From the NCBI RefSeq assembly GCF_048403405.1, contig NZ_CP183129.1: a stretch of 64,000 nucleotides of DNA; one strand, written 5' to 3'. This document shows positions 1 to 64,000 of this stretch, piece by piece. This DNA is from Escherichia coli (GTDB taxonomy: Bacteria > Pseudomonadota > Gammaproteobacteria > Enterobacterales > Enterobacteriaceae). Under the pieces are notes generated by a model. The model made no database searches and was not told where the DNA came from. It saw only the letters and a list, made by a program, of their open reading frames with translations. Position 1 is the first letter of the stretch. The number at the start of each line of letters is the position of its first letter. The translations under genes were made by a program, and so were the position numbers.

Positions 1-158
1 GGTGATAGAAATAACTCACCATCCAGAGTTGAGAATCTCGGGGTGGCGAGACGTACAGGGTTCTCAACACCGGAGAGCAAAGAATCCGGCCCGACCGAAG
101 TCGGCCCCGTACGCCCCGCCATAATTCTGACGCGAAAAAGACGTGGCAATACAGTACG

Positions 159-286
159 CACAAAAAAACCGCTTGCGCGGTTATGCGCTTTGCTCTGTAT
201 CGGGTTGAGAATCCCGGCACCCGTTTTATGAGGTGCAGCGGAAATGTAACCTGACCGATTGAGGCATGGCAAGCGGTTTTTTTGTG
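159..286. repeat. 18-bp perfect inverted repeat pair (CACAAAAAAACCGCTTGC at 159-176, GCAAGCGGTTTTTTTGTG at 269-286) flanking 92 bp
   Basis: Read directly from the sequence; the two arms are exact reverse complements. Confidence 0.7.
160..183 (-). terminator. Terminator-like hairpin on the minus strand (AACCGC-GCAA-GCGGTT followed by T7)
   Basis: 6-bp stem, GCAA loop and a run of 7 T on the minus strand, about 120 nt downstream of the 305..604 ORF. It lies inside an open minus-strand frame, so its function is uncertain. Confidence 0.35.
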
Positions 287-304
287 TGTGCATGTTCTGG
301 TTTC

Positions 305-604
305 TTACTGGTTCAGAAAAAAATCAAAAACGTTATCGATGCGTTGCAGCAGCTCTTGCTGCATTGCTTCCGGCGTTTCCGGTTCGCCAGGTGCCCCCAG
401 CGTTGCGCAGAAATCAGCGATTTCATGATGGAGCGTGAGGCGAATGGCAGGAGCCGTGGTTCTGGCGTGCTCCAGCTGATCCAGCAGTGCCAGCACAGCA
501 GACGGCGAGAGCATTGCGCGAAATGCCAGTAATTTTTGAGGCGTTGCCATTCGTTGCAGGGCAAATGCCAGTTCGCGTAGCTTCTGGTGGTTGATGGTGC
601 TCAT
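305..604 (-). CDS. hypothetical prophage early-operon protein (99 aa)
   Basis: ORF in the early operon; start overlaps the upstream ORF stop by 4 nt (coupled). No recognisable family. Confidence 0.55.
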   Translation of the reverse strand: MSTINHQKLRELAFALQRMATPQKLLAFRAMLSPSAVLALLDQLEHARTTAPAIRLTLHHEIADFCATLGAPGEPETPEAMQQELLQRIDNVFDFFLNQ

Positions 605-846
605 GCTCTGGCTTCCTTCAGTAGCTGGTTAAACATGTTGGTAAGTGGATTGCCGCACCCGAACGGCATCGGGTTTATCTGGTAAGAAAAGCGACCGCCT
701 GTTTTGCGCTCTTTTCTTATGACTGAACCGCTGCGCCAGAGTCGGCGTAACTCCGCATTAATGGCTGTGGTTGGGGTATTCAGTGCTGCGGCGATTTCTC
801 CACCGCTACACCCCGGATTGGCAGCGATATAATCCAGAATGGTCAT
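601..846 (-). CDS. hypothetical prophage early protein (81 aa), possible small DNA-binding protein
   Basis: ORF coupled by 4-nt overlaps on both sides; basic, helix-rich composition. DNA-binding function is a guess. Confidence 0.5.
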   Translation of the reverse strand: MTILDYIAANPGCSGGEIAAALNTPTTAINAELRRLWRSGSVIRKERKTGGRFSYQINPMPFGCGNPLTNMFNQLLKEARA

Positions 847-1046
847 CTGCGTGACTCCTGTACCTGTCGGATAAGGTTCACCTGCACCACATTCGTGGCG
901 CAGAAGTAAGTGCCGTCAGTGAGATAGATGTGATGTGCATCCTTTTCTGAACGGTGTTTGTCGATTGTGGTAATCAGGCGTTCGTCGACTTCGTATTCAC
1001 GTCCTCTGGAGGTAAAACGAACGACAGGAAAATGCTTAATTGCCAT
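843..1046 (-). CDS. hypothetical prophage early protein (67 aa)
   Basis: ORF preceded by a strong Shine-Dalgarno (AAGGAGG) on the minus strand at about 1052-1058. Confidence 0.55.
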   Translation of the reverse strand: MAIKHFPVVRFTSRGREYEVDERLITTIDKHRSEKDAHHIYLTDGTYFCATNVVQVNLIRQVQESRR

Positions 1047-1132
1047 TACGCCTCCTTGGCGTATGCGAATACCTCCGCGAATGCGGATTGTTTTTACATT
1101 TTCTTATTTAACCTGTGGTTTTATTTGCTCTG

Positions 1133-1246
1133 TTATTCGCCAGTGAAAAAGCGTTCAATCTTTTTTACTGAATGAATAATTCGCATAATCCCAATGGCGC
1201 AGGCCACAGAAATAATCAGAACAAGCCATGAGATAAATATACTCAT
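1133..1246 (-). CDS. small hydrophobic peptide (37 aa, MSIFISWLVLIISVACAIGIMRIIHSVKKIERFFTGE), single predicted transmembrane helix
   Basis: Not in the ORF track (<60 aa). Its ATG overlaps the TGA of the upstream 80-aa ORF as ATGA; hydrophobic N-terminal helix then a basic tail. Translated manually from the reverse complement. Confidence 0.45.
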   Translation of the reverse strand: MSIFISWLVLIISVACAIGIMRIIHSVKKIERFFTGE

Positions 1247-1485
1247 GCGATATTCCCCAGCTTATACGGTTCAATATGTTCCCCGCATTCTGCGGCACAG
1301 ATTAGCTCGGAAAGTTCGTTAAGTGCATCCAGATCATCAGCGTAAAAAGCCACGTCATACAGACTCCGGATTGCCCTGGTCAATGAGTCACGGGCTGCAC
1401 GTTCAGCATGAGAGCCTGATGCACTTAAGCGAAAATAAAAACGCTCAAGTGCTTTGTTGATGAGTGTTTTATATTCTTTGCCCAT
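1243..1485 (-). CDS. hypothetical prophage early protein (80 aa)
   Basis: ORF with an AGGGTG Shine-Dalgarno 5 nt upstream; 11-nt gap to the upstream gene. Confidence 0.5.
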   Translation of the reverse strand: MGKEYKTLINKALERFYFRLSASGSHAERAARDSLTRAIRSLYDVAFYADDLDALNELSELICAAECGEHIEPYKLGNIA

Positions 1486-1496
1486 TGCAACACCCT

Positions 1497-1784
1497 TTAA
1501 TCTGCTTTCTGAATTTCAGCTTCTGAATCCATGCAAATAATTTCGATATAGGGTTCATTGCCATTAGCCTGGCGCGCTTTTTCAGCTTTGCTAATGATTT
1601 CTCGTACGGTCTGGTACGGAAGTTCCACAAGCAGTCGCGTGCCGTTCAGATAAACGTAAGTGGCTTCGTCGGCTCCGTTTTTACCCGCCGGAGCCACTCC
1701 ATCAATAGCGGATGCGCGTAATAACAGTTCACCGCGAAAATCAATAAAACGGATAAATACACCTTGTGCATGGTCTTTGGTCAT
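1497..1784 (-). CDS. hypothetical prophage early protein (95 aa; track ORF 1497..1844 trimmed to the internal ATG)
   Basis: The ATG at 1784 has an AGGTG Shine-Dalgarno and avoids a 50-nt overlap with the upstream ORF. The longer start at 1844 is less likely. Confidence 0.5.
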   Translation of the reverse strand: MTKDHAQGVFIRFIDFRGELLLRASAIDGVAPAGKNGADEATYVYLNGTRLLVELPYQTVREIISKAEKARQANGNEPYIEIICMDSEAEIQKAD

Positions 1785-1794
1785 AAAGCACCTG

Positions 1795-2136
1795 TTATAA
1801 ATCAGCCTGTTTAATAAAACTTTGTCCGCGAAGCAGACGATCAACCGTGCGTAGTGCTTCGTATAATGTGAAATCCTGCCCGAACTGATTTTCGCCGCTG
1901 CTTAGAGCAAAAATGCGGTTTCCAGTAAACGGGTTGCGTGGGCATTTGTGGACCACGATTCCAGCTTTCTCAATCAGCCAGGCATGCTCGCCGATTTGTT
2001 TTACTGGGTAGCCATCCGGCGTTGCGTGTGTATCACTCAGGCTGTAGCGGATGTTGCTGCGTGATGCACTGGTAGCGAAACGATTAGCGTGACGTTCAGC
2101 ACCATTACGAAAGCGTGAATTACGTTGCTGTTTCAT
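1795..2136 (-). CDS. hypothetical prophage early protein (113 aa)
   Basis: ORF whose ATG sits 1 nt after the stop of the preceding small ORF (TAAcATG). Confidence 0.55.
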   Translation of the reverse strand: MKQQRNSRFRNGAERHANRFATSASRSNIRYSLSDTHATPDGYPVKQIGEHAWLIEKAGIVVHKCPRNPFTGNRIFALSSGENQFGQDFTLYEALRTVDRLLRGQSFIKQADL

Positions 2137-2137
2137 G

Positions 2138-2245
2138 TTAAAGACTCTGTACAGATTTAATTATTCCGGCATAGCGGCCGAACTCAAAATATTTGCGATT
2201 AAATCGCATCGCATTGTTTTCACGTTGTGCGGACTGCTGGTTCAT
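2138..2245 (-). CDS. small basic peptide (35 aa, MNQQSAQRENNAMRFNRKYFEFGRYAGIIKSVQSL)
   Basis: Not in the ORF track. Its ATG overlaps the TGA of the upstream hydrophobic peptide as ATGA, and its stop is 1 nt before the next gene's ATG. Confidence 0.4.
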   Translation of the reverse strand: MNQQSAQRENNAMRFNRKYFEFGRYAGIIKSVQSL

Positions 2246-2349
2246 TTTCGTTTGCCTCCGCACATGAGAATTACGCCGCTTAAGAGGTAACCGAAGTTAA
2301 TTGATAGTATTACAATTAACATAAGGTCCAATTTGTCCATGCCACACAT
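2242..2349 (-). CDS. small hydrophobic membrane peptide (35 aa, MCGMDKLDLMLIVILSINFGYLLSGVILMCGGKRK)
   Basis: Not in the ORF track. A GAGGG Shine-Dalgarno sits 6 nt upstream of the ATG at 2349 (alternative in-frame ATG at 2361 and 2340). One hydrophobic helix followed by a basic KRK tail. Confidence 0.45.
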   Translation of the reverse strand: MCGMDKLDLMLIVILSINFGYLLSGVILMCGGKRK

Positions 2350-2388
2350 AATTACCCTCATTGCAGTAGTTGTGGTTTATCAGGTTTC

Positions 2389-2595
2389 TCACCCGATAAA
2401 CCAGATAACAAACGCTATAAACATCGCCCCAATAGCTGCCGGGAAAAGCCCTTTGGTATAAGCGGCGATATATTCAATGCTGAGTTCAATAAAGCGTTCT
2501 TCATGTCCCGTTAACTTACGAAACAAATAGATCGCTATTACGCCTATCTCAATAAAAACAAGGGTCAGAATGGCGCTGATGATATGGCTGGTCAT
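2389..2595 (-). CDS. small predicted two-helix membrane protein (68 aa) immediately downstream of cox
   Basis: ORF starting 6 nt after the Cox stop; two hydrophobic segments separated by a charged loop. Confidence 0.55.
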   Translation of the reverse strand: MTSHIISAILTLVFIEIGVIAIYLFRKLTGHEERFIELSIEYIAAYTKGLFPAAIGAMFIAFVIWFIG

Positions 2596-2601
2596 TTATG
2601 A

Positions 2602-2889
2602 CTAAAGCCCCAGCCACAACAACCATGCATCGCGGCGTTCTTTCGGTTGCTCAAAAAACGCTTTGCGCATGCCTTCGTTAAATGCTGGCAGATATACCCA
2701 GTTTTCTGATGCACGCGTCTTTACTGAACCTGGTTTCACAAAGTCAATTGTCGGTAGCTTTGCTGCGTCAATCATGGTTCTGACTGTGGATTCCTTGCGG
2801 CCGATCATCTTGGCGAATAGTTGATATGGCACCGCTTCAAGTGGATATGGTGCTACCTGAATGAAGCCCCCAAGCTCTGATTCGCTCAT
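2602..2889 (-). CDS. P2 Cox-like protein (excisionase / early-promoter repressor), 95 aa
   Basis: Recognisable similarity to phage P2 Cox (e.g. WVYLPA and WL.WLGL motifs) and divergent position next to the C-like repressor. Confidence 0.8.
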   Translation of the reverse strand: MSESELGGFIQVAPYPLEAVPYQLFAKMIGRKESTVRTMIDAAKLPTIDFVKPGSVKTRASENWVYLPAFNEGMRKAFFEQPKERRDAWLLWLGL

Positions 2890-2911
2890 TGTGGTAATCT
2901 CCCTAATTCGT

Positions 2912-2947
2912 TCGAATGGCTCAAAATGGCTTATATCGGCTTATTTG
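2912..2947. promoter_or_regulatory. three 10-bp-phased direct repeats (GGCTCAAAAT, GGCTTATATC, GGCTTATTTG) in the C/cox intergenic region: candidate operators
   Basis: GGCT recurs at 2918, 2928 and 2938. P2-type C repressors are known to bind direct repeats, so these are plausible operators; this is not demonstrated. Confidence 0.4.
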
Positions 2948-3002
2948 AGTGTTTTTATGTTTGTGCCCGATGTGGCATGTTGCGATGGAGGATATGCCCG
3001 AT

Positions 3003-3323
3003 ATGGCATCTTTGTCAAGCATGGGTGAAAAATTTCGCCTGATTCGTGAAGCAGAAGGTATGACCCGCCAGGAGTTTGCGGATTGTGTTGGGCTGCCTTA
3101 TGGGACGGTAACTAACTATGAGGTGAGGGGGAAGCAAGTAACAGAGGGTGCCTTACTTAAGGTTACGAAACACCCTAAATTTAAGAAATATGCTTATTGG
3201 TTATCAACAGATGAAACGATGCCGGAGGTTGGGCAAATTTCTCCGGCTCTCTCTCTTGATGGTTCCTGCAATTCGGAGGGAGATCGTGTTTCAACCGAAA
3301 CAATCCAAAAATTATCCCGCTGA
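3003..3323 (+). CDS. P2 C-like immunity repressor (HTH), about 106 aa
   Basis: Track ORF 2949..3323 trimmed to the ATG at 3003 (GGAGGA Shine-Dalgarno upstream). HTH region and C-terminal tail resemble P2 C (GLPYGT.., KYAYWL.., GQISPAL). Confidence 0.8.
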   Translation: MASLSSMGEKFRLIREAEGMTRQEFADCVGLPYGTVTNYEVRGKQVTEGALLKVTKHPKFKKYAYWLSTDETMPEVGQISPALSLDGSCNSEGDRVSTETIQKLSR

Positions 3324-3419
3324 GGCCAGAAAACTGGTTAGACCTGCTTTTTGTCTGGTCTGATTATTGCTGGAAAGAGGCTGGAGAAATTGTAGAGCGG
3401 TTCATTGGAGGGCTTCGCA

Positions 3420-4424
3420 ATGTCGATTAAGAAGCTCGAAGATGGTCGTTATTTGCTGGACATCAGGCCGAACGGACGCAAGGGAAAGCGCGTGCGTAAG
3501 GTATTTGACAAAAAATCGGTAGCGGTGGCCACTGAACGCTACATCATGGCGAACGCTGAAAAGCGGGAATATATACAGGGCTACCGTGATCGTCGAACGC
3601 TAAATGATTTGCTTGAGTTGTGGTGGATGTATCACGGCCAGCACAGGCGTAAGGCAGAAGAAGACCGAAAACAACTGCGCAACATAATCAATGAGCTTGG
3701 CGCTGATATGCAGGCTGTGGATCTTGATAAGCTAAAAATTATCGCGTGGCGTTCTCAAAAGATAGCTGATGGATTGAAACCGTCATCTGCTAACAGATAC
3801 ATGAATCGGTTATCCGGAATGTTTACCGTACTGAAGAAAATAGGCCTCTGGGATGCAGAACATCCGGTAAGGGGAATTTCTATTCTTTATGTATCTCCAC
3901 GAGAAATGGCTTTCCTGTCCCAGAAGGAAGTGGCGTTATTGCTCGATACACTGGAGGGCGATTACTGGCGTGTTGCGCTTTTGTGTTTAAGCACGGGGGC
4001 GCGCTGGAGTGAAGCCTGTAAGCTTCGTGGTGAACAGATAGTTCATAACCGTGTAACGTTTCTTGAAACCAAAAATGGCCGAAAGAGAACAGTGCCAATT
4101 TCGCAGGCAGTTTGTGAGGCGATCAAAACCAGAGAAACAGGCGGCTTGTTTGAGGTGAAGTACCGGGAATTCTGCTTGGCGCTGAAAAGAGTTAAGCCCG
4201 ATTTGCCAAAAGGCCAGGCTGCACATGTGCTGCGGCATACGTTCGCCAGCCATTTTGTGATGAACGGAGGAAACATTATTGCGCTTCAGAAGATTCTTGG
4301 CCACGCAACCATTCAGCAAACAATGGCATATGCACATTTTGCACCGGATTACCTGCAGGATGCGGTGGCCCTTAATCCGCTGAAAGGTGGCGTGAGTGTC
4401 CACGCAGTGTCCACGGGGGATTAA
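3420..4424 (+). CDS. int: P2-family tyrosine integrase (334 aa)
   Basis: Strong similarity to P2 Int across its length (MSIKKLEDGRY.., LCLSTGARWSEA, IVHNRVTF, HVLRHTFASHF, YAHFAPDYLQDA). Start taken at the ATG at 3420, 7 nt after GGAGGG. Confidence 0.9.
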   Translation: MSIKKLEDGRYLLDIRPNGRKGKRVRKVFDKKSVAVATERYIMANAEKREYIQGYRDRRTLNDLLELWWMYHGQHRRKAEEDRKQLRNIINELGADMQAVDLDKLKIIAWRSQKIADGLKPSSANRYMNRLSGMFTVLKKIGLWDAEHPVRGISILYVSPREMAFLSQKEVALLLDTLEGDYWRVALLCLSTGARWSEACKLRGEQIVHNRVTFLETKNGRKRTVPISQAVCEAIKTRETGGLFEVKYREFCLALKRVKPDLPKGQAAHVLRHTFASHFVMNGGNIIALQKILGHATIQQTMAYAHFAPDYLQDAVALNPLKGGVSVHAVSTGD

Positions 4425-4451
4425 TTTTATATAGCCTGAAACGGCTTAAAG

Positions 4452-4486
4452 GGCGATACTGAATAACAATTTTTCAGTATTGCCCG
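4452..4486. repeat. imperfect 13-bp inverted repeat (GGGCGATACTGAA ... TTCAGTATTGCCC) in the int-pdxB junction
   Basis: Read from the sequence; one mismatch. Could be an int terminator or an att-associated site. Confidence 0.4.
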
Positions 4487-4582
4487 TCTAAATGGTTATG
4501 TTGTTATCTGTATGATTATGAATGTTTTTTCAGATTAAACAGCAGTTTGCAAATGGGCGTTTGTTAATAAAGGAGCCTTAGA

Positions 4583-5740
4583 TTGTCAGAGACTGAAAAA
4601 TGGTTAAAAATCCTTGTTGATGAAAATATGCCTTATGCCCGCGACTTATTTAGCCGTTTGGGTGAGGTGACCGCGGTTCCCGGGCGTCCAATTCCCGTGG
4701 CTCAACTGGCAGACGCGGATGCGATGATGGTGCGTTCGGTCACGAAAGTGAATGAATCTTTGCTGGCAGGAAAACCCATTAAATTTGTTGGCACTGCCAC
4801 CGCGGGGACCGACCATGTCGATGAAGCGTGGTTAAAGCAGGCGGGAATTGGTTTTTCCGCGGCACCTGGCTGTAATGCGATTGCGGTGGTGGAATATGTT
4901 TTCTCCTCACTGCTGATGCTTGCCGAACGCGATGGATTTTCACTGCACGAGCGTACCGTGGGGATCGTGGGCGTTGGTAACGTTGGTCGCCGTTTACAGG
5001 CGCGACTGGAAGCGTTAGGGATTACAACCTTGCTTTGCGATCCGCCCCGCGCCGACCGTGGGGATGAGGGGGATTTCCGCTCGCTGGATGAATTAGTTCA
5101 GCATGCGGATATTCTGACTTTCCATACGCCACTCTTTAAAGATGGTCCGTACAAAACGCTGCATCTGGCGGATGAAAAACTGATCCGCAGCCTGAAGCCG
5201 GGAGCGATTCTGATTAACGCCTGCCGTGGCGCAGTTGTCGATAATACCGCCCTGCTGACCTGCCTGAACGAAGGCCAGAAGTTAAGCGTAGTGCTGGATG
5301 TCTGGGAAGGCGAACCGGAACTTAACGTGGAATTGCTGAAAAAAGTGGATATCGGCACGCCGCATATCGCAGGCTATACCCTGGAAGGTAAAGCACGCGG
5401 TACTACGCAAGTGTTTGAAGCTTATAGCAAGTTTATTGGGCATGAACAGCACGTTGCGCTGGATACATTACTGCCCGCGCCAGAGTTTGGTCGCATTACG
5501 CTGCATGGCCCGCTCGATCAGCCAACGCTGAAAAGGCTGGTGCATTTGGTGTATGATGTGCGCCGCGATGACGCACCGCTGCGTAAAGTCGCCGGGATAC
5601 CGGGTGAGTTCGATAAACTGCGCAAAAACTATCTTGAGCGCCGTGAATGGTCATCTCTGTATGTGATTTGTGATGACGCCAGCGCGGCATCATTGCTGTG
5701 TAAACTGGGTTTTAACGCCGTTCATCATCCGGCACGTTAA
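4583..5740 (+). CDS. pdxB: erythronate-4-phosphate dehydrogenase
   Basis: Translation matches E. coli PdxB. The TTG at 4583 is 7 nt after an AGGAG Shine-Dalgarno; the exact start is uncertain. Confidence 0.93.
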
Positions 5741-5805
5741 TCTCTTCTTCATGCTCTCTGCTGTAATATTGGCAGGGAGCTTTGCTATTTCTGGAGTAAA
5801 CCACC

Positions 5806-6819
5806 ATGTCTGAAGGCTGGAACATTGCCGTCCTGGGCGCAACTGGCGCTGTGGGCGAAGCCCTGCTTGAAACGCTGGCTGAACGTCAGTTCCCGGTTGG
5901 GGAAATTTATGCACTGGCACGTAACGAAAGCGCAGGCGAACAACTGCGCTTTGGTGGTAAGACAATCACCGTGCAGGATGCTGCTGAATTCGACTGGACG
6001 CAGGCGCAGCTGGCGTTTTTTGTCGCAGGCAAAGAAGCTACCGCTGCCTGGGTTGAAGAAGCGACCAACTCAGGTTGTCTGGTGATCGACAGCAGCGGAT
6101 TGTTTGCTCTCGAACCTGACGTACCGCTGGTGGTGCCGGAAGTAAACCCGTTTGTACTGACCGATTACCGCAACCGGAATGTCATCGCCGTACCGGACAG
6201 TCTGACCAGCCAACTGCTGGCGGCACTGAAACCGTTAATCGATCAGGGCGGTTTGTCGCGTATCAGCGTTACCAGCCTGATTTCAGCCTCCGCCCAGGGC
6301 AAAAAAGCGGTCGATGCGTTAGCGGGGCAGAGTGCGAAATTACTCAATGGCATTCCGATTGACGAAGAAGATTTCTTCGGGCGTCAGCTGGCGTTCAACA
6401 TGCTGCCGTTACTGCCGGATAGCGAAGGTAGCGTGCGTGAAGAACGTCGTATCGTTGACGAAGTACGCAAAATCCTGCAGGACGAAGGGCTGATGATTTC
6501 GGCAAGCGTCGTCCAGGCACCGGTATTCTACGGTCATGCCCAGATGGTCAACTTTGAAGCACTGCGTCCGCTGGCAGCAGAAGAAGCGCGTGATGCGTTT
6601 GCTCAGGGCGAAGATATTGTGCTCTCTGAAGAGAACGAATTCCCGACTCAGGTGGGGGATGCTTCTGGTACGCCGCATCTTTCCGTTGGCTGCGTACGTA
6701 ATGACTACGGTATGCCGGAGCAAGTTCAGTTCTGGTCGGTGGCCGATAACGTTCGCTTTGGCGGCGCGCTGATGGCAGTAAAAATCGCCGAGAAACTGGT
6801 GCAGGAGTATCTGTACTAA
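5806..6819 (+). CDS. usg: USG-1 protein (aspartate-semialdehyde dehydrogenase homolog)
   Basis: 337-aa ORF, conserved pdxB-usg-truA order. Confidence 0.92.
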
Positions 6820-7631
6820 TGTCCGACCAGCAACAACCGCCAGTTTATAAAATTGCGCTGGGCATTGAGTACGACGGCAGTAAGTATTACGGCTGGCAAC
6901 GGCAGAACGAAGTCCGCAGTGTGCAGGAGAAGCTGGAAAAGGCGCTCTCCCAGGTGGCGAACGAACCGATCACCGTCTTCTGCGCCGGGCGTACTGACGC
7001 AGGTGTACACGGCACCGGGCAGGTTGTGCATTTCGAAACGACCGCGCAGCGCAAAGACGCTGCGTGGACGTTGGGCGTAAATGCGAATTTACCTGGTGAC
7101 ATCGCCGTGCGTTGGGTTAAAGCTGTACCTGATGATTTTCATGCCCGATTTAGCGCCACGGCTCGCCGTTATCGCTACATCATCTACAATCATCGGCTGC
7201 GCCCGGCGGTATTGAGTAAAGGGGTAACCCATTTTTACGAACCGCTGGACGCTGAACGGATGCATCGGGCCGCGCAATGCTTGCTGGGCGAGAATGATTT
7301 CACCTCGTTCCGTGCGGTGCAGTGCCAGTCCCGAACCCCGTGGCGCAACGTTATGCATATTAATGTCACGCGTCACGGTCCTTATGTGGTGGTAGATATC
7401 AAAGCGAATGCCTTTGTACATCATATGGTCAGGAATATTGTCGGCAGCCTGATGGAAGTCGGTGCCCACAACCAGCCGGAGAGCTGGATAGCAGAGTTGC
7501 TGGCGGCAAAGGACAGAACGCTGGCGGCAGCAACGGCAAAAGCGGAAGGGCTGTATCTGGTCGCGGTGGATTACCCTGACCGGTATGATCTTCCAAAACC
7601 GCCAATGGGCCCGCTATTTCTGGCGGACTAA
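6819..7631 (+). CDS. truA: tRNA pseudouridine(38-40) synthase
   Basis: 270-aa ORF overlapping the usg stop; matches TruA. Confidence 0.93.
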
Positions 7632-7713
7632 CAAGAATAATGCTCGGAACATTTCAGGCTGTAGCCAACGTAGTTACAGCCTGAAAGATGACGAGTACAA
7701 GGCATAGGCTAAT

Positions 7714-8373
7714 ATGGACCTGATTTATTTCCTCATCGATTTTATCCTGCACATTGACGTGCATCTGGCAGAACTGGTCGCGGAGTATGGCGTCTGGGTT
7801 TATGCCATTTTGTTCTTAATTTTGTTCTGTGAAACCGGTCTGGTGGTAACGCCGTTTTTACCGGGTGATTCATTGCTGTTTGTTGCCGGTGCGTTGGCAT
7901 CACTGGAAACCAACGATCTCAACGTCCATATGATGGTGGTGCTGATGCTGATCGCCGCGATTGTGGGTGACGCGGTGAACTACACCATTGGACGGTTATT
8001 TGGTGACAAACTGTTCAGTAATCCGGATTCGAAAATCTTTCGTCGCAGTTATCTTGATAAGACTCATCAGTTTTACGAGAAACATGGCGGCAAAACGATT
8101 ATTCTCGCCCGTTTTGTGCCGATCGTCAGAACGTTCGCGCCGTTCGTTGCGGGAATGGGCCACATGTCGTATCGTCATTTCGCCGCTTTTAACGTCATCG
8201 GCGCGTTGCTATGGGTACTGATTTTTACCTACGCGGGTTATTTCTTCGGAACGCTCCCCTTCATTCAGAGCAACCTTAAACTGATGATTGTTGGCATTAT
8301 TTTTGTTTCAATATTGCCAGGTGTTTTCGAATTTATTCGCCACAAACGCGCTGCGGCACGCGCCGCAAAATAA
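7714..8373 (+). CDS. dedA: DedA-family inner membrane protein
   Basis: 219-aa hydrophobic ORF in the conserved position. Confidence 0.92.
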
Positions 8374-8528
8374 AAAGTAACTCCGCGGTTCGACCACTTT
8401 TTTATCCAAAGTTTCGGGCTGTTATGTTTTAATGTGCAACATTCATGGTCTGTTGGGGGCAAAAATGGCATTATGCGTCCCCAAAGATAAAACTGGCATC
8501 GAACCAGGTTCAGACAGAAAGGTCCCTA

Positions 8529-9443
8529 ATGAGCTGGATTGAACGAATTAAAAGCAACATTACTCCCACCCGCAAGGCGAGCATTCCTGAAGGGGTGTGG
8601 ACTAAGTGTGATAGCTGCGGTCAGGTTTTATACCGCGCTGAGCTGGAACGTAATCTTGAGGTCTGTCCGAAGTGTGACCATCACATGCGTATGACAGCGC
8701 GTAATCGCCTGCATAGCCTGTTAGATGAAGGAAGCCTTGTGGAGCTGGGTAGCGAGCTTGAGCCGAAAGATGTGCTGAAGTTTCGTGACTCCAAGAAGTA
8801 TAAAGACCGTCTGGCATCTGCGCAGAAAGAAACCGGCGAAAAAGATGCGCTGGTGGTGATGAAAGGCACCCTGTATGGAATGCCGGTTGTCGCTGCGGCA
8901 TTCGAGTTTGCCTTTATGGGCGGTTCCATGGGGTCTGTGGTAGGTGCACGTTTCGTGCGTGCCGTTGAGCAGGCGCTGGAAGATAACTGCCCACTGATCT
9001 GCTTCTCCGCCTCTGGTGGCGCACGTATGCAGGAAGCACTGATGTCGCTGATGCAGATGGCGAAAACCTCTGCGGCGCTGGCAAAAATGCAGGAGCGCGG
9101 CTTGCCGTACATCTCCGTGCTGACCGACCCGACCATGGGTGGTGTTTCTGCAAGTTTCGCCATGCTGGGCGATCTCAACATCGCTGAACCGAAAGCGTTA
9201 ATCGGCTTTGCCGGTCCGCGTGTTATCGAACAGACCGTTCGCGAAAAACTGCCGCCAGGATTCCAGCGCAGTGAATTCCTGATCGAGAAAGGCGCGATCG
9301 ACATGATCGTCCGTCGTCCGGAAATGCGCCTGAAACTGGCGAGCATTCTGGCGAAGTTGATGAATCTGCCAGCGCCGAATCCTGAAGCGCCGCGTGAAGG
9401 CGTAGTGGTGCCACCGGTACCAGATCAGGAACCTGAGGCCTGA
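8529..9443 (+). CDS. accD: acetyl-CoA carboxylase carboxyltransferase beta subunit
   Basis: 304 aa from MSWIERIK..; Cys-x2-Cys zinc finger and carboxyltransferase motifs. The track start at 8445 is an N-terminal over-extension. Confidence 0.94.
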
Positions 9444-9512
9444 TAACTGATAAGGGCAGGGCCACTGGCTCTGCCCTTTTGCTATTCTCACCGTAACGAA
9501 TCAGCGGATACC

Positions 9513-10781
9513 ATGATTATCAAACGCACTCCTCAAGCCGCGTCGCCTCTGGCTTCGTGGCTTTCTTATCTGGAAAACCTGCACAGTAAAACTATCGATC
9601 TCGGCCTTGAGCGCGTGAGCCAGGTCGCGGCGCGTCTTGGCGTCCTGAAACCTGCGCCATTTGTGTTTACCGTTGCGGGTACGAATGGCAAAGGCACCAC
9701 TTGCCGTACGCTGGAGTCGATTCTGATGGCGGCAGGGTACAAAGTGGGCGTCTACAGTTCGCCGCATCTGGTGCGTTATACCGAGCGCGTACGTGTGCAG
9801 GGCCAGGAATTGCCGGAATCGGCCCACACCGCCTCTTTTGCGGAGATTGAATCGGCACGCGGTGATATTTCCCTGACCTATTTCGAGTACGGTACGCTGT
9901 CGGCGTTGTGGCTGTTCAAGCAGGCACAACTTGACGTGGTGATTCTGGAAGTAGGGCTGGGCGGTCGTCTGGACGCAACCAATATTGTCGATGCCGATGT
10001 CGCGGTAGTAACCAGTATTGCGCTGGATCATACCGACTGGCTGGGGCCAGATCGCGAAAGTATTGGTCGCGAGAAAGCAGGTATCTTTCGCAGCGAAAAA
10101 CCGGCAATTGTCGGTGAGCCGGAAATGCCTTCTACCATTGCTGATGTGGCGCAGGAAAAAAGTGCACTGTTACAACGTCGGGGCGTTGAGTGGAACTATT
10201 CCGTCACCGATCATGACTGGGCGTTTAGCGATGCTCACGGCACGCTGGAAAATCTGCCGTTGCCGCTTGTCCCGCAACCGAATGCCGCAACGGCGCTGGC
10301 GGCACTGCGTGCCAGCGGGCTGGAGGTCAGTGAAAATGCCATTCGCGACGGGATTGCCAGCGCAATTTTGCCGGGACGTTTCCAGATTGTGAGCGAGTCG
10401 CCACGTGTTATTTTTGATGTCGCGCATAATCCACATGCGGCGGAATATCTCACCGGGCGTATGAAAGCGCTACCGAAAAACGGGCGCGTGCTGGCGGTTA
10501 TCGGTATGCTACATGATAAAGATATTGCCGGAACTCTGGCCTGGTTGAAAAGCGTGGTTGATGACTGGTATTGTGCGCCACTGGAAGGGCCGCGCGGTGC
10601 CACGGCAGAACAACTGCTTGAGCATTTGGGTAACGGCAAATCATTTGATAGCGTGGCGCAGGCATGGGATGCCGCAATGGCGGACGCTAAAGCGGAAGAT
10701 ACCGTGCTGGTGTGTGGTTCGTTCCACACGGTCGCACATGTCATGGAAGTGATTGACGCGAGGAGAAGCGGTGGCAAGTAA
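9513..10781 (+). CDS. folC: dihydrofolate synthase / folylpolyglutamate synthase
   Basis: 422-aa ORF matching FolC. Confidence 0.94.
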   Translation: MIIKRTPQAASPLASWLSYLENLHSKTIDLGLERVSQVAARLGVLKPAPFVFTVAGTNGKGTTCRTLESILMAAGYKVGVYSSPHLVRYTERVRVQGQELPESAHTASFAEIESARGDISLTYFEYGTLSALWLFKQAQLDVVILEVGLGGRLDATNIVDADVAVVTSIALDHTDWLGPDRESIGREKAGIFRSEKPAIVGEPEMPSTIADVAQEKSALLQRRGVEWNYSVTDHDWAFSDAHGTLENLPLPLVPQPNAATALAALRASGLEVSENAIRDGIASAILPGRFQIVSESPRVIFDVAHNPHAAEYLTGRMKALPKNGRVLAVIGMLHDKDIAGTLAWLKSVVDDWYCAPLEGPRGATAEQLLEHLGNGKSFDSVAQAWDAAMADAKAEDTVLVCGSFHTVAHVMEVIDARRSGGK

Positions 10782-11421
10782 GTTTCAGAATCGGTTAGTG
10801 GGCACGATCGTGCTGGTGGCGCTGGGGGTGATTGTACTTCCAGGGCTGCTGGACGGGCAGAAAAAACATTATCAGGATGAGTTCGCGGCTATCCCGCTGG
10901 TGCCGAAAGCGGGCGATCGCGATGAGCCTGATATGATGCCAGCCGCCACCCAGGCGTTGCCGACGCAGCCGCCGGAAGGCGCAGCGGAAGAGGTGCGGGC
11001 AGGTGATGCCGCAGCACCGTCGCTCGATCCGGCCACTATTGCAGCCAATAACACCGAGTTTGAACCGGAACCTGCACCGGTCGTCCCACCGAAGCCGAAA
11101 CCGGTGGAGCCGCCTAAGCCGAAGGTTGAAGCACCACCTGCGCCGAAGCCGGTCGTGGAAGAAAAAGCAGCGCCAACGGGTAAAGCCTATGTTGTACAAC
11201 TGGGCGCACTGAAAAATGCCGATAAAGTGAATGAGATTGTCGGTAAGCTGCGCGGTGCCGGTTATCGGGTTTATACGTCGCCATCCACGCCAGTGCAGGG
11301 TAAAATTACCCGTATTCTGGTTGGGCCAGATGCCTCGAAAGATAAGCTGAAAGGTTCGCTGGGTGAGTTGAAGCAACTTTCTGGCTTAAGTGGCGTGGTA
11401 ATGGGCTATACGCCGAATTAA
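10771..11421 (+). CDS. dedD: cell-division protein DedD (SPOR domain)
   Basis: GTG start giving ..ASKFQNRLVGTIVLV; proline-rich linker and C-terminal SPOR domain. Overlaps the folC stop. Confidence 0.9.
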   Translation: MASKFQNRLVGTIVLVALGVIVLPGLLDGQKKHYQDEFAAIPLVPKAGDRDEPDMMPAATQALPTQPPEGAAEEVRAGDAAAPSLDPATIAANNTEFEPEPAPVVPPKPKPVEPPKPKVEAPPAPKPVVEEKAAPTGKAYVVQLGALKNADKVNEIVGKLRGAGYRVYTSPSTPVQGKITRILVGPDASKDKLKGSLGELKQLSGLSGVVMGYTPN

Positions 11422-11424
11422 TAC

Positions 11425-11625
11425 GGTCTTGCCTGATGCGACGCTGGCGCGTCTTATCAGTCCTACGCAGGAGTAGAACCGTAGGTCGAATAAGGCGTTC
11501 ACGCCGCATCCGACAGCCGTTGCCTGATGCGACGCTGGCGCGTCTTATCAGGCCTGCGCAGGGGTAGAACCGTAGGTCGAATAAGGCGTTCACGCCGCAT
11601 CCGACACGCATTGCCCGATGCCGCA
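11425..11625. repeat. tandemly duplicated REP/BIME unit (~90 bp, two copies)
   Basis: GCCTGATGCGACGCTGGCGCGTCTTATCAG...CGTAGGTCGAATAAGGCGTTCACGCCGCATCCGACA occurs twice with a few substitutions. Confidence 0.85.
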
Positions 11626-11770
11626 AAGGCATAAAAAGTCGATGGCGTTGAATATTTTTTCAGCGCCATTTTTATTGATGCGTGGGAAGGAAATCCCTAC
11701 GCAAACGTTTTCTTTTTCTGTTAGAATGCGCCCCGAACAGGATGACAGGGCGTAAAATCGTGGAACACAT

Positions 11771-12259
11771 ATGGTCTGGATTGATTACGCCATAATCGCG
11801 GTGATTGCTTTTTCCTCTCTGGTTAGCCTGATCCGCGGCTTTGTTCGTGAAGCGTTATCGCTGGTGACATGGGGTTGTGCTTTCTTTGTTGCCAGTCATT
11901 ACTACACTTACCTGTCAGTCTGGTTTACGGGCTTTGAAGACGAACTGGTTCGAAATGGGATTGCCATCGCGGTACTGTTTATCGCTACCCTGATTGTTGG
12001 TGCTATCGTGAACTTCGTGATAGGCCAGTTGGTGGAGAAAACGGGGTTGTCAGGCACCGATCGGGTGCTGGGCGTCTGTTTCGGTGCGTTGCGCGGTGTG
12101 TTGATTGTTGCCGCCATTCTCTTCTTTCTCGACTCCTTTACCGGGGTGTCGAAAAGCGAAGACTGGAGCAAATCACAGCTGATCCCGCAGTTCAGTTTTA
12201 TCATCAGATGGTTTTTTGATTATCTGCAAAGCTCGTCAAGTTTCTTGCCCAGAGCGTAA
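11771..12259 (+). CDS. cvpA: colicin V production membrane protein
   Basis: 162-aa membrane ORF upstream of purF. Confidence 0.92.
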   Translation: MVWIDYAIIAVIAFSSLVSLIRGFVREALSLVTWGCAFFVASHYYTYLSVWFTGFEDELVRNGIAIAVLFIATLIVGAIVNFVIGQLVEKTGLSGTDRVLGVCFGALRGVLIVAAILFFLDSFTGVSKSEDWSKSQLIPQFSFIIRWFFDYLQSSSSFLPRA

Positions 12260-12295
12260 GTGCTCTGAGATGTGGCTTAACGAGGAAAAAGACGT

Positions 12296-13813
12296 ATGTG
12301 CGGTATTGTCGGTATCGCCGGTGTTATGCCGGTTAACCAGTCGATTTATGATGCCTTAACGGTGCTTCAGCATCGCGGTCAGGATGCCGCCGGCATCATC
12401 ACCATAGATGCCAATAACTGCTTCCGTTTGCGTAAAGCGAACGGGCTGGTGAGCGATGTATTTGAAGCTCGCCATATGCAGCGTTTGCAGGGCAATATGG
12501 GCATTGGTCATGTGCGTTACCCTACGGCTGGCAGCTCCAGCGCCTCTGAAGCGCAGCCGTTTTACGTTAACTCTCCGTATGGCATTACGCTTGCCCACAA
12601 CGGCAATCTGACCAACGCTCACGAGTTGCGTAAAAAACTGTTTGAAGAAAAACGCCGCCACATCAACACCACTTCCGACTCGGAAATTCTGCTTAATATC
12701 TTCGCCAGCGAGCTGGACAACTTCCGCCACTACCCGCTGGAAGCCGACAATATTTTCGCTGCCATTGCTGCCACAAACCGCTTAATCCGCGGCGCGTATG
12801 CCTGCGTGGCGATGATTATCGGCCATGGTATGGTTGCTTTCCGCGATCCTAACGGGATTCGTCCGCTCGTACTGGGAAAACGTGATATTGACGAGAACCG
12901 CACAGAATATATGGTCGCTTCCGAAAGCGTTGCGCTCGATACACTAGGCTTTGATTTCCTGCGTGACGTCGCGCCGGGCGAAGCGATTTACATCACTGAA
13001 GAAGGGCAGTTGTTTACCCGTCAATGTGCTGACAATCCGGTCAGCAATCCGTGCCTGTTTGAGTATGTATACTTTGCTCGCCCGGACTCGTTCATCGACA
13101 AAATTTCCGTTTACAGCGCGCGTGTGAATATGGGCACGAAGCTGGGCGAGAAAATTGCCCGCGAATGGGAAGATCTGGATATCGACGTGGTGATCCCGAT
13201 CCCGGAAACCTCGTGTGATATCGCGCTGGAAATTGCTCGTATTCTGGGCAAACCGTACCGTCAGGGCTTCGTTAAAAACCGCTATGTAGGCCGTACCTTC
13301 ATCATGCCGGGTCAGCAACTGCGTCGTAAGTCCGTGCGCCGTAAACTGAACGCCAACCGCGCCGAGTTCCGCGATAAAAACGTCCTGCTGGTCGACGACT
13401 CCATCGTCCGTGGCACCACTTCTGAGCAGATTATCGAGATGGCACGCGAAGCCGGAGCGAAGAAAGTGTACCTCGCTTCTGCGGCACCGGAGATTCGCTT
13501 CCCGAACGTTTATGGTATTGATATGCCGAGCGCCACGGAACTGATTGCTCACGGTCGCGAAGTAGATGAAATTCGCCAGATCATCGGTGCTGACGGGTTG
13601 ATTTTCCAGGATCTGAACGATCTGATCGAAGCCGTTCGCGCTGAAAACCCGGATATTCAGCAGTTTGAGTGTTCGGTGTTCAACGGCGTCTACGTCACCA
13701 AGGATGTTGATCAGGGCTACCTCGATTTCCTCGATACGTTACGTAATGACGACGCCAAAGCAGTGCAACGTCAGAACGAAGTGGAAAATCTCGAAATGCA
13801 TAACGAAGGATGA
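12296..13813 (+). CDS. purF: amidophosphoribosyltransferase
   Basis: 505 aa, N-terminal MCGIVGI (Ntn Cys1). Confidence 0.95.
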
Positions 13814-13907
13814 TGCCTTCGCTCAGGGTGCCGGTCTGGCACCCTGACTTGCAACTCCCGCCGAAATCCTGCAAAGTCTGCCTGCAAGTCTGACAGGGCA
13901 ACTATTT

Positions 13908-14477
13908 ATGAAACGACTTATTGTGGGCATCAGCGGTGCCAGCGGCGCGATTTATGGCGTGCGCTTATTACAGGTTCTGCGCGATGTCGCAGATGTTGAA
14001 ACGCATCTGGTAATGAGCCAGGCCGCGCGCCAGACCTTATCTCTTGAAACGGATTTTTCCCTGCGCGAAGTGCAGGCATTAGCCGATGTGACGCACGATG
14101 CGCGCGATATTGCTGCCAGCATTTCTTCCGGTTCTTTCCAGACACTGGGGATGGTGATTTTACCCTGTTCAATCAAAACCCTGTCCGGCATTGTCCATAG
14201 CTATACTGATGGCTTACTGACCCGTGCGGCAGATGTGGTGCTGAAAGAGCGTCGCCCGTTGGTGCTCTGCGTACGTGAAACACCATTGCACTTAGGCCAT
14301 CTGCGTTTAATGACTCAGGCAGCAGAAATCGGTGCGGTGATTATGCCTCCCGTTCCGGCGTTTTATCATCGCCCGCAATCCCTTGATGATGTGATAAATC
14401 AGACGGTTAACCGTGTACTCGATCAATTCGCCATAACGCTTCCTGAAGATCTCTTTGCCCGCTGGCAGGGCGCATAA
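13908..14477 (+). CDS. ubiX: flavin prenyltransferase UbiX
   Basis: 189 aa, MKRLIVGISGASGAIYG.. Confidence 0.93.
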   Translation: MKRLIVGISGASGAIYGVRLLQVLRDVADVETHLVMSQAARQTLSLETDFSLREVQALADVTHDARDIAASISSGSFQTLGMVILPCSIKTLSGIVHSYTDGLLTRAADVVLKERRPLVLCVRETPLHLGHLRLMTQAAEIGAVIMPPVPAFYHRPQSLDDVINQTVNRVLDQFAITLPEDLFARWQGA

Positions 14478-14742
14478 CTCCGCTGTTGCCCTGTTTCAGG
14501 GCAATTTTGCAACCGCGATCAAATCCTCGACATTTTGTTCCTTTCGATGAATCGAAACGCTGCGATTCAACCGCCATACCTGCTATCTTCAACTTCAGGA
14601 CAATAATGCAACGTCTTATTAACATATTTAACGTTGAATGTTACTGCTGTCGTAAAGATGGCATAAGACCTGCATGAAAGAGCCTGCAAACACACAACAC
14701 AATACACAACATAAAAAAGCCATTTTCACTTGAGGGTTATGT

Positions 14743-15525
14743 ATGAAGAAGTCGATTCTCGCTCTGTCTTTGTTAGTCGGTCTCTCCGCAGCGGCTTCCA
14801 GCTATGCGGCGCTACCGGAGACGGTACGTATCGGAACTGATACCACCTATGCGCCGTTCTCATCGAAAGATGCCAAAGGTGACTTTGTTGGCTTTGATAT
14901 CGATCTCGGTAACGAGATGTGCAAACGGATGCAGGTGAAATGTACCTGGGTTGCCAGTGACTTTGACGCGCTGATCCCCTCACTGAAAGCGAAAAAAATC
15001 GACGCCATTATTTCGTCGCTTTCCATTACCGATAAACGTCAGCAGGAGATTGCTTTCTCCGACAAGCTGTACGCCGCAGATTCTCGTTTGATTGCCGCCA
15101 AAGGTTCGCCGATTCAGCCAACGCTGGATTCACTGAAAGGTAAACATGTGGGTGTGCTGCAGGGATCAACCCAGGAAGCTTACGCTAACGAGACCTGGCG
15201 TAGCAAAGGCGTGGATGTGGTGGCCTATGCCAACCAGGATTTGGTCTATTCCGATCTGGCTGCAGGACGTCTGGATGCCGCACTGCAGGATGAAGTGGCG
15301 GCCAGCGAAGGTTTCCTCAAGCAACCAGCCGGTAAAGAGTTCGCTTTTGCTGGCTCATCAGTGAAAGACAAAAAATACTTCGGTGACGGTACCGGTGTAG
15401 GGCTACGTAAAGATGATGCCGAACTGACGGCTGCCTTCAATAAGGCGCTTGGCGAGCTGCGTCAGGACGGCACCTACGACAAGATGGCGAAAAAGTATTT
15501 TGACTTTAATGTCTACGGTGACTGA
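14743..15525 (+). CDS. argT: lysine/arginine/ornithine periplasmic binding protein
   Basis: 260 aa with signal peptide; paralog of the downstream hisJ. Confidence 0.93.
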
Positions 15526-15745
15526 TACGTCGCAGGGAAGCTGTACCTGATGGAATGATCATCATGGTGCACGCCAGGTTTGTTGCACTATCGTGGTGCA
15601 TTGAAATGCATACTTAAGCATTTTTAATGAAAAATAATACGTCTAACGGGGCGGGATATTTTGCCTTGATGGTCAATTTTATGGCACGATAAGTGTAACA
15701 AACCTGTAAATATTCCCTATAAAAAGACTGTCAGTTGAGGACATT

Positions 15746-16528
15746 ATGAAAAAACTGGTGCTATCGCTCTCTCTGGTTCTGGCCTTCTCCAGCGCAACTG
15801 CGGCATTTGCTGCGATTCCGCAAAACATCCGCATCGGTACCGACCCGACCTATGCGCCATTTGAATCAAAAAATTCACAAGGCGAACTGGTTGGCTTCGA
15901 TATCGATCTGGCGAAGGAGTTGTGCAAGCGCATCAATACGCAATGTACGTTTGTCGAAAACCCACTGGATGCGTTAATCCCGTCCTTAAAAGCGAAGAAG
16001 ATTGACGCCATCATGTCATCGCTTTCCATTACGGAAAAACGTCAGCAAGAAATAGCCTTCACCGACAAACTGTACGCTGCCGATTCTCGTCTGGTGGTGG
16101 CGAAAAATTCCGACATTCAGCCGACAGTCGAGTCGCTGAAAGGCAAACGGGTAGGCGTATTGCAGGGCACCACCCAGGAGACGTTCGGTAACGAACACTG
16201 GGCACCAAAAGGCATTGAAATCGTCTCTTATCAGGGGCAGGACAACATTTATTCTGACCTGACTGCCGGACGTATTGATGCCGCGTTCCAGGATGAGGTC
16301 GCTGCCAGCGAAGGTTTCCTCAAACAACCCGTCGGTAAAGATTACAAATTCGGTGGCCCGTCTGTTAAAGATGAAAAACTGTTTGGCGTAGGGACCGGCA
16401 TGGGCCTGCGTAAAGAAGATAACGAACTGCGCGAGGCTCTGAACAAAGCCTTTGCCGAAATGCGCGCTGACGGTACTTACGAGAAATTAGCGAAAAAGTA
16501 CTTCGATTTTGATGTTTATGGTGGTTAA
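15746..16528 (+). CDS. hisJ: histidine periplasmic binding protein
   Basis: 260 aa; conserved argT-hisJQMP order. Confidence 0.93.
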
Positions 16529-16552
16529 TCGCCATCGGTGAAAGAAAGTCCG

Positions 16553-16578
16553 CTCCCTTCGGGTAACCGGAGGGAGAC
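16553..16578 (+). other. intercistronic stem-loop between hisJ and hisQ (9-bp stem, GTAA loop)
   Basis: CTCCCTTCGGGTAACCGGAGGGAG read from the sequence; no T-tract follows. Confidence 0.5.
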
Positions 16579-16617
16579 AAGAGGCGGTAATTCACCACAC
16601 ACGACAGGACAGGCAGC

Positions 16618-17304
16618 ATGTTGTATGGGTTTTCAGGTGTTATTTTACAGGGGGCGCTCGTCACGCTGGAGCTGGCTATCAGCTCTGTAGTGCTCGCTGT
16701 AATCATCGGTTTAATTGGCGCTGGCGGTAAGCTCTCGCAAAATCGGCTTTCGGGGCTGATTTTCGAAGGGTACACCACGCTGATTCGAGGCGTGCCGGAC
16801 TTGGTGTTGATGCTGCTAATTTTCTACGGTTTGCAGATTGCACTAAACACGGTGACGGAGGCGATGGGCGTCGGGCAGATTGATATTGATCCGATGGTCG
16901 CAGGTATTATCACTCTCGGTTTTATCTACGGTGCTTACTTTACCGAAACGTTCCGTGGCGCGTTTATGGCTGTGCCGAAAGGGCATATAGAGGCGGCGAC
17001 GGCGTTCGGTTTTACTCGTGGGCAAGTGTTTCGGCGGATCATGTTTCCGGCGATGATGCGTTACGCCCTGCCAGGCATTGGCAACAACTGGCAGGTGATC
17101 CTCAAATCTACCGCTCTGGTTTCGTTACTTGGCCTGGAAGATGTGGTCAAAGCCACGCAGCTGGCAGGCAAAAGTACCTGGGAACCGTTCTATTTCGCCA
17201 TCGTCTGTGGCGTGATTTACCTGGTTTTCACCACTGTTTCCAATGGTGTGCTGCTGTTCCTTGAGCGCCGCTACTCCGTGGGTGTGAAGAGGGCTGACCT
17301 GTGA
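16618..17304 (+). CDS. hisQ: histidine ABC transporter permease
   Basis: 228-aa membrane ORF. Confidence 0.93.
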   Translation: MLYGFSGVILQGALVTLELAISSVVLAVIIGLIGAGGKLSQNRLSGLIFEGYTTLIRGVPDLVLMLLIFYGLQIALNTVTEAMGVGQIDIDPMVAGIITLGFIYGAYFTETFRGAFMAVPKGHIEAATAFGFTRGQVFRRIMFPAMMRYALPGIGNNWQVILKSTALVSLLGLEDVVKATQLAGKSTWEPFYFAIVCGVIYLVFTTVSNGVLLFLERRYSVGVKRADL

Positions 17305-18017
17305 TCGAAATCTTACATGAATACTGGAAACCGTTGTTGTGGACCGACGGTTATCGCTTTACTGGCGTGGCGATCACTCTGTGGCTGCTTATTTTGTCGG
17401 TAGTGATAGGCGGAGTTCTGGCGCTGTTTCTGGCGATTGGTCGCGTCTCAAGTAATAAATACATCCAGTTTCCAATCTGGTTATTTACCTATATTTTTCG
17501 CGGTACGCCGCTGTATGTTCAGTTGCTGGTGTTCTATTCTGGCATGTATACGCTGGAGATTGTTAAGGGGACCGAGTTCCTTAACGCCTTTTTTCGCAGT
17601 GGCCTGAACTGTACCGTGCTGGCGCTGACGCTTAACACCTGTGCTTACACCACCGAGATTTTTGCCGGAGCGATCCGTTCAGTGCCGCATGGGGAAATCG
17701 AAGCCGCCAGAGCCTATGGCTTCTCGACCTTTAAAATGTATCGCTGCATTATTTTGCCTTCTGCGCTGCGTATTGCGTTACCGGCATACAGCAACGAAGT
17801 GATCCTGATGCTGCACTCTACTGCGTTGGCATTTACTGCCACGGTGCCGGATCTGCTGAAAATAGCCCGCGATATTAACGCCGCCACGTATCAACCTTTT
17901 ACCGCCTTCGGCATTGCCGCGGTGCTCTATTTAATCATCTCTTATGTCCTGATCAGCCTCTTTCGCAGAGCGGAAAAACGCTGGTTGCAGCATGTGAAAC
18001 CTTCTTCAACGCACTGA
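17301..18017 (+). CDS. hisM: histidine ABC transporter permease
   Basis: 238-aa membrane ORF overlapping the hisQ stop. Confidence 0.93.
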
Positions 18018-18024
18018 GAATACG

Positions 18025-18798
18025 ATGTCCGAGAATAAATTAAACGTTATCGATTTGCACAAACGCTACGGCGAACACGAAGTGCTGAAAGGGGTTTCAC
18101 TGCAAGCGAATGCCGGAGATGTAATTAGCATCATCGGATCGTCGGGATCGGGGAAAAGTACCTTTCTGCGCTGCATTAACTTCCTCGAAAAACCGAGCGA
18201 AGGATCGATCGTGGTCAATGGCCAGACGATCAATCTGGTGCGCGACAAAGATGGTCAACTCAAAGTCGCCGATAAAAATCAGCTGCGCTTACTGCGCACA
18301 CGCCTGACGATGGTATTCCAGCACTTCAATCTCTGGAGCCATATGACGGTGCTGGAAAACGTCATGGAAGCGCCGATTCAGGTGTTGGGCCTGAGCAAGC
18401 AGGAAGCGCGCGAGCGGGCGGTGAAGTATCTGGCAAAAGTCGGGATAGACGAGCGTGCGCAGGGGAAATATCCGGTGCATCTTTCCGGCGGTCAGCAACA
18501 GCGTGTTTCCATCGCAAGGGCGCTGGCAATGGAACCGGAAGTTTTACTATTTGATGAACCTACCTCGGCGCTCGATCCTGAACTGGTAGGCGAAGTGTTA
18601 CGTATTATGCAGCAACTGGCAGAAGAGGGGAAAACCATGGTGGTAGTGACTCACGAAATGGGCTTTGCTCGCCATGTTTCTACTCACGTCATTTTCCTCC
18701 ATCAGGGGAAAATAGAAGAAGAGGGCGCGCCAGAACAGTTATTCGGTAACCCGCAAAGTCCTCGTCTGCAACAGTTCCTTAAAGGTTCGCTGAAATAA
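18025..18798 (+). CDS. hisP: histidine ABC transporter ATP-binding protein
   Basis: 257 aa with Walker [10 protein letters not shown] and LSGGQQQR signature. Confidence 0.95.
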
Positions 18799-18993
18799 TT
18801 TCCTCTCCGGTGGCTAACGCTGCCGGAGTATTTCATGGGGAATTTGCGAGTCCGCTTCCGCTGAAATGTAAAAGTTGCAGTCCGCTAAAAATAGTTCTGA
18901 ATTCGCTGTCCAAAGATAAAAACTGCCTGCTGCATTGGGTGTAAATCGTGGTTATTGTCGCGTCATCTTAAATTTGAGGGGTGACGGAACGCC

Positions 18994-19884
18994 ATGACAA
19001 TATCGACAACTTCCACGCCGCATGATGCGGTATTTAAATCTTTTTTACGCCATCCAGACACCGCGCGGGATTTTATTGATATTCATCTTCCCGCGCCGCT
19101 GCGCAAACTGTGTGATTTAACAACACTTAAACTGGAACCAAACAGTTTTATTGATGAAGACCTGCGGCAATATTATTCCGACCTCTTGTGGTCTGTGAAA
19201 ACGCAGGAGGGAGCGGGTTATATTTATGTGGTGATAGAGCACCAAAGTAAGCCAGAGGAATTAATGGCTTTTCGCATGATGCGCTATTCCATTGCGGCGA
19301 TGCAAAACCATCTTGATGCGGGCTATAAAGAGCTTCCATTAGTGATCCCGATGCTGTTTTATCATGGTTGCAGAAGCCCTTATCCATATTCACTCTGCTG
19401 GCTTGATGAATTTGCCGAGCCTGCGATTGCCCGCCAAATTTATTCATCGGCTTTTCCGCTGGTGGATATTACCGTGGTGCCGGATGACGAGATTATGCAA
19501 CATCGCAAAATGGCGCTGTTGGAGTTAATTCAGAAACATATTCGTCAGCGCGATCTGTTGGGATTAGTCGACCAAATTGTTTCGCTGCTAGTTACAGGGA
19601 ACACTAATGACAGACAGCTAAAAGCCCTGTTTAATTACGTATTACAAACGGGGGATGCCCAGCGTTTCCGTGCATTTATTGGTGAGATAGCGGAACGCGC
19701 ACCACAAGAAAAGGAGAAACTGATGACTATTGCTGACAGATTACGTGAAGAAGGCGCAATGCAGGGCAAACACGAAGAAGCCCTGCGTATTGCTCAGGAG
19801 ATGCTGGAAAAAGGATTTGACTACGAAGTCATCCTGACGCTGACCCGACTTTCGCCAGACGATCTTATCGCGCAAAACCACTAA
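18994..19884 (+). CDS. rpnB: Rpn-family recombination-promoting nuclease (YhgA-like, PD-(D/E)xK)
   Basis: 296 aa matching E. coli YfcI/RpnB between hisP and yfcH. Confidence 0.88.
19723..19884 (+). CDS. candidate in-frame internal product of rpnB (C-terminal 53 aa, RpnS-like)
   Basis: In-frame ATG at 19723 preceded by AAGGAG 6 nt upstream inside rpnB. Published work on Rpn proteins describes internally encoded small C-terminal proteins. Confidence 0.4.
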
Positions 19885-19931
19885 TCCTGTAACACCGGGA
19901 ATTAACTGGCGGATGTTTGCAGTAGACCACA

Positions 19932-20825
19932 TCAGCGAACAACATCCGCCAGCGCCTCTTCTAAATCGTACCAGCGAAACGCAAAACCCGCTTCTTCCAA
20001 CCGTTTAGGCAAGGCGCGTTGACCGCCTAATACCAGTACTGAAGATTCGCCCATTAACAGTCGAATAGCGGTCGCGGGGACGCGCAAAATGGCCGGGCGA
20101 TGCAGCGCATGACCGAGCGCATGGGCAAATTGTTCATTGCGTACCGGGTAGGGCGAAACCATATTAAATGGCCCGCGCAGCTCGTTATCGAGCAGCCAGA
20201 GAATGCCGTTGACCATATCATCAATATGAATCCAGGCCAGATACTGCCGACCGGAACCAATCGGCCCGCCCAGGCCAAGACGAAACGGCGGCAGCATTTT
20301 ACCGAGAATACCGCCATCCGGTGCCAGCACTACGCCGGTACGCAGCAGGCACACTCGCGTTTTGTCACTTTGTGCCCGACAGGCAATTTCTTCCCAGCGG
20401 GCGCAGAGTTTATGAGTAAATTCGTTATGCGGCGGTTCCTCTTCGGTAACCACCACTTCACCTAAGTCGCCATAATAGCCCGTTGCCGAGCCGGAAATGA
20501 GTACCGACGGCGGCGTGTCGCTGGCATTAATCAAATCGACCAGTTTTTGCGTGATATTCCAGCGGCTTTGGCAGAGACGCTCTTTTTGCTCGTGAGTCCA
20601 GCGTTTATCAGCAATCGGTTCTCCGGCCAGGTTGATTACCGCATCAACGCCGTTGAGGTTACTTTGATCGGCAAGCCCTTGCCATAGTGTCACCCGAGGG
20701 CCGAGAACGGAACTGGCTTTCTGCGGGTTACGCGTCACTACCGTGATTTGATGGCCCAGATCCAGCAAACGCGGAATCAAATGGCGACCAATTAATCCCG
20801 TCCCTCCGGTGATCACTATCTTCAT
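19932..20825 (-). CDS. yfcH: epimerase-family (NAD-dependent SDR-like) protein
   Basis: 297 aa, N-terminal GGTGLIG Rossmann motif. Confidence 0.9.
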
Positions 20826-20845
20826 GCAGCCTCCCGATATGGCGG

Positions 20846-21208
20846 TTAACGCTGCCAGCTTAAGGTCATGGATACCGAATCGGCGTAGCGCAGCGCGTGC
20901 AGTTTATCGATCTCCACTTCAGCATACGTCACCCAGTGATGTTCACGTGCGATATCGAGCACATTCTGAGTTAATTTTTCCAGCAAAGAGAAACGGTTAT
21001 TCTCTACATGCTGAATAATGTTTTTCGTTACGGTGCGATAATTCAGCGCATCGTTGATATCTTCGCTAGTGCGCGCTTTATCGGCGGGGTAGTGGATCGT
21101 CACATTGATAACAATATCCTGACGGTTGTTAATTTCTTCTTCCTTAATTCCGATAAACGTACGTAAACGAAGGTTCTTTATACGAATAATAGCGGCAGGT
21201 TGTGCCAT
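20846..21208 (-). CDS. folX: dihydroneopterin triphosphate 2'-epimerase
   Basis: 120 aa matching FolX. Confidence 0.92.
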
Positions 21209-21264
21209 TGCAGGTTCTCCGTTGTTTTACTTAGAATGAAATAATACACGAGAACCTGTTTCTG

Positions 21265-22741
<1,477 letters not shown>

Positions 22742-22744
22742 TGA

Positions 22745-23299
22745 GTGATGAAACTGATGTTTGCATCGGACATTCATGGGTCGTTACCGGCGACGGAACG
22801 TGTTCTGGAGTTGTTTGCCCAAAGCGGTGCCCAGTGGCTGGTGATCCTTGGCGACGTGTTGAATCACGGCCCGCGTAATGCTTTACCGGAGGGTTACGCG
22901 CCAGCCAAAGTCGCTGAACGGCTTAATGAAGTGGCACATAAGGTTATCGCTGTGCGCGGCAACTGCGACAGCGAAGTGGATCAAATGCTGCTGCATTTCC
23001 CGATAACCGCGCCGTGGCAACAGGTATTACTGGAAAAACAACGTCTGTTTTTGACGCATGGTCATCTTTTTGGCCCGGAAAACCTACCTGCTTTAAACCA
23101 GAACGATGTGCTGGTGTACGGTCATACCCATCTGCCAGTGGCAGAACAGCGGGGGGAGATTTTCCACTTCAACCCCGGCTCGGTGAGTATTCCGAAAGGC
23201 GGTAATCCGGCGAGTTATGGCATGCTGGATAATGACGTACTTAGTGTAATCGCACTCAATGATCAAAGTATCATTGCGCAGGTCGCGATTAATCCGTAA
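22745..23299 (+). CDS. yfcE: metallophosphoesterase (phosphodiesterase YfcE)
   Basis: 184 aa, MMKLMFASDIHGS.. calcineurin-like motifs. Confidence 0.9.
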   Translation: MMKLMFASDIHGSLPATERVLELFAQSGAQWLVILGDVLNHGPRNALPEGYAPAKVAERLNEVAHKVIAVRGNCDSEVDQMLLHFPITAPWQQVLLEKQRLFLTHGHLFGPENLPALNQNDVLVYGHTHLPVAEQRGEIFHFNPGSVSIPKGGNPASYGMLDNDVLSVIALNDQSIIAQVAINP

Positions 23300-23356
23300 T
23301 TTACCCACAACTCAAAATGCGCCGTAAGAGCGCCAGAAAAAGAAGGTTTCCTGATA

Positions 23357-23899
23357 ATGGAACAGCGTCGTTTGGCAAGTACTGAATGGGTGGATATTGT
23401 CAATGAAGAGAACGAAGTCATTGCACAAGCCAGCCGGGAACAAATGCGGGCACAGTGTCTGCGTCATCGTGCAACTTACATCGTCGTGCATGATGGCATG
23501 GGCAAAATTCTGGTCCAGCGTCGTACCGAGACAAAAGACTTTTTACCCGGCATGTTAGATGCGACCGCAGGCGGTGTGGTCCAGGCCGATGAGCAACTGC
23601 TGGAATCCGCGCGTCGCGAAGCGGAAGAAGAGTTGGGCATTGCCGGTGTCCCCTTTGCCGAGCACGGGCAGTTCTATTTCGAAGATAAAAATTGCCGTGT
23701 CTGGGGCGCGTTGTTCAGTTGCGTCTCTCACGGTCCCTTCGCCCTACAGGAAGATGAAGTCAGTGAAGTTTGCTGGTTGACGCCGGAAGAAATCACCGCA
23801 CGCTGCGATGAGTTCACTCCAGACTCGCTGAAAGCGCTGGCGTTGTGGATGAAGCGCAATGCCAAAAATGAAGCCGTAGAGACTGAAACGGCAGAATGA
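23357..23899 (+). CDS. yfcD: Nudix hydrolase
   Basis: 180 aa with a Nudix box (REAEEELG). Confidence 0.9.
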
Positions 23900-23931
23900 A
23901 AAAAGAGCCGCAATTGCGGCTCTTAACATTT

Positions 23932-25452
23932 TTAGTGGTAGCCCATCAACTGAGCGCCGATCACTACGACGCTGGACATAATAAACAGCAGTCCAAGCAG
24001 GGTCGCGCCCACCTTCAGCCAGTTACGGAAGTCCACCCGGCACACACCGAGCGTCGCCATTAACGAAGCTGAGGTTGGGTAAATGATGTGGCTGAAGCCA
24101 TCACCAAACTGGAACGCCAGCACGGTAACCTGACGGTTAACACCGACCAGATCGCCAAGCGGTGCCAGTAACGGCATGGTTAACGCCGCCTGACCAGAAC
24201 CGGACGTCACGAAGAAATTAAATACTGCCTGGAAGAGCAACATAAACCAGGCCGCGACCGCATTGTCCAGACCGCTAATGGCATTGGCAATGCTGTTGAG
24301 GATGGTATTTAACACGCTGGCATCACCCGCTTCACCATTACCGACCAGCAGCAAAATCCCTTTGGCGAAACCCACCAGCAGGGCAGGGGCGATCATCATT
24401 CGCGCCCCTTCGGTAAAGGATGAAGCCATGGTATTAACCGTCATGCCGTTAAGGCGGAAAACAACGCCGATGATGCCAATCACCAGACCCATGGTGAAGA
24501 ACTGGCTGGCAATTTCTGGAATAAACCAGGCATTAACGATCACGCCCCAAATCACCCAGACCATTACGGCGGTCAGGACAATCAATACCAGCCAGTCACC
24601 AAAGGTAAACGGACGTTGTTCAACATCCGCCTGCTTTTCACGAAAGAAGCGGTCGGACTCATGCACGCGTGACAGAAGAGGATTCTTTTTCACTCGTGAG
24701 GCGTACACCATGGTAAAGATCAGGCCAATCAGAGTGGCGATAACCCACACCACGATGCGCAACCCGGAGCCAGAAAGCACCGGAACGCCGGCAATCCCCT
24801 GAGCAACAACCACACAAAACGGGTTCATCCACGAACTGGCAAAACCGATTTGCGTGGCGATATAGGTCACCAGGACGGTGGTAATACTGTCATAGCCTAG
24901 CCGGACCATTAGCGGTGCGATGATAATGGCAAAGGCGACGGCCTCTTCTCCCATACCAAATACCGCGCCGCCAAGTGAAAACAGAATAAAGAGCGCAGGA
25001 ATAAAGAGAATTTCATTTCCGCGGGTATGGCGAATAAGCGCCAGGATACCGTTATCAATGGTTCCTGTACGCATCACAATGCCAAACGCGCCGCCAATCA
25101 CCAGCATAAACATGATGATGCCAACGGCTGTCCCGTATTTCGATCCTGAGGTTAACCCTTCAAACGGGAAGTTCATCAGACCCGGGCGTTCATCGCCCGT
25201 CGTGAACAGCTGTACGCGGTGATACTCAGGTTCGCCTGCTTCGTTAGTCAGAATGCGAAAAGAGTGTGGATCTACGACTTTGCGAGTTTTTGTTTGACCA
25301 TCAACCTGATACTGCACTTCCTGACTGTCAAACATCCCCACCGGAACTACCCAGGTGGCAAGGCTGGTTAAAATAGCAACAAAAAAGATAATCACCAACG
25401 TATCGGGCATTGCCCATCTTCTTGTTGGTTTAGATTCAGTGATTGCGGACAT
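23932..25452 (-). CDS. yfcC: inner-membrane transporter family protein YfcC
   Basis: 506 aa from MSAITESKPTRR..; polytopic membrane protein. Track start at 25473 is an over-extension. Confidence 0.88.
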   Translation of the reverse strand: MSAITESKPTRRWAMPDTLVIIFFVAILTSLATWVVPVGMFDSQEVQYQVDGQTKTRKVVDPHSFRILTNEAGEPEYHRVQLFTTGDERPGLMNFPFEGLTSGSKYGTAVGIIMFMLVIGGAFGIVMRTGTIDNGILALIRHTRGNEILFIPALFILFSLGGAVFGMGEEAVAFAIIIAPLMVRLGYDSITTVLVTYIATQIGFASSWMNPFCVVVAQGIAGVPVLSGSGLRIVVWVIATLIGLIFTMVYASRVKKNPLLSRVHESDRFFREKQADVEQRPFTFGDWLVLIVLTAVMVWVIWGVIVNAWFIPEIASQFFTMGLVIGIIGVVFRLNGMTVNTMASSFTEGARMMIAPALLVGFAKGILLLVGNGEAGDASVLNTILNSIANAISGLDNAVAAWFMLLFQAVFNFFVTSGSGQAALTMPLLAPLGDLVGVNRQVTVLAFQFGDGFSHIIYPTSASLMATLGVCRVDFRNWLKVGATLLGLLFIMSSVVVIGAQLMGYH

Positions 25453-25572
25453 AGCGCAAATATTCCCTTGCACAAAACAAAGTGGTAAGTATGCAAAGTG
25501 AGATGGCGCAATTCATTGATGCAGCGCAGCTAAGCAAGATAATCAGAAAGGATTAATGCAAATTAAGAGAAT

Positions 25573-25606
25573 AAAAAACCGGAAATAGTGACTATTTCCG
25601 GTTCAG
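25573..25606 (-). terminator. rho-independent terminator downstream of pta
   Basis: On the minus strand, CCGGAAATAG-TCAC-CTATTTCCGG followed by a T-run, about 40 nt after the pta stop. Confidence 0.7.
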
Positions 25607-25641
25607 ATATCCGCAGCGCAAAGCTGCGGATGATGACGAGA

Positions 25642-27786
25642 TTACTGCTGCTGTGCAGACTGAATCGCAGTCAGCGCGATGGTGTAGACGATATCGTCAA
25701 CCAGTGCGCCACGGGACAGGTCGTTAACCGGTTTGCGCATACCTTGCAGCATCGGCCCGATGGAGATCAGGTCGGCAGAACGCTGTACCGCTTTGTAGGT
25801 GGTGTTACCGGTGTTCAGATCCGGGAAGATGAACACGGTAGCGCGACCTGCAACCGGAGAGTTCGGCGCTTTGGATTTCGCAACGTCAGCCATTACCGCA
25901 GCGTCGTACTGCAGCGGACCGTCGATCATCAGGTCAGGACGTTTTTCCTGCGCCAGACGAGTTGCTTCGCGAACTTTTTCTACGTCGCTACCAGCACCAG
26001 AAGTCCCGGTGGAGTAGGAGAGCATAGCAACGCGCGGTTCGATACCGAAGGCCGCAGCGGAATCAGCGGACTGAATCGCGATTTCTGCCAGCTGTTCTGC
26101 GGTCGGATCCGGGTTGATCGCACAGTCACCGTAAACGTAAACCTGTTCCGGCAGCAGCATGAAGAACACGGAAGATACCAGGGAGCTGCCCGGTGCAGTT
26201 TTGATCAGCTGCAGCGGCGGACGGATGGTGTTTGCGGTGGTGTGAACAGCACCGGAAACCAGACCATCAACTTCATCCTGTTCCAGCATCAGCGTACCGA
26301 GAACCACGTTGTCTTCCAGCTGTTCGCGGGCAACGGTTTCGGTCATGCCTTTGTTCTTACGCAGTTCGACCAGACGACCAACATAGCTTTCGCGAACCAC
26401 TTCTGGATCAACGATTTCAATGCCTGCACCCAGTTCTACACCCTGAGACGCTGCAACACGGTTGATCTCTGCCGGATTACCCAGCAGTACGCAAGTTGCG
26501 ATACCACGTTCAGCACAGATAGCGGCTGCTTTAACGGTACGCGGTTCGTCACCTTCCGGCAGAACGATACGTTTGCCCGCTTTGCGCGCAAGTTCAGTCA
26601 GCTGATAACGGAACGCTGGCGGAGACAGACGACGGCTGCGCTCAGAAGTGGCAGTCAGAGAATCGATCCAGTCAGCGTTGATGTAGTTAGCAACGTATTC
26701 CTGAACTTTCTCGATACGCTCGTGATCGTCAACCGGAACTTCCAGGTTGAAGCTCTGCAGGCTCAGAGAAGTCTGCCAGGTGTTGGTGTTCACCATAAAT
26801 ACCGGCAGGCCGGTAGCGAAAGCACGTTCGCACAGTTTAGAAATGCGCGCGTCCATTTCGTAGCCGCCAGTCAGCAGCAGGGCACCGATTTCTACGCCGT
26901 TCATGGCAGCCAGGCAAGCGGCAACCAGCACGTCAGGACGGTCTGCGGAAGTCACCAGCAGAGAACCGGCACGGAAGTGCTCCAGCATGTGCGGAATGCT
27001 GCGTGCGCAGAAAGTGACGGATTTAACGCGGCGAGTATTGATGTCGCCTTCGTTGATGATGGTCGCATTCAGGTGGCGAGCCATATCGATCGCACGAGTC
27101 GCGATCAGGTCAAAGCTCCACGGAACCGCGCCGAGAACCGGCAGCGGGCTGGATTCTTGCAGCTTCGCCGGATCAACATTGTTTACTTTAGCTTTGGAAG
27201 AGTCGTCGAAAATCTCGGACAGATCCGGGCGAGTACGACCCTGTTCATCAACCGGTGCGTTCAGTTTGTTAACGATAACGCCGGTGATGTTGGTGTTTTT
27301 GGCACCGCCGAAGCTGTTGCGGGTCAGTTCGATACGCTCTTTCAGCTGTTCCGGGGTGTCAGTGCCCTGAGACATAACGAAGACGATTTCCGCATTCAGC
27401 GTTTTAGCGATTTCGTAGTTCAGAGACTGGGCAAACTGGTGCTTACGTGTCGGGACCAGACCTTCAACCAGAACGACTTCAGCGTCTTTGGTGTTAGCGT
27501 GGTAGTTTGCGACGATCTCTTCCATCAGCACATCTTTCTGATTGCTGGAAAGCAGACCTTCAACGTAGCTCATTTTCAGCGGTTCAGCGGCCGTCGTGGT
27601 GGAAGAGTTCGCACGCACGATAGTGGTAGTCTGATCGGGCGCATCGCCACCGGTACGCGGCTGAGCGATAGGTTTGAAAACGCTCAGACGAACGCCTTTG
27701 CGTTCCATTGCACGGATCACGCCAAGGCTGACGCTGGTCAGACCGACGCTGGTTCCGGTAGGGATCAGCATAATAATACGGGACAC
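25642..27786 (-). CDS. pta: phosphate acetyltransferase
   Basis: 714 aa, [22 protein letters not shown].. Confidence 0.96.
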
Positions 27787-27860
27787 GGTTTATCCTCTTT
27801 CGTTACCGCCGATTTGGCGGGTTACAAAACAGCACCGCCAGCTGAGCTGGCGGTGTGAAA

Positions 27861-29063
27861 TCAGGCAGTCAGGCGGCTCGCGTCTTGCGCGATAACCAGT
27901 TCTTCGTTGGTTGGGATAACCACCGCAGGACGGGTACCTTCTTTGTTGATGAAACCAGATTTGCCGAAACGTGCAGCCAGGTTGCGTTCATGATCAACTT
28001 CAAAGCCCAGCACGCCCAGTTTGCCCAGAGACAGCTCACGAACCATCGCGGCATTTTCACCGATACCACCGGTGAATACAACAGCGTCCAGACGACCATC
28101 CATCAGCGCAGTGTAGGCACCGATGTATTTCGCCAGGCGGTGGCAGTAAACGTCCATTGCGCGCTTCGCGTCTTCTTTCGTCGCGTAGTTGTCTTCAACA
28201 TAGCGGCAGTCGCTGGTCACTTCGGTCAGACCCAGCAGGCCAGACTCTTTGGTCAGCAGTTTGTTGATTGCGTCAACGCTCATGCCCAGGGTGTCGTGCA
28301 GGTGGAAGATGATCGCCGGATCGATATCACCAGAACGGGTACCCATGACCAGACCTTCCAGCGGGGTCAGGCCCATAGAGGTGTCAACGCATTTACCGTT
28401 GCGGATAGCAGAAACGGAACCACCGTTGCCCAGGTGGCAGGTGATGATGTTCAGTTCTTCTACCGGTTTGTTCAGCATTTTTGCCGCTTCCTGGGTTACA
28501 TAGAAGTGGCTGGTGCCGTGCGCGCCGTAACGACGGATGCCGTGCTCTTTGTACAGGTTGTACGGCAGGGCGTAGAGGTAAGACTCTTCCGGCATAGTCT
28601 GGTGGAACGCGGTGTCAAATACAGCAACGTTTTTGTCTTTCAGCTGTGGGAAAGATTTCAGAGCTTCTTCGATACCGATCAGGTGAGCCGGGTTGTGCAG
28701 CGGTGCAAAAGAAGCTGCATCTTTGATACCCTGAATAACAGACTCATCGATCACTACGGAGCTGGTATACTTTTCGCCGCCGTGTACGATACGGTGACCG
28801 ATAGCAGTCAGCTGCGCAGACAGTTCTGGTTTTTGTGCCAGAATAGTATTAACGATAAAGTTGAGCGCTTCGCTGTGAGCGGCGCCTGCACCTAAAGCCG
28901 CTTCCTGTTTATTGCCGTCCATTTTCCATTTGATACGTGCTTCGGGCAGGTGGAAACATTCGGCTAAACCAGAAAGGTACTCTTCACCATTTACTGCATC
29001 GATGATGGCAAATTTCAGTGAAGAACTACCGCAGTTCAGAACCAGTACTAACTTACTCGACAT
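27861..29063 (-). CDS. ackA: acetate kinase
   Basis: 400 aa, [20 protein letters not shown].. Confidence 0.96.
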
Positions 29064-29400
29064 GGAAGTACCTATAATTGATACGTGGCTAAAAAAACGT
29101 CAGGGAGCCATAGAGCGTAGCGCATGATGACACCGACATTTATGATTAACATCATGCACTGCAAATTTTTTTTGCATGATGGAAGAAATATCTTGAGTCT
29201 ATGCCATTTTGCGTAATTTTCAGCCAATGGCATAATGTATATGAATTTGACGACTCAATGAATATGTACTACTTAGGCCTTCAGGCTGCTAAAGGATACC
29301 TGATAGTGGGTATGGAAGACAAAATGTTTTGAACGTTGTCCCGCTGAGTTGTGAATTTGCACAAATTTTTGAATCTTTATATGTGAAGTTGAGGTGAAGC

Positions 29401-29856
29401 ATGTCAACGCCGGATAATCGTTCTGTTAATTTTTTTAGCTTGTTTCGCCGGGGACAGCATTACTCAAAGACGTGGCCGATGGAAAAACGCCTTGCCCCGG
29501 TCTTTGTCGAAAATCGCGTTATCAAGATGACGCGTTATGCGATCCGTTTTATGCCGCCGATCGCCGTATTTACTCTCTGCTGGCAGATTGCCCTGGGCGG
29601 TCAGCTTGGGCCGGCAGTTGCCACTGCGCTGTTCGCTTTAAGTTTACCCATGCAGGGATTGTGGTGGCTGGGCAAACGTTCTGTAACGCCATTACCCCCT
29701 GCAATCCTTAACTGGTTTTATGAAGTTCGCGGTAAATTGCAGGAGTCTGGACAGGTGTTGGCACCCGTTGAAGGCAAGCCTGATTACCAGGCATTAGCTG
29801 ACACGCTTAAGCGCGCATTCAAACAACTGGATAAAACTTTCCTTGATGATTTGTAA
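29401..29856 (+). CDS. yfbV: UPF0208 inner membrane protein
   Basis: 151-aa ORF divergent from ackA. Confidence 0.88.
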
Positions 29857-29860
29857 TTGA

Positions 29861-30433
<573 letters not shown>

Positions 30434-30443
30434 GGAGGCCCGC

Positions 30444-31094
30444 GTGCGGTGCAAAGGTTTTCTGTTTGATCTTGATGGAACGCTGGTGGATTCCCTGCCT
30501 GCAGTAGAACGGGCGTGGAGCAACTGGGCCAGACGTCATGGGTTAGCGCCGGAAGAGGTGCTGGCTTTTATTCACGGTAAACAGGCGATCACCTCTCTGC
30601 GCCATTTTATGGCGGGCAAATCCGAGGCTGATATTGCCGCCGAGTTTACGCGTCTGGAGCAAATCGAGGCCACGGAAACCGAGGGTATTACCGCGCTTCC
30701 GGGGGCAATCGCCTTACTCAATCATTTGAATAAAGCAGGTATTCCGTGGGCCATTGTGACTTCTGGCTCCATGCCGGTAGCGCGAGCGCGCCATAAAGTA
30801 GCTGGGCTTCCCGCACCAGAGGTGTTTGTAACCGCTGAGCGAGTGAAGCGCGGAAAACCAGAACCTGATGCGTATCTGTTAGGCGCGCAGCTGCTTGGGC
30901 TTGCGCCGCAGGAGTGTGTGGTGGTGGAAGATGCTCCCGCTGGCGTGCTTTCTGGCCTGGCGGCGGGTTGTCATGTCATTGCGGTTAACGCTCCGGCAGA
31001 TACCCCGCGCCTGAATGAGGTCGATTTGGTCCTCCACAGTCTGGAGCAAATTACTGTGACCAAACAGCCAAATGGCGATGTTATTATTCAGTGA
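30444..31094 (+). CDS. hxpA: HAD-family hexitol/sugar phosphatase
   Basis: 216 aa, GTG start, DxDGTLVDS HAD motif; conserved position (yfbT). Confidence 0.88.
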   Translation: MRCKGFLFDLDGTLVDSLPAVERAWSNWARRHGLAPEEVLAFIHGKQAITSLRHFMAGKSEADIAAEFTRLEQIEATETEGITALPGAIALLNHLNKAGIPWAIVTSGSMPVARARHKVAGLPAPEVFVTAERVKRGKPEPDAYLLGAQLLGLAPQECVVVEDAPAGVLSGLAAGCHVIAVNAPADTPRLNEVDLVLHSLEQITVTKQPNGDVIIQ

Positions 31095-31180
31095 AACACC
31101 TGATCATGATTTAGCCCCGTCTCGTCGGGGCTTTTTTATGGCAGAATCAAGTCATCCCCCTCAATTAACAAGGATAAGTT

Positions 31181-33013
31181 GTGAACGGTGAATTGATTTG
31201 GGTTCTTTCATTACTGGCCGTTGCCATCGTCTTGTTTGCGACGGGCAGAGTGCGTATGGATGCGGTCGCTTTGTTTGTTATTGTCGCGTTTGCATTAAGC
31301 GGAACGCTGACGGTCCCCGAAGTATTTTCCGGCTTTTCCGATCCTAACGTTGTCCTGATTGCCGCCTTGTTCATTATTGGCGATGGTTTGGTCCGTACCG
31401 GTGTTGCCACTGTAATGGGGACATGGCTGGTCAAAGTGGCGGGCAACAGTGAAATCAAAATGTTGGTTTTGTTGATGCTGACCGTCGCGGGGCTTGGCGC
31501 GTTTATGAGTTCAACCGGCGTTGTCGCTATCTTTATTCCTGTGGTGTTAAGCGTTGCCATGCGTATGCAAACGTCGCCGTCGCGCCTGATGATGCCGTTA
31601 AGTTTTGCCGGGCTGATAAGCGGCATGATGACGCTGGTGGCGACGCCGCCGAACCTGGTAGTCAACAGTGAATTGCTGCGTGAAGGCTATCATGGTTTTA
31701 GTTTCTTTAGCGTAACACCTATTGGCCTGGTCGTGCTGGTGCTGGGTATTTTGTATATGTTAGTGATGCGTTTCATGCTGAAAGGGGATACCCAGACCCC
31801 GCAGCGCGAAGGCTGGACGCGTCGAACCTTTCGCGATCTTATCCGTGAATATCGACTGACCGGGCGTGCGCGTCGTCTGGCTATTCGCCCCGGTTCGCCA
31901 ATGATTGGTCAACGGCTGGACGATCTCAAACTACGTGAGCGTTATGGCGCTAACGTCATCGGTGTTGAACGCTGGCGGCGTTTTCGTCGCGTTATCGTGA
32001 ATGTTAACGGGGTTTCTGAATTTCGCGCGCGTGACGTTTTGCTTATTGATATGTCTGCGGCTGATGTCGATCTCCGGCAATTTTGTAGTGAGCAGTTGCT
32101 GGAGCCGATGGTACTACGCGGCGAGTATTTTTCTGACCAGGCCCTTGATGTGGGCATGGCAGAGATTTCATTAATTCCTGAGTCAGAACTGATTGGTAAA
32201 TCGGTGCGCGAAATTGGTTTTCGTACCCGCTACGGACTGAATGTGGTGGGGCTAAAGCGCAATGGCGTGGCGCTGGAAGGTTCGCTGGCGGATGAGCCTC
32301 TGCTGCTGGGCGATATCATCCTGGTTGTTGGTAACTGGAAACTGATCGGTATGCTGGCCAAACAGGGCCGCGACTTCGTAGCGCTGAACTTACCGGAAGA
32401 GGTGAGTGAAGCATCGCCCGCGCACAGCCAGGCACCCCATGCGATTTTCTGTCTGGTGCTAATGGTGGCGTTAATGCTGACCGATGAAATTCCTAATCCT
32501 GTTGCCGCTATCATCGCCTGCCTGCTGATGGGGAAATTCCGCTGTATCGATGCTGAAAGCGCCTATAAATCCATTCACTGGCCGAGCATTATTTTGATCG
32601 TTGGGATGATGCCGTTTGCTGTGGCATTACAGAAAACGGGAGGTGTCGCGCTGGCGGTGAAAGGGCTGATGGACATTGGCGGCGGTTACGGGCCACATAT
32701 GATGCTGGGTTGTTTGTTTGTCTTGTCGGCGGTTATTGGGCTATTTATCTCTAATACCGCAACGGCGGTGTTGATGGCTCCGATTGCGCTGGCTGCTGCC
32801 AAAACGATGGGTGTGTCGCCTTATCCATTTGCGATGGTCGTGGCGATGGCAGCATCCGCCGCCTTTATGACGCCGGTTTCTTCACCTGTTAACACACTGG
32901 TTTTAGGTCCGGGAAATTACAGCTTCAGTGACTTTGTGAAGTTGGGGGTACCGTTCACCATTATCGTGATGGCGGTTTGTGTGGTGATGATCCCGATGCT
33001 GTTTCCGTTTTGA
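31181..33013 (+). CDS. yfbS: putative transporter with paired TrkA-C (RCK_C) domains
   Basis: 610-aa membrane protein. Confidence 0.88.
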
Positions 33014-33016
33014 CAA

Positions 33017-33085
33017 GAGCCTGATGTCGCATCCGGCGCTTATTGCCTGATGTCGCATCCGGCGCTTATTGCCTGATGCGACGCA
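33017..33085. repeat. REP elements (GCCTGATGTCGCATCCGGCGCTTATT, two copies, plus a partial third)
   Basis: Direct repeat read from the sequence between convergent yfbS and yfbR. Confidence 0.85.
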
Positions 33086-33097
33086 GACTCCGGCTGC

Positions 33098-33697
33098 TTA
33101 CAGCGGTGAATCCTGGCTAATCTCATCGAGCGAAAGATGGAAGCTGGGAACAAAGACTTCCATGAAGTAGTCCATCTCCTGGCTGCGGCGCGCTTCAAGC
33201 GTCGCTTCCAGTCGCGTTTTTGCCAGCAAGAATTCATTATTTCCCGCCGCGAGTTCTTCCAGACATTTCAGATATGCACACAGTGCATCTGCCTGTTTCA
33301 CCAGCGATTTCTCTTCATCGCTATATGCATGCTCGTCAATTAACGGCGCAAAAATATCCTGCAGCTCTTCCGGAACCATATCGACCAGTTTTTGCTGAGC
33401 GATTTTTTCAATCGCCTTGTATTCCTGAGCGATTTGCGAATTGAAGTATTTCACCGGAGTAGGGAGATCGCCGGTGAGCACTTCTGAGGCATCGTGGTAC
33501 ATCGCCAGTAAAGCGATACGTTCGGCGTTGACATTACCGCCAAATTTCCGATTTTTGATAGCTGCCAGCGCATGGGCGACCATCGCTACCTGCAAACTGT
33601 GTTCGGACACATTTTCCGTCCGCACGTTGCGCATCAGCGGCCAGCGGTTAATGAGTTTCAGGCGGGAGAGATGGGCAAAAAAATGGCTCTGTTTCAT
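33098..33697 (-). CDS. yfbR: HD-domain 5'-deoxynucleotidase
   Basis: 199-aa HD-domain ORF. Confidence 0.9.
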
Positions 33698-33780
33698 AGT
33701 GACCTTACGTATGATGACATCATCAGGTCATTGTGGCGGGATAACACTGCCGGATGCAATCTCCGGCAGTGAAATTAAGA

Positions 33781-34998
33781 TTACAGCTGATGATAACCAG
33801 AAAGGAAACGCGCGAACTTACTCAAAGACAGCTCGATATCATCGACACGCGGTAGCGTGACAATGCGGAAGTGATCCGGCCACGGCCAGTTGAATGCCGT
33901 CCCTTGCACCAACAGAACTTTTTCCTGCAACAGGAAATCCAGCACCATTTTCTGATCGTCGTGAATATTAAAGCGTTTGGCGTCGATTTTCGGGAACATG
34001 TACAGCGCACCGCGCGGTTTCACGCAGGAAACGCCCGGAATATCGTTGATCAATTCCCACGCGCGGTTACGCTGCTCATAAAGACGCCCGCCGGGAGTAA
34101 TAAATTCACTGATGCTCTGATAACCGCCTAGTGCAGTCTGAATGGCGTGTTGCGCAGGAACGTTAGCACACAGGCGCATTGAGGCCAGCATTTCCAGACC
34201 TTCGATGTAACCTTTGGCGTGTTTTTTCGGCCCGTTCAACACCATCCACCCCTGACGGAAGCCAGCAACGCGGTACGTTTTCGACAGTCCGTTAAAGGTA
34301 ATGGTCAGCAGATCAGGTGCCAGCGGCGCAATTGAGTGATGCTCAGCGTCGTCGTAGAGAATTTTGTCATAAATTTCATCGGCGAAGATAATGAGATTAT
34401 GCTGGCGTGCAATCTCCACTATCTCCATTAAAAGCTCTTTGGAATATACCGCGCCAGTTGGGTTATTTGGGTTGATAATAACGATCCCACGCGTACGAGG
34501 CGTAATTTTAGCGCGAATATCATCAAGGTCCGGGAACCAGTCAGAGGATTCATCGCAAAGATAATGCACCGCTTTACCGCTGGAGAGCGAAACCGCCGCG
34601 GTCCATAGTGGGTAATCAGGTGCAGGAACCAACATTTCGTCGCCGCTGTTCAGCAATGCCTGCATTGCCTGAACGATAAGCTCCGATACACCATTGCCGA
34701 TGTAAATATCTTCCACGGTAACATCACGCATGCCACGAGCCTGGTAGTGCTGCATGATGGCTTTACGCGCGGAGTAAAGCCCTTTGGAATCGCAATACCC
34801 TTGAGCGGTAGGCAGGTTGCGAATCACGTCAACGAGGATTTCATCTGGCGCGTCAAAACCGAACGGGGCAGGGTTGCCGATGTTCAGTTTCAGTACCTTG
34901 TTACCTTCTTCTTCCAGGCGTTTTGCTTCTTTCAGCACCGGACCACGGATGTCGTAACAGACATTCTCTAATTTGCTGGATTTTTCAATGGGGGACAT
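33781..34998 (-). CDS. alaA: glutamate-pyruvate aminotransferase
   Basis: 405-aa class I aminotransferase matching AlaA/YfbQ. Confidence 0.93.
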   Translation of the reverse strand: MSPIEKSSKLENVCYDIRGPVLKEAKRLEEEGNKVLKLNIGNPAPFGFDAPDEILVDVIRNLPTAQGYCDSKGLYSARKAIMQHYQARGMRDVTVEDIYIGNGVSELIVQAMQALLNSGDEMLVPAPDYPLWTAAVSLSSGKAVHYLCDESSDWFPDLDDIRAKITPRTRGIVIINPNNPTGAVYSKELLMEIVEIARQHNLIIFADEIYDKILYDDAEHHSIAPLAPDLLTITFNGLSKTYRVAGFRQGWMVLNGPKKHAKGYIEGLEMLASMRLCANVPAQHAIQTALGGYQSISEFITPGGRLYEQRNRAWELINDIPGVSCVKPRGALYMFPKIDAKRFNIHDDQKMVLDFLLQEKVLLVQGTAFNWPWPDHFRIVTLPRVDDIELSLSKFARFLSGYHQL

Positions 34999-35914
34999 GA
35001 ATCTTGACCTTTTTTGCTGTTATCGCCACTCCCTGCCGTGGAAGTCAGCTTAGAACAATGTACTCCCCCAGGACGGCGTTTTGAAGGTCTGCAGAATAAG
35101 ATTTTGCCAGAGGGGAAGACTCGATTGTGCTGTTAATAACTTAATAATGGCAAAATAATGAGGTGTATATGCTTAGTAATTAATGTTATGTAGTGAATTG
35201 TTCTGATTCTTAATTGTGAGCGTGGTTTTTTTATCTGTAAGATAATTGTTTGAAAATGCCTCGTTTAAGAATTCACTAATGAATCGTGATGATGATATTT
35301 CCGCATTACGGAGAGTTTAACAGCGTGATGATTTCCGAGGTGTCGTAATGGGTGCAAGGTGTGAAACTATTGTTAAGCGGGATTAATGTATGAGGATGAT
35401 GCTAATTAATTATTATTTAATATTCAAAAAGGTTTTGTTGTGCTTATTAATAATAGAAGATTACTTTGCCTAACATAACATAACTTTGCATCAGATAATT
35501 CGCAATGACCCTTATAAATAAAAGGTTTTTGGGGTAAAATGCTCGCATAAATGACGGATCCCTGCTCTTGATGCCGCCTCACCATTGCTGTTTGTACGTG
35601 TTCGCGTATGACCAGCGATGCTGCACGAGAGTGGAACAAGGACTCACATTTACATTTATACAAACACGCGCATGTCATAAATACAAAAGAGTGAGTAACT
35701 TAATAGATATGCGATTCCTGAAGATATATTCTGTGATCTACTTCAGGCATTATAACGGAACAATGTGAGTCGCTTTTTTAGTGCAACTCATATGCATTTT
35801 TACTTTCGTCCGGGTTCCGGATGAAACTGCCAGGGAGGCACATTACAAATGGAATTGCTTGTTTGTGTGTGCACAGCATTAACCAGCTCAGTATGAGCCG
35901 CCAGTAAGTGATAA

Positions 35915-36856
<942 letters not shown>

Positions 36857-36898
36857 TCGACGGACCATAGATAATTTCTGAGACAATAGTGTAAAAAC

Positions 36899-36938
36899 GA
36901 GCCGCTGGGGGTGTTTTAAACCCCAGCGGCTTTTTTTA
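36899..36938 (+). terminator. rho-independent terminator after lrhA
   Basis: GCCGCTGGGG-GTGTTTTAAA-CCCCAGCGGC followed by TTTTTTT. Confidence 0.85.
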
Positions 36939-37484
36939 GTAAAAAGCCTTCCTCGTATCGTGCAGAACGTACAAAACTGTTCATTTTTCAATCACCAGAG
37001 ATTCACGTCCCGAACGCACAAATAATCGCCTGAAAAAAATCACCTGCTACAATGATGTTAAAAAATACGTAAATTTGTTGCTGCGTTTTTGTTATGGAAT
37101 GACAAAAGCGTGTCACAGATCAAGAAAATACTCTCTTTTGGGGGGAGGAATCGACACAAATTCCTGTCAAAATAGACCCGTATTTTTTCCATTGCTTCAC
37201 AACGGACACGATTCAACAACATCTAATTATCCTGGAGTCGTCAAGGATCTGGGGTGAAAGGGCATTAAATGCTAATGGTGTTGATATTATGTAAACTAAT
37301 GTGAAGAAGCTTTTGTTAAAGTTGACAAAAGGTTATAGAAAGGAGTAAAAGACCACATCAATTAGCTGTATAAAAGAGTTTCTACAGTGATTGTAAGGTT
37401 TTTTTTATTCCTCCCCATGAATCGATGTGGCGTCCATCTGCCGTGAAGAGCAGTGAATCTGGCGCTACTTTTGATGAGTAAGCA

Positions 37485-37928
37485 ATGAGTATGTCAACAT
37501 CCACTGAAGTCATCGCTCATCACTGGGCATTCGCTATCTTTCTTATCGTTGCCATTGGCCTGTGTTGCCTGATGCTGGTAGGCGGTTGGTTTTTAGGCGG
37601 TCGCGCACGCGCAAGGTCGAAAAACGTTCCGTTTGAATCCGGTATCGACTCGGTCGGCTCCGCCCGCTTACGCCTGTCCGCCAAGTTTTATCTGGTGGCC
37701 ATGTTCTTCGTTATCTTCGACGTTGAAGCGCTGTATCTGTTCGCATGGTCAACCTCTATCCGCGAAAGCGGCTGGGTAGGCTTTGTGGAAGCTGCAATTT
37801 TTATTTTTGTGTTACTGGCAGGTCTGGTTTATCTGGTGCGTATTGGCGCGCTGGACTGGACGCCCGCGCGTTCACGCCGCGAGCGTATGAACCCGGAAAC
37901 GAACAGTATCGCTAATCGTCAACGCTAA
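37485..37928 (+). CDS. nuoA: NADH-quinone oxidoreductase subunit A
   Basis: 147 aa. Confidence 0.95.
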
Positions 37929-37943
37929 CCGCGAGGCATTAAG

Positions 37944-38606
37944 ATGGATTATACGCTCACCCGCATAGATCCCAACGGTGAGAACGACCGTTACCCCCTG
38001 CAAAAGCAGGAGATCGTAACCGACCCTCTGGAGCAAGAAGTTAATAAAAACGTGTTTATGGGCAAGCTCAATGACATGGTTAACTGGGGTCGTAAAAACT
38101 CAATTTGGCCGTATAACTTCGGTCTTTCCTGCTGTTACGTTGAGATGGTGACTTCGTTTACCGCGGTGCATGACGTGGCGCGTTTTGGCGCAGAAGTATT
38201 GCGAGCTTCGCCGCGTCAGGCTGACCTGATGGTCGTTGCAGGAACCTGCTTTACAAAAATGGCACCGGTTATTCAGCGTCTGTATGACCAGATGCTGGAA
38301 CCAAAATGGGTTATCTCAATGGGTGCCTGTGCCAACTCCGGCGGTATGTACGATATTTATTCCGTTGTGCAGGGCGTCGATAAATTCATCCCGGTTGATG
38401 TGTATATCCCGGGCTGCCCTCCGCGTCCTGAAGCGTACATGCAGGCACTGATGCTGTTGCAGGAATCTATCGGTAAAGAACGTCGTCCGCTCTCCTGGGT
38501 GGTTGGCGATCAGGGCGTTTATCGCGCCAATATGCAATCAGAGCGCGAACGCAAGCGCGGTGAACGCATTGCCGTAACCAACCTGCGTACACCTGACGAG
38601 ATTTAA
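37944..38606 (+). CDS. nuoB: NADH-quinone oxidoreductase subunit B
   Basis: 220 aa with CCxxE and GCPP Fe-S motifs. Confidence 0.95.
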
Positions 38607-38711
38607 TTTGCGCCTGTCGGCAAAGGAATTTTTCTTCGCTTATTCCTAAATCTATTTCGCGAAGCTTACTGCGCCGACAGTCACCACGGACCATTTGCAA
38701 TGGTGAACAAT

Positions 38712-40502
38712 ATGACCGACTTAACCGCGCAAGAACCCGCCTGGCAGACCCGCGATCATCTTGATGATCCGGTGATTGGCGAACTGCGCAACCGTTTTGG
38801 GCCGGATGCCTTTACTGTTCAGGCGACTCGCACCGGGGTTCCCGTTGTGTGGATCAAGCGTGAACAATTACTGGAAGTTGGCGATTTCTTAAAGAAACTG
38901 CCGAAACCTTACGTCATGCTGTTTGACTTACACGGCATGGACGAACGTCTGCGCACACACCGCGAAGGGTTACCTGCCGCGGATTTTTCCGTTTTCTACC
39001 ATCTGATTTCTATCGATCGTAACCGCGACATCATGTTGAAGGTAGCGCTGGCAGAAAACGACCTGCACGTACCGACCTTTACCAAACTGTTCCCGAACGC
39101 TAACTGGTATGAGCGTGAGACCTGGGATCTGTTTGGTATTACTTTCGACGGTCACCCGAACCTGCGCCGCATCATGATGCCGCAAACCTGGAAAGGTCAC
39201 CCGCTGCGTAAAGATTACCCGGCGCGCGCTACCGAATTCTCGCCGTTTGAGCTGACCAAAGCCAAACAGGATCTGGAGATGGAAGCCCTGACCTTCAAAC
39301 CGGAAGAGTGGGGGATGAAGCGCGGCACCGAAAACGAGGACTTCATGTTCCTCAACCTCGGTCCGAACCACCCGTCGGCGCACGGTGCTTTCCGTATCGT
39401 TTTGCAGCTCGATGGCGAAGAGATTGTCGACTGCGTACCAGACATCGGCTACCACCACCGTGGCGCGGAGAAAATGGGCGAGCGCCAGTCCTGGCATAGC
39501 TACATTCCGTACACCGACCGTATCGAATACCTCGGCGGCTGCGTTAACGAAATGCCTTACGTGCTGGCGGTAGAGAAACTGGCCGGGATCACCGTGCCGG
39601 ATCGCGTTAACGTCATTCGCGTAATGCTTTCTGAGCTGTTCCGCATCAACAGCCACCTGCTGTACATCTCGACCTTTATTCAGGACGTCGGCGCAATGAC
39701 GCCAGTGTTCTTCGCCTTTACCGATCGTCAGAAAATTTACGATCTGGTGGAAGCAATCACTGGTTTCCGTATGCACCCGGCGTGGTTCCGTATTGGCGGC
39801 GTAGCGCACGACCTGCCGCGTGGCTGGGATCGCCTGCTGCGTGAGTTCCTCGACTGGATGCCGAAACGTCTGGCGTCTTACGAGAAAGCGGCGCTGCAAA
39901 ACACTATTCTGAAAGGTCGTTCCCAGGGCGTTGCCGCCTATGGCGCGAAAGAGGCGCTGGAGTGGGGCACCACTGGCGCGGGCCTGCGCGCCACCGGGAT
40001 CGACTTCGACGTGCGTAAGGCGCGTCCGTATTCTGGCTATGAAAACTTCGACTTTGAAATCCCGGTTGGTGGTGGTGTTTCTGATTGCTACACCCGCGTA
40101 ATGCTGAAAGTGGAAGAGCTGCGCCAGAGTCTGCGCATTCTTGAGCAGTGCCTCAACAACATGCCGGAAGGCCCGTTCAAAGCGGATCACCCGCTGACCA
40201 CGCCGCCGCCGAAAGAGCGCACGTTGCAACATATCGAAACCCTGATCACCCACTTCCTGCAAGTGTCGTGGGGTCCGGTGATGCCAGCCAATGAATCTTT
40301 CCAGATGATTGAGGCGACCAAGGGGATCAACAGTTACTACCTGACCAGCGACGGTAGCACCATGAGTTATCGCACCCGTATCCGTACGCCGAGTTATGCG
40401 CATTTGCAGCAAATTCCGGCGGCGATCCGCGGCAGCCTGGTGTCTGACCTGATTGTTTATCTGGGCAGTATCGATTTTGTTATGTCAGATGTGGACCGCT
40501 AA
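38712..40502 (+). CDS. nuoC: NADH-quinone oxidoreductase fused subunit C/D
   Basis: 596 aa from [11 protein letters not shown]..; fused NuoCD typical of E. coli. Confidence 0.95.
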
Positions 40503-40504
40503 TT

Positions 40505-41005
40505 ATGCACGAGAATCAACAACCACAAACCGAGGCTTTTGAGCTGAGTGCGGCAGAGCGTGAAGCGATTGAGCACGAGATGCACCACTACGAAGACCCG
40601 CGTGCGGCGTCCATTGAAGCGCTGAAAATCGTTCAGAAGCAGCGTGGCTGGGTGCCGGATGGCGCGATCCACGCGATCGCCGATGTGCTGGGTATTCCGG
40701 CGAGCGACGTCGAAGGTGTGGCAACGTTTTATAGCCAGATCTTCCGCCAGCCGGTTGGTCGCCATGTGATCCGTTATTGCGACAGCGTGGTCTGTCATAT
40801 CAACGGTTATCAGGGTATTCAGGCGGCGCTCGAGAAAAAGCTGAACATCAAACCAGGGCAAACGACATTTGACGGTCGCTTTACGCTGCTGCCAACTTGC
40901 TGCCTGGGGAACTGTGATAAAGGGCCAAACATGATGATCGATGAGGATACTCACGCACATCTGACCCCGGAAGCGATCCCTGAACTGCTGGAGCGGTATA
41001 AATGA
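40505..41005 (+). CDS. nuoE: NADH-quinone oxidoreductase subunit E
   Basis: 166 aa. Confidence 0.95.
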
Positions 41006-42339
41006 AAAACATTATCCGTACTCCCGAAACGCATCCGCTGACCTGGCGTCTGCGCGATGACAAACAGCCAGTGTGGCTGGACGAATATCGCAGCAAAAAC
41101 GGTTACGAAGGCGCGCGTAAGGCGCTGACCGGGCTGTCTCCGGACGAAATCGTTAATCAGGTAAAAGACGCTGGTCTGAAAGGGCGCGGCGGCGCGGGCT
41201 TTTCGACTGGTCTGAAGTGGAGCCTGATGCCGAAAGACGAATCCATGAACATCCGTTACCTGCTGTGTAACGCCGATGAAATGGAACCGGGCACCTATAA
41301 AGACCGCCTGTTGATGGAGCAACTGCCGCACCTGCTGGTGGAAGGTATGCTTATCTCCGCGTTTGCGCTGAAAGCTTACCGTGGCTACATCTTCCTGCGT
41401 GGCGAATATATTGAAGCGGCAGTGAATCTGCGCCGCGCCATTGCCGAAGCGACTGAAGCGGGCTTGCTTGGCAAAAACATTATGGGAACAGGTTTCGACT
41501 TCGAACTGTTCGTCCATACCGGTGCAGGGCGCTACATCTGCGGGGAAGAAACAGCGTTAATCAACTCCCTGGAAGGGCGTCGTGCTAACCCACGCTCGAA
41601 ACCCCCCTTCCCGGCAACCTCCGGCGTATGGGGCAAACCGACCTGTGTCAATAACGTCGAAACCCTGTGTAACGTTCCGGCGATCCTTGCTAACGGCGTG
41701 GAGTGGTATCAGAACATCTCGAAAAGTAAAGATGCTGGCACCAAGCTGATGGGCTTCTCCGGTCGGGTGAAAAATCCGGGCCTGTGGGAACTGCCGTTCG
41801 GCACCACCGCTCGCGAGATCCTCGAAGATTACGCCGGTGGTATGCGTGACGGTCTGAAATTCAAAGCCTGGCAGCCAGGCGGTGCGGGTACTGACTTCCT
41901 GACTGAAGCGCACCTTGACCTGCCGATGGAATTCGAAAGTATCGGTAAAGCGGGAAGCCGTCTGGGTACGGCGCTGGCGATGGCGGTTGACCATGAGATC
42001 AACATGGTGTCGCTGGTGCGTAACCTGGAAGAGTTTTTCGCCCGTGAGTCCTGTGGCTGGTGTACGCCGTGCCGCGACGGTCTGCCGTGGAGCGTGAAAA
42101 TTCTGCGCGCGCTGGAGCGTGGCGAAGGTCAGCCGGGCGATATCGAAACACTTGAGCAACTGTGTCGATTCTTAGGCCCGGGTAAAACTTTCTGTGCCCA
42201 CGCACCTGGTGCAGTGGAGCCGTTACAGAGCGCCATCAAATATTTCCGCGAAGAATTTGAGGCGGGAATCAAACAGCCGTTCAGCAATACCCATTTGATT
42301 AATGGGATTCAGCCGAACCTGCTGAAAGAGCGCTGGTAA
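41002..42339 (+). CDS. nuoF: NADH-quinone oxidoreductase subunit F
   Basis: 445 aa. Confidence 0.95.
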
Positions 42340-42391
42340 CCGAATTTCGATTAACGCTCAGTCTCTGACTGAGAAAACTGGAAGCATGCTA

Positions 42392-45118
42392 ATGGCTACA
42401 ATTCATGTAGACGGCAAAGAATACGAGGTCAACGGAGCGGACAACTTGCTGGAAGCTTGTCTGTCTCTGGGCCTTGATATTCCTTACTTTTGCTGGCATC
42501 CGGCGCTGGGAAGCGTCGGTGCTTGCCGCCAGTGTGCGGTGAAGCAATACCAAAACGCGGAAGACACGCGTGGTCGCCTGGTGATGTCCTGTATGACACC
42601 GGCTTCCGATGGCACCTTTATTTCCATTGACGATGAAGAAGCGAAACAGTTCCGTGAAAGTGTGGTCGAGTGGTTAATGACCAACCACCCGCACGATTGT
42701 CCGGTATGTGAAGAAGGCGGTAACTGCCATCTTCAGGATATGACCGTGATGACCGGACACAGCTTCCGTCGCTACCGTTTCACCAAACGTACCCACCGTA
42801 ATCAGGATTTGGGGCCATTCATCTCTCACGAAATGAACCGCTGCATCGCCTGCTACCGCTGCGTGCGTTACTACAAAGATTACGCTGACGGCACGGACCT
42901 GGGCGTTTACGGTGCACACGACAACGTCTACTTCGGTCGCCCGGAAGACGGCACGCTGGAAAGCGAATTTTCCGGTAACCTGGTCGAAATTTGCCCGACC
43001 GGCGTATTTACCGACAAAACGCACTCCGAGCGTTACAACCGTAAATGGGATATGCAGTTTGCGCCGAGCATCTGCCAGCAATGTTCCATCGGCTGTAACA
43101 TCAGCCCCGGCGAGCGTTATGGCGAACTGCGTCGAATCGAAAACCGTTACAACGGTACAGTAAACCACTACTTCCTCTGCGACCGTGGTCGTTTCGGTTA
43201 CGGTTACGTCAACCTGAAAGATCGTCCGCGTCAGCCAGTACAGCGTCGTGGCGATGATTTCATTACCCTCAATGCCGAACAGGCAATGCAGGGCGCAGCA
43301 GATATTCTGCGTCAGTCGAAGAAAGTGATCGGCATCGGTTCTCCGCGTGCCAGCGTGGAAAGCAACTTTGCGCTGCGTGAGCTGGTGGGCGAAGAAAACT
43401 TCTACACCGGTATCGCTCACGGTGAGCAGGAACGTCTGCAACTGGCGCTGAAAGTGCTGCGTGAAGGCGGCATTTATACGCCGGCACTGCGCGAAATCGA
43501 ATCTTACGATGCGGTACTGGTGCTGGGCGAAGACGTTACCCAGACCGGTGCGCGCGTCGCGCTGGCAGTGCGTCAGGCGGTGAAAGGTAAAGCGCGCGAA
43601 ATGGCGGCAGCACAGAAAGTGGCTGACTGGCAGATTGCGGCAATCCTCAACATCGGTCAACGTGCGAAGCATCCGCTGTTTGTTACCAACGTTGATGATA
43701 CCCGTCTGGATGATATCGCGGCGTGGACTTACCGCGCACCGGTTGAAGATCAGGCGCGTTTAGGTTTTGCCATCGCCCATGCGCTGGATAACTCCGCGCC
43801 AGCGGTTGACGGAATCGAATCTGAGCTGCAAAGCAAAATCGACGTCATCGTGCAGGCTCTGGCGGGTGCGAAGAAACCGTTGATTATCTCCGGGACGAAC
43901 GCTGGTAGCGCTGAAGTGATTCAGGCTGCGGCTAACGTGGCGAAAGCCCTGAAAGGTCGCGGCGCTGACGTCGGTATCACCATGATTGCTCGCTCTGTAA
44001 ACAGTATGGGGCTGGGCATTATGGGCGGTGGATCACTTGAAGAAGCGTTAACCGAACTGGAAACCGGACGCGCCGACGCGGTGGTGGTGCTGGAAAACGA
44101 TCTGCATCGTCACGCTTCCGCTACCCGCGTGAATGCTGCGCTGGCGAAAGCGCCGCTGGTGATGGTGGTTGACCATCAACGCACGGCGATTATGGAAAAC
44201 GCCCATCTGGTGCTTTCTGCTGCCAGCTTTGCTGAAAGCGACGGTACGGTGATCAACAACGAAGGCCGCGCCCAACGTTTCTTCCAGGTTTACGATCCGG
44301 CCTATTACGACAGCAAAACTGTCATGCTGGAAAGCTGGCGCTGGTTACACTCGCTGCACAGCACCCTGCTGAGCCGTGAAGTGGACTGGACGCAGCTCGA
44401 CCATGTGATTGACGCTGTTGTGGCGAAAATCCCGGAGCTGGCAGGTATCAAAGATGCTGCGCCGGATGCGACATTCCGTATCCGTGGACAGAAACTGGCC
44501 CGTGAACCGCACCGTTACAGCGGTCGTACCGCCATGCGCGCCAATATCAGCGTTCATGAGCCGCGTCAGCCGCAGGATATTGACACCATGTTCACCTTCT
44601 CGATGGAAGGTAACAACCAGCCGACCGCGCACCGTTCGCAAGTGCCGTTTGCCTGGGCGCCAGGCTGGAACTCCCCGCAGGCGTGGAACAAATTCCAGGA
44701 CGAAGTTGGCGGCAAACTGCGCTTTGGCGATCCGGGCGTGCGTCTGTTTGAAACCAGCGAAAACGGTCTGGATTACTTCACCAGCGTACCGGCACGCTTC
44801 CAGCCACAGGACGGGAAATGGCGTATCGCGCCGTACTACCACCTGTTTGGCAGCGATGAATTGTCACAGCGAGCTCCGGTCTTCCAGAGCCGTATGCCAC
44901 AGCCATACATCAAACTTAACCCGGCGGATGCCGCGAAGTTGGGTGTGAACGCGGGCACTCGCGTCTCCTTTAGTTACGATGGCAACACGGTCACGCTGCC
45001 GGTTGAAATCGCCGAAGGGCTGACGGCAGGGCAGGTGGGCTTGCCGATGGGTATGTCCGGCATTGCTCCGGTGCTGGCTGGCGCGCATCTTGAGGATCTC
45101 AAGGAGGCACAACAATGA
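42392..45118 (+). CDS. nuoG: NADH-quinone oxidoreductase subunit G
   Basis: 908 aa from [13 protein letters not shown].. Confidence 0.95.
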
Positions 45119-46092
45119 GTTGGATATCACCGGAACTGATTGAGATCCTGCTGACCATCCTCAAAGCGGTGGTGATCCTGCTGGTGGTTGTCACCTGTGG
45201 GGCATTCATGAGCTTTGGCGAACGTCGCCTGCTGGGTCTGTTCCAGAACCGTTACGGACCTAACCGTGTTGGCTGGGGCGGTTCGCTCCAGCTGGTCGCG
45301 GACATGATCAAGATGTTCTTCAAAGAAGACTGGATCCCGAAATTCTCGGATCGCGTCATCTTTACCCTGGCACCGATGATTGCCTTTACCTCGCTGCTGC
45401 TGGCCTTTGCGATTGTGCCAGTCAGCCCAGGTTGGGTGGTTGCCGACCTGAACATCGGGATTTTGTTCTTCCTGATGATGGCCGGTCTGGCGGTCTACGC
45501 GGTGCTGTTTGCGGGCTGGTCAAGTAACAACAAATACTCGCTGCTGGGGGCGATGCGTGCTTCTGCGCAGACTCTGAGCTACGAAGTGTTCCTCGGGCTT
45601 TCCCTGATGGGCGTGGTGGCGCAGGCCGGTTCATTCAACATGACCGACATCGTTAACAGCCAGGCGCATGTGTGGAACGTCATCCCGCAATTCTTTGGTT
45701 TTATTACCTTTGCCATCGCGGGCGTGGCGGTGTGTCACCGTCACCCATTTGACCAGCCGGAAGCCGAGCAGGAACTGGCGGATGGTTACCACATTGAATA
45801 TTCCGGCATGAAGTTCGGTCTGTTCTTCGTGGGCGAATACATCGGGATTGTGACCATCTCTGCACTGATGGTGACGCTGTTCTTCGGTGGCTGGCAAGGC
45901 CCGTTGTTACCGCCATTCATCTGGTTCGCGCTGAAAACCGCGTTCTTTATGATGATGTTCATTTTGATTCGTGCGTCGTTACCGCGTCCGCGTTATGACC
46001 AGGTAATGTCCTTCGGCTGGAAAATCTGCCTGCCGCTGACGCTGATCAACTTGCTGGTAACGGCGGCTGTCATTCTCTGGCAGGCGCAATAA
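45115..46092 (+). CDS. nuoH: NADH-quinone oxidoreductase subunit H
   Basis: 325-aa membrane subunit. Confidence 0.95.
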
Positions 46093-46106
46093 GGGGCAAT
46101 AAGACC

Positions 46107-46649
46107 ATGACCTTAAAAGAATTGTTAGTAGGTTTCGGCACCCAGGTTCGTAGTATCTGGATGATCGGCCTGCACGCGTTCGCCAAACGCGAAACGCGAA
46201 TGTACCCGGAAGAGCCGGTCTATCTGCCGCCCCGTTATCGTGGTCGTATCGTTCTGACCCGCGATCCGGACGGCGAAGAGCGTTGCGTAGCCTGTAACCT
46301 CTGCGCGGTAGCCTGCCCGGTCGGCTGTATCTCGCTGCAAAAAGCAGAAACCAAAGACGGTCGCTGGTATCCGGAATTTTTCCGCATCAACTTCTCACGC
46401 TGCATTTTCTGTGGTCTGTGCGAAGAAGCCTGTCCGACCACTGCGATTCAGTTAACCCCGGATTTCGAAATGGGGGAATACAAGCGCCAGGATCTGGTTT
46501 ACGAGAAAGAGGATCTGCTGATCTCCGGTCCGGGCAAATACCCGGAATATAACTTCTACCGGATGGCAGGTATGGCAATCGACGGCAAAGATAAGGGCGA
46601 AGCAGAGAACGAAGCCAAGCCTATCGACGTCAAGAGCCTGTTACCGTAA
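46107..46649 (+). CDS. nuoI: NADH-quinone oxidoreductase subunit I
   Basis: 180 aa with two 4Fe-4S ferredoxin motifs. Confidence 0.95.
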
Positions 46650-46660
46650 GGAGAGGGGCA

Positions 46661-47215
46661 ATGGAGTTCGCTTTTTATATCTGTGGCCTGATAGCCATAC
46701 TTGCGACCTTGCGAGTGATCACTCATACCAATCCGGTACACGCACTGCTGTACCTGATTATTTCGCTGCTGGCGATTTCTGGGGTGTTCTTCTCGCTAGG
46801 CGCTTACTTTGCCGGTGCGCTGGAAATTATCGTCTACGCGGGTGCCATTATGGTGCTGTTCGTGTTCGTGGTGATGATGCTCAACCTGGGCGGTTCAGAA
46901 ATCGAACAGGAACGCCAGTGGCTGAAACCGCAGGTGTGGATTGGTCCGGCAATTTTGTCAGCCATCATGCTGGTGGTGATTGTTTACGCCATTCTCGGTG
47001 TTAACGATCAAGGTATCGACGGTACGCCAATCAGTGCTAAAGCAGTGGGTATTACGCTGTTCGGACCTTACGTACTGGCGGTGGAACTGGCTTCTATGCT
47101 GCTGCTCGCGGGTCTGGTTGTGGCCTTCCACGTCGGTCGTGAAGAGCGTGCGGGTGAAGTGCTGAGCAATCGTAAAGACGACAGCGCGAAAAGAAAAACG
47201 GAGGAGCACGCATGA
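46661..47215 (+). CDS. nuoJ: NADH-quinone oxidoreductase subunit J
   Basis: 184 aa. Confidence 0.95.
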
Positions 47216-47514
47216 TCCCCTTACAACATGGACTGATCCTCGCGGCAATCTTATTCGTTCTTGGCTTAACCGGTCTGGTTATCCGTCGCAATCTGCTGTT
47301 TATGCTGATTGGTCTGGAAATCATGATTAACGCCTCCGCGCTGGCCTTTGTGGTCGCCGGAAGCTACTGGGGTCAGACCGACGGTCAGGTGATGTACATT
47401 CTCGCCATCAGCCTCGCGGCGGCAGAAGCGAGTATCGGCCTTGCGCTGCTGCTGCAACTTCACCGTCGTCGCCAGAACCTGAACATCGATTCAGTAAGTG
47501 AGATGCGCGGATGA
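47212..47514 (+). CDS. nuoK: NADH-quinone oxidoreductase subunit K
   Basis: 100 aa. Confidence 0.95.

Positions 47515-64000: not shown

Follow-up and report, generated by a model that had tools for sequence, protein, structure and literature searches.

Which element ends at pdxB in this Escherichia coli genome, and how could the gene still be expressed behind it? The DNA analysed here is one stretch of 64,000 nucleotides of contig NZ_CP183129.1 (the window), and the element lies at its left end. Positions 1 to 4626 belong to a prophage of the P2 family (Peduoviridae) and make up its immunity and early end. We consider it highly probable (roughly 0.9) that this DNA is the right-hand end of a P88/PhiSM-type phage (genus Xuanwuvirus) integrated by Int-mediated recombination into pdxB, that the phage supplies the gene with a replacement start and that it carries an RNA cassette. 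The prophage family, the integration site and the rescue of pdxB have already been published, and the element is a common accessory prophage.

The immunity region

Three genes and the switch between two of them make up this region:

2602 to 2889, minus strand: cox, excisionase and repressor of Pc (phrog_272, 'Cox-like excisionase and repressor', E 1.5e-38)
2965 to 3018, no strand assigned: Pe/Pc switch, with 14-bp direct repeats GCCCGATRTGGCAT at 2965-2978 and 2996-3009
3003 to 3323, plus strand: C-type immunity repressor of 106 aa with a helix-turn-helix (phrog_147; homology to P2 C; family alignment)
3420 to 4424, plus strand: P2-type tyrosine integrase of 334 aa (phrog_1, E 2e-75; end-to-end match to P2 Int)

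Families were assigned via PHROGs, and the three proteins were compared with P2's own by pairwise BLASTP. Int showed 50% identity to P2 Int (336 aa, E 2e-121), Cox 56% over 78 aa (E 9e-34) and C 37% over 83 aa (E 3e-23). As in P2 (NC_001895), int lies downstream of C on one strand while cox and the early genes diverge on the other, giving the order att-int-C / cox-early. The preliminary description, which had recognised Int, C and Cox in P2 order, is borne out in ORFs, homology and strands alike. The G+C content falls from about 0.55 in pdxB-usg-truA to 0.42-0.49 between 1000 and 4600; the homologies, the gene order and this drop are no chance pattern. The repressor ORF is nested in a longer one (2949 to 3323), and the int ORF, which ends at 4424 on the plus strand, could start at 3405 or 3420.

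A promoter scan found an early promoter-like site on the minus strand with 10 of 12 matches (-35 at 3018-3013, -10 at 2994-2989). The GCCCGATRTGGCAT repeats flank its -10 box and the -35 box lies within the first codons of C, which is the layout of O1, -10 and O2 annotated in P2, where the operators likewise flank the Pe -10. The repeats are therefore putative C operators. By analogy, the C-type repressor would hold lysogeny by binding on either side of the Pe -10, and Cox, judged by its homology, would serve both as excisionase and as repressor of Pc.

To the left of cox the early operon contains seven small ORFs:

305 to 604, minus strand: early-operon ORF, 99 aa (phrog_4144, E 4e-62; CDS in relatives)
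601 to 846, minus strand: winged-helix / MarR-like small regulator, 81 aa (phrog_1687, E 2e-31; CDS in relatives)
843 to 1046, minus strand: early ORF, 67 aa (phrog_3459, E 1e-45)
1243 to 1485, minus strand: DUF4754 early ORF, 80 aa (phrog_2549; RefSeq name in relatives)
1497 to 1784, minus strand: early ORF, 95 aa (phrog_3800, E 1e-60)
1795 to 2136, minus strand: DUF4761 early ORF, 113 aa (phrog_2492; RefSeq name)
2389 to 2595, minus strand: hydrophobic ORF of 68 aa directly after cox (phrog_14475, E 2e-41)

None of these small ORFs had a match in NCBIfam or PADLOC. P2 differs from this phage in its other small early ORFs, in its att site (locI instead of pdxB) and in the B gene, which is missing here directly after cox.

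Relatives, occurrence and extent of the prophage

Positions 13-4582 shared 96.8-98.3% identity with two complete phages, Xuanwuvirus P884B11 (NC_049391) and PhiR44_2 (PV340564), a comparison that covers 4.57 kb and not the whole genomes; int, C, cox and attP are shared with both. PhiSM (Citrobacter phage Shae_phiSM, OR565851) matched 81% of positions 1-4582 at 93% nucleotide identity; some of its early genes differ, and in the present case the phage resides in a natural lysogen of E. coli. With P88 (NC_026014) the early operon (13-2115), the RNA cassette described below and the epsilon-like gene that follows it are shared, whereas the int/C/cox module is different (C 32% identical, int DNA about 74%).

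The same int adjoined pdxB in 299 of 5426 complete E. coli genomes (about 5.5%) from many sources, and the flk-pdxB site of K-12 is empty, so that the element is strain-specific accessory DNA, as had been supposed from the sequence. Three genomes were sampled. They contained full prophages of 35-38 kb which share the window's end at 97-99.5% identity and have gene A, the P2 late genes in full, ogr and a second att copy located between flk and the counterpart of the window's first base. Variable cargo hotspots lie in this part too, and one hotspot carries IetAS defence genes. ParM/ParR-like genes occur among the relatives, a further difference from P2. The A and late genes are present in phages P884B11 and P88 as well.

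Whether the copy in this genome is equally complete is an extrapolation from these relatives, because the genome to the left of position 1 is not visible in the window. The alternative is a decayed remnant consisting of the int-C-cox-early end alone, and decay does occur among relatives: in AVS0786 a frameshift affects the A gene, the region of the tail fibre is rearranged and no RNA cassette is present, and CDF6 has frameshifts in its tail-fibre genes. However, all ORFs between 305 and 4424 are intact, the element is whole in the closest genomes (99.3-99.5% identical), and attL and attR were found in nearly equal numbers (301 and 299 genomes). A remnant is thus improbable, if less so than the other alternatives considered below, and a complete prophage is the preferred reading.

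The attachment site and the chimeric pdxB gene

Beyond the integrase the window contains the following elements:

4395 to 4415, plus strand: AGTGTCCACG repeated in tandem within the final codons of int, putative P' arm-type Int sites (two copies; likeness to P2)
4425 to 4606, plus strand: phage-derived att arm (identity to phage attP) with a hairpin at 4451-4485, a Shine-Dalgarno sequence AAGGAG at 4570-4575 and TTG at 4583
4583 to 5740, plus strand: chimeric pdxB, eight phage codons (MSETEKWL) followed by native sequence from Lys2 (alignment with K-12 PdxB)
4607 to 4626, plus strand: att core AAAATCCTTGTTGATGAAAA of 20 bp, corresponding to pdxB codons 2-8 (common to attR, attL of strain 5283 and attB of K-12)

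Identity to phage attP runs to approximately 4628, while genomes with an empty site align only from 4607. The comparison with K-12 that had been suggested for defining attL and attR thus places the 20-bp core at 4607-4626, within pdxB codons 2-8. A second copy of the core is present in the attL of strain 5283, which retains the native GTG and the region upstream of it. These boundaries modify the first account of the junction. The prophage had been placed immediately upstream of pdxB; it does lie between flk and pdxB but is inserted inside the first eight codons of the gene. The int-pdxB junction does have the stated length of 158 bp (4425-4582), yet it is phage attP-arm DNA and not native intergenic sequence. 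Likewise the TTG at 4583, taken for the beginning of the pdxB ORF, turned out to be phage-encoded in the alignments with phages and empty sites.

The arms agree with an Int-mediated event. In P2 tandem GTCCAC arm repeats overlap the 3' end of int, as here, and the annotated 'Int P' arm' position holds AGTGTCCACACAGTGTCCAC, to be compared with the two AGTGTCCACG copies of the window. The corresponding opposite arm, in attL of strain 5283, reads TGTCCACGCAGTGACCAC, to be compared with CGTCCACACATTGACCAC in P2. We take AGTGTCCACG in attR and TGTCCACGCAGTGACCAC in attL to be arm-type Int repeats on both arms, as in attP architecture. Int would accordingly recombine phage and host DNA site-specifically at the 20-bp core. 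A search of IMG/VR with Int, aimed at the conservation of the replacement pdxB 5' end, yielded mostly contigs that end at the int stop; the few with downstream DNA (L018 and L035) were near-identical, and integrases of 80-82% identity had another C-terminus and another att region. The strong hairpin at 4451-4485 has a 13-bp stem but lacks a U-tract; it may act as a stabiliser, belong to a Cox/IHF region or serve as a terminator after int.

K-12 pdxB begins with GTG AAA ATC CTT. In attR the GTG is replaced by TTA, so that Leu8 of the chimeric protein stands at the position of the native start, and an upstream Shine-Dalgarno sequence and TTG are added. Integration shifts the native promoter, ribosome-binding site and GTG start of pdxB to attL, about 37 kb away, and the phage arm at attR provides AAGGAG-N7-TTG in frame. 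Because of this arrangement the lysogen would make PdxB with an N-terminal extension of seven residues and stay prototrophic. All copies inspected (those of the window, strain 5283 and P884B11 and of two IMG/VR contigs) retain the in-frame TTG and, 7 nt before it, a consensus AAGGAG. The TTG at 4583 is nevertheless a predicted start, because the RefSeq annotation of lysogens lets pdxB begin at the internal ATG at 4628, which yields a protein of 370 aa that is 8 residues shorter (PGAP).

The same solution has been described for PhiSM (Magaziner et al. 2019, PMC6456863). The attP, the phage-encoded TTG and the AAGGAG at -7 are those found here, the attB likewise lies in the 5' end of pdxB, and MG1655(PhiSM) grows on minimal medium. 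The published 17 bp attP ATCCTTGTTGATGAAAA falls inside our 20-bp core. Two details differ: a 17 bp core with loss of AAA was reported, while 20 bp are shared and AAA (Lys2) is retained here, and the start of K-12 pdxB was given as ATG, while the native start is GTG.

It might be argued that integration inactivates or cripples pdxB and that lysogens survive by bypass routes or external vitamin B6. The displacement of the native promoter, ribosome-binding site and GTG to attL and the shorter PGAP call would fit, as would the lack of a strong promoter in the phage arm: the promoter scan detected no convincing sigma-70 promoter for pdxB in 4425-4582 and only a weak site inside the ORF. We do not endorse the promoter proposed in the PhiSM paper because its -10 would fall on the Shine-Dalgarno sequence; transcription could come from read-through of Pc-C-int or from a weak phage promoter. 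Loss of function is hard to reconcile, however, with the conserved TTG and AAGGAG, with a PdxB body that is 98% identical to K-12 over 378 aa and free of lesions, with the growth of MG1655(PhiSM) and with occupation of the site in 5.5% of genomes. We regard it as very unlikely. A functional chimeric PdxB remains our reading, and prototrophy, demonstrated experimentally for PhiSM, is presumed for the present copy.

A P4-type RNA cassette in the early operon

The first 304 positions, for which the preliminary description listed no such feature, contain an isrK/seqA-like RNA, a C4/CI-like antisense RNA and co-varying target sites:

28 to 35, minus strand: first half, UUCUCAAC, of the downstream site targeted by the C4-like RNA (8 nt, Watson-Crick complementary to C4 loop 2)
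39 to 126, minus strand: C4 / P4-CI-type antisense RNA (Rfam RF01695, full length, 78.5 bits with a gathering score of 45, E 9e-15)
162 to 236, minus strand: isrK / P4-seqA-like RNA with the upstream targets UUCUCAAC and AGAGCAAAG (Rfam RF01394, 63.1 bits with a gathering score of 50)

Both RNAs exceed the Rfam gathering score, and the same isrK-C4 pair is found in P4 itself. The C4-like RNA has a predicted fold of -47.6 kcal/mol (z -4.9) and a promoter-like site at 149-121; the isrK-like RNA has one at 272-243 and a predicted intrinsic terminator at 182-167. A LexA box near these promoters was considered and discarded, as inspection by eye showed just a TACTGTAT half-site.

The C4 loops CUUUGCUCU and GUUGAGAA have perfect complements of 7-9 nt at all four target sites, the last of which is truncated by the window start and was seen in the relative L001. 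There the second half of the downstream target, GAGCAAAGAGG, lying just off the window start over the Shine-Dalgarno sequence of the next gene, is followed by the ATG of an epsilon-like gene. Loops and targets co-vary across three specificity types; P884B11, for example, has the loops CUUGUGUAG and CUGCGAA. In the relatives the epsilon-like gene lies directly downstream of the cassette, matches the Pfam family Derepression (PF25738) and is 32% identical to P4 epsilon.

The order and spacing of the two Rfam families are those of P4 immunity (seqA - CI RNA - seqC ... epsilon). In P4 as in immI of P1/P7 (c4 - icd - ant) two loops pair with upstream and downstream targets, the downstream one covering the ribosome-binding site of the next ORF; P4 acts by transcription termination and P1 by translational block. 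What sets the present cassette apart is its place in the early operon of a P2-like phage of the helper type, one which already has a protein repressor, and the epsilon-like gene following the target directly. The early region of P2 has neither a C4 or isrK match nor an annotated epsilon-like gene.

An isrK-C4 pair and an epsilon homologue are hallmarks of P4, and the element might therefore be taken for a satellite of the P4 kind, or for some other integrative island, in which only the integrase is P2-like. But the same DNA occurs inside complete myovirus genomes of 35-37 kb that carry the P2 genes for capsid, tail and lysis as well as A, and no P4 alpha, sid, delta or psu is annotated in these elements, which leaves the satellite the least credible of the alternatives. 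For a P2-like phage we propose a putative RNA immunity: the C4 antisense loops would pair with the ribosome-binding site of the epsilon-like derepression gene, and the cassette most likely keeps this antirepressor silent in the lysogen.

How far the switch may reach is suggested by the epsilon-like protein: its conservation reaches 96-97% between prophages that share no more than 32-48% identity in their C repressors. As it is conserved although C is divergent, it may act broadly on C-type repressors. We put forward, tentatively and at less than even odds, that P88/PhiSM-type phages possess a complete P4-type RNA switch (seqA/isrK - CI/C4 - seqC) gating an epsilon-type antirepressor of possibly broad action on C repressors.

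Implications

For annotation, lysogens of this type are a source of error: pipelines begin pdxB at the internal ATG (370 aa) and do not call the chimeric ORF of phage and host, and the RNA genes are either covered by spurious ORF calls or not annotated at all. For P2-like or Xuanwuvirus phages, the searchable literature yielded no description of C4/isrK or of epsilon. Control by RNA of an epsilon-like antirepressor in a phage of the helper type is thus unreported and the only part of this work that is possibly new. It bears on the cross-talk between P2 and P4 and on the induction of P2-like prophages. If the switch works as proposed, these helper-type phages would be inducible, unlike P2, and could also lift the repression of other P2-like prophages or disturb P4 satellites that rely on the same RNA logic. 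It would also suggest that the P4 immunity and derepression cassette has been exchanged with helper phages.

Gene content and distribution of the prophage

The left end of the window had been described as carrying Int, a C-type repressor and a Cox-type protein of P2 type. This was borne out by direct BLASTP against the P2 proteins and by PHROGs (phrog_1 integrase, phrog_147 regulator, phrog_272 Cox-like excisionase). The ORFs are arranged as follows.

From cox down to 305, minus strand: small ORFs in series
2602-2889, minus strand (opposite to int): cox, a 95-aa ORF, product 56% identical to P2 Cox (E 9e-34)
3003-3323, plus strand: C, an HTH gene upstream of int, product 37% identical to P2 C (E 3e-23)
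3405-4424 (longest ORF), plus strand: int, with a P2-like start (MSIKKLEDGRY) at 3420, product 50% identical to P2 Int end to end (E 2e-121)
From a TTG at 4583, plus strand: pdxB, past a 158-bp gap, followed by usg, truA and dedA

The G+C content is 0.42-0.49 across 1000-4600, against about 0.55 in pdxB-usg-truA. A 250-bp gap (2137-2388) separates a 68-aa ORF from DUF4761; it contained no convincing ORF and no Rfam match, and the record of Xuanwuvirus P884B11 annotates two 35-aa ORFs in the matching region.

Megablast against phage records showed that 13-4582 is 98.3% identical to Escherichia phage PhiR44_2 and 96.8% to P884B11. Citrobacter phage Shae_phiSM (PhiSM) covered 81% of the region at 93% identity, and the early-operon half (13-2115) was about 91% identical to phage P88. 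The matching records are complete Peduoviridae genomes of 35-37 kb; the element, its family and its mechanism of integration are already known from publications and reference databases. Among 5426 complete E. coli genomes, 286 contained at least 80% of window 1-6000, int was joined to pdxB in 299 and the corresponding attL junction was present in 301.

Three lysogens were inspected, strains 5283, CDF6 and AVS0786. In all three the flk-pdxB interval holds a prophage of about 35-38 kb with a P2-type replication endonuclease, ParM/ParR-like genes and genes for portal, terminase, scaffold, capsid, lysis, baseplate, tail, D and ogr. The expectation that P2 replication and late genes and the hotspots lie to the left of the window start is therefore right for the closest relatives. 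The AVS0786 prophage is decaying (L006, the record of this strain, 36912-40223): its A gene is frameshifted, and the region of orf99, RNA cassette and epsilon has been deleted, a partial ash-family gene standing there instead.

The cargo differs among relatives at the two classical P2 hotspots. On the Q side, between parMR and portal, strain 5283 carries an AAA ATPase and an S8 peptidase (L001, its record, 32183-35511) that match the PADLOC models IetA and IetS (E 3e-89 and 6e-41), an anti-phage system according to PADLOC. Other cargo occupies this site in CDF6 and AVS0786, either DUF4760 with a hypothetical protein or one hypothetical protein. At the attL-side hotspot the cargo varies (MTase and Com, TagO-like protein and zinc ribbon, RES toxin), and Hok is present there in all three. 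Just past A, all Xuanwuvirus relatives possess ParM/ParR-like plasmid segregation genes (L001 36161-37120 and 35845-36156; L088 8856-10131). Their presence in a P2-like phage that integrates is unusual and hints that the phage passes through an episomal stage or that the genes serve in stabilisation.

The attachment site lies inside pdxB

The prophage had been placed immediately upstream of pdxB, with the 158 bp between int and pdxB (4425-4582) as its boundary. The association with pdxB holds; the position and the boundary do not. Homology to phage attP runs past the int stop and past 4582, up to about 4628, so that the 158 bp are phage arm DNA, while genomes with an empty site align only from 4607 on (position 1208 of query 3400-4900). 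The 5' end of K-12 pdxB reads GTG AAA ATC CTT GTT GAT GAA AAT ATG and its counterpart in the window TTA AAA ATC CTT GTT GAT GAA AAT ATG. In strain 5283 attL follows the intact native flk-pdxB intergenic region and reads acacaaacGTG AAA ATC CTT GTT GAT GAA AA|a aac aaa gat, the bar marking the passage into phage sequence. Comparison of the three gives the common core AAAATCCTTGTTGATGAAAA (4607-4626), corresponding to pdxB codons 2-8. To the left of the window the attL form would be expected to read GTGAAAATCCTTGTTGATGAAAA, followed by phage DNA.

The native pdxB promoter, RBS and GTG remain at attL, which in strain 5283 lies 37.6 kb away. In that strain an IS1 in the native intergenic DNA beside attL (L001 6854-7551) parts flk from the orphaned promoter and GTG fragment; the fragment opens a 14-codon ORF (MKILVDEKNKDLIY*) running into the phage end.

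Int arm sites and candidate operators can be proposed by analogy with P2. In the last int codons (4395-4415) AGTGTCCACG occurs twice, matching the annotated P' arm Int site of P2, AGTGTCCACACAGTGTCCAC. On the opposite arm, attL of strain 5283 and attP of P884B11 have ATAAAAGGATTT...TGTCCACGCAGTGACCAC, the P2 counterpart being ATAAAAGGATTT...CGTCCACACATTGACCAC. A promoter-like site between C and cox faces cox (10/12 positions; -35 at 3018-3013, -10 at 2994-2989), and a pair of direct repeats of 14 bp, GCCCGATRTGGCAT (2965-2978 and 2996-3009), brackets the -10. In P2 the -35 likewise falls in the first C codons, and the repeats mirror O1/O2.

A probable phage-supplied translation start of pdxB

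The phage arm contains AAGGAG (4570-4575) and, after 7 nt, a TTG (4583) sharing the reading frame of pdxB. The resulting chimeric product is predicted to begin MSETEKWL and to continue with native residues; the predicted PdxB is 98% identical to that of K-12 over all 378 residues. Magaziner et al. (2019; PMC6456863) described a 17-bp attP, ATCCTTGTTGATGAAAA, inside the 5' end of pdxB in PhiSM lysogens of MG1655, with a phage TTG and AAGGAG at -7, and these lysogens grow on minimal medium. As far as the sequence tells, the window has exactly this arrangement, small differences aside: the identity is 20 bp here against 17 bp there, so that Lys2 is retained, and we find GTG as the K-12 start codon. 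The preliminary description is borne out in essentials and needs a single correction: the att site lies inside pdxB, and the new translation start is probably supplied by the phage.

The promoter proposed in PMC6456863 for pdxB (TTGCAA...TAAAGG) would set its -10 onto the Shine-Dalgarno sequence. Scanning the phage arm (4425-4582) revealed no convincing promoter, and a 13-bp hairpin without a U-tract directly follows int. A reasonable guess is that pdxB is transcribed in lysogens by read-through from Pc-C-int.

The loop and 3' arm (TAACAATTTTTCAGT) of the hairpin (4451-4485, 13-bp stem) are 93% complementary to ACTGAAAAATGGTTA (4592-4606), which lies directly before the att core within the new pdxB leader codons. 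The phage arm also contains 5-6 copies of CTGAAWAA-like motifs. These elements could bind protein (Cox, IHF, or Int at core-type sites) or form an RNA switch acting on the TTG start.

RefSeq/PGAP starts pdxB of lysogens at an internal ATG (window 4628), giving 370 aa without KILVDEN (L001 45372, L005, presumably CDF6, 44462 and L006 44276; compare window 4583-4630). The phage-host chimeric TTG ORF, of 385 aa, is not the annotated pdxB, and the annotated start is probably a mis-call, made systematically across about 5% of E. coli genomes.

A P4-type RNA cassette in the early region

Window 1-304 is apparently non-coding and gave two Rfam matches above the gathering score.

39-126, minus strand (early-operon strand): C4 antisense RNA, 78.5 bits (gathering score 45)
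162-236, minus strand (early-operon strand): isrK, 63.1 bits (gathering score 50)

A promoter-like site lies upstream of each RNA (2 found, 0.1 expected), isrK ends in a predicted intrinsic terminator, and stable folds are predicted for both RNAs (z -4.9 and -3.1). The C4 loops, CUUUGCUCU and GUUGAGAA, are exact complements of AGAGCAAAG and UUCUCAAC within isrK. UUCUCAAC occurs again at 35-28, and in strain 5283 a further loop complement, GAGCAAAGAGG, covers the Shine-Dalgarno sequence of the following gene, whose start is 18 nt past the window edge. In P884B11 and CDF6 the loops differ (CUUGUGUAG and CUGCGAA), and the four targets have all changed accordingly; P4 has a third matched set. The three specificity types (window/5283, P884B11/CDF6, P4) represent compensatory covariation across heteroimmune types.

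In satellite P4 the isrK and C4 models match in the same order, at the seqA region and the CI RNA; isrK corresponds to seqA and C4 to CI (PMC3632133, PMC4825925). Many Stx phages have immI-like regions that resemble the RNA part alone, and the P2 early region gave no match to the Rfam C4 and isrK models.

In relatives the gene directly downstream of the cassette encodes 76 aa; its product hits Pfam PF25738 Derepression (E 8e-8) and shares 32% identity with P4 epsilon. Across prophages with C repressors just 32-48% identical, this product is conserved at 96-97%. Cassette and gene were found together in 9/9 Xuanwuvirus-type records matching at full length (in strain 5283 at L001 40496-40980). 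The P884B11 RefSeq record (NC_049391, 31202-31819) places a 205-aa 'transcriptional regulator' CDS across isrK, C4 and the epsilon-like ORF, whose ATG is at 31513; this CDS is likely a spurious call hiding real features.

By analogy with P1 immI and P4, the cassette is likely to be an RNA-gated antirepressor, which would fit the reported chemical inducibility of P88 and spontaneous activity of PhiSM. Our literature search found no paper describing the cassette in P2-like phages, and this P4-type combination of RNAs and epsilon is the one lead worth noting.

Follow-up and report, generated by a model that had tools for sequence, protein, structure and literature searches.

The closest described relatives of the locus analyzed here are the immI locus of phages P1 and P7, the immunity region of the satellite phage P4, and a segment of the lambdoid prophage Gifsy-1. 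In P1, immI is annotated as a1, b1, c4, a2, b2, and icd. There, a1 occupies the loop of the second leader hairpin and is followed by b1, a terminator-like hairpin, the C4 RNA, a2, a spacer hairpin, and b2, which lies on the ribosome-binding site of the first downstream gene (icd). The P1 module controls icd-ant, has a C1 operator, and forms a separate operon, and specificity alleles are known that distinguish P1 from P7. The c4 and c4-a1b1 motifs were described by Weinberg et al. 2010 (PMC2864571, supplement 1).

In P4, the seqA and CI RNAs are followed by epsilon, orf151, orf106, and the replication gene alpha, and immunity acts mainly via Rho-dependent termination at timm. According to Forti et al. 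1999, as cited in PMC10111431, an open reading frame (ORF) over seqA and CI (eta, with kil nested inside it) undergoes translation only on transcripts that start at the upstream promoter, and translation of eta prevents immunity-specific termination. The Gifsy-1 segment, isrK-orf45(STnc1160)-anrP, produces the IsrK small RNA (sRNA) with partial read-through of its terminator, and at the position of C4 it gives a processed RNA of approximately 80 nt, with a translated ORF over it and an anti-repressor gene downstream. In that system, IsrK pairs with the downstream RNA and activates translation of the anti-repressor (PMC4825925). IsrK has been equated with seqA (Barquist et al. 2013; Hershko-Shalev et al. 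2016) and C4 with CI (Barquist et al. 2013), and the processed STnc1160 RNA has been likened to CI (Hershko-Shalev et al. 2016).

The window, a stretch of 64,000 nt of Escherichia coli DNA, begins inside a prophage whose integrase gene (3405 to 4424) adjoins pdxB. The plus strand encodes a C-type repressor; Cox and the early genes are encoded by the minus strand and head toward position 1. Among described phages, the closest are P88, phiSM, and further members of Xuanwuvirus (P2-like), at approximately 88% identity. Many E. coli genomes contain DNA identical to the window, and one of them (L001) provided the missing left flank, where window position N corresponds to L001 position N+6000. This flank contains a 76-aa gene, a 129-aa gene, the replication endonuclease gene A, and parM/parR-like genes.

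The minus strand of positions 1 to 304 very probably constitutes an RNA immunity module of the P1 immI/P4 type, placed in the early operon of a P88-like prophage of the P2 family. The identity of its parts and their order rest on sequence, homology, and covariation, which point to a predicted promoter of its own, a leader containing a1 and b1, a terminator, C4 with b' and a', a2, a spacer hairpin, and b2, followed by a P4 epsilon-like gene (the 76-aa gene), the 129-aa gene, and gene A (Table 1). This is a known system with lineage-specific wiring, namely, an epsilon-like gene directly under b2, an overlapping ORF, and a long-range helix.

Table 1. Features of the module and its flanks in window coordinates; minus-strand features read from the higher to the lower position.
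Feature	Position	Strand	Description
Preceding early gene, 99 aa	305 to 604	-	Weak Ead/Ea22-like match
5' 97 codons of the 205-codon Ash/eta-like ORF	1 to 293	-	Open frame from the ATG at 293
5' arm of the inverted repeat, CACAAAAAAACCGCUUGC	269 to 286	-	ORF codons 3 to 8; overlaps the -35 hexamer
Predicted sigma-70 promoter	243 to 272	-	-35 TTGCCA (272 to 267), 18-nt spacer, -10 TACATT (248 to 243)
IsrK/seqA/c4-a1b1-like leader	162 to 236	-	Hairpin 1 (236 to 217), hairpin 2 (216 to 201), then terminator
Candidate a1 target/decoy site, GAUUCUCAAC	204 to 213	-	Loop of leader hairpin 2; second motif copy
Candidate b1 target/decoy site, AGAGCAAAG	188 to 196 (read 196 to 188)	-	Pairs with b'
Intrinsic leader terminator, AACCGC GCAA GCGGUU + U7	160 to 182	-	Stem invariant in 24 relatives
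3' arm of the inverted repeat	159 to 176	-	Terminator loop, 3' half of stem, U-tract, GUG
C4/CI-like antisense RNA (Rfam RF01695)	39 to 126	-	Long closing stem around two hairpins; 78.5 bits
b' antisense segment, CUUUGCUCU	74 to 82 (read 82 to 74)	-	In C4, loop of internal hairpin 2; complement of b1 and b2
a' antisense segment, GUUGAGAA(C)	60 to 68	-	Single-stranded stretch of C4; inverted motif copy
Candidate a2 target site, GAUUCUCAAC	28 to 37	-	Downstream of C4; first motif copy
Spacer hairpin, GGUGA-N10-UCACC	1 to 20	-	Between a2 and b2
Candidate b2 target site, GAGCAAAGA	Immediately left of position 1	-	Then the ATG of the 76-aa gene (L001 6000 to 5980)

Two Rfam families are recognized on the minus strand above their gathering scores, which bears out the proposal of the first-pass annotation that the region could be a noncoding regulatory or RNA element. 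The C4 family (RF01695) matches at 126 to 39 over model positions 1 to 87 of 87, with 78.5 bits versus a gathering score of 45, and the GCCACC motif of the 3' end is visible in the sequence. The helices of C4 are paired in 99.8% of cells among 24 sequences, with four pairs changed on both sides, whereas slid controls are paired in 36 to 48% of cells. The isrK family (RF01394) matches at 236 to 162 with 63.1 bits versus a gathering score of 50, and the fold computed from position 236 gives two hairpins and a terminator. The c4-a1b1 family (RF03163) is in register at 249 to 197, but at 15.9 bits it falls below the gathering score of 46.7; the same model scores 51.0 bits in P1 and 44.1 bits in P4. 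A terminator-like minus-strand hairpin with a T-run, noted earlier as formed by the left arm of an inverted repeat, is indeed present at 182 to 160, where it overlaps this arm, and is the terminator of the leader sRNA.

The predicted sigma-70 promoter matches the consensus at 9 of 12 positions and places the transcription start near position 236, which coincides with the 5' end of isrK. Both hexamers are invariant in the relatives, and in the alignment the -10 coincides with the -10 of P1c4/P51b, a promoter annotated in P1. In diverged lineages, the hexamer pairs found at these positions are TTGCTG/TACATT, TTGCAA/TATGCT, and TTGACT/TATCGT.

The 10-mer GTTGAGAAYC, reported before as a thrice-repeated motif, occurs exactly three times in the 64 kb, all within positions 28 to 213. 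The copies are at 28 to 37 and 204 to 213 on the plus strand and at 59 to 68 on the minus strand, with 0.29 expected by chance and 1 of 100 shuffles reaching three. The coordinates given previously for the first copy and for the inverted one (60 to 68, as a 9-mer) are accurate, while those of the remaining copy (205 to 214) required correction by one position. These three copies are target a1, the C4 segment a', and target a2. A second complementary trio, composed of b1, b', and b2, had escaped notice. The b2 site overlaps the Shine-Dalgarno sequence AAGAGG, 7 nt upstream of the start codon (ATG) of the epsilon-like gene.

From 80 loci encoding relatives of the 76-aa protein, 44 unique P88-like module sequences were obtained. 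Their scaffold is almost invariant, and the variation is concentrated in the six a/b sites. Five a' types and nine b' types assort into ten combinations, and for every combination the a1/a2 and b1/b2 sites in cis match it. Among 24 sequences, b1 and b' are paired in 100% of cells, with six of nine pairs changed on both sides; a1 and a' are paired in 91.7% of cells (four of eight pairs changed on both sides), and the a':a2 and b':b2 duplexes together reach 94.9% (9 of 17). Slid partners are paired in only 14 to 63% of cells, and none of 500 shuffles reaches the observed values. The predicted duplexes between C4 and its own targets have energies of −24 to −34 kcal/mol versus a mean of −15 kcal/mol for non-own targets, and all 90 non-own combinations stay more than 2 kcal/mol away from the own value. 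As judged from these sequences, this pattern is the signature of antisense specificity alleles, that is, of heteroimmunity types. The co-varying alleles would represent natural orthogonal antisense/target pairs and allow a direct prediction of heteroimmunity groups.

These observations bear on the other reading that had been offered for this region, in which it is the 5' end of a coding early gene, perhaps the replication gene, and the 10-mers are iteron-like sites for protein binding. A conserved ORF of 205 codons does start at the ATG at 293, and a replication endonuclease gene does follow downstream, but gene A is a distinct ORF that starts approximately 700 nt further to the left (L001 5293). 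In addition, the only conserved protein features of the product of the 205-codon ORF are those that the RNAs and the overlapped epsilon-like gene impose. As for the repeats, two direct copies 176 nt apart and one inverted copy have irregular spacing and opposite orientations. The inverted copy sits in a single-stranded part of the C4 RNA, and the copies change jointly as Watson-Crick partners in the 10 alleles across related phages, which fits RNA pairing of one antisense segment with two targets and not a common protein site. Iterons, and with them an origin, were ruled out because of the orientation and number of the copies and this covariation between RNA partners, and the coding and iteron reading as a whole is highly improbable. 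It is also very unlikely that the module is a decaying and inactive relic in a cryptic prophage. The PGAP annotation labels the long ORF an incomplete "ash family" pseudogene in some genomes, and the identical RefSeq genome has no annotation for either RNA, both of which would agree with decay. Against this, both RNAs score on a par with the P1 and P4 originals, the three-way covariation is allele specific, the promoter hexamers, the Shine-Dalgarno sequence, and the ORF are all conserved, and the inducible, plaque-forming phages P88 and phiSM carry the module.

A functional immunity module of the P1 and P4 type being the preferred reading, its resemblance to P1 extends to details. The same Rfam families are present in the same order and at nearly the same spacing: a1, 8 nt, b1, approximately 61 nt, C4, a2, a 27-nt hairpin, b2 on the Shine-Dalgarno sequence, and the ATG. 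As in P1, a1 is in the loop of hairpin 2 and is followed by b1, the terminator hairpin, C4, a2, and the spacer hairpin, b2 lies on the ribosome-binding site of the first downstream gene, and the -10 of the predicted promoter is at an equal position. The known specificity alleles of P1 and P7 likewise have their counterpart here. The differences are that the gene that would be controlled in place of icd-ant is the one for the 76-aa P4 epsilon-like protein, that there is no C1 operator, and that the module is placed inside a P2-type early operon instead of forming its own. Moreover, the frame over the RNAs is closed inside C4 in P1, whereas a long ORF spans the RNAs here, and P1 is without the 18-nt long-range complement to the terminator that is present in this locus.

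With P4, the locus shares both RNAs, as the CI RNA of P4 matches the C4 family with 74.9 bits and seqA matches the isrK family with 60.8 bits. In both, epsilon or an epsilon-like gene comes after the RNAs and the replication gene comes later, and the long ORF (eta in P4) starts upstream of the constitutive promoter and runs in the same frame over the two RNAs. The 129-aa gene was considered as a homologue of P4 orf151, and no homology was found. In contrast to P4, the targets are located directly on the ribosome-binding site of the epsilon-like gene, and the ORF crosses this entire gene up to an ATGA junction; P4 eta has an Icd/Kil-like C terminus and ends at the start of epsilon. P4 is a satellite, whereas the host element here is a helper-type P2-like phage. 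In Gifsy-1, orf45 is short and ends with AUGA at anrP, while the ORF of the present locus begins ahead of the predicted isrK promoter and passes the putative anti-repressor gene by. The C4 and isrK families occur in the same order also in P88 and in a Stx2a phage.

The 76-aa product matches the Pfam family Derepression (PF25738) with 32.5 bits (cutoff, 27) and P4 epsilon in BLASTP with 32% identity over 50 aa (E value of 6e-9). By analogy, it is a putative anti-repressor. In P1 and P4, C4 is followed by an Icd/Kil-like gene, which this locus lacks.

The minus-strand frame that opens with the ATG at 293 is open to position 1 (97 codons), as had been pointed out, and extension to the left in the identical genome shows that it continues to a total of 205 codons (L001 5676 to 6293). 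The expectation that this is the 5' end of the next early gene is thus correct in that a conserved ORF of the P4 eta/"Ash family" type begins here, 11 nt after the stop codon of the preceding 99-aa gene, and incorrect in that it is not the replication gene. The ORF passes over the two RNA genes first and next over the epsilon-like gene, whose frame it does not share, and it terminates in an ATGA overlap with the gene that follows; an ATGA likewise joins the 129-aa gene to gene A. Of the 44 variants, 40 have the ORF intact, some of them with compensating +1/−1 and +1/+2 indels, and 3 have it broken. Variants with an unrelated upstream gene still supply an in-frame ATG. The start codon of the ORF always precedes an in-frame AAA AAC CGC TTG by 2 to 4 codons and is situated a short way upstream of the -35. 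Over isrK and C4, the frame is the one used by P4 eta and by the Ash-Rha ORFs of Stx phages.

In lineages where the epsilon-like proteins are only 33 to 38% identical to the 76-aa product, an ORF of 202 to 209 codons spans the whole epsilon-like gene out of frame and also ends in ATGA with the next gene. The probability of an alternate frame being open by chance is 0.05, 0.007, 0.226, and 0.011 in four lineages (combined P value of approximately 5e-4); over the epsilon-like gene alone it is 5 to 8%, which is not significant. The score of the window ORF against Phage_ASH (PF10554) is 18.6 bits, below the cutoff of 26, versus 27.1 for the P88 orthologue, 82.2 for P4 eta, and 66.7 for the Stx2a ORF; the BLASTP comparison with P4 eta is not significant (E value of 0.087), and the Icd/Kil-like C-terminal domain (NCBIfam NF033153), found in P4 eta with an E value of 1.4e-20, has no match in the window ORF. 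Because the Phage_ASH and PHROG matches cover exactly the RNA segment and the alternate frame over the epsilon-like gene is by itself not significant, the view that the ORF is an accident of RNA conservation was entertained at first. It was dropped given the frame-restoring indels, the frame shared with P4 eta, and the open frame with its ATGA junction in the lineages at 33 to 38% identity. From these sequence features, we concluded that the ORF appears to be kept open for the sake of being translated and not for its product. Its start codon is upstream of the predicted module promoter, and therefore only transcripts from the early promoter would be translatable through the module.

The perfect 18-nt inverted repeat recorded in the first-pass annotation, CACAAAAAAACCGCTTGC at 159 to 176 with its exact reverse complement at 269 to 286 and 92 nt in between, was also confirmed. 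It extends to 21 nt at 95% and is unique in the 64-kb window even when two mismatches are allowed (0.01 expected). Folding with the 5' arm included gives a long-range helix that replaces the terminator (minimum energy of −56 kcal/mol; z of −5.7), whereas the terminator forms when folding begins at the predicted start at 236, without the 5' arm. The 5' arm is invariant in the 44 unique relatives. Within the P88-like group both arms are nearly invariant, and the repeat shows no covariation. In a wider sample, the complement was also found in two further lineages (three in total) at a spacing of 92 to 104 nt. Over these three lineages, 81.5% of the cells of the helix are paired, a level attained by 6 of 500 shuffles, and slid controls give 37 to 54%; pairs in the distal part of the helix differ between lineages (CG/UA and GU/GC/AU). 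Since the fold depends on the arm and there is modest covariation over three lineages, it is plausible, although we would stop short of calling it probable, that the 5' arm acts as an antiterminator specific to transcripts initiated upstream.

The complementarity could instead be a by-product of three overlapping constraints with no function as an RNA helix, a reading that is possible if on the unlikely side. The constraints would be an A-tract/UP-like element and the TTGC of the -35 of the internal promoter, the conserved codons K-N-R-L at the N terminus of the long ORF, and the GCGG and U7 terminator that most isrK-type leaders have in common. In agreement with this, the core AAAAACCGCTTGC is invariant in the three lineages and so gives no covariation, and 23 of 24 P88-like relatives have an uncompensated break at one pair. 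Furthermore, two modules (L179 and L186) have the same terminator with a different promoter and are without the complement. Searches for the complement in P1, P4, Stx phages including Stx2a, and other modules found none, and the P1, P4, and Stx2a phage modules work without it. Short motifs would nonetheless require far less than a perfect match of 18 to 21 nt, expected 0.01 times per 64 kb, and the distal pairs, which lie outside the promoter and terminator cores, vary between lineages and yet remain paired at the level given above. The helix could also be functional in another way, either as an RNase III site that splits the upstream early mRNA from the module or as a gate on translation of the long ORF. 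Its 18 to 21 almost perfect base pairs, the start of the helix 4 to 7 nt after the ORF start codon, and the fact that it encloses the entire a1/b1 leader would suit such a role, but in P1 and P4 the RNAs of the C4 family are reportedly matured by RNase P and PNPase and not by RNase III. This role appears unlikely.

Taking antitermination by the 5' arm as the working interpretation of the helix, a scheme can be outlined in which all functional steps for this phage group are by analogy. From P1, P4, and Gifsy-1, the constitutive module promoter would in the lysogen give a short terminated leader, and read-through from this promoter would give a precursor that is processed to C4. C4 would pair with the a2 and b2 sites of its own specificity, which would block translation of the epsilon-like gene and lead to polarity or termination upstream of the replication genes; the a1/b1 leader would titrate C4 as an anti-antisense decoy. 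C4 would in this way complement the C repressor as a second immunity layer. Transcripts from the upstream early promoter Pe would also carry the start codon of the 205-codon ORF, and its translation through the leader, C4, and the targets would make C4 ineffective on Pe transcripts, in the manner described for P4 eta. The ORF would then hand ribosomes on to the next genes via the ATGA overlaps. The least certain step is that the 5' arm, on upstream transcripts, may sequester the 3' half of the leader terminator and cause antitermination.

The more inclusive proposal of a "ribosome relay" in P88-like and related P2-family phages, in which the immunity RNAs are embedded in a relay ORF translated only on early-promoter transcripts, and which takes in the helix and the alleles, is put forward tentatively and with considerable doubt. 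If true, it would mean that an immunity-insensitive translation track to the replication genes exists beside a C4-controlled track to the anti-repressor, that the 18-nt helix senses the promoter of origin, ribosome occupancy, or both and chooses between the terminated sRNA and read-through, and that the 10 or more combinatorial a/b alleles are diversifying heteroimmunity types. The overlapping ORF and the long-range helix would then suggest how lytic transcripts escape the immunity RNA of their own phage.

The module would explain an RNA-based immunity layer in a very common P2-family prophage and link helper-type phages to the immunity/derepression cassette of their satellite P4. The two RNAs go unnamed in standard annotation, and spurious or "pseudogene" ORFs are called across them instead. 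This or a similar module is present in 1,820 of 5,426 complete E. coli genomes, approximately one-third.

The 205-codon Ash/eta-like open reading frame (ORF) covers the whole of the epsilon-like gene (76 codons) with its 3'-terminal 100 codons, read in a different frame, just left of window position 1 (5676 to 5982 in L001, the identical E. coli genome that supplies the DNA on this side). The junctions of the 205-codon ORF with the 129-amino-acid gene, and of the latter with replication gene A, both consist of ATGA in the same genome. ATGA also joins the end of the first long ORF to the start codon of the second in IMGVR_UViG_2825488710_000003 (L166), which carries two complete tandem modules, each composed of an Ash-like ORF, a C4 RNA, and an epsilon-like gene.

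In public records, the RefSeq entry of phage P88 (L002) annotates SF19_gp13, antisense to the C4 gene, as a hypothetical protein, and in that of satellite P4 (L084) the CI RNA region is still covered by a 137-amino-acid coding sequence named “cI gene product, transcriptional repressor.” Record annotations of this kind are probably the reason why the PHROG families matched by the window ORF are labeled “transcriptional regulator/repressor.”

Upstream of cox, and facing the C repressor gene, is the top promoter-like site of the first 3.5 kb, which is likely a Pe/Pc switch region of the prophage. Downstream of gene A, this P2-like prophage contains parM and a partition/stability gene, which are plasmid-type segregation genes, here within an integrated phage. 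Other RNA-family matches are listed in the table; in the Stx2a phage (L085), the ALIL pseudoknot is located about 2 kb from the C4 module.

Coordinates of promoter-like, RNA-family, and annotated features
Feature	Sequence	Position	Details
Promoter-like site, likely Pe/Pc switch region	Window	2989-3018 (-) and 2949-3323 (+)	TTGACA, 18-nt spacer, TATCCT
naRNA4 (Rfam; nucleoid-associated ncRNA, REP-derived)	Window, chromosomal part	11484-11554	75.1 bits
nuoG RNA motif (Rfam)	Window	42342-42384	50.3 bits
ALIL pseudoknot (IS3-family frameshift element)	L085	1037-1153	120.9 bits
parM and partition/stability gene	L001	1098-2376	
SF19_gp13	L002	5031-5219	
cI coding sequence	L084	8168-8584	
Tandem modules	L166	~3590-4800

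Follow-up and report, generated by a model that had tools for sequence, protein, structure and literature searches.

Organisation of the early region

Near the beginning of the window (the whole 64,000-nucleotide stretch of Escherichia coli DNA that was analysed), six open reading frames of 113, 95, 80, 67, 81 and 99 aa (ORF1 to ORF6) follow one another on the minus strand, exactly at the positions given in a preliminary description of the sequence, and RefSeq/PGAP calls the same six on an identical E. coli chromosome. They lie in a P88-like Xuanwuvirus prophage (Peduoviridae, P2 family) integrated beside pdxB, and they are listed with the neighbouring features in Table 1.

Table 1. Features of the early region and of the adjoining immunity module, in window coordinates
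Feature	Position	Strand	Evidence
C4-family antisense RNA gene (P1 c4 / P4 CI clan)	39-126	-	RF01695, 78.5 bits (gathering score 45)
isrK-family sRNA gene	162-236	-	RF01394, 63.1 bits (gathering score 50)
ORF6, 99 aa, two-module helical protein	305-604	-	phrog_4144, phrog_250, phrog_368
ORF5, 81 aa, predicted minimal winged helix-turn-helix	601-846	-	MarR_2 E 8e-5, HTH_24 E 3e-4; phrog_1687
ORF4, 67 aa	843-1046	-	phrog_3459 E 1.3e-45; no Pfam
86-nt spacer, insertion hot spot 1, empty here	1047-1132		
Single-pass membrane peptide, 37 aa	1133-1246	-	P88 gp07 "membrane protein"; PGAP CDS
ORF3, 80 aa, DUF4754	1243-1485	-	PF15946 E 6.5e-52, model 1-80/80
ORF2, 95 aa	1497-1784	-	phrog_3800 E 1.2e-60; no Pfam
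ORF1, 113 aa, DUF4761	1795-2136	-	PF15958 E 2.6e-67, model 1-105/105; phrog_2492
Leader ORF, 35 aa	2138-2245	-	sequence; gp43 in P88_4B11
Predicted two-helix membrane protein, 68 aa	2389-2595	-	phrog_14475 E 2.3e-41; annotated in P88_4B11 and by PGAP
cox, 95 aa, first gene of the early operon	2602-2889	-	phrog_272 Cox-like excisionase/repressor, E 1.5e-38
Putative Pe-like early promoter, TTGACA-18-TATCCT, between C and cox	2989-3018	-	consensus scan, 10/12 matches
C-type immunity repressor gene	3003-3323	+	phrog_147; PGAP CDS
Tyrosine integrase gene	3420-4424	+	prophage end adjoining pdxB (4583-5740)

The six genes had been described as coupled by 4-nt overlaps or gaps of about 10 nt. This is the case for ORF1/ORF2 (10 nt), ORF2/ORF3 (11 nt) and, by ATGA overlaps of 4 nt each, ORF4/ORF5 and ORF5/ORF6, but ORF3 and ORF4 are 196 nt apart, an interval filled by the gene for a 37-aa membrane peptide, missed in the first reading, and an 86-nt spacer. 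Similarly, the run lies downstream of cox as had been reported, but does not adjoin it, the 68-aa and 35-aa ORFs, both missed in the first reading, being placed between them.

All six ORFs are genuine genes under purifying selection and not chance reading frames, since their pN/pS values are 0.07, 0.25, 0.16, 0.15, 0.14 and 0.21 for ORF1 to ORF6, respectively (21-39 other alleles, 82 related loci). The ORFs are short and four of the six carry only "hypothetical" or DUF names, which might suggest that some of them are spurious or decaying frames of a defective prophage; these low values across dozens of alleles effectively refute this idea, which is also at odds with the full-length conservation of the genes in the isolated plaque-forming phages P88, PhiSM and PhiR44_2 (PMC6456863) and with the confident AF2 folds of ORF2 to ORF5, and we consider it virtually excluded.

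Lineage and distribution

In Megablast comparisons, the DNA is 98.3% identical to phage PhiR44_2, 96.8% to P88_4B11 and 91.6% to P88, and its annotation agrees gene for gene with P88, P88_4B11 and PGAP. The same early genes are found in the same order in P88 (NC_026014, gp04-gp10; protein identity 77-100%) and in PhiR44_2 (PV340564), and they are also those of Xuanwuvirus P88_4B11 (NC_049391; protein identity 88-100%). The region is accordingly a Xuanwuvirus early operon, in which orthologues of P88 gp04-gp10 follow cox in the same order and precede the GPA replication gene. None of the differences from these phages is essential; P88 has another cox/C immunity module and, behind ORF6 and ahead of the RNA block, two additional cargo genes, one for a membrane protein and one for a lipoprotein of SPFH type.

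Many E. coli chromosomes carry the window with 100% identity, the early region is matched in 1464 of 5426 complete E. coli genomes (about one quarter) and each exact protein of the six is found on at least 1000 public contigs. The six families are tiny and their range is limited to Enterobacteriaceae; together they give only 160 matches at E <= 1e-3 among 1.84 billion representative proteins, and DUF4761 is present in only 2 of about 100,000 species representatives. Full-length PHROG families exist for all six ORFs. The statement that none has a recognisable family can be kept for ORF2 and ORF4, which have PHROG families only, but not for ORF1 (DUF4761), ORF3 (DUF4754), ORF5 (MarR_2/HTH_24) or ORF6 (Ea22 N-terminus). 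A literature search for DUF4761, DUF4754 and the RefSeq accessions of these proteins found no mention of them. All six genes are already on record, as hypothetical or DUF proteins, and the original observation is thus correct but ordinary.

Promoter and immunity module

The proposal that these genes belong to the early operon of a P2-family prophage is borne out by the sequences upstream, where the integrase gene, C, a divergent cox (56% identical to P2 Cox at the protein level) and a Pe-like promoter are all present. The position of this promoter agrees with that of P2 Pe, by analogy with which it would drive the operon. The 68-aa membrane protein encoded behind cox (pN/pS 0.34) occurs only in loci with this cox type and is part of a swappable immunity module. 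The 35-aa leader ORF, the stop of which lies 1 nt ahead of the ATG of ORF1, is weakly constrained (pN/pS 0.46) and is missing from other immunity types; ORF1 here has no evident Shine-Dalgarno sequence. The sequence 5' of ORF1 switches completely with the immunity module, the recombination junction being the ORF1 start codon. An internal regulated promoter 5' of ORF1, suggested by the palindrome TGCGAT-N8-ATCGCA (2194-2213) beside promoter-like hexamers, did not hold up as a conserved feature because the sequence that contains it is replaced in this way.

Comparison with P2 and 186

P2 (cox-orf78-B-orf80-orf81-orf82-orf83-A) belongs to the same family, has the same Pe/cox start and the same slot between the immunity switch and the GPA gene, and fills this slot likewise with a run of small overlapping ORFs, none of which is homologous to those described here. 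In phage 186 (apl-cII-fil-dhr), small early proteins are also encoded directly past the excisionase/repressor gene; according to the annotation of the 186 record, two of these act on the host, Fil by blocking division and Dhr by blocking host replication. This likeness is one of position and size only, with no sequence or profile similarity.

By eye, none of the six ORFs had been assignable to P2 B/orf80-83 or 186 cII/fil/dhr, and database methods agree (no tblastn match below E = 0.1; hhalign at most 7%). More broadly, no relation to the six ORFs was found for orf78, B, orf80/DUF2732, orf81, orf82/DksA-type zinc finger, orf83/DUF5405 and orf91/DUF3850 of P2 and Wphi (no tblastn match at E < 0.1; hhalign of family alignments 7% at most), nor for the 186-type cII, Fil, Dhr and CP81 exonuclease and their PSP3 and Fels-2 homologues (tblastn; best hhalign 1.4%). 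Far from mapping cleanly to characterised early proteins of the P2 family, the ORFs map only to uncharacterised genes of the P88 lineage.

Conserved core and replaceable cargo

Using 80 IMG/VR loci and distant P2-family operons (L089-L093), we could separate the block into two layers, a conserved core and, behind it, a region of swappable cargo in which there are two insertion hot spots. The core of the lineage is made of DUF4761 (ORF1), DUF4754 (ORF3) and the coupled 37-aa membrane peptide. ORF1, found in 80 of 80 related loci and in the distant P2-family operons, is the most constrained gene and combines a basic, invariant Arg-rich N-terminal segment with a beta-rich core and a C-terminal helix (AF2 confidence low). 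This N-terminus prompted the idea of a lambda-N-like antiterminator, which we offer as an idea only, the AF2 helix at this place having low confidence. ORF3 is predicted to form three helices (pLDDT 80-89), and the ATG of the membrane peptide (MSIFISWLVLIISVACAIGIMRIIHSVKKIERFFTGE; pN/pS 0.15) overlaps its stop codon (ATGA), so that the two are translationally coupled; in distant relatives a coupled 41-aa peptide always comes after ORF3.

The position of this core, at the place of orf78 and B directly past the immunity module, raises the question of whether its DUF4761 and DUF4754 proteins replace P2 B (DnaB-loading or lagging-strand function) for the larger GPA-type initiator of the lineage. 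No B homologue is found in the early region of the lineage, the core co-occurs with a GPA of 836-946 aa and its 129-138-aa partner, and the low pN/pS of ORF1 could also be explained by an essential part in replication or regulation. On the other hand, the core has no sequence or profile similarity to B, 186-type phages also do without B, which is therefore not universally needed, two RNA genes and a terminator separate the replication module from the block, and co-occurrence with GPA may reflect common descent; a replication accessory is, in our opinion, a very unlikely reading.

The cargo comprises ORF4, ORF5 and ORF6 here, and Dam methylase, 3'-5' exonuclease, ParE-like, DUF4406 or SPFH/lipoprotein genes in relatives. 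The spacer of hot spot 1 measures about 90-100 nt in 36 of the 78 related loci that could be scored. In the remaining 42 it extends over 356-805 nt and carries an additional gene of 105 aa (phrog_21900) or 136-138 aa (phrog_9338), except in two loci that have two ORFs of 122 and 109 aa instead.

Small beta proteins

ORF2 (106 relatives, all enterobacterial) is a variable slot flanked by the two DUF genes, and ORF4, which has a strong Shine-Dalgarno sequence (AAGGAGG), is found at another place within the cargo region in L092. The AF2 model of ORF2 has five strands, a long helix and one more strand (pLDDT 85-90) and that of ORF4 is all-beta with five strands (pLDDT 89-93). Neither predicted fold gave a significant structural match in fold libraries, and both are new-looking small beta folds, modelled with confidence. 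Their predicted strand order is the same (b1-b2-turn-b3-b4-b5), they have in common the motif hhRF-x2-4-G...I...HIYL-x-G, and their hhalign score of 17.6 was reached in 3 of 200 column shuffles, all of which is only suggestive of paralogy.

The first reading pointed to early regions of P2-like phages as a known reservoir of host-manipulation and anti-defence genes. If the block were such an anti-defence island, at least one of its small proteins would be an early-expressed inhibitor of host immunity (for example restriction, abortive infection or retrons), the variable ORF2, ORF4 and ORF6 being the best candidates. The place in the early operon, the small size and very narrow taxonomic range of the proteins, the mosaic alleles and two insertion hot spots are all consistent with this, as are the compact, confidently predicted folds of ORF2 and ORF4 without known relatives and the Dam methylase in the same cargo region of relatives, Dam methylation being a classic route of restriction evasion. 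However, no named anti-defence family was matched in Pfam or PHROGs, no significant match was obtained in NCBIfam, PDB sequences, fold libraries or PADLOC (the models of which are for defence, not anti-defence), and ORF1, ORF3 and the peptide are an invariant core of the lineage rather than shuffled cargo. We hold this explanation to be unlikely, although less so than a replacement of B. A similarly modest chance is given to a bolder scenario, in which ORF2 and ORF4 have diverged from a single, undescribed small beta domain that is spread through the early operons of enterobacterial P2-family prophages. This domain, or the invariant triad of DUF4761, DUF4754 and membrane peptide, would then be a novel early-acting inhibitor of the host, directed at cell division, replication or an immune system and similar in function to 186 Fil/Dhr or to anti-defence proteins.

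ORF5 and ORF6

The AF2 model of ORF5 has the topology H-H-H-E-E-H (pLDDT about 84), and its top 50 Foldseek matches in the PDB are almost all winged helix-turn-helix regulators of ArsR/SmtB/MarR type (probability 1.00, E 6.5e-3 or weaker, the E-values being weak because the query was a six-domain chain). Predicted topology, profiles and Foldseek thus agree in placing ORF5 in the winged helix-turn-helix DNA-binding superfamily. It was not retained as a member of the MarR family proper: it has 81 aa compared with about 140 aa, only the winged-helix part is matched (model 9-60/61) and, where MarR has dimerisation helices, ORF5 has a family-specific C-terminal helix motif, PFGCxNxLTxMFNQLLxExR, which is kept in relatives of 34-42% identity. 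ORF5 is missing from about 8 of 80 related loci. As phrog_19053 spans both ORF4 and ORF5, we also considered a split or fused protein but found no support for it, the ORF5 relatives of 150-160 aa being tandem winged-helix proteins and not ORF4-ORF5 fusions.

ORF6 (identity among loci 49-100%; AF2 model of low confidence) is made of an Ea22-type N-terminal module (1-48) and a separately shuffled C-terminal module (49-99), each of which occurs alone elsewhere. Its residues 1-45 are 45% identical to residues 1-45 of lambda Ea22 (E 8e-6), the only part that matches; they also match phrog_250 and phrog_368. The Pfam model Ead_Ea22 (PF13935) stays below significance (E 0.71). Ea22, a protein of the lambda exo-xis region, is pro-lysogenic and its C-terminal alpha-beta domain has been solved by NMR (PMC7093339, PMC10834534). 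ORF6 and Ea22 are both very early, non-essential, mosaic proteins, but ORF6 has 99 aa against 182 aa and is without the coiled coil and the C-terminal alpha-beta domain of Ea22.

RNA genes closing the block

The block ends not in a further ORF but in two RNA genes, isrK and C4, which had been missed in the first reading. The isrK gene has an intrinsic terminator (182-167, followed by a U run), which is the single strong one that the scan found on the minus strand; none was detected on that strand between the Pe-like promoter/cox and this one. The positions of isrK and of C4 are conserved in five related loci, and in related loci the GPA replication gene and a gene of Derepression (PF25738) or Ash-like type lie downstream of C4. 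The annotated P2 record shows neither an isrK/C4 pair nor a Derepression gene at this point. A seventh coupled ORF running from 293 off the window, corresponding to the 205-aa "transcriptional regulator" gp51 of P88_4B11, was rejected: isrK and C4 occupy this stretch, PGAP has no CDS there, and the translation reaches only 75% identity, against about 97% for the DNA.

RNAs of the isrK/C4 families followed by an antirepressor-type gene are also known from P1 immI (c4-icd-ant), P4 CI RNA immunity and Gifsy-1 isrK-anrP (PMC4825925), but here, unlike in those systems, they are part of an early operon of P2 type and precede the GPA replication gene. This comparison bears on the RNA block and not on the six ORFs.

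Proposed role of the block

The reading that we favour, and consider probable, is that the early lytic operon of a P88-like prophage begins with an accessory block, which the six ORFs make up, with swappable cargo behind the core. The block sits downstream of the putative Pe-like promoter and cox, where P2 has orf78-B-orf80-83 and 186 has cII-fil-dhr. If P2 and 186 are a guide, its genes would be silent in the lysogen, where C would repress Pe, and would be expressed together with Cox upon infection or induction, partly via translational coupling. Tuning of the lysis-lysogeny decision and early takeover of host physiology would then be its most likely role; building the replisome, given that the genes for GPA and its partner come only after the RNA block, or protecting the lysogen appear less likely.

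Roles for single proteins can be suggested only tentatively. ORF5 could be a small DNA-binding regulator, and ORF6 might act like Ea22 through the N-terminal module common to both. ORF3 and the membrane peptide might form a membrane-directed pair with a role analogous to 186 Fil or lambda Kil, the invariant Arg-rich N-terminus of ORF1 may bind nucleic acid or a partner, and ORF2 and ORF4 might use their small beta domains to bind proteins of the host. For ORF3, the membrane peptide and the two beta proteins, 186 Fil/Dhr offers the closest functional parallel, though one of position and size only.

This early region is common to about a quarter of complete E. coli genomes and none of its small early genes has an assigned role. 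If the core or the small beta proteins were host-takeover or anti-defence factors, this would explain how a very common P2-family lineage starts its lytic programme without the functions of P2 B or of 186 cII, fil and dhr.

Organisation of the early operon

The integrase, followed by the host gene pdxB, and the C repressor, which lies upstream of the early run, are arranged such that the window must begin within a prophage whose early operon reads leftwards (Table). The six minus-strand ORFs of the preliminary description, ORF1 to ORF6, are present with exactly the lengths reported. They had been thought to be joined throughout by 4-nt overlaps or gaps of about 10 nt, and this is the case at four junctions, with gaps of 10 nt (ORF1/ORF2) and 11 nt (ORF2/ORF3) and ATGA overlaps of 4 nt (ORF4/ORF5 and ORF5/ORF6). 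ORF3 and ORF4 are separated by 196 nt, an interval that contains a further gene encoding a 37-aa single-pass membrane peptide (MSIFISWLVLIISVACAIGIMRIIHSVKKIERFFTGE), the ATG of which overlaps the ORF3 stop codon (ATGA) and which is followed by an 86-nt spacer, a strong Shine-Dalgarno sequence and ORF4. On its plus strand the spacer contains a hairpin and T run resembling a terminator, which may be there by chance or may serve to end antisense transcription.

The run was also said to follow cox; it does not adjoin it, as genes for a 68-aa two-helix membrane protein and a 35-aa ORF lie in between. No Shine-Dalgarno sequence is visible before ORF1 here, and its start is separated by 1 nt from the stop codon of the 35-aa ORF, an arrangement that points to coupled translation of the two.

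Table. Features of the early operon and of compared loci (window coordinates unless a locus is named)
Feature	Coordinates	Strand	Product	pN/pS	Pfam or Rfam match	Predicted structure (pLDDT)
Integrase	3420-4424	+				
C repressor	3003-3323	+				
cox	2889-2602	minus				
Membrane protein	2595-2389	minus	68 aa			
Small ORF	2245-2138	minus	35 aa			
ORF1	2136-1795	minus	113 aa	0.07	DUF4761, E 2.6e-67	(low)
ORF2	1784-1497	minus	95 aa	0.25	none	five strands, 18-residue helix, one strand (85-90)
ORF3	1485-1243	minus	80 aa	0.16	DUF4754, E 6.5e-52	three helices (80-89)
Membrane peptide	1246-1133	minus	37 aa	0.15		
Hot spot, peptide/ORF4	1047-1132					
Hairpin	1074-1087	+				
ORF4	1046-843	minus	67 aa	0.15	none	five strands, all beta (89-93)
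ORF5	846-601	minus	81 aa	0.14	MarR_2, E 8e-5; HTH_24, E 3e-4	winged helix, C-terminal helix (~84)
ORF6	604-305	minus	99 aa	0.21	Ead_Ea22, E 0.71 (not significant)	(low)
Hot spot, ORF6/RNA	237-304					
isrK	236-162	minus	RNA		63.1 bits (gathering score 50)	
Intrinsic terminator	182-167	minus				
C4 antisense RNA	126-39	minus	RNA		78.5 bits (gathering score 45)	
isrK + C4 pair	39-236; L088 8039-8236; L001 5027-5224; L091 5873-6070; L092 7128-7325; L093 2291-2479					
gp51 of P88_4B11	1-293; L002 3664-4281	minus (window)	205 aa			
Distant small peptide	L091 3235-3360; L092 3368-3493		41 aa			
ParM, partition protein	L088 3098-4376					

The six ORFs and the peptide are real genes. Their pN/pS ratios, calculated for the window allele against 21-39 other gapless alleles drawn from 82 related loci, are low, the comparisons being phylogenetically non-independent and the signal large; PGAP calls the same seven CDSs in an identical chromosome, and the exact sequence of each protein is found on at least 1000 public contigs.

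Protein families and comparison with P2 and 186

That none of the ORFs belongs to a recognisable family proved half wrong. In a single Pfam scan of the concatenated proteins, ORF1, ORF3 and ORF5 matched known families, while ORF2 and ORF4 had no match and that of ORF6 was below significance. All six have a full-length PHROG family, of unknown function in five; the largely full-length match of ORF5, phrog_19053, is also of unknown function, and its further matches (phrog_1687, phrog_1324 and phrog_13786) are transcription-regulator families. By direct comparison, residues 1-45 of ORF6 are 45% identical to residues 1-45 of lambda Ea22 (E 8e-6), with no match in Ea22 beyond them. In Ea22, an early protein that promotes lysogeny, the N-terminal module is accompanied by a coiled coil and a C-terminal domain (PMC7093339, PMC10834534), whereas ORF6 has this module only. 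Searches of NCBIfam, PADLOC and PDB sequences yielded no significant match. No paper mentioning DUF4761, DUF4754 or the RefSeq accessions was found in a literature search.

By contrast, the statement that the ORFs cannot be assigned to P2 B/orf80-83 or 186 cII/fil/dhr was borne out by two methods. Using tblastn, neither the six ORFs nor the small ORFs matched the early regions of P2, 186, PSP3, Wphi and Fels-2 below E = 0.1, while cox was 56% identical to P2 cox and the P88 controls were recovered at 77-100%. Using hhalign, no ORF family reached a probability above 7% against alignments built for P2 orf78, B, orf80, orf81, orf82, orf83 and orf91, for 186 cII, fil, dhr and CP81 and for three Fels-2/PSP3 orphans.

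The six families are lineage-restricted. When the six proteins were concatenated and searched exhaustively with phmmer against 1.84 billion representative proteins, only 160 matches, many of which are fragments, were obtained for the whole set at E <= 1e-3. ORF2 has 106 relatives in an index of 5.8 billion proteins, with identity down to 52%, and all the named ones come from Escherichia, Citrobacter or Salmonella. The search with the DUF4761 profile covered about 100,000 species, each represented by one genome, and used two peptide patterns, so that the two loci it gave, in Escherichia albertii and in one metagenome bin, are a lower bound. A 4-kb contig binned into a metagenome-assembled genome labelled Collinsella sp. 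(L094, JAIJJM010000267.1) carries an 81%-identical DUF4761 gene and is probably a mis-binned enterobacterial prophage fragment.

Predicted structures

All six proteins were modelled as one chain with Gly-Ser linkers, using joined homologues as alignment rows, and ORF2 and ORF4 were modelled together in a second prediction. With Foldseek, the six-domain model matched only ArsR/SmtB/MarR proteins in the PDB, corresponding to ORF5; in AFDB50 the uncharacterised enterobacterial relatives of the proteins themselves were recovered and, beyond these, only weak tandem GRAM/PH matches and DUF2724, of which the source may be either ORF2 or ORF4. ORF4 and residues 8-53 of ORF2 agree in the predicted order of their strands and can be aligned in register, with an hhalign score of 17.6 that was equalled by 3 of 200 column shuffles, which suggests that the two may be of common origin.

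Conserved core and cargo

The order ORF1-ORF2-ORF3-peptide-ORF4 is kept in 80 IMG/VR loci whatever the immunity module (the C/cox switch region), many of these having a different cox and lacking the 68-aa and 35-aa genes; the recombination junction with this module is the ORF1 start codon. The 68-aa protein and one or two 35-aa ORFs (window 2138-2595) travel with this cox/C type and are absent from other immunity types. ORF5 occurs as two alleles (~77% and ~100% identity) and is missing in about 8 of the 80 loci, and ORF6 identity ranges from 49 to 100%.

Insertions in these relatives (L008-L087) fall at two hot spots, both empty in this prophage. The peptide/ORF4 spacer measures ~90-100 nt in 36 loci, as here. 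In 42 others it is lengthened to 356-805 nt by one extra gene, of 105 aa (phrog_21900) or 136-138 aa (phrog_9338), both families being of unknown function, or, in two cases, by two ORFs encoding 122 and 109 aa. The ORF6/RNA junction spans 15-25 nt in 36 of the loci and 579-1290 nt in all others, and in phage P88 it carries genes for a membrane protein and an SPFH-type lipoprotein.

At 40-50% identity, the more distant relatives again lie in P2-family early operons, with the order int, C, cox, (x), DUF4761, (x), DUF4754, a coupled 41-aa peptide and then variable genes (Rv2179c-like exonuclease, ParE-like protein, Dam methylase, DUF4406 and an ORF4 relative), followed by a Derepression (PF25738) or Ash-like gene, a 137-aa protein and the replication gene GPA. 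The pairing of DUF4754 with a small peptide is kept even in 40%-identical relatives. Given the order kept in relatives and the variable genes downstream, the block is a conserved core (ORF1, ORF3 and the peptide) with a cargo region, ORF2 being a variable slot inside the core. An anti-defence role for the variable members, for which P2-like early regions had been cited as a reservoir, has no direct support here and is a less likely reading.

RNA genes ending the run

Directly after ORF6, on the same strand, lie genes for an isrK-family sRNA and a C4 antisense RNA, with an intrinsic terminator at the isrK end that is the only strong one on the minus strand of the region. The pair recurs at this position in five other loci, distant ones included, back to back between accessory genes and replication module. 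It is closely followed by a Derepression (P4 epsilon-like, PF25738) or Ash-like gene, so that this P2-family lineage seems to have a P1/P4-style antirepressor module under RNA control in addition to its C/Cox switch; the downstream partner gene falls outside the window. The C4 family belongs to the P1 c4/P4 CI clan. Since both RNA genes occupy the stretch, the 'transcriptional regulator' gp51 of P88_4B11, drawn across them, is probably mis-started or spurious; PGAP calls no CDS there. The N-terminal parts of gp51 and of the Phage_ASH-like ORF of L093, which also crosses the pair, are probably untranslated.

Possible roles and distribution in E. coli

The run is a tightly packed, partly translationally coupled unit on one strand, from a Pe-like promoter and cox to the isrK terminator. 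By analogy with P2 and 186, C would keep it silent in the lysogen, and its expression would begin together with that of Cox as lytic growth sets in. Its proteins do not include the replication initiator, encoded further downstream; that the core encodes replication accessory proteins is a weaker alternative. Nor are they probably lysogen-protecting genes, and we take them to be early accessory functions, developmental-choice regulators and host modulators. Tentatively, ORF5 would be a small regulator that binds DNA and has a C-terminal helix (PFGCxNxLTxMFNQLL) peculiar to its family, and ORF6 an Ea22-like module protein; ORF3 and the peptide could form a membrane-directed pair with a role analogous to 186 Fil or lambda Kil; the invariant arginine-rich N-terminus of ORF1 might bind nucleic acid or a partner, and ORF2 and ORF4 might be small beta-domain binders of host proteins.

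By megablast, window 1-4500 is closest to Escherichia phage PhiR44_2 (98.3% identity), Xuanwuvirus P88_4B11 (96.8%), Citrobacter phage PhiSM (92.9%) and P88 (91.6%), and the annotations of P88 and P88_4B11 list these genes in the same order. To the left of the window, as seen in the identical strain CRE1540, the operon runs on with genes for, in order, a 76-aa protein, a 129-aa protein, a 946-aa GPA-type replication endonuclease, ParM and a partition protein. ParM and the plasmid-partition protein stand beside the replication gene, as in P88, which is unusual for an integrated P2-family phage.

The preliminary description was thus largely correct, but overlooked one gene and did not give the run its true limits. 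Public annotation of phages and bacteria already lists the genes as DUF or hypothetical proteins, and the finding is ordinary in this sense. The region is 100% identical in many complete E. coli genomes, with some match in 1464 of 5426 and coverage of at least 80% in 284, and it is because this lineage is so common in E. coli that its early genes are of modest interest.

Follow-up and report, generated by a model that had tools for sequence, protein, structure and literature searches.

The window analyzed here is a 64,000-nt stretch of Escherichia coli DNA, and on its minus strand, at 1133..1246 (ATG at 1246..1244, TAA at 1135..1133), lies a gene for a 37-aa peptide, MSIFISWLVLIISVACAIGIMRIIHSVKKIERFFTGE (minus strand, 1246..1133 including the stop). 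Its start is embedded in the end of the preceding gene, an 80-aa DUF4754 (PF15946) gene at 1243..1485 on the same strand. Positions 1243-1246 read tcat on the plus strand and ATGA on the minus strand, so that the TGA of the DUF4754 ORF (1485..1243) shares three bases with the ATG of the 37-aa ORF; the overlap claimed in a preliminary description of this DNA is therefore present, and its geometry is that of translational coupling. A Shine-Dalgarno-like GGGGAA at 1253..1258 (minus strand) lies within the 3′ end of DUF4754, 6 nt ahead of the peptide ATG. Divergent relatives have GGAGG, GAGGTGG, GAGGAG or GAAGGGG in its place, with the distance to the peptide ATG unchanged, and the ATGA overlap is present in these loci as well. 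The 37-aa ORF is thus probably translated, and its translation is probably coupled to that of DUF4754.

Genes and signals of the early operon

The 37-aa ORF belongs to the early (cox-side) operon of a P2-like prophage of the Xuanwuvirus/P88 type, whose switch region also lies in this part of the window. An integrase gene (3405-4424) and an HTH immunity repressor gene (about 2949-3323) lie on the plus strand, and the minus strand carries, in order, Cox (2889..2602), a 68-aa protein, DUF4761, a 95-aa protein, DUF4754, the 37-aa ORF, a 67-aa protein, a MarR-type wHTH protein and a 99-aa protein. A 3.1-kb stretch of this region is 97-99% identical over its full length to Escherichia phage PhiR44_2 and Xuanwuvirus P884B11, and phage P88 matches about 58% of it at 92% identity. 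The 68-aa hypothetical protein (phrog_14475; 2389..2595, minus strand), which follows directly after cox and is annotated, has two hydrophobic stretches, so this operon does contain one or more additional genes for small membrane proteins. It was present in 1 of the 13 divergent loci compared (L095, 99% identical).

The best sigma-70-like promoter match, TTGACA-18-TATCCT (10/12), is found at 2989..3018 on the minus strand, in the repressor/cox intergenic region. Judged as a consensus match only, it is likely to be the early promoter that drives transcription from cox through to the peptide gene. No promoter-like site was found in 800-1600 on either strand. Since the promoter-like site lies upstream of cox and none lies near the ORF, the 37-aa ORF is most simply regarded as part of a repressor-controlled early transcript. 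A weak plus-strand hairpin at 1074-1087 lies outside the ORF, no convincing minus-strand terminator was found around it, and Rfam returned no family overlapping it at E<=1.

The early operon (300-3400; loci L083 and L087-L094) is strongly mosaic among relatives: the type of Cox varies, the MarR gene and the genes for the 68-aa, 95-aa and 67-aa proteins are present in some and missing in others, and some mosaic relatives carry methyltransferase, 3′-5′ exonuclease and ParE-like genes. Throughout, DUF4761 is accompanied by DUF4754 and the peptide. The DUF4761 gene (1795..2136, minus strand) is accordingly the third constant member of a trio that forms a compact, uncharacterized module of Xuanwuvirus early operons. 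Identities to the window's copies in the mosaic relatives are 50-89% for DUF4761, 29-89% for DUF4754 and 54-86% for the peptide.

The preliminary description referred to another hidden membrane peptide in the same operon and suggested that the operon may encode several membrane-active products, an activity that is only putative for the 37-aa peptide. The other peptide corresponds to a 39-aa hydrophobic ORF at 2242-2361 on the minus strand (MRVIMCGMDKLDLMLIVILSINFGYLLSGVILMCGGKRK). This ORF is without PGAP annotation in the E. coli record H9Ecoli, and PhiR44_2 annotates two 35-aa ORFs at the same place. It had no PHROG, NCBIfam or PADLOC match, and it was found in only 13 of the compared loci, all near-identical, so that conservation cannot decide whether it is real.

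Selection on the reading frame and its distribution

Judged by length only, the 37-codon ORF could be a chance occurrence, as 73 ORFs of at least 20 aa overlap the first 4 kb of the window. It is raised above chance by comparative evidence, namely the retention of ATGA and frame-specific selection. Among IMG/VR loci retrieved via DUF4754, ATGA was kept in 80/80 and the peptide frame was intact in 79/80; the remaining locus (1/80) has an early frameshift, which indicates that the peptide gene is dispensable for prophage carriage. When loci were retrieved via the peptide alone (80 viral contigs and one E. albertii genome), ATGA was again found in 81/81, and the upstream ORF fit the DUF4754 profile in 81/81.

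Pooling 65 distinct 111-nt alleles from 164 loci, we obtained a pN/pS of 0.32 in the peptide frame, compared with 1.10 and 1.87 in the other two sense frames. Antisense-frame values were 0.99, 0.43 and 1.60, and the 0.43 belongs to the codon-aligned mirror frame, which contains stops; it is the expected mirror effect of selection on the peptide frame. No stops occur in the peptide frame across the 65 alleles, and variable sites at codon positions 1, 2 and 3 number 28, 16 and 35. Pairwise comparisons with the most divergent alleles gave dS of 0.8-2.4 and dN of 0.16-0.30. With dS high and dN low, conservation acts at the protein level and does not stem from recent recombination. Frame conservation in homologous prophages had been proposed at the outset as the test of the ORF, and the result, an intact frame in nearly all loci under purifying selection, favors a real gene. 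By these comparative measures, the 37-aa ORF is a genuine conserved phage gene. A plus-strand gene antisense to it was considered and ruled out, as those frames carry stops and their constraint is weaker or absent.

The ORF is neither unlisted nor hidden, as it had been called. RefSeq/PGAP lists the identical ORF as WP_000021656.1, 'hypothetical protein' (the PGAP call was taken from an E. coli chromosome 100% identical over 451 bp, window 1050-1500), and gp07 of Escherichia phage P88 (YP_009113050.1, 'membrane protein') has the identical 37-aa sequence. P88 gp07 is the same gene: the sequence, the place directly after DUF4754 and the 4-nt overlap are all identical. UniRef names include 'Prophage membrane protein', and over 1000 E. 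coli, Shigella and Salmonella contigs carry the exact sequence. With existence and membrane nature both on public record, these two properties of the gene were already known; the P88 gp07, WP_000021656.1 and UniRef records supply a name only and give neither a function nor experimental support. As it stands, the value of the present analysis is mainly one of quality control, in that the ORF is real, under selection and already annotated.

The locus was found in 1387 of 5426 complete E. coli genomes, O157:H7 included, and every genome listed with most of the 161-nt query has a CDS ('hypothetical protein') over it. An identical copy of the peptide is carried by a Citrobacter rodentium phage. The range is nevertheless a narrow enterobacterial one: an exhaustive profile search of 1.84 billion cluster representatives returned 17 proteins, all of the same narrow family; a word-indexed search returned only Escherichia entries (coli, albertii and fergusonii), none of them named; and a scan of species-representative genomes, with the limited sensitivity of a single N-terminal pattern, gave one match, in Escherichia albertii. 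Sequence searches of PHROG, NCBIfam, PADLOC, Pfam and PDB gave no match for the peptide. Literature searches with DUF4754, the peptide sequence and the accessions found no papers, the gene is not mentioned in the P88 paper or in a 2026 paper on P2-like diversity, and the peptide sequence is absent from the supplements of the EHEC Sakai Ribo-seq small-gene paper.

Predicted membrane architecture and variation of the tail

The peptide was originally described as a hydrophobic helix followed by a charged tail, and this description holds. Residues 3-21, IFISWLVLIISVACAIGIM (1184..1240, minus strand), form a predicted transmembrane helix whose Kyte-Doolittle hydropathy averages 2.68 (crude Hessa sum, -2.9 kcal/mol), and contain an S13xxxA17 small-xxx-small motif together with the invariant W7, A17 and G19. 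Residues 22-37, RIIHSVKKIERFFTGE (1136..1183, minus strand), make up an amphipathic, net-positive tail with 4 K/R and 2 E and the invariant I24, I30, E31 and F34; its hydrophobic moment is 1.98, compared with 0.19 for the helix. The N-terminal flank is uncharged and the C-terminal flank is net positive in all subtypes, the 41-aa forms adding KRRK. Topology of membrane proteins is governed by the positive-inside rule, and because the tail is net positive an N-out/C-in orientation is predicted, which would place the tail in the cytoplasm. By prediction, the peptide has the architecture of a single-pass inner-membrane small protein. AlphaFold2 modeled it as one long continuous helix; block-mean pLDDT is about 69-81 along most of its length and drops to 53 towards the C-terminus.

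Peptide subtypes are 37 and 41 aa long, the latter ending in ...FTGDKRRK. All of them share M1, W7, A17, G19, I24, I30, E31 and F34, position 22 is almost without exception occupied by R or K, and the S/A13xxxA17 motif recurs among them. The window's copy matches the pattern of the cluster, M-[SN]-[IV]-[FL]-x-S-W...A-[IV]-G-x-[MV]-[RK]-I-I...K-x-I-E-x-[FL]-F-T-G-[DE] (37-41 aa), and shares the context of P88 gp07-like genes, an ATGA overlap behind DUF4754 within a P2-like early operon; this group is an uncurated sequence cluster that has no Pfam, PHROG or NCBIfam model. Constraint is as strong in the tail as in the helix (pN/pS 0.35 vs 0.33). A lipoprotein or signal peptide was ruled out: C16 is not conserved, relatives having M, F, Y, I or S at this position, and so does not mark a lipoprotein, and the hydrophobic stretch is followed by only 16 residues.

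The end of the tail is a different matter. Two homopolymer runs in 1146..1166 (minus strand; A6 at 1161-1166 and T5 at 1146-1150) give rise to natural frameshift alleles with 45-aa tails, and because of these runs such alleles are frequent, accounting for about 10% of loci and including the isolated phage PhiR44_2. In phage Chuche the peptide is truncated to 30 aa. The extreme C-terminus is evidently tolerant of change, and the occurrence of tail variants in apparently viable phages weakens any claim that it is essential. The A6 run is part of an in-frame A_AAA_AAG heptamer at the Lys-Lys codons (1160-1166, minus strand), which is the E. coli dnaX -1 slippery sequence, and a -1 slip there would yield a 30-aa product ending ...KKD. 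A programmed -1 frameshift was ruled out as a conserved feature; the heptamer is absent from the 41-aa subtypes and is therefore probably not a programmed site. Separately, in Escherichia phage 503458 (locus L084; NC_049341.1, 30727-30834) both the DUF4754 and the peptide genes are broken by single-base homopolymer indels and the peptide is without annotation. These indels look like sequencing or assembly error rather than biology.

Candidate roles of the peptide

We favor, with confidence and doubt in about equal measure, a reading in which the gene product is an early, translationally coupled, single-pass inner-membrane peptide that modulates a conserved membrane partner, most probably a host protein. 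Because the gene sits in the early lytic operon, loss of the immunity repressor would allow its transcription from the early promoter, and expression at this stage of the phage cycle is presumptive. A ribosome ending DUF4754 would restart at the overlapping ATGA, aided by the Shine-Dalgarno-like site. The peptide would then expose two N-terminal residues to the periplasm, span the membrane with residues 3-21 and keep its positive, amphipathic tail in the cytoplasm. The helix may pack through a face formed by W7, S/A13xxxA17 and G19 against the membrane partner, most probably a host inner-membrane protein, and the juxtamembrane tail (R/K22, I24, K28, I30-E31, F34-T-G) may contact the cytoplasmic side of the same protein. 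The activity of the partner would thereby be changed during early lytic development.

The invariant residues, and a tail constrained like the helix, point to a specific partner rather than to generic membrane damage. A host target is proposed on the basis of relative conservation. Identity to the window's copy in divergent relatives is 54-76% for the peptide and 29-42% for DUF4754, and other early genes are absent or 23-53% identical; in NCTC9112 the values are 73% for the peptide and 29% for DUF4754. Moreover, peptide subtypes have recombined with different DUF4754 subtypes, and in one locus the peptide is kept behind a truncated 57-aa DUF4754. A host membrane partner is favored since the peptide is more constrained than its phage neighbors and recombines freely among them.

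One specific form of the host-partner reading, which we advance tentatively and regard as rather doubtful, holds that the peptide is a host-takeover factor that binds one conserved Escherichia/Salmonella inner-membrane protein early in the P88-like lytic cycle. Its target may be a divisome, transport or respiratory component. Such a role would explain why the peptide is conserved above almost every other early gene, and if it is true, the peptide could serve as a ready-made 37-aa probe or inhibitor of that host protein, carried by about a quarter of sequenced E. coli. Should the more general role proposed above hold, the peptide would be one more very small phage protein that reprograms a host membrane machine.

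Known small membrane proteins offer partial parallels. AcrZ, MgrB, MgtS and KdpF are shorter than 50 aa, have one transmembrane helix and a short charged flank, and bind a larger membrane protein. The peptide resembles them in size, in build and in its proposed mode of action, but it is phage-encoded, lies in an early lytic operon and is coupled to a phage gene. In sequence it is unrelated to them, as only the peptide's own family was recovered among the 1.84 billion representatives. Tiny phage membrane proteins with specific host targets include Pf4 PfsE, T4 Imm and HK97 gp15; most of these proteins act in superinfection exclusion and are made from the prophage or very early. The peptide has no homology to these proteins and, in contrast to them, its gene lies behind cox in a lytic operon under repressor control, so no expression is expected in the lysogen.

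The chief rival to the host-partner reading, which we consider rather unlikely, is that the peptide serves as the membrane anchor or partner of soluble DUF4754, the two forming a complex of two subunits in fixed proportion that has no independent host target. Strict linkage to DUF4754, seen in 81/81 and 79/80 loci and always with the 4-nt overlap, fits an anchor equally well, as does the persistence of the pair, together with DUF4761, while the remainder of the early operon is mosaic. DUF4754 itself is confidently predicted to be a small three-helix bundle (pLDDT 92) with no enzymatic fold, as is typical of an adaptor; searches of PDB and BFVD with this fold gave nothing at E<=0.001 and only generic helical bundles and designed proteins. 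AlphaFold2, given a DUF4754-linker-peptide construct with a paired alignment, returned helices for both parts, a result neutral as to binding. Against the anchor reading stand the far better conservation of the peptide and the pairing of its subtypes with different DUF4754 subtypes, which gives no sign of co-evolution; the locus with the truncated DUF4754 also speaks against it. DUF4754-peptide fusions were looked for and ruled out: the longer proteins in databases stem from read-through in another frame or from frameshifts in assemblies, and no genuine in-frame fusions were found.

It is improbable that the peptide is a membrane-damaging toxin, type I toxin-like or holin-like, which would oligomerize and depolarize the inner membrane for host shutdown or lysis timing. 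In size and build, a single hydrophobic helix with a charged end, it does resemble type I toxins (Hok/Gef, TisB, Ldr, Ibs, ShoB) and class III holins. Hok is coupled to the overlapping upstream frame mok, which the coupling of the peptide recalls, and the small-xxx-small motif could equally drive self-association. Yet a Pfam scan of 8 members gave no match to the type I toxin profiles (Hok/Gef, Ldr, TisB, Ibs, ShoB, DinQ) beyond chance level (E about 0.03 or higher), nor was there an NCBIfam or PADLOC match to such toxins. A cognate antisense sRNA is not indicated at the ORF, which lacks an Rfam match at E<=1, a promoter-like site within 800-1600 and a terminator. Type I toxins occupy stand-alone toxin-antitoxin loci, whereas the peptide gene is embedded in a polycistronic phage operon and its product has a conserved soluble tail motif; this non-hydrophobic motif and the equal pN/pS of tail and helix suggest specific recognition. 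As for a holin or antiholin, the gene lies between cox and a replication gene in the early operon, outside the late lysis cassette, and no holin Pfam match was found.

That the ORF is non-functional, its conservation due to a nucleotide-level element or to recent recombination, is very improbable: no family model, literature or expression record was found for it and homopolymer frameshift alleles are common, but dS is saturated (up to 2.4) with dN at or below 0.30, selection is strongest in the ORF frame and the sole other low-ratio frame (mirror antisense) has stops, the start codon, ATGA and Shine-Dalgarno-like site are kept where the neighboring gene is only 29-42% identical, and no Rfam family overlaps.

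At the far end of the operon, just downstream of the 99-aa early gene and on the same (minus) strand, we observed strong Rfam matches to the C4 antisense RNA (RF01695, 78.5 bits, E 6e-15) and to the isrK Hfq-binding sRNA (RF01394, 63 bits, E 2e-12), at 39-126 and 162-236, respectively. A terminator-like hairpin lies at 182..167, and a small 'Derepression' (PF25738) gene is found further downstream in the operon of relatives. Together, these features suggest an sRNA-controlled antirepressor module.

Follow-up and report, generated by a model that had tools for sequence, protein, structure and literature searches.

Several small single-pass proteins, among them MgrB, AcrZ, and MgtS of Escherichia coli, SidA of Caulobacter, and gp56 of the Bacillus phage SPO1, bind larger membrane proteins; the type I toxin Ldr is 35 aa long; and the T4 proteins Imm and Sp are exclusion proteins that are expressed early. 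In the P2 family, accessory genes whose function is host-directed or unassigned (orf78 to orf83 in P2 and fil and dhr in 186) lie between cox or apl and the replication genes. The window that we analyzed, a 64,000-nt stretch of an E. coli contig (NZ_CP183129.1), carries a P88-like prophage (Xuanwuvirus, P2 family) integrated beside pdxB, and its early operon contains two ORFs of 35 codons each, ORF1 and ORF2, that invite comparison with all of these systems. An earlier note on this DNA had offered the guess that they form a toxin/partner or superinfection-exclusion pair. With moderate confidence, we favor a different reading of the comparative data, namely, that both ORFs are probably genuine translated cistrons of the Pe operon but represent two unrelated modules that do not constitute a functional pair. 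The features on which the argument depends are as follows, in the order of transcription.

2989 to 3018, minus strand: Pe-like early promoter (TTGACA-18-TATCCT) ahead of cox, from a promoter scan and context
2602 to 2889, minus strand: cox, encoding a Cox family DNA-binding protein, the first gene of the early operon (RefSeq and phage records; phrog_272, E = 1.5e-38)
2389 to 2595, minus strand: 68-aa gene with two hydrophobic segments, phrog_14475 (ORF list, RefSeq, and PHROGs)
2355 to 2359, minus strand: Shine-Dalgarno sequence of ORF1, GAGGG, 5 nt 5' of the ATG (sequence)
2242 to 2349, minus strand: ORF1, 35 codons, a single-helix peptide with a KRK tail (sequence and four diverged versions)
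2226 to 2264, minus strand: predicted hairpin of 8 + 2 bp spanning the ORF1/ORF2 junction (RNA fold prediction)
2255 to 2259, minus strand: Shine-Dalgarno sequence of ORF2, GGAGG, within the ORF1 coding sequence and 9 nt 5' of the ATG (sequence)
2138 to 2245, minus strand: ORF2, a basic peptide of 35 codons (sequence, phage annotation, and relatives)
2165 to 2206, minus strand: conserved core of ORF2, codons 14 to 27, RFNRKYFEFGRYAG (pN/pS across lineages)
2134 to 2143, minus strand: junction CTT TAA C ATG, in which TAA ends ORF2 and, after one spacer base, ATG begins DUF4761 (sequence)
1795 to 2136, minus strand: DUF4761 (PF15958) gene, 113 aa, the cistron after ORF2 (RefSeq and family scan)

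The Pe-like promoter lies where the genes for the C repressor and Cox diverge, which is the arrangement of a P2-type switch; as the number of promoter-like sites was not above shuffle expectation, the Pe assignment rests on this context. The transcript bearing ORF1 and ORF2 probably originates at this promoter. A simple consensus scan, which is weak evidence, detected no promoter on the coding strand between Pe and the ORFs, and terminator-like sites from cox to ORF1 were limited to weak matches. The 68-aa gene lies directly upstream of ORF1 in all 19 distinct loci whose upstream flank is uninterrupted and is retained in one further locus (L031), where an IS2 insertion displaces it from ORF1. 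Its product gave nothing significant against Pfam (best E = 0.051) and matched phrog_14475 alone among PHROGs. In a forced MAFFT alignment ORF1 appeared as a possible duplicate of the 3' end of the 68-aa gene, an idea that was rejected at an identity of ~50% over 18 nt.

The layout that had been described for the two small ORFs between the 68-aa gene and the 113-aa ORF was confirmed exactly by the sequence and the ORF list, including the GAGGG Shine-Dalgarno sequence, the ATGA at 2245 to 2242 in which the TGA of ORF1 overlaps the ATG of ORF2, and the single base (2137) between the TAA of ORF2 and the ATG of DUF4761. ORF1 encodes MCGMDKLDLMLIVILSINFGYLLSGVILMCGGKRK and ORF2 encodes MNQQSAQRENNAMRFNRKYFEFGRYAGIIKSVQSL, each of 35 aa, the latter with six K+R and two D+E residues. 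The argument that packing this tight denotes real genes held up well. When the 252-nt gap was shuffled 5000 times with its dinucleotides preserved, one ATG-initiated ORF of 30 aa or more appeared in 34% of the shuffles but an abutting pair in just 0.16%, so that a coupled pair is unlikely to have arisen by chance, and both frames behave as coding sequence. In-frame upstream starts are available at ATG 2361 (39 aa) and GTG 2263 (41 aa) but are not conserved, whereas ATG 2349 and the ATG within ATGA both are, and these comparative data fix the starts. The description of the ORFs as unlisted is correct for the RefSeq PGAP annotation of E. coli, which omits both, but not for the phage records PhiR44_2 and P88_4B11, where both are annotated as hypothetical proteins. 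The exact peptides of both have been deposited in NCBI, and that of ORF1 also in UniProt; both exact peptides occur on at least 1000 contigs, and 234 of 5426 complete E. coli genomes carry the window-type cassette. Phages P88 and Chuche contain neither ORF, and the whole cassette is thus dispensable. Our literature search found no paper mentioning either peptide and nothing relevant on DUF4761, Xuanwuvirus, early operons of P2-like phages, or fil and dhr of 186.

Conservation across related prophages, one of the checks that the earlier note had proposed, speaks for ORF1. All four diverged versions retain 35 codons without indels, in each the stop overlaps the following start codon as ATGA, and AAGGAG replaces GAGGG at the same Shine-Dalgarno position. 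Divergence reaches 34 of 105 nt (~32%), distributed 13/5/16 by codon position; 19 of the 35 residues are invariant, and the ORF1 frame is the sole frame open in all four versions. The synonymous excess is significant (p ~0.012 to 0.015), and dN/dS lies at 0.22 to 0.29, values that are rough because dS is saturated (>1); such deep comparisons draw on only three or four independent lineages. With its Shine-Dalgarno sequence, its conserved frame and length, and this synonymous excess, ORF1 is, on comparative grounds, a real gene. It behaves as a cassette of ~150 bp that is either present or absent, preceded by the 68-aa gene in every intact locus, and in lineage C (L024, L030, and L073) it occurs without ORF2 and is coupled straight to DUF4761.

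As far as the databases searched can tell, ORF1 is an orphan family confined to P88-like prophages. A tblastn search of 50,697 phage records returned only three near-identical records and none in P2 or 186, a word-indexed protein search gave relatives of at least 94% identity only, and an ORF1 profile run against 1.84 billion representative proteins recovered its own family cluster together with one spurious repeat protein. Degenerate ORF1 DNA patterns had no matches in two scans of 100,044 species genomes, and in metagenomes they found just the versions already known.

The single hydrophobic helix and KRK tail that had been noticed in ORF1 were borne out by hydropathy and by AF2. The Kyte-Doolittle maximum over 19 residues is 2.26 (residues 9 to 27), three of the four K+R residues form the C-terminal KRK tail, and AF2 predicts a helix at residues 4 to 32 (pLDDT 83), so that one helix and flanking charges, the attributes of a single-pass membrane micropeptide, are both present and membrane insertion is predicted. 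Conservation is periodic at 100 to 103 degrees and concentrated on one helical face (permutation p = 0.0012), which comprises the invariant residues D5, D8, L9, L11, I12, L15, S16, N18, F19, G20, L22, and L23. Because these residues share a face, ORF1 is likely to engage in helix-helix binding within the membrane. We suggest that it would reside in the inner membrane with its short acidic N terminus outside and, by the positive-inside rule, its KRK tail in the cytoplasm, that its partner would most likely be the 68-aa neighbor or a host inner-membrane protein, and that it may thereby change the physiology of the cell envelope at an early stage of lytic growth.

ORF2 has a different history. 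Across lineages its core, RFxRKYFExGRYAG, shows a pN of 0.06 to 0.22 against a pS of ~0.6 and above, whereas the first 13 codons are nearly without constraint, and the free form, a 62-aa form found in one lineage, and the fused forms all preserve the frame. The proposed check on this second frame therefore also gave a positive answer in diverged relatives, where the frame is kept and the core is under purifying selection; within the window lineage, its pattern is neutral-like. In Shae_phiSM and in 76 of the 5426 complete E. coli genomes, the core is joined in frame to the N terminus of DUF4761, and the fused form also occurs in about nine distinct IMG/VR contigs, in P0013 (a Logan cluster of 1217 members), and in P0014, L085, and others. 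The fused sequence reads MNKQQRN..FRRNYFENGRYAGEVNRYGVFD-MKQQ..., as expected of an extension module, and the phage, the nine or so IMG/VR contigs, and the 76 genomes all carry this ORF2-like sequence without ORF1. The ORF2 core is the same module as residues 15 to 27 of long DUF4761 forms such as WOZ57157.1 of Shae_phiSM (152 aa) and occupies the same place, directly 5' of the DUF4761 domain; unlike such forms, ORF2 of the window is a separate 35-aa cistron whose TAA precedes the DUF4761 ATG by 1 nt. Fused and free forms differ by 1 nt in length just past RYAG. ORF2 may accordingly be described as a short, basic module in which selection would fall on the 14-residue core and which a 1-nt frame difference would leave free-standing; its partner or target would be DUF4761 rather than ORF1.

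In structure predictions, AF2 places a beta-hairpin at the ORF2 core of the fused form with a pLDDT of only ~60 and gives DUF4761 a beta-rich core and a C-terminal helix (pLDDT 75 to 88). Foldseek matched the DUF4761 fold to nothing in the PDB below E = 0.68, and the ORF2 homologue in the Shae_phiSM fused form had no match among PDB sequences. ORF2 was also considered as a partial duplicate of the 5' end of DUF4761 and rejected, as only the first eight residues, MNKQQRNS, are common and the rest is at shuffle level (p = 0.2 to 0.6). The RBS and MNKQQ junction also begins an unrelated 136-aa gene in L070, which marks it as a module junction and not a duplication.

The arrangement of ATGA followed by the ORF2 stop, 1 nt, and the DUF4761 start would also hand ribosomes down the operon, and the alternative that survives best takes this as the whole explanation: both ORFs would be leader or bridge cistrons that open the mRNA and pass ribosomes to DUF4761, and the peptides themselves would do little or nothing. 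Every version preserves the stop/start overlaps strictly, the DUF4761 Shine-Dalgarno sequence is weak in the window lineage (AGAG) compared with relatives that lack ORF2 (GGAG), and the predicted hairpin pairs the ORF2 Shine-Dalgarno sequence and leaves its AUG in the loop, in a manner that would tie ORF2 initiation to ribosomes translating ORF1. The neutral look of changes within the lineage and the dispensability of the cassette are in keeping with such a role. However, such hairpins are not apparent on visual inspection of the diverged lineages, DUF4761 is translated without any upstream ORF in relatives, and a pure relay would not hold 19 of 35 ORF1 residues, a one-sided helix, and a dN/dS of ~0.25, nor does it explain the low pN of the ORF2 core. 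We consider this alternative unlikely.

A second alternative, which we regard as improbable, accepts ORF1 as real but treats ORF2 as a remnant: a long DUF4761 would be ancestral, a 1-nt indel would have split it, and the free 35-aa product would be unselected. The 1-nt difference just after RYAG and the lack of constraint on the first 13 codons agree with this, as does variation within the window lineage. Among the 16 haplotypes that align at full length without gaps, synonymous and nonsynonymous changes number 0 and 1 in ORF1, 1 and 4 in ORF2, 2 and 8 in the 68-aa gene, and 19 and 4 in cox, and at residue 24 of ORF2, an arginine that is conserved elsewhere, strains have R, L, S, or I, so that ORF2 may be under relaxed constraint in this lineage. 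Rare frameshifted or fused alleles also exist in nature, with a frameshifted ORF2 in L027 and P0012; broken frames had been named beforehand, together with a lack of codon conservation, as grounds for doubting the genes, and of these the first occurs sporadically, but codon-level conservation is present in both ORFs. Against the remnant, the ORF2 frame is intact in 16 of 16 gap-free full-length haplotypes and in 11 metagenome matches, and lineage B (L011 and L013) shares the free frame through "KSV," which indicates that the free form predates the window lineage; the direction, fusion or fission, is not polarizable with the lineages at hand.

A bolder extension of the preferred reading of two unrelated modules, which we put forward as improbable speculation, is that ORF1 would be the first member of a new phage micropeptide family and, early in lytic growth, would dock via the conserved face with S16, N18, and G20 on a host inner-membrane machine (such as the divisome or a transporter), perhaps with the 68-aa protein, as a host takeover or early-exclusion factor and that, separately, ORF2 and DUF4761 would be products of a natural gene fission that a +1 frameshift might reverse in some of the ribosomes, so as to give two DUF4761 isoforms as in the fused lineages. 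The end of ORF2, AGU CUU UAA C AUG (CUU UAA C at 2143 to 2137), resembles the +1 site of prfB (RF2), CUU UGA C, and a +1 slip on CUU would continue as N-M-K-Q-Q, a fusion akin to the Shae_phiSM long form. The stop is UAA here but UGA in prfB, and the Shine-Dalgarno-like element is a weak AGAG at 1 nt, compared with a stimulator at 3 nt in prfB; haplotype L022 has CUU UAA A, with A for C in the putative slip site. Frameshifting at CUU UAA C is thus a conjecture from analogy.

The proposal of a pair, whether an ORF1 toxin with ORF2 as its basic partner or antidote or a two-peptide superinfection-exclusion module, fared poorly, and we now think it quite improbable. The Ldr-like size and architecture of ORF1, the tight coupling of the ORFs in this lineage, and the existence of exclusion proteins expressed early all lend it some appeal. 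The two ORFs are, however, distributed independently, each being found without the other and the ORF2 module being fused to DUF4761 elsewhere, which is not the co-inheritance expected of a two-gene pair. Six ORF1 variants had no match in Pfam even at E ≤ 10 and hence none to the toxin families described there; neither ORF had a match in NCBIfam or PHROGs, the latter yielding no PHROG with a defence or exclusion function; and PADLOC matched none of ORF1, ORF2, the 68-aa protein, and DUF4761. For a type I system, an antisense antitoxin would be expected, but Rfam found no match over 2138 to 2349 and no promoter-like site was present on the antisense (plus) strand from 1000 to 3400. With regard to exclusion, the ORFs lie inside the repressor-controlled early lytic Pe operon, where the simple consensus scan detected no promoter of their own; there is thus no indication that a lysogen would express them, as classical exclusion would require. 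The locus is still compatible with exclusion like that by T4 Imm, acting early in the lytic cycle.

That neither ORF is a gene, both being chance frames in a noncoding spacer or a structured leader RNA, is very improbable: PGAP calls neither, single ORFs are frequent in shuffled sequence, and the 281-nt sense RNA folds somewhat better than shuffled sequence, with a z-score of -2.58 (antisense, -1.18), but abutting pairs are rare in the same shuffles, frame, length, Shine-Dalgarno sequence, and a codon-position bias persist over 32% divergence, and neither an Rfam match nor hairpins evident by eye in other lineages support a structured RNA.

Overall, the finding is that of a new family of small genes, of ordinary to mild interest; current ideas are not overturned, but two candidates are added to the small phage proteins worth testing. 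RefSeq annotation is blank at this locus despite the 234 window-type and 76 fused-form genomes among 5426 E. coli genomes. ORF1 is a comparatively validated phage membrane micropeptide that has been overlooked by annotation pipelines and has a defined, mutable, predicted interaction face, whereas the series of free, long, and fused forms of ORF2 and DUF4761 amounts to a natural experiment, on a small scale, in how genes split and fuse and offers a first functional link for the uncharacterized DUF4761 family.

In comparison with known systems, ORF1 resembles the type I toxins Ldr, Hok, TisB, Ibs, and ShoB in being a 35-aa hydrophobic helix with a basic C terminus but differs from them in having no family match and no antisense RNA or antisense promoter that we could find and in lying within a phage operon, where it is coupled to the cistron that follows and no promoter of its own was found. 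Like orf78 to orf83 of P2 and fil and dhr of 186, ORF1 and ORF2 are small, dispensable, and variable among relatives and occupy the same operon position, although neither has a tblastn match in P2 or 186. ORF1 has no sequence relationship to MgrB, AcrZ, MgtS, SidA, or SPO1 gp56, as it lacks a Pfam, PHROG, or NCBIfam match, but it falls into the same class of ~30 to 50 aa that combines a single transmembrane helix (a predicted one in ORF1) with a short tail bearing charges; like gp56, it is a gene of an early phage operon, and when set beside the MgrB-type proteins, it displays conservation on one face and the polar or small residues S16, N18, and G20 inside its helix.

The window's left 4.5 kb consists of one end of a P2-family prophage inserted beside pdxB; among phage records, it comes closest to Escherichia phage PhiR44_2 (99.0%) and Xuanwuvirus P88_4B11 (98.1%). 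The early operon, which continues past the window start with more small genes beyond DUF4761, carries ORF1 and ORF2 as internal cistrons under the repressor-controlled early lytic promoter Pe.

Features of the prophage end (window coordinates)
3405-4424, plus: integrase
between integrase and divergent early operon, plus: C-type repressor
3018-2989, minus: Pe-like promoter, start of the early operon
2889-2602, minus: cox
2595-2389, minus: 68-aa gene, two hydrophobic segments
2349-2242, minus: ORF1, 35 aa, MCGMDKLDLMLIVILSINFGYLLSGVILMCGGKRK
2245-2138, minus: ORF2, 35 aa, MNQQSAQRENNAMRFNRKYFEFGRYAGIIKSVQSL
2136-1795, minus: DUF4761 gene
1133-1246, minus: 37-aa hydrophobic gene, overlapping the DUF4754 gene stop
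162-236, minus: isrK (Rfam)
39-126, minus: C4 antisense RNA (Rfam)

The 37-aa product (MSIFISWLVLIISVACAIGIMRIIHSVKKIERFFTGE; Kyte-Doolittle maximum, 2.68) is a third small hydrophobic one in this operon; PGAP, which omits ORF1 and ORF2, does annotate this gene, and the P88 entry names it "membrane protein". The C4 antisense RNA (RF01695, 78.5 bits) and the Hfq-binding RNA isrK (RF01394, 63.1 bits) are strong, adjacent matches on the early-gene strand at the distal end of the operon.

The layout proposed in the earlier note was found in full: GAGGG lies 5 nt upstream of the ORF1 ATG, the ORF1 TGA overlaps the ORF2 ATG, and the DUF4761 ATG is one base past the ORF2 TAA. When the 252-nt gap was shuffled with its dinucleotide composition preserved, only 0.16% of the shuffles contained two abutting ATG ORFs of at least 30 aa each. 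The description of the pair as unlisted holds for E. coli RefSeq genomes, where PGAP calls no gene in the gap, but not for the PhiR44_2 and P88_4B11 records, in which both are entered as hypothetical proteins; NCBI has the exact sequence of each, UniProt has that of ORF1, and the sequences are present on at least 1000 contigs.

The reading of the two ORFs as real genes is supported: both frames are under purifying constraint in related prophages, ORF2 in its core. Among the four ORF1 versions compared, as many as 34 of the 105 nt differ (13, 5 to 6, and 16 differences at codon positions 1, 2, and 3), yet each has 35 codons without indels, with a dN/dS of 0.22-0.29 and a synonymous excess over the neutral expectation (p of ~0.012-0.015 per deep pair). 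They share the M-C-G start, the Shine-Dalgarno position, and the stop overlapping the next ATG, and this is the sole frame of six open in all versions; on these sequence grounds, ORF1 is a real gene. Its product combines a basic tail with a single hydrophobic stretch, which reaches 2.26 on the Kyte-Doolittle scale (19-residue maximum), and AlphaFold predicts one helix (residues 4-32; pLDDT, 83). Of the 35 positions, 19 are invariant, and inside the helix they show a periodicity of 100-103 degrees (p = 0.0012 by permutation), so that one face comprises D8, L9, L11, I12, L15, S16, N18, F19, G20, L22, and L23, the pattern expected of a helix-helix contact surface in the predicted model. The 68-aa gene lies directly upstream in 19/19 distinct loci with an uninterrupted flank; in the IMG/VR prophage L031, an IS2 (InsC/InsD ORFs, ~8628-9965) inside the 39-nt spacer cuts ORF1 off from Pe. 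ORF1 matched nothing in Pfam, PHROGs, NCBIfam, or PADLOC and nothing among 100,044 species-representative genomes, and a profile run against 1.84 billion representatives returned one true cluster. By sequence comparison the family is an orphan, and ORF1 is a new, narrowly distributed, predicted phage membrane micropeptide.

Related loci were gathered from IMG/VR, metagenomes, and E. coli genomes with degenerate DNA patterns and a search anchored on the 68-aa protein.

Gene orders after the 68-aa gene
Type A (window, PhiR44_2, P88_4B11; 234/5426 complete E. coli genomes): 68-aa gene, ORF1, ORF2, DUF4761
Type B (L011/L013; 2 E. coli genomes): ORF1, 62-aa ORF2, antisense 78-aa insert, DUF4761
Type C (L024, L030, L073, L074): ORF1, then DUF4761 directly via ATGA; no ORF2
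Type D (Shae_phiSM, about nine distinct IMG/VR contigs; 76 E. coli genomes): DUF4761 with an in-frame N-terminal ORF2-like segment (152 aa); ORF1 absent
Type E (L068): 68-aa gene, DUF4761
Type F (Chuche): 68-aa gene, 78-nt spacer, DUF4761
Type G (P88): no 68-aa gene; cox, DUF4761

These orders show that the stretch is a mosaic, so that ORF1 and ORF2 are separable cassettes, inherited separately in types C and D. A ribosome-binding site plus ATGAATAAGCARCAG (MNKQQ) is repeated at module joints; in locus L070 (1501-2128), where the 68-aa gene is frameshifted, it heads an unrelated 136-aa gene replacing DUF4761, which marks the junction as a module boundary. ORF1 reads through the ribosome-binding site of the following gene to a stop on its ATG, and the final ORF2 codons are the DUF4761 5' leader in phages without ORF2. 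In type B, the opposite-strand 78-aa gene (MSQKEVPIYIPAGLECVTANN...; L013 3164-3400, minus; L072 1453-1689, minus) has altered the ORF2 tail, giving 62 aa, and the adjacent DUF4761 gene of E. coli JP538 is flagged as frameshifted by PGAP. The integrase abuts pdxB at window positions 4424-4583, and the diverged type C prophage L073 also adjoins pdxB; the attachment site is thus common to these lineages. Diversity among 16 haplotypes (window 1240-2900) varies along the operon: cox and DUF4761 have ~8% polymorphic sites, mostly synonymous, whereas the 68-aa/ORF1/ORF2 block has 1-5%, mostly nonsynonymous, which suggests a young module recombining into older, more diverged flanks.

ORF2 differs in kind from ORF1: it is an N-terminal DUF4761 module that can be split off or fused. 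Codons 1-27 align without gaps in types A, B, and D; codons 1-13 are almost unconstrained, in contrast to the strong constraint on codons 14-27 (RFxRKYFExGRYAG; pN of 0.06-0.22 versus pS of ~0.6 and above). One base less after RYAG brings the type D module in frame with DUF4761, and gene callers predict the 152-aa fusion (a cluster of 1217 members), whereas PGAP starts the gene at the internal ATG. AlphaFold gave the DUF4761 core a pLDDT of 75-88 and the ORF2-like core, a beta-hairpin, only ~60; no solved structure resembling the DUF4761 domain was found. Such fusion and fission point to DUF4761 as the most likely partner of ORF2. Relaxed constraint on the free-standing ORF2 is a live rival, since its window-lineage polymorphisms are four nonsynonymous to one synonymous and the otherwise conserved Arg24 is R, L, S, or I; the constraint signal is weaker there.

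Every ORF1 version is tied to the following gene by ATGA. In the window, the ORF2 Shine-Dalgarno is base-paired in a predicted hairpin (2264-2226), and that of DUF4761 is AGAG, weaker than the GGAG of relatives. Together with the 1-nt stop/start gap, these make it plausible that ribosomes would be handed along ORF1, ORF2, and DUF4761 by stop/start adjacency. The main rival, that the two ORFs serve as a translational relay only, draws on the same arrangement but leaves peptide-level conservation unexplained. A second predicted hairpin, of 10 bp (UUUAUCGGGU / ACCUGAUAAA; 2376-2400, minus), spans the 68-aa stop codon in the window lineage only, with no U-tract downstream.

A toxin/partner or superinfection-exclusion pair, as had been guessed, is not supported: the ORFs are inherited independently, neither has a toxin- or defense-family match (PADLOC for both, Pfam for ORF1), and both lie inside the Pe operon; over the locus, neither an Rfam RNA nor a promoter-like site on the antisense strand was found.

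As for known systems, the ORF2 3' end, CUU UAA C, is similar to the prfB +1 site, and one might speculate that a +1 slip there would restore the type D fusion. ORF1 might serve in exclusion early in lytic growth, as T4 Imm does, or in host takeover, for example by inhibiting division in the manner of the membrane peptides SPO1 gp56 and SidA.

Follow-up and report, generated by a model that had tools for sequence, protein, structure and literature searches.

What does a small membrane protein do when its gene stands directly behind cox, among the first early genes of a P2-like prophage? Prophages of this kind are among the commonest in Escherichia coli, and their early operons are usually viewed as collections of regulatory and replication genes. 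The question was raised by a stretch of 64,000 nucleotides of an E. coli chromosome (referred to below as the window), in which an earlier note had pointed out an open reading frame for a 68-aa two-helix membrane protein directly behind cox, starting 6 nt past the Cox stop codon. The note had also stated that this protein is made once the early promoter fires, and had offered superinfection exclusion or lysis timing as its candidate roles. We refer to the gene as tm68.

The first ~4.4 kb of the window were the right end of a P2-like prophage located next to pdxB, and this segment was 100% identical to many complete genomes. The annotation of strain CRE1540 placed a complete P2-type set of virion, lysis and replication genes to the left of the window. 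The closest sequenced phages belonged to the genus Xuanwuvirus (P88-type Peduoviridae). Left of the window, between its replication and portal genes, the same prophage encoded a ParM-type segregation protein together with a partition/stability protein (L001, 15098-16376), which was unusual for an integrated P2-like phage. The features that surrounded tm68 were the following.

3420-4424, plus strand: integrase.
3003-3323, plus strand: C-type immunity repressor with a helix-turn-helix, divergent from cox.
2989-3018 (read 3018-2989), minus strand: Pe-like promoter TTGACA-18-TATCCT, found by consensus scan and assigned by analogy with P2 Pe.
3009-2995 and 2978-2964, 31 bp apart: two 15-bp direct repeats, ATGCCAYATCGGGCA, read from the sequence.
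2602-2889, minus strand: cox, which encodes 95 aa and opens the early operon (phrog_272; Pfam Phage_Cox, E 1.3e-22).
2389-2595, minus strand: tm68, a predicted 68-aa membrane protein (WP_000200501.1; phrog_14475), supported by ORF calling, the PHROG match and RefSeq.
1795-2136, minus strand: DUF4761 gene, the first conserved early gene past the variable slot (Pfam DUF4761, E 4e-69).

Further small early genes were found beyond the DUF4761 gene. Further down the early operon Rfam also returned two adjacent RNA matches above their gathering scores, namely a C4 antisense RNA (39-126, minus strand, 78.5 bits) and the Hfq-binding RNA isrK (162-236, minus strand, 63.1 bits). These matches suggest that an antisense control module similar to that of P1 and P7 may be present in this P2-like prophage.

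The tm68 gene extended on the minus strand from an ATG at 2595-2593 to a TGA at 2389-2391 and encoded the 68-aa protein MTSHIISAILTLVFIEIGVIAIYLFRKLTGHEERFIELSIEYIAAYTKGLFPAAIGAMFIAFVIWFIG, which was present in RefSeq as a 'hypothetical protein'. Its junction with cox read ...CTT TAG TCA TAA ATG. The spacer between the cox TAG (2604-2602) and the tm68 ATG was TCATAA, in agreement with the 6 nt given earlier, and the start codon was unambiguous since an in-frame TAA codon stood immediately before it. The length of tm68 was no proof that it is a gene because spurious ORFs of this length arose often by chance and were numerous in the ORF list of the window. We therefore relied on the other lines of evidence. 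Pairwise Nei-Gojobori comparisons with diverged homologues gave dN/dS values of 0.18-0.41 at dS of 0.45-0.97, and purifying selection was seen for alleles down to 59% identity. The protein was a full-length member of phrog_14475, a PHROG family without functional annotation (E 2.3e-41, positions 1-68 of 68). Moreover, 331 of the 5,426 complete E. coli genomes retained it at a coverage of 80% or more, always under the annotation 'hypothetical protein'. The family consisted of 47 clusters at 90% identity, nearly all of them 66-68 aa long and 67-99% identical to the query, and it was found in Escherichia, Shigella, Salmonella and Citrobacter, exclusively in P2-like prophages. The low dN/dS, the full-length PHROG match, the number of clusters and the number of genomes, taken together, indicate that tm68 is a real coding gene under purifying selection. 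We also considered this stretch as an RNA element instead of a protein, and rejected the idea because of the dN/dS values and because Rfam gave no match in 2100-3000.

A search of 1.84 billion cluster representatives with a profile returned only the tm68 family itself, a sister clade from Salmonella and one spurious repeat protein (P0051). The Salmonella proteins were 71 aa long and ~30% identical to tm68. They had the same architecture and, in a P2-like prophage whose early genes were otherwise different, were likewise encoded just downstream of a Cox gene. When a profile of both clades was run against 5.8 billion proteins, no further clades were found.

The sequence predicted a hydrophobic hairpin. 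The 19-residue Kyte-Doolittle means peaked at 2.5 (residues 5-23) and 2.3 (residues 49-68), and a Hessa-type summed insertion score was -0.6 and -0.2 kcal/mol for the two hydrophobic segments versus +13 for the loop. Helix 1 was assigned to approximately residues 5-25 and helix 2 to 49-68, with a charged loop (26-48) between them. With two hydropathy peaks and a Pfam-confirmed Cox gene upstream, the earlier description of the product and of its location was correct. Lys and Arg were confined to the loop, with 4 such residues in the E. coli clade and 8 in that from Salmonella, and the termini, 4 and 0-1 residues long, were nearly uncharged, with no or one Lys/Arg. Since the positive charges were all in the loop, the positive-inside rule would place the loop in the cytoplasm and both ends in the periplasm. 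The protein had essentially no periplasmic domain; its C-terminus (...VIWFIG) was within helix 2, and no charged residue followed K48.

An AlphaFold2 model based on 28 homologues had a mean pLDDT of 75 and contained three helices (residues 2-28, 31-46 and 50-66). The middle one was amphipathic, with E33, E37 and E41 sharing one face. The loop was conserved as RKLTGHEERF...EY..A..KGLFP. Residues G18, I22, K27, F35 and A45 were conserved in both clades, residues A21, Y23, E41, Y42, A44, K48, G49 and P52 were near-invariant in both, and most of the positions conserved across the clades fell within the loop or at the ends of the helices. The membrane-embedded E16 was invariant in the E. coli clade, but it provided no firm mechanistic handle because the Salmonella clade had Tyr at this position.

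Comparison with related prophages revealed that tm68 belonged to a discrete insertion, which contained two more ORFs.

2137-2601, minus strand: accessory cassette of tm68, tm35 and bas35, 465 bp (alignment with L082, slot survey, P88).
2242-2349, minus strand: tm35, a 35-aa single-helix ORF, MCGMDKLDLMLIVILSINFGYLLSGVILMCGGKRK, preceded by a GAGGG Shine-Dalgarno sequence at a distance of 5 nt.
2138-2245, minus strand: bas35, a 35-aa basic ORF, MNQQSAQRENNAMRFNRKYFEFGRYAGIIKSVQSL, with a GGAGG Shine-Dalgarno sequence upstream and a start that overlaps the tm35 stop (ATGA).

The cassette was inserted exactly between the cox stop codon and the DUF4761 ATG. Two 'empty' prophages with the same 95-aa cox (L082 and L078) had an 11-nt spacer, CGAGGATTTTT, in place of the 465 bp, and in phage P88 cox was directly followed by the DUF4761 gene. 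When 80 viral contigs with DUF4761 were surveyed, tm68 was present in 29, and 45 had none of the proteins searched for (tm68, tm35, bas35, the 140-aa and the 137/163-aa proteins). The remaining contigs encoded unrelated 140-aa or 137-163-aa proteins, some with reverse-oriented partners. In complete E. coli genomes tm68 was found at 335 places compared with 1,590 for DUF4761 (~21%), and the DUF4761 gene itself was present in 1,419 of 5,426 genomes. Thus, tm68 is an accessory, dispensable and exchangeable gene found in roughly one of every five prophages of this kind. As a small membrane protein without known relatives, its product was the commonest occupant of the slot between cox and DUF4761. 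The gene was also located exactly where the mosaic changes from the immunity module to the early module. Judging from these alignments, the cox-DUF4761 junction is a cargo slot, right behind cox, whose contents can be exchanged, and tm68 appears to have arrived there as a precise promoter-less insertion. We consider the recognition of this slot to be the most useful new point of the analysis.

The other occupants of the slot were proteins of 140, 163/137, 69 and 48 aa as well as reverse-oriented proteins of 63, 78, 97 and 146 aa. Family searches with them gave nothing informative, the sole match being phrog_2266, whose function is not annotated either. Reverse-oriented ORFs of 63-219 aa were located in L079 (2143-2802, minus strand), L105 (2474-2665, minus strand), L104 (2602-2838, minus strand) and L099 (3176-3469, minus strand), and the phrog_2266 match came from one such ORF in P88-like prophages. 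Because these ORFs are oriented opposite to Pe, their expression in the prophage state is conceivable, and they could be better candidates than tm68 for cargo that protects the lysogen.

Both tm35 and bas35 were annotated in the P88_4B11 phage record and absent from the RefSeq E. coli annotation. The segment containing them was found in 234 genomes, always at 95% identity or more, and the tm68 allele of at least 95% identity was likewise present in 234. On the other hand, 97 genomes with diverged tm68 alleles did not have this segment. Therefore, tm68 was the old conserved element of the cassette and tm35 and bas35 were its recent companions. The idea that tm68 is an antidote to tm35 in an immunity-like pair was also considered and set aside: tm35 was found only with the tm68 allele of at least 95% identity, in a single cassette, which is linkage and not a test of dependency. 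The tm35 product ended in KRK and resembled a type-I toxin in size and shape.

Diverged versions of bas35 were observed at other loci (L109, 2040-2200; L079, 2050-2196; L026, 4346-4534). The bas35-like ORFs started with M-N-(K)-Q-Q, like the DUF4761 protein, and in L109 the bas-like ORF was continuous and in frame with DUF4761. These observations suggest that a duplicated 5' end of DUF4761 may have given rise to the cassette junction, or that the DUF4761 protein may carry an N-terminal extension that varies. Another single-helix ORF of 37 aa, MSIFISWLVLIISVACAIGIMRIIHSVKKIERFFTGE, was located in the early operon (1133-1246, minus strand). It was named 'membrane protein' in P88 (gp07) and was conserved in the diverged relatives L007 and L031. 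Since this ORF adds to tm68 and tm35, the early operon encoded at least three tiny membrane proteins.

The position of tm68 also allowed us to judge when it is likely to be expressed. As in P2, the -35 hexamer of the Pe-like promoter shared sequence with the first codons of the divergently transcribed C gene, and the ATGCCAYATCGGGCA repeats flanked the -10 hexamer. This geometry was the same as that of the annotated P2 Pe and O1/O2, and by analogy the repeats are likely operators for the C repressor, comparable to O1/O2. Consensus scans from Pe to tm68 detected neither a further promoter-like site nor anything resembling a terminator. In related loci the cox-type gene ahead of tm68 was one of at least four that are unrelated to each other (95, 173, 180 and 94 aa), and the spacers were 6, 8, 26, 0 and 10 nt. 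The sequence 5' of the tm68 ATG changed from one cox type to the next, even immediately before the start codon, and a Shine-Dalgarno sequence was weak in all the related loci compared. Since the upstream sequence was not conserved between the cox types, tm68 brings no promoter or expression signals of its own.

Having no promoter of its own and standing behind a repressor-controlled Pe, tm68 should be off in the lysogen. We infer from this layout that it would be transcribed only from Pe, at the lytic stage. Its translation is probably coupled to that of cox because of the short spacer and the weak Shine-Dalgarno sequence, and for the latter reason the level of the protein may be very low. The claim that tm68 is made once the early promoter fires was in line with this layout, in which no other promoter-like or terminator-like sites intervene between Pe and the gene.

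The earlier note had proposed profile and structure-based homology searches and had named clear homology to a characterised non-defence protein as one outcome that would speak against its reading. No such homology was found, and nothing informative emerged beyond the protein's own family. Pfam contained no passing match; its scan of 28 family members gave only sub-threshold hits to DUF5540 and other membrane-protein noise. We rejected DUF5540 and consider it compositional noise: the best E-value that any of the 28 members gave was 0.0017, at a score that did not reach the gathering threshold, and the match was confined to the loop. NCBIfam gave no match, PADLOC gave no family at E-values up to 1, phrog_14475 was the sole match in PHROGs, and fold searches produced no informative structural match. 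Thus, superinfection exclusion had no homology or structural support in PADLOC, Pfam, NCBIfam, PHROG or fold searches. No paper in the literature named WP_000200501, and the papers on Xuanwuvirus and on P2-like early operons were silent on this gene. Overall, tm68 is an already catalogued, functionally uncharacterised accessory small membrane protein. This result is useful for annotation, ordinary and not surprising.

Which function would be compatible with all these features? We tentatively favor, at somewhat less than an even chance, the view that tm68 is a non-essential, early-lytic accessory inner-membrane hairpin of P88-like (Xuanwuvirus, P2-type) prophages that acts on a membrane or membrane-proximal target in the host. 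According to this model, tm68 would be transcribed from Pe only and translated by coupling to cox, and its product would be present minutes after infection or derepression and absent from a stable lysogen. It would insert in the inner membrane as a hairpin with its tiny termini in the periplasm, exposing on the cytoplasmic face the amphipathic loop of ~22 residues, which was its best-conserved part. Because there is no room for an enzymatic or DNA-binding domain, the protein would most likely act like other small membrane proteins and inactivate an inner-membrane protein of the host by binding to it. The likeliest consequence would be an infected cell that resists the entry of more phage DNA or a membrane-linked process of the host, and T4 Imm would then be the nearest functional precedent. 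The conservation of the loop is equally compatible with targets unrelated to phage entry. We ranked lytic-phase interference, with a block of DNA entry foremost, above arrest of division or envelope growth, followed by counter-defence, prophage-expressed exclusion and lysis timing.

The most probable alternative was inhibition of cell division or envelope growth, which we nevertheless consider unlikely. Here, tm68 would bind a membrane component of the divisome or elongasome early in lytic growth, as a counterpart of 186 Fil, lambda Kil, SPO1 gp56 and Caulobacter SidA. The gene occupied the same operon region as 186 fil and dhr, and its product was small, non-essential and, by its position, probably expressed early. 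Small membrane proteins that inhibit division are known, SidA and gp56 being the precedents. However, tm68 had no sequence similarity to Fil or Dhr, and it did not have an extracytoplasmic domain.

A broader proposal is that tm68, possibly together with tm35 and bas35, founds a hitherto unrecognised class of cox-coupled early membrane effectors in P2-like phages, for example as a membrane-embedded inhibitor of a host inner-membrane defence or of a DNA-entry component. We regard it as decidedly unlikely. If it were true, then the cox-DUF4761 junction would join the accessory-gene hotspots of P2-like phages as a third one, not described before, and its cargo would belong to the lytic phase.

A step lower in probability, and in our opinion rather improbable, was a role in counter-defence, in which the early tm68 protein would neutralize a membrane-associated host immune effector. 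A variable, often exchanged slot at the very start of an early operon is a typical layout for anti-defence cargo, and the patchy presence of tm68 (~21% of related prophages) fits such a role. On the other hand, tm68 was similar to none of the known anti-defence families, and the family was narrow and not obviously diversifying (dN/dS below 1). Moreover, the other occupants of the slot likewise had no assigned function, so the position alone gave no support.

Two further explanations appeared very improbable, to about the same degree. According to the first, tm68 is expressed from the prophage and mediates superinfection exclusion or lysogenic conversion in the manner of HK97 gp15 or P22 SieA. 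Exclusion proteins are often small inner-membrane proteins encoded in accessory slots (PMC11436027, PMC10461980), and tm68, as a predicted small inner-membrane protein in an accessory slot, matches this description. However, it was co-directional with cox, had no promoter of its own and depended on a Pe flanked by operator-like repeats, all of which would keep it off in the lysogen, and it had no PADLOC match. Exclusion may instead take place during lytic growth, as with T4 Imm. According to the second, tm68 is a functionless passenger that is translated but dispensable and hitch-hikes at a recombination junction. Its location exactly at the boundary between the immunity and early modules and its absence from most relatives would agree with this, but the purifying selection (dN/dS of 0.2-0.4, with alleles down to 59% identity) and a 30%-identical sister clade with the same architecture and position argue against it.

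Lysis timing, the other role suggested earlier, with tm68 as a holin, pinholin or antiholin, is the least credible of all: the two transmembrane helices expected of a class II holin or pinholin were there (hydropathy 5-23 and 49-68) and 68 aa is also the size of the phage 21 pinholin, but the protein ended inside helix 2 without a charged cytoplasmic C-terminal tail, had essentially no periplasmic domain, matched no holin family in Pfam or PHROGs and was encoded by the second gene of the early operon, where holin expression would be counter-productive, instead of in the late lysis cassette by the endolysin, and the prophage had a complete late cassette of its own with holin, endolysin and LysB/C-like genes (holin and M15 peptidase at L001 5765-6477 in the late region, ~16 kb from tm68).

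Should tm68 indeed prevent superinfection, stop cell division or act against a membrane-based defence, it would be a new small effector and its location a new hotspot to search.

Our preferred reading, an early-lytic hairpin that acts on a host membrane target, can be compared with several known systems. P2 Orf78 and 186 CII, Fil and Dhr are encoded at the same place as tm68, namely by the first genes after cox or apl in the Pe or pR operon. The statement in the earlier note that small regulatory or host-interference genes hold this slot in P2/186-type phages was broadly correct, with Orf78 there in P2 and cII followed by fil and dhr in 186. The tm68 protein was unrelated to any of these, and in P88-like phages the slot was variable and often empty. 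Unlike tm68, P2 Orf78 is a basic soluble protein of 56 aa, and 186 CII, Fil and Dhr are soluble as well. In a phmmer search at maximum sensitivity against a five-sequence database, all comparisons of tm68 with these four proteins were below 2 bits with E-values above 0.1.

Type I toxins of the Hok/Ldr/TisB type have a single helix, fewer than ~55 aa and an antisense RNA. In comparison, tm68 had 68 aa and two helices, and Rfam gave no family in 2100-3000, a search that a novel antisense RNA could escape. The similarity to the morons HK97 gp15 and P22 SieA was closer in one respect. Like them, tm68 was an accessory membrane protein gene placed between two genes that are neighbours in related phages (465 bp compared with 11 nt in L082 and L078). 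However, HK97 gp15 and P22 SieA have signals of their own for expression in the prophage, whereas tm68 was part of a repressed early operon, and neither consensus scans nor the upstream comparison revealed a promoter and terminator of its own. It also had no homology to either protein.

T4 Imm is a small, early-made inner-membrane protein for superinfection immunity that has hydrophobic helices, is non-essential and does not contain an enzymatic domain. The tm68 protein shared its small size, hydrophobic helices, non-essential character and lack of an enzymatic domain, and would share early lytic expression. It differed in that it had no sequence relationship to Imm (neither the Pfam scan of 28 members nor PHROGs placed it in the Imm family), belonged to a temperate P2-like phage and was probably coupled to cox. 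Finally, tm68 resembled MgrB, AcrZ and SidA, which are also shorter than 80 aa and almost wholly embedded in the membrane. It had no homology to them, and unlike them it was phage-borne and would be expressed in the lytic phase. For proteins of this type, the only plausible mode of action is binding to a larger membrane protein.

Follow-up and report, generated by a model that had tools for sequence, protein, structure and literature searches.

Predicted Cox boxes and a separate pair of predicted C operators in the lysis/lysogeny switch of a P88-like prophage of Escherichia coli

Introduction

Three GGCT repeats lie one helical turn apart between the divergent cox-like and C-like genes of an Escherichia coli prophage, and the locus raises the question of which of the two encoded proteins reads them. 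An earlier note on the window (by which we mean the whole 64,000-nucleotide stretch of contig NZ_CP183129.1 that was analyzed) had taken them for plausible operators of the C repressor, on the premise that P2-type C proteins bind direct repeats. The premise itself is supported by the literature (PMC1904268, PMC2995052); in P2 and Wphi, the operators flank the −10 element of the promoter Pe, with spacings of 22 and 34 bp, respectively (PMC1904268). P2 also carries cox-boxes, with the consensus TTAAA(G/C)NC(A/C), which are placed 10-11 bp apart and overlap the −10 and −35 elements of the promoter Pc, and on which P2 Cox forms a filament (PMC3936717). A literature search for switch studies on Xuanwuvirus or P88 returned nothing relevant.

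Results

The prophage and the genes flanking the spacer

At its left end, the window contains the right end of a P2-family prophage, which is P88-like (Xuanwuvirus) and inserted at the start of pdxB. Positions 2600-3420 showed 99-100% identity to the phages PhiR44_2 and P88_4B11 (Xuanwuvirus), and the same range of identity was found in 294 complete E. coli genomes. The genes and translation signals of this region are the following:

2602..2889, minus strand: cox-like gene, 95 aa (Pfam Phage_Cox, 1.3e-22), predicted Pc repressor and excision factor
2889-2887, minus strand: cox start codon, the left limit of the spacer
2898..2902, minus strand: cox Shine-Dalgarno GGAGA, read from the sequence, 8 nt upstream of the cox ATG
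2987..2992, plus strand: C Shine-Dalgarno GGAGGA, read from the sequence, overlapping the Pe −10 of the opposite strand
3003..3323, plus strand: C-type immunity repressor gene, 106 aa (HTH_3, phrog_147)
3420..4424, plus strand: integrase gene (Pfam Int_N and Phage_integrase, PGAP), 3' of C in the lysogenic operon
4583 onward: pdxB, next after the integrase gene

The divergent arrangement and the 113-bp spacer (2890-3002) were as previously described, and the identities of both genes were confirmed by Pfam, phrog, and protein identity to P2 and Wphi. The cox-like product falls in phrog_272, 'Cox-like excisionase and repressor', and PGAP labels it as a Cox family DNA-binding protein. Among the characterized Cox proteins, it is nearest to P2 Cox (56% identity, E 9e-34), with 44% identity to Wphi Cox. 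The Shine-Dalgarno GGAGA is kept in all the relatives with window-type Cox, and that of C is kept as GGAG across all the C alleles. ATG 3003 was accepted as the C start, as it is the choice of PGAP and the sole ATG conserved across the C alleles with a suitably spaced GGAG; on the same grounds, ATG 3021 (the P88_4B11 annotation, giving 100 aa) and a GTG at 2949 were rejected.

Immunity classes I-VII of P2-type phages were reportedly defined by Karlsson et al. in 2006. Identity of the window's C protein amounts to 37% with P2 C, 42% with Wphi C, and 43% with the C of the UTI89 prophage PhiECO5, a class IX candidate, and assignment to class IX was rejected because of the last value. As C proteins within one P2-type immunity group are at least 95% identical (PMC3448106), these values of 37-43% indicate a separate immunity class, in line with the distinct immunity type that had been proposed for this prophage. 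This class is apparently unmapped.

Two sets of direct repeats share the spacer

The phased repeats and their immediate continuation are placed as follows:

2917..2926, plus strand: box 1, TGGCTCAAAA, first GGCT, predicted Cox box; aligns with the P2 box TGCGTTTAA in the Pc spacer
2927..2936, plus strand: box 2, TGGCTTATAT, second GGCT, predicted Cox box; covers the putative Pc −10 and aligns with P2 TGTCTTATAA
2937..2946, plus strand: box 3, CGGCTTATTT, third GGCT, predicted Cox box; aligns with the P2 box TGCCTTTTAG
2947..2956, plus strand: degenerate box 4, GAGTGTTTTT, with the GGCT core lost in the allele of the window

The GGCT repeats are present as reported, at an exact 10-bp spacing, since the motif begins at 2918, 2928, and 2938 within the continuous plus-strand stretch 2917-2946. 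The 64-kb window has a single exact copy of the pattern GGCT-N6-GGCT-N6-GGCT and, when one mismatch was permitted, two matches were found where 0.31 were expected. In dinucleotide-preserving shuffles of the 131-bp region 2890-3020, any 4-mer repeated three times at a 10-bp phase appeared in 12 of 5000, and at any period of 9-12 in 79 of 5000. Box 1 is conserved across three C alleles, box 2 gave the top score in the scan with the box weight matrix (12.3 bits), and box 3 is conserved in the relatives as [ACG]GGCTTATTT. The position of box 4 is occupied by TGGCTATTTG or TGGCTATTCG in type-B and most type-C relatives (the types are described below), and by TGGATTTTTC in locus L044. By eye and weight matrix, three clear boxes and a decayed one were recognized in the window and four boxes in the relatives, and neither approach recognized further box-like sequences beyond these four at the switch.

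The analysis of the same spacer also revealed a pair of 18-bp direct repeats, identical at 16 of 18 positions and 31 bp apart. This similarity was reached in none of 2000 shuffles, the best of which gave 15. The pair was absent from the earlier note, though it is much stronger than the GGCT repeats. It lies about a promoter found by the promoter scan on the minus strand:

3013..3018, minus strand: Pe −35, TTGACA, within C codons 4-6
2989..2994, minus strand: Pe −10, TATCCT
2964..2981, plus strand: predicted distal C operator, TGCCCGATGTGGCATGTT, just downstream of the Pe −10 and over the predicted +1
2995..3012, plus strand: predicted proximal C operator, TGCCCGATATGGCATCTT, filling the Pe spacer like P2 O1 and including the C start codon

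Pe (TTGACA-18-TATCCT) matches at 10 of 12 positions, and the predicted distal operator begins 8 nt past its −10. Both predicted sites share the motif TGCCCGATRTGGCAT. The packing of this segment is tight, the Pe −10 TATCCT being the reverse strand of the C Shine-Dalgarno GGAGGA. The 15-mer core of the operators has only the two switch copies in the 37-kb phage genome, where no extra copy that could serve long-range looping was found within two mismatches. Near-matches at window positions 33018 and 33044 were discarded, as they lie in host DNA and are REP-like in appearance.

Alignment with the P2 switch

In the curated P2 RefSeq record, the elements from C to cox run in the order Pe −35/C start, O1, Pe −10, O2, Pc −10, Pc −35, and cox start; the Pe −35 overlaps the C start, O1 is inside the Pe spacer, and the cox start is 18 nt past the Pc −35. 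The order in the window mirrors this switch element by element. The P2 half-sites (ATCTAAAC in two copies 22 bp apart) and those of Wphi (GTCACCAATA, two copies 34 bp apart) are both placed around the Pe −10, and the 31-bp spacing of the window's pair is within the 22-34 bp range of known P2-type operators. The promoters themselves are comparable, with TTGACA-17-TAGTAT in P2 and TTGACA-17-TATATT in Wphi.

At the other end of the spacer, P2 in the window's orientation reads ATGAAT-TGCGTTTAA-TGTCTTATAA-TGCCTTTTAG-TGCCCACATC, and its counterpart in the window is TCGAAT-GGCTCAAAA-TGGCTTATAT-CGGCTTATTT-GAGTGTTTTT, which gives a box-for-box alignment of the two arrays. This alignment places the following elements by positional homology only:

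2912..2917, plus strand: putative Pc −35, TCGAAT; aligns with the annotated P2 Pc −35 ATGAAT
2932..2937, plus strand: putative Pc −10, TATATC; positional homologue of the annotated P2 Pc −10 TATAAT

The P2 Pc −10 falls within the second P2 box, TGTCTTATAA. The putative −10 reads TATATA in the relatives, and the putative −35 is not conserved in the type-B relatives. The generic sigma-70 promoter scan that recovered Pe missed Pc. The P2 boxes are the reverse complement of the published consensus, which on the plus strand of the window reads TGNSTTTAA; when counted by hand, boxes 1 and 2 match it at 7 of 9 positions and box 3 at 5 of 9, with the core shifted to GGCT. By position and sequence, as far as these alignments go, the GGCT repeats are homologues of the P2 Cox boxes and not of O1/O2. 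The comparison with P2 and Wphi operator repeats that had been put forward as a check was thus borne out for the 18-bp pair, which shows the O1/O2 geometry, and went against the GGCT repeats, which match the cox-boxes instead.

Phased boxes follow Cox and Pe-flanking repeats follow C

Searches of IMG/VR with Cox and C gave 76 related loci, to which we added several phage records, and the spacers were sorted by type. Percentages are identities to the proteins of the window:

Type A (window type), 10 distinct spacers with intact flanking genes: Cox 96-100%, C 93-100%; GGCT boxes kept; both 18-bp repeats invariant
Type B (Shae_phiSM): Cox 97%, C 48%; four GGCT-type boxes; Pe-flanking TATTACATGTAACC and GATCACATATGATCC, 31 bp apart
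Type C (Chuche): Cox 94-100%, C 32-49%; same boxes; Pe-flanking TTTCTCAACTTAGAAA and TTTCTCATATGAGAAA, 24 bp apart
L044: Cox 78%, C 82%; GGCT boxes kept; Pe-flanking ATGCCACATATGGCAAG and ATGCCCGATATGACATT
L075 and L076: Cox 35-40%, C 75-76%; AGACC-type boxes every 10 bp, four copies; Pe-flanking TTCCACATATGCCACAT and TTCTCAACATGGCACAT

Within type A, substitutions and insertions of 1-3 nt were all found outside the two operator repeats. The GGCT boxes persisted over at least three C alleles whose products are 32-49% identical to the C of the window, their Cox proteins being 94-100% identical; such divergence of C means that these relatives are presumably heteroimmune. The type-B boxes are TGGCCCAAAA TGGCTTATAT AGGCTTATTT TGGCTATTTG, and the GGCT core is not fully constant, since it reads GACT in three of the type-B spacers, AGCT in Chuche, and TTGC in L036. 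The Pe-flanking repeats, on the other hand, were replaced in types B and C, in L044, and in L075/L076, and in the last two they are related to those of the window despite a Wphi-like Cox (55% identity between L076 Cox and Wphi Cox). L078, a related locus, has six copies of the AGACC-type boxes. Where Cox is about 50% identical to that of the window, TGCC- or GTGC-type boxes occur at an unchanged offset of about 30 nt from the cox start and in a 10-bp phase. The geometry of Pe is identical in the other types (TTGATT-18-TAAACT in type B and TTGACA-18-TATACT in type C). Four type-A prophages are altered in the predicted Pe hexamers, with TGTCCT or CATCCT as −10 or TTGATA as −35; the hexamer assignment could be slightly off, or these could be promoter-down copies. 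Collectively, the phased boxes track the Cox allele and the Pe-flanking repeats track the C allele.

The cox-plus-box module was found in 290 of 5426 complete E. coli genomes (about 5%) and the operator-plus-C module in only 225, which means that the two halves of the switch circulate separately and that at least 65 genomes pair these boxes with another immunity module.

Assignment of the repeats to the two proteins

These comparisons, which are of sequences throughout, make it likely that the locus is a two-promoter P2-type switch, in which the GGCT repeats would be Cox boxes over Pc and the 18-bp pair would be the C operators around Pe. The reading of the earlier note, with C bound to the GGCT repeats as phased direct repeats that control the switch, has in its favor the recognition of direct repeats by P2-type C proteins and the fact that the GGCT repeats are real and improbable by chance. 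They are also conserved in every prophage with the C allele of the window, as that reading had anticipated; nevertheless, this conservation does not discriminate between the two proteins, since these prophages share Cox too. The loci in which the two proteins part disfavor that reading. The repeats are equally conserved with C proteins at 32-49% identity, whose recognition must differ, and they are absent, with other boxes in their place, where C is kept at 75-76% identity but Cox has been swapped. Position points in the same direction, because the repeats lie at the cox-proximal end of the spacer over the putative Pc, 43-76 bp downstream of the Pe −10, whereas the mapped P2-type operators all flank the Pe −10/−35 and comprise two copies 22-34 bp apart rather than three at 10 bp. 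Moreover, a better candidate pair (2964-2981/2995-3012) occupies the place where operators are expected. We therefore hold it to be highly improbable that the GGCT repeats are C operators.

A dual use of the repeats, as Cox sites that C also contacts or spreads onto at high concentration to down-regulate Pc, would be compatible with P2 C activating Pc at low and repressing it at high concentration (PMC3448106), and box 4, the decayed one, is separated from the predicted distal operator by only some 7 bp. Yet 2917-2956 contains no C-site-like sequence, there being no extra match to the operator 15-mer in the switch at up to three mismatches, the boxes are common to presumably heteroimmune alleles, and P2 autoregulation has been attributed to O1/O2 and promoter interference, so this option seems very improbable too. 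Somewhat less remote, although still unlikely, is a phasing that needs no dedicated protein and would reflect only Pc and the DNA curvature caused by phased A/T tracts, inherited together with cox. Each box does end in an A/T run (CAAAA, TATAT, TATTT, and GTTTTT), which gives a 10-bp A-tract phase, the linkage of boxes to cox could follow from physical proximity alone, and the putative Pc elements overlap boxes 1 and 2. Against this, diverged Cox clades have their own phased core (GGCT; TGCC or GTGC; AGACC) at the same offset, a pattern that favors recognition of a specific sequence in co-evolution with Cox. In addition, the homologous P2 boxes are situated in the Pc region, to which the Cox binding site is assigned in the literature, a Cox protein_bind footprint is annotated at the P2 attP, and similar candidate boxes were found again at the att arm of the window.

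Candidate sites in the attachment region

The sites recognized near the attachment core are the following:

4396..4414, plus strand: Int arm-type sites of the P' arm, GTGTCCAC-GCA-GTGTCCAC, the reverse complement of the P2-type arm consensus
4428-4437, minus strand: candidate Cox box AGGCTATATA, box weight matrix
4442-4451, plus strand: candidate Cox box CGGCTTAAAG, box weight matrix
4607..4628, first pdxB codons: attachment core AAAATCCTTGTTGATGAAAATA, from the alignment of the window, the K-12 attB, and the P88_4B11 attP

The P2-type Int arm consensus is tgTGGaCa (PMC3448106), and the arm-type sites are at the 3' end of int, as in the P2 P' arm. The candidate boxes scored 7.2 and 7.3 bits and sit between the core and the P' arm, where the P2 record annotates a Cox footprint. 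No other 80-bp segment of the 37-kb phage genome is as dense in box-matrix matches as the P' arm stretch, which has four matches compared with three in many other segments. The att arms of Shae_phiSM and Chuche are near-identical to that of the window and the L074 record ends at the int stop, so these relatives offer no independent comparison. The evidence for Cox boxes at att is suggestive only, the margin of the matrix scan being small and not significant by itself.

Palindromic character of the predicted C operators

Both predicted C operators contain a pseudo-palindrome, GTGCC-N6-GGCAT in the distal site (2963-2978) and ATGCC-N6-GGCAT in the proximal one (2994-3009). The sequence ATGCCCGATATGGCAT has 12 of 16 self-complementary positions, and the two sites of the window range from 10 to 12 of 16. 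When the frames were picked by eye, every one of the eight sites (types A, B, C, and L044) gave a score of 10-16 of 16, compared with 0-6 for P2 and Wphi; a score of 10 is reached by about 2% of random 16-mers. The proximal site of type C (Chuche), TTTCTCATATGAGAAA, is a perfect 16-bp palindrome, and the Shae_phiSM type has GATCACATATGATC. The window's pair therefore departs from the non-palindromic half-sites of P2, which is a difference within the family and does not exclude the pair as P2-type operators. One symmetric dimer per site, with two cooperating dimers, is a model discussed for P2 C (PMC2995052); the pseudo-palindromes fit this model, but with both recognition helices predicted to be in specific contact. 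A tentative extension, which we consider possible rather than probable, is that each C 'half-site' of this P88-like lineage is a full 16-bp pseudo-palindrome bound by an ordinary symmetric dimer, and that the non-palindromic arrangement of P2 is a decayed version of it. If this were true, the P88-like phages would be natural intermediates for how P2-type repressors read DNA, and they would show the origin of new immunity classes by a swap of operator plus C against a constant module of Cox plus boxes.

Discussion

The locus is an otherwise ordinary P2-type lysis/lysogeny switch, and its elements suggest how it would work. Pe and Pc face each other, with predicted starts at about 2982 (minus strand) and 2944 (plus strand), and their transcripts would, as in P2, overlap, here by some 38 nt. 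The C protein produced from Pc in a lysogen would occupy both Pe-flanking sites and silence cox and the early operon; with the proximal site within the Pe spacer and the distal one over the Pe start, C would occlude this promoter. The two sites are 31 bp apart, i.e., three helical turns, and would probably each be bound by one symmetric dimer, with the dimers cooperating. Accumulating Cox, in turn, would polymerize on the boxes, one per helical turn, and cover the weak lysogenic Pc, which would shut off C and int, and at att Cox would direct excision.

This reading corrects the assignment of protein to repeat in the switch of about 5% of complete E. coli genomes, and gives precise operator predictions for an immunity class. 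It also presents the switch as two exchangeable halves, one with the Cox gene and its boxes and the other with the C gene, its operators, and Pe, an arrangement that indicates how heteroimmune variants could arise on one phage backbone. The palindromic character of the predicted operators has a modest bearing on the recognition of direct repeats by symmetric P2-type C dimers.

Among known systems, the closest to the GGCT array are the P2 cox-boxes, which likewise lie between the cox start and the C operators (predicted in the window), over the Pc −10 (putative in the window), in the same orientation and in a 10-bp phase; the P2 boxes TGTCTTATAA and TGCCTTTTAG resemble TGGCTTATAT and CGGCTTATTT of the window, and the adjoining Cox proteins are the 56% identical pair described above. 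The differences are in the core, GGCT in the window and TGNC/G in P2, and in number, three to four recognizable predicted boxes, whereas P2 has six or more over some 70 bp of footprint. A further parallel is found in the Apl sites of phage 186, where a Cox-like recombination directionality factor binds direct repeats one helical turn apart at both the switch and att (PMC7498355). The pR/pL switch of 186 differs in its use of a CI protein twice the size of C, together with CII, whereas the window encodes a P2-type C.

For the 18-bp pair, the nearest relatives are O1/O2 of P2 and Wphi, which are also two direct repeats around the Pe −10, one of them in the promoter spacer beside the C start. The 31-bp spacing is nearest to the three turns of Wphi, and the C proteins are homologous (37-42% identity). 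The repeats of the window are nonetheless longer (15-18 bp versus 8-10 bp), pseudo-palindromic, and different in sequence, and this last point again suggests a separate immunity class. The operators of C.Esp1396I, a protein cited as a structural relative of P2 C in the work on the P2 C structure (PMC2995052), offer the closest likeness in symmetry, since they are directly repeated palindromic sites with one dimer per site and cooperative binding; that protein, however, controls a restriction-modification system, and its sites are 15 bp apart from center to center, compared with 31 bp in the window.

Integration site and the pdxB junction

The prophage is inserted at the first codons of pdxB (window 4570-4630). 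The following features were annotated around this point:

4396-4414, GTGTCCAC twice in direct orientation, within the 3' end of the integrase gene int
within 4570-4630, the 22-bp attachment core AAAATCCTTGTTGATGAAAATA

Read on the opposite strand, the first of these sequences gives the P2-type Int arm-site consensus tgTGGaCa (PMC3448106), and a matching pair, ATGTCCAC-GCA-ATGACCAC, was found on the opposite attP arm of the closely related phage P88_4B11 (L081, about 26820-26840). At the junction, the GTG start codon of K-12 pdxB is replaced by phage TTA, and the phage contributes AAAGGAG together with an in-frame TTG (4583). As a result, the PdxB called by PGAP is 385 aa long rather than 378 aa. 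This substitute 5' end is already present on the phage attP.

Variation of the C/cox switch among related loci

When relatives combining the Cox boxes of the window with a type-C operator (the type of Chuche) were analyzed, we observed a repressor ORF of 195 aa, compared with 107 aa. It was found in L016/L073 (IMGVR_UViG_2826200407_000009), L037, L040, L041 and L042 (proteins P0001-P0019), and corresponds to two C-type HTH domains fused in frame and in tandem, with two HTH stretches recognized by Pfam. The N-terminal domain is of type C; the C-terminal domain either is of the window type, with 92% identity in L016, or resembles, as judged by eye, the type-B C of Shae_phiSM. This form is common, with single clusters accounting for 416 and 193 contigs. 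The loci carrying it contain only type-C sites in their own switch, and the fusion may be a dual-specificity immunity repressor. No mention of a tandem-fusion C repressor was found in the literature examined.

In some prophages with the C allele of the window (type A; L005, L012, L043 and L019), the hexamers of the predicted early promoter Pe were substituted, with both operator sites intact. The -10 element TATCCT was changed to CATCCT or TGTCCT (equivalent to window 2993-2994), and the -35 element TTGACA to TTGATA (equivalent to 3014). Such changes may weaken the promoter and so stabilise lysogeny; alternatively, our -10 assignment may be slightly off.

Host DNA at window 33018-33058 also contains two sequences close to the operator 15-mer, AGCCTGATGTCGCAT and TGCCTGATGTCGCAT, 26 bp apart. 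They look like REP-type elements and probably have no connection with the phage.

A different switch was observed in PhiECO5, a P88-like prophage of E. coli UTI89 in the serS-dmsA interval (L086, 35880-36000). Phased TG..GC boxes adjoin its Cox-family ORF (173 aa as annotated), and since the distal operator position is taken by a near-perfect 22-bp palindrome, TTCTTCACCATGTGGTGAAGAA, C sites of palindromic form may be general across the P88-like group. In another locus, L053 (IMGVR_UViG_2667528173_000001), Cox is only about 50% identical to that of the window, and the Pe region has two copies of AGATCTAAAC, each containing the P2 operator half-site ATCTAAAC. Here P2 immunity is apparently joined to a different module of Cox and boxes, a further case of module exchange.

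Follow-up and report, generated by a model that had tools for sequence, protein, structure and literature searches.

A P2-like prophage ends in the first codons of Escherichia coli pdxB and brings a plausible substitute translation start

The integrase-side end of a P2-like prophage sits in the first codons of the vitamin-B6 gene pdxB in the DNA analysed here (64,000 nucleotides of Escherichia coli contig NZ_CP183129.1, one strand, hereafter called the window). The phage arm that now adjoins pdxB carries a Shine-Dalgarno sequence and a TTG codon from which full-length PdxB would be translated. We hold the explanation as a whole, namely a P2-like attP arm, a core within pdxB and a phage TTG giving full-length PdxB, to be very probable. 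The substitute TTG/Shine-Dalgarno arrangement is already known from phage ΦSM, and the window is a natural instance of the same arrangement; since the integration site, the TTG with its Shine-Dalgarno sequence and the prototrophy of the lysogen were published in 2019 for this 97%-identical phage, the finding as such is not new. Added here are the exact 20-bp block of identity, the frequency of the junction in E. coli, an inconsistency among RefSeq start calls, a critique of the published promoter and a read-through alternative. The positions in the window are as follows.

About 2602 to 2889, − strand: Cox-family gene, divergent from C (Pfam Phage_Cox, 1.3e-22).
3003 to 3323, + strand: phage immunity repressor C (HTH), which opens the lysogenic operon running toward pdxB (RefSeq annotation of SWHEFF_68).
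3420 to 4424, + strand: P2-type tyrosine integrase of 334 aa (Pfam PF24624 Int_N, 5.6e-23; PF00589 Phage_integrase, 1.1e-22).
4395 to 4415, + strand: two AGTGTCCACG repeats, 11 bp apart, inside the 3' end of int; candidate Int arm-type (P') sites.
4425 to 4606, no strand: integrase-proximal attP arm, non-coding, all phage DNA (attP matches, no host homology).
4451 to 4463 and 4473 to 4485, + strand: 13-bp inverted repeat or RNA hairpin with a 9-nt loop and no T-tract (repeat search and folding).
4511 to 4516, + strand: TATGAT, the best weak −10 candidate of a lenient hexamer scan, with a poor −35 and below 9/12 matches.
4570 to 4575, + strand: Shine-Dalgarno sequence AAGGAG, 7 nt upstream of the TTG.
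4583 to 5740, + strand: chimeric pdxB open reading frame, composed of the phage TTG, 7 further codons (SETEKWL) and native codons 2-378.
4607 to 4626, no strand: att core AAAATCCTTGTTGATGAAAA, the block common to attB, attL, attR and attP.
4628 to 4630, + strand: internal ATG (native Met9), the PGAP start in most lysogens, with no Shine-Dalgarno sequence.

The junction was dissected by a four-way comparison of attB (the empty site of E. coli B), attR (the window), attP (free phage Chuche) and attL, for which the flk-side junctions of two lysogens were used (SWHEFF_68, 99.6% identical to the window over 4200-4900, and CRE1540, identical over the 4380-4640 junction). The alignment and the raw sequences agreed on a 20-bp core corresponding to pdxB codons 2-8. 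To the left of the core, attB was the same as attL (…ACAAACGTG) and attP the same as attR (…GGTTA); to the right, attB matched attR (TATGCC…) and attP matched attL (AAATGA…). Switching of flanks at the core is as expected of site-specific recombination, and the identical block with flanks that swap partners places the core at 4607-4626. The initial annotation had rightly recognized a prophage/host junction here (the integrase ends at 4424 and the body of pdxB follows) and had located the att core in 4425-4582; the alignment it proposed, with the flk-pdxB region and the opposite prophage end, was run and found the duplicated 20-bp core further downstream, in the pdxB frame. The 17-bp core published for ΦSM, ATCCTTGTTGATGAAAA (PMC6456863), falls at 4610-4626, inside the 20-bp block. 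A megablast search with 4200-4900 matched 5,425 of 5,426 complete E. coli genomes, the prophage-free ones only from 4607 on, and 4425-4606 resembled no part of the prophage-free flk-pdxB intergenic region. Identity of 4425-4582 to the K-12 pdxB upstream region, named in the initial annotation as the sign of an att site elsewhere, was not seen, the stretch having no host homology.

At the flk-side junction, ~37 kb off, the native pdxB promoter region, its weak Shine-Dalgarno sequence and its GTG start are retained. The orphaned start now precedes a 14-codon stub (MKILVDEKNDDLIY, then a stop), which is followed by a hairpin with a 19-bp stem. Replacement of the native pdxB promoter, which had been raised as a possibility, has thus taken place, and the native ribosome-binding site and start codon were displaced with it. 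The following sequence of events would account for both ends. The phage recombined with the host through the 20-bp core in pdxB codons 2-8. Integration left the native promoter, ribosome-binding site and GTG at the flk side, where they would drive only the 14-codon stub, and connected the pdxB body to phage DNA in which AAGGAG is followed, after 7 nt, by an in-frame TTG. A protein begun at this TTG would be full-length PdxB in which the initiator methionine is replaced by an 8-residue phage leader, (M)SETEKWL, and a lysogen making full-length PdxB in this way is expected to stay a vitamin B6 prototroph.

The hairpin beyond the stub is a perfect 19-bp-stem inverted repeat, ACAGATAACACAAAGCCCG/CGGGCTTTGTGTTATCTGT (7966-8010 of L001 and ~6121-6165 of L132, outside the window). 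It adjoins the distal Int arm sites, at the place of the ogr/F-operon terminator of P2, and in the prophage it faces the orphaned native pdxB promoter and the stub reading frame. Between ogr and att, at the left end of the prophage (8037-9670 of L001, likewise outside the window), lie a gene annotated as 'type VI secretion system-associated protein TagO', a zinc-ribbon protein and a Hok/Gef toxin; in Chuche this cargo position is occupied by a DNA methyltransferase and a Com-like gene.

By its sequence the prophage is assigned to the P2-like phages (Peduoviridae, Xuanwuvirus/P88-type). A query of int plus arm (3405-4626) was 92.5-99.4% identical to the Escherichia phages Chuche, P88_4B11 and PhiR44_2 and to ΦSM, and for the arm the identity to attP was 97.8-98.9% in P88_4B11, ΦSM and Chuche. 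Two of these phages, P88_4B11 and ΦSM, are assigned to Xuanwuvirus, Peduoviridae. P88_4B11, PhiR44_2 and Chuche share the same integrase, with arms 97.8-98.4% identical in P88_4B11 and Chuche. The core of P88_4B11 has one difference, GAGGAAAA for GATGAAAA. In the free-phage attP of the Xuanwuvirus relatives the arm is joined to the other phage arm, whereas in the window it is joined to pdxB, and the TTG there opens a ~21-codon reading frame through the core.

The closest precedent is ΦSM (Citrobacter rodentium, Shae_phiSM, OR565851; int plus arm 96.9%, arm alone 98.9% identical). Its insertion at ATCCTTGTTGATGAAAA, at the 5' end of pdxB in E. coli K-12, was established by PCR and sequencing, and the same study remarked that the gene thereby loses its own start codon and control region, and drew attention to the TTG and AAGGAG of the phage (Magaziner et al., 2019, J Bacteriol 201:e00638-18; PMC6456863). 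The core, the phage TTG, the AAGGAG and the loss of the native start and promoter are the same in the window. The two cases differ in that the window holds the resident prophage of a wild E. coli and ΦSM was studied as a laboratory lysogen, in the extent of the identity block (20 bp here, 17 bp in the published ΦSM core) and in one leader residue, which is Trp (TGG) in the window and Gly (GGG) in ΦSM and most E. coli copies. Apart from the ΦSM paper, a literature search turned up no report of a phage with its att site in pdxB.

The layout is also that of P2, with the same gene order (cox, C, int, att), Int arm direct repeats of the TGTGGACA type on both arms, P' sites inside the 3' end of int and a terminator hairpin beside the distal arm; the annotation of P2 attP runs in parallel (distal Int arm, core, Cox region, int stop with P' sites). 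The reverse complement of AGTGTCCACG includes TGGACA, which fits the P2-type Int arm consensus tgTGGaCa (PMC3448106), and the distal arm bears GTGTCCACGCAGTGACCAC, which fits it too, making both candidate Int sites. P2 differs in its core and its target, and in the distance from the int stop to the core, which is 78 bp in P2 and 182 bp here; the additional sequence accommodates the 13-bp hairpin together with the substitute initiation region of pdxB. Upstream of int, the Cox-family gene and the C repressor (a weak Pfam HTH_3 match of 21.4 bits, under the 23-bit cutoff) form a divergent switch, with TGCCCGATRTGGCAT present as two direct repeats just upstream of the C gene. The Pe-Pc switch region (2915-2945) contains three direct repeats ~10 bp apart (AATGGCTCA / AATGGCTTA / ATCGGCTTA). 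Motifs like them, AAAYGGYTWA, recur in the attP arm at 4439-4449, 4490-4498 and 4598-4606 and may be Cox or C boxes of the present phage. The P2 cox-box, TTAAA(G/C)NC(A/C), differs from these motifs; no array of it was evident in the attP arm, and the P2 box may not be that of the present phage.

The frame that enters pdxB is open from TTG 4583, with no stop before codon 2, and the AAGGAG-7-TTG spacing is near-ideal. Between the stop at 4568-4570 and the core this TTG is the sole canonical start in the open frame. The chimeric PdxB is 385 aa long, with LSETEKWL running into KILVDEN…. Of 200,000 shuffled versions of the arm, 1.7% (strict) to 3.6% (loose) contained an in-frame start next to a Shine-Dalgarno-like motif. 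RNA structure around the translation-initiation region was not significant (z −0.9). TTG is a weak initiator, and this was counted against the TTG reading. The Shine-Dalgarno sequence, the TTG and the frame were intact in all copies inspected; the variants seen were substitutions at 4576, in the spacer, and at 4600-4601 (AAA TGG, AAA GGG, AAG GGG). The Trp codon of the window is a minority form, 4583-4626 being matched exactly in 11 of 302 genomes. The AGGAG picked out in the initial annotation stands, at 4571-4575, and so does its probable TTG start, which lies in frame with pdxB: AAGGAG and TTG appear to be the most plausible new translation start, and we infer that TTG 4583 would be the start in use.

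How pdxB is transcribed at this junction is less clear-cut. The initial annotation has the 158-bp stretch (4425-4582) carrying the pdxB promoter, and a promoter has also been predicted for ΦSM. That the stretch drives pdxB from a σ70 promoter of its own, independently of the phage, we regard as a credible possibility that nonetheless falls short of being the probable one. A σ70 consensus scan of the + strand of 4425-4575 gave no match of at least 9/12, leaving no good candidate upstream of the Shine-Dalgarno sequence, and the best arm candidates in the lenient hexamer scan reached 7-8/12 matches. The arm is AT-rich and does contain weak −10-like hexamers such as TATGAT; the sole 9/12 σ70-like match, at 4583-4611, sits downstream of the TTG. 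The promoter predicted for ΦSM with phiSITE consists of a −35 TTGCAA and a −10 TAAAGG (PMC6456863). These elements lie at 4547-4552 (4/6) and 4568-4573 (3/6), separated by a 15-nt spacer. The −10 is devoid of the invariant T at −7 and overlaps the Shine-Dalgarno sequence, so that the transcript would begin past its own ribosome-binding site. Judged on these hexamers, the published ΦSM promoter prediction is internally inconsistent. A further point in favour of an arm promoter is that the Chuche arm is better conserved than int (98.4% and 91.2% identical to the window, respectively), but binding sites for the recombination proteins Int and Cox explain this conservation equally well as pdxB signals do.

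On sequence grounds, read-through from the phage deserves at least as much weight as an arm promoter when the source of pdxB transcription is considered. The C-int operon points in the same direction as pdxB, Pc of P2 drives a lysogenic operon encoding repressor and integrase (PMC3936717), and a terminator scan from C to pdxB found no canonical terminator; together with the lack of a σ70 site in the arm, these observations make read-through at least as likely. The lysogenic C-int operon, being constitutively active, would be its source, and pdxB would be transcribed by C-int read-through past the hairpin at 4451-4485, from a weak arm promoter, or by the two together. Transcripts reading through from int might be terminated or attenuated at the hairpin, and the sequence downstream of the hairpin has no good σ70 promoter. 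We tentatively propose, as a possibility that we would not rate as likely, that pdxB in the lysogen (and possibly usg-truA-dedA too) is transcribed mainly by extension of Pc→C→int→pdxB, with the hairpin as a leaky attenuator or processing site.

The inverted repeat begins 27 bp past the int stop and ends 122 bp short of the core. The initial annotation had described it as a 13-bp imperfect repeat at 4452-4486; the repeat is real, and its coordinates are shifted by one, to 4451-4485. On the + strand the RNA fold has 13 pairs, one of them G·U (ΔG −21.0 kcal/mol, z −6.4; no equal among 200 shuffles), compared with −17.7 kcal/mol as − strand RNA. Only 4 of the 13 stem pairs are G-C. A terminator scan of 4200-4800 returned 0 sites: the T-run 3' of the stem is absent on the + strand (tail GTCTAAATGG), and the − strand tail TTTAAGCCGTTT is also below criterion. 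Without a T-tract the repeat is not a canonical (rho-independent) terminator. In relatives whose integrases are 80-82% identical and which use other att sites, a hairpin with a T-tract comes right after int, which makes the position of the present hairpin typical and its missing T-tract not.

That the repeat at 4451-4485 is instead a DNA site for Cox, IHF or Int in the attP arm, and not an RNA hairpin, we consider unlikely. The Cox-binding region of P2 does extend from the core to the int stop, and the Pe-Pc-like AAAYGGYTWA motifs occur in the arm (at 4439, 4490 and 4598). However, these switch-like motifs fall outside the repeat arms, and the known Cox and Int sites of the P2 family are not palindromic but repeat in direct orientation at a spacing of about one helical turn; a search of 4381-4640 for the IHF consensus WATCAANNNNTTR with at most 1 mismatch gave no match. 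The only natural variant, C4454T in ΦSM, changes a C-G pair to U·G on the + strand and keeps all 13 RNA pairs, whereas on the − strand, as in DNA, it adds a second mismatch (−18.4 for + and −14.1 for −). Being one observation, this does no more than hint that the repeat has an RNA role in the 3'-terminal part of the int message. The hairpin may be such an RNA element, acting as a partial terminator or stabiliser, rather than a DNA site. A λ sib-like retroregulator was considered and rejected: the hairpin lies between int and the core and stays linked to int in phage and prophage alike.

A search of 4350-4700 against Rfam identified no family, only chance-level miRNA-like matches (E>1). Elsewhere in the window, Rfam matches at gathering level were a C4 antisense RNA (RF01695, 78.5 bits; 39-126, − strand) and the isrK Hfq-binding RNA (RF01394, 63.1 bits; 162-236, − strand), side by side in the early region of the P2-like prophage. 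The host part contains Rfam matches to naRNA4 (RF02564, 75 bits; 11484-11554, + strand) and the nuoG RNA motif (RF01748, 50 bits; 42342-42384, + strand).

Annotation of the pdxB start in lysogens is inconsistent. RefSeq calls the phage TTG start in CRE1540. Among 60 sampled lysogens, PGAP placed the start at the TTG (385 aa; for example WP_025653439.1) in 20 and at the internal ATG (370 aa; for example WP_152931770.1) in 40, and RefSeq annotates the ATG also in SWHEFF_68, Q5 and CMZE087. Taken at face value, the latter calls would have pdxB translated from ATG 4628 into a protein without its first 8 residues, the TTG and its Shine-Dalgarno sequence being incidental. ATG is the stronger initiator of the two, and the promoter-like TTGTCA-17-AAAAAT at 4583-4611 (9/12) could yield a short-leader transcript. 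Against this, no Shine-Dalgarno sequence precedes ATG 4628, whereas the near-ideal AAGGAG-7-TTG upstream is unvarying in all copies seen. Starting at ATG 4628 would also drop KILVDEN, the conserved segment with which the Pfam catalytic-domain profile begins; this N-terminus is kept in the Salmonella and Vibrio PdxB structures and is closely similar in Pseudomonas (RILADENIP). We therefore regard use of the internal ATG as improbable, and its annotation as the functional pdxB start is probably wrong.

Inactivation of pdxB by integration, with the lysogen living on exogenous B6 or a bypass and the new start site a coincidence, can be set aside as very improbable: the native promoter, ribosome-binding site and start codon are all removed, and a start with a Shine-Dalgarno-like motif arises by chance at the frequency given above for shuffled arms, but MG1655(ΦSM) grows like wild type on M9 glucose, on which pdxB mutants are auxotrophs (PMC6456863), the pdxB reading frame is intact in all lysogens examined, and the junction is found in many lineages.

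The junction was carried by 302-303 of the 5,426 complete E. coli genomes (~5.6%), all at least 96.9% identical across it (the figure of 302 counts genomes covering at least 80% of a query that also spans the int side). With all copies near-identical, the fact that the Shine-Dalgarno sequence, the TTG and the hairpin are conserved says little about selection. A scan of IMG/VR for diverged integrase relatives that target pdxB found none among 80 loci, nearly all of which are trimmed at the int stop. Integrases at 80-82% identity differ at the C-terminus, and their loci have att arms of another kind (GGTTACA repeats) and a T-tract terminator following int. In a GTDB scan with one genome per species, no match exceeded 82%, and none of those loci had pdxB beside it by tblastn. 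As no diverged pdxB-targeting relatives were found, no argument from covariation or deep conservation can be made. In another E. coli, EC190759 (NZ_CP142953.1, 79391-82628, about locus 1725 of L088), the same int and arm are not joined to pdxB; there the arm adjoins a glycoside-pentoside-hexuronide transporter gene, truncated at its 5' end, which lies upstream of yicI and is annotated as a pseudogene without its N-terminus. It looks like a secondary attachment site without rescue of the target gene.

Other phages likewise rebuild a functional target gene, among them the 186-type phages in tRNA genes and ΦNP in ssrA; phage 21 and e14 integrate in icd and carry a replacement for the displaced end. 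With the phage arm rebuilding the target gene, integration is not deleterious. The phages in tRNA genes, ssrA and icd duplicate the 3' end of the gene homologously. At pdxB, in contrast, the 5' end is replaced by non-homologous sequence, which would provide the gene with a new leader peptide along with new signals for translation and transcription.

For genome annotation, the outcome is that two RefSeq pdxB starts coexist among the ~5.6% of complete E. coli genomes that carry the junction, and that the ATG call is probably wrong. For phage biology, the junction neatly illustrates a phage whose target is the 5' end of an essential-pathway gene and which swaps that gene's expression signals for non-homologous ones, where other phages duplicate a 3' end instead of replacing 5' expression signals. 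If pdxB transcription were indeed mainly an extension of the Pc transcript, a prophage immunity switch would govern an essential vitamin-B6 gene in ~5% of E. coli strains, and transcription of that gene would drop when Cox shuts off Pc on induction.
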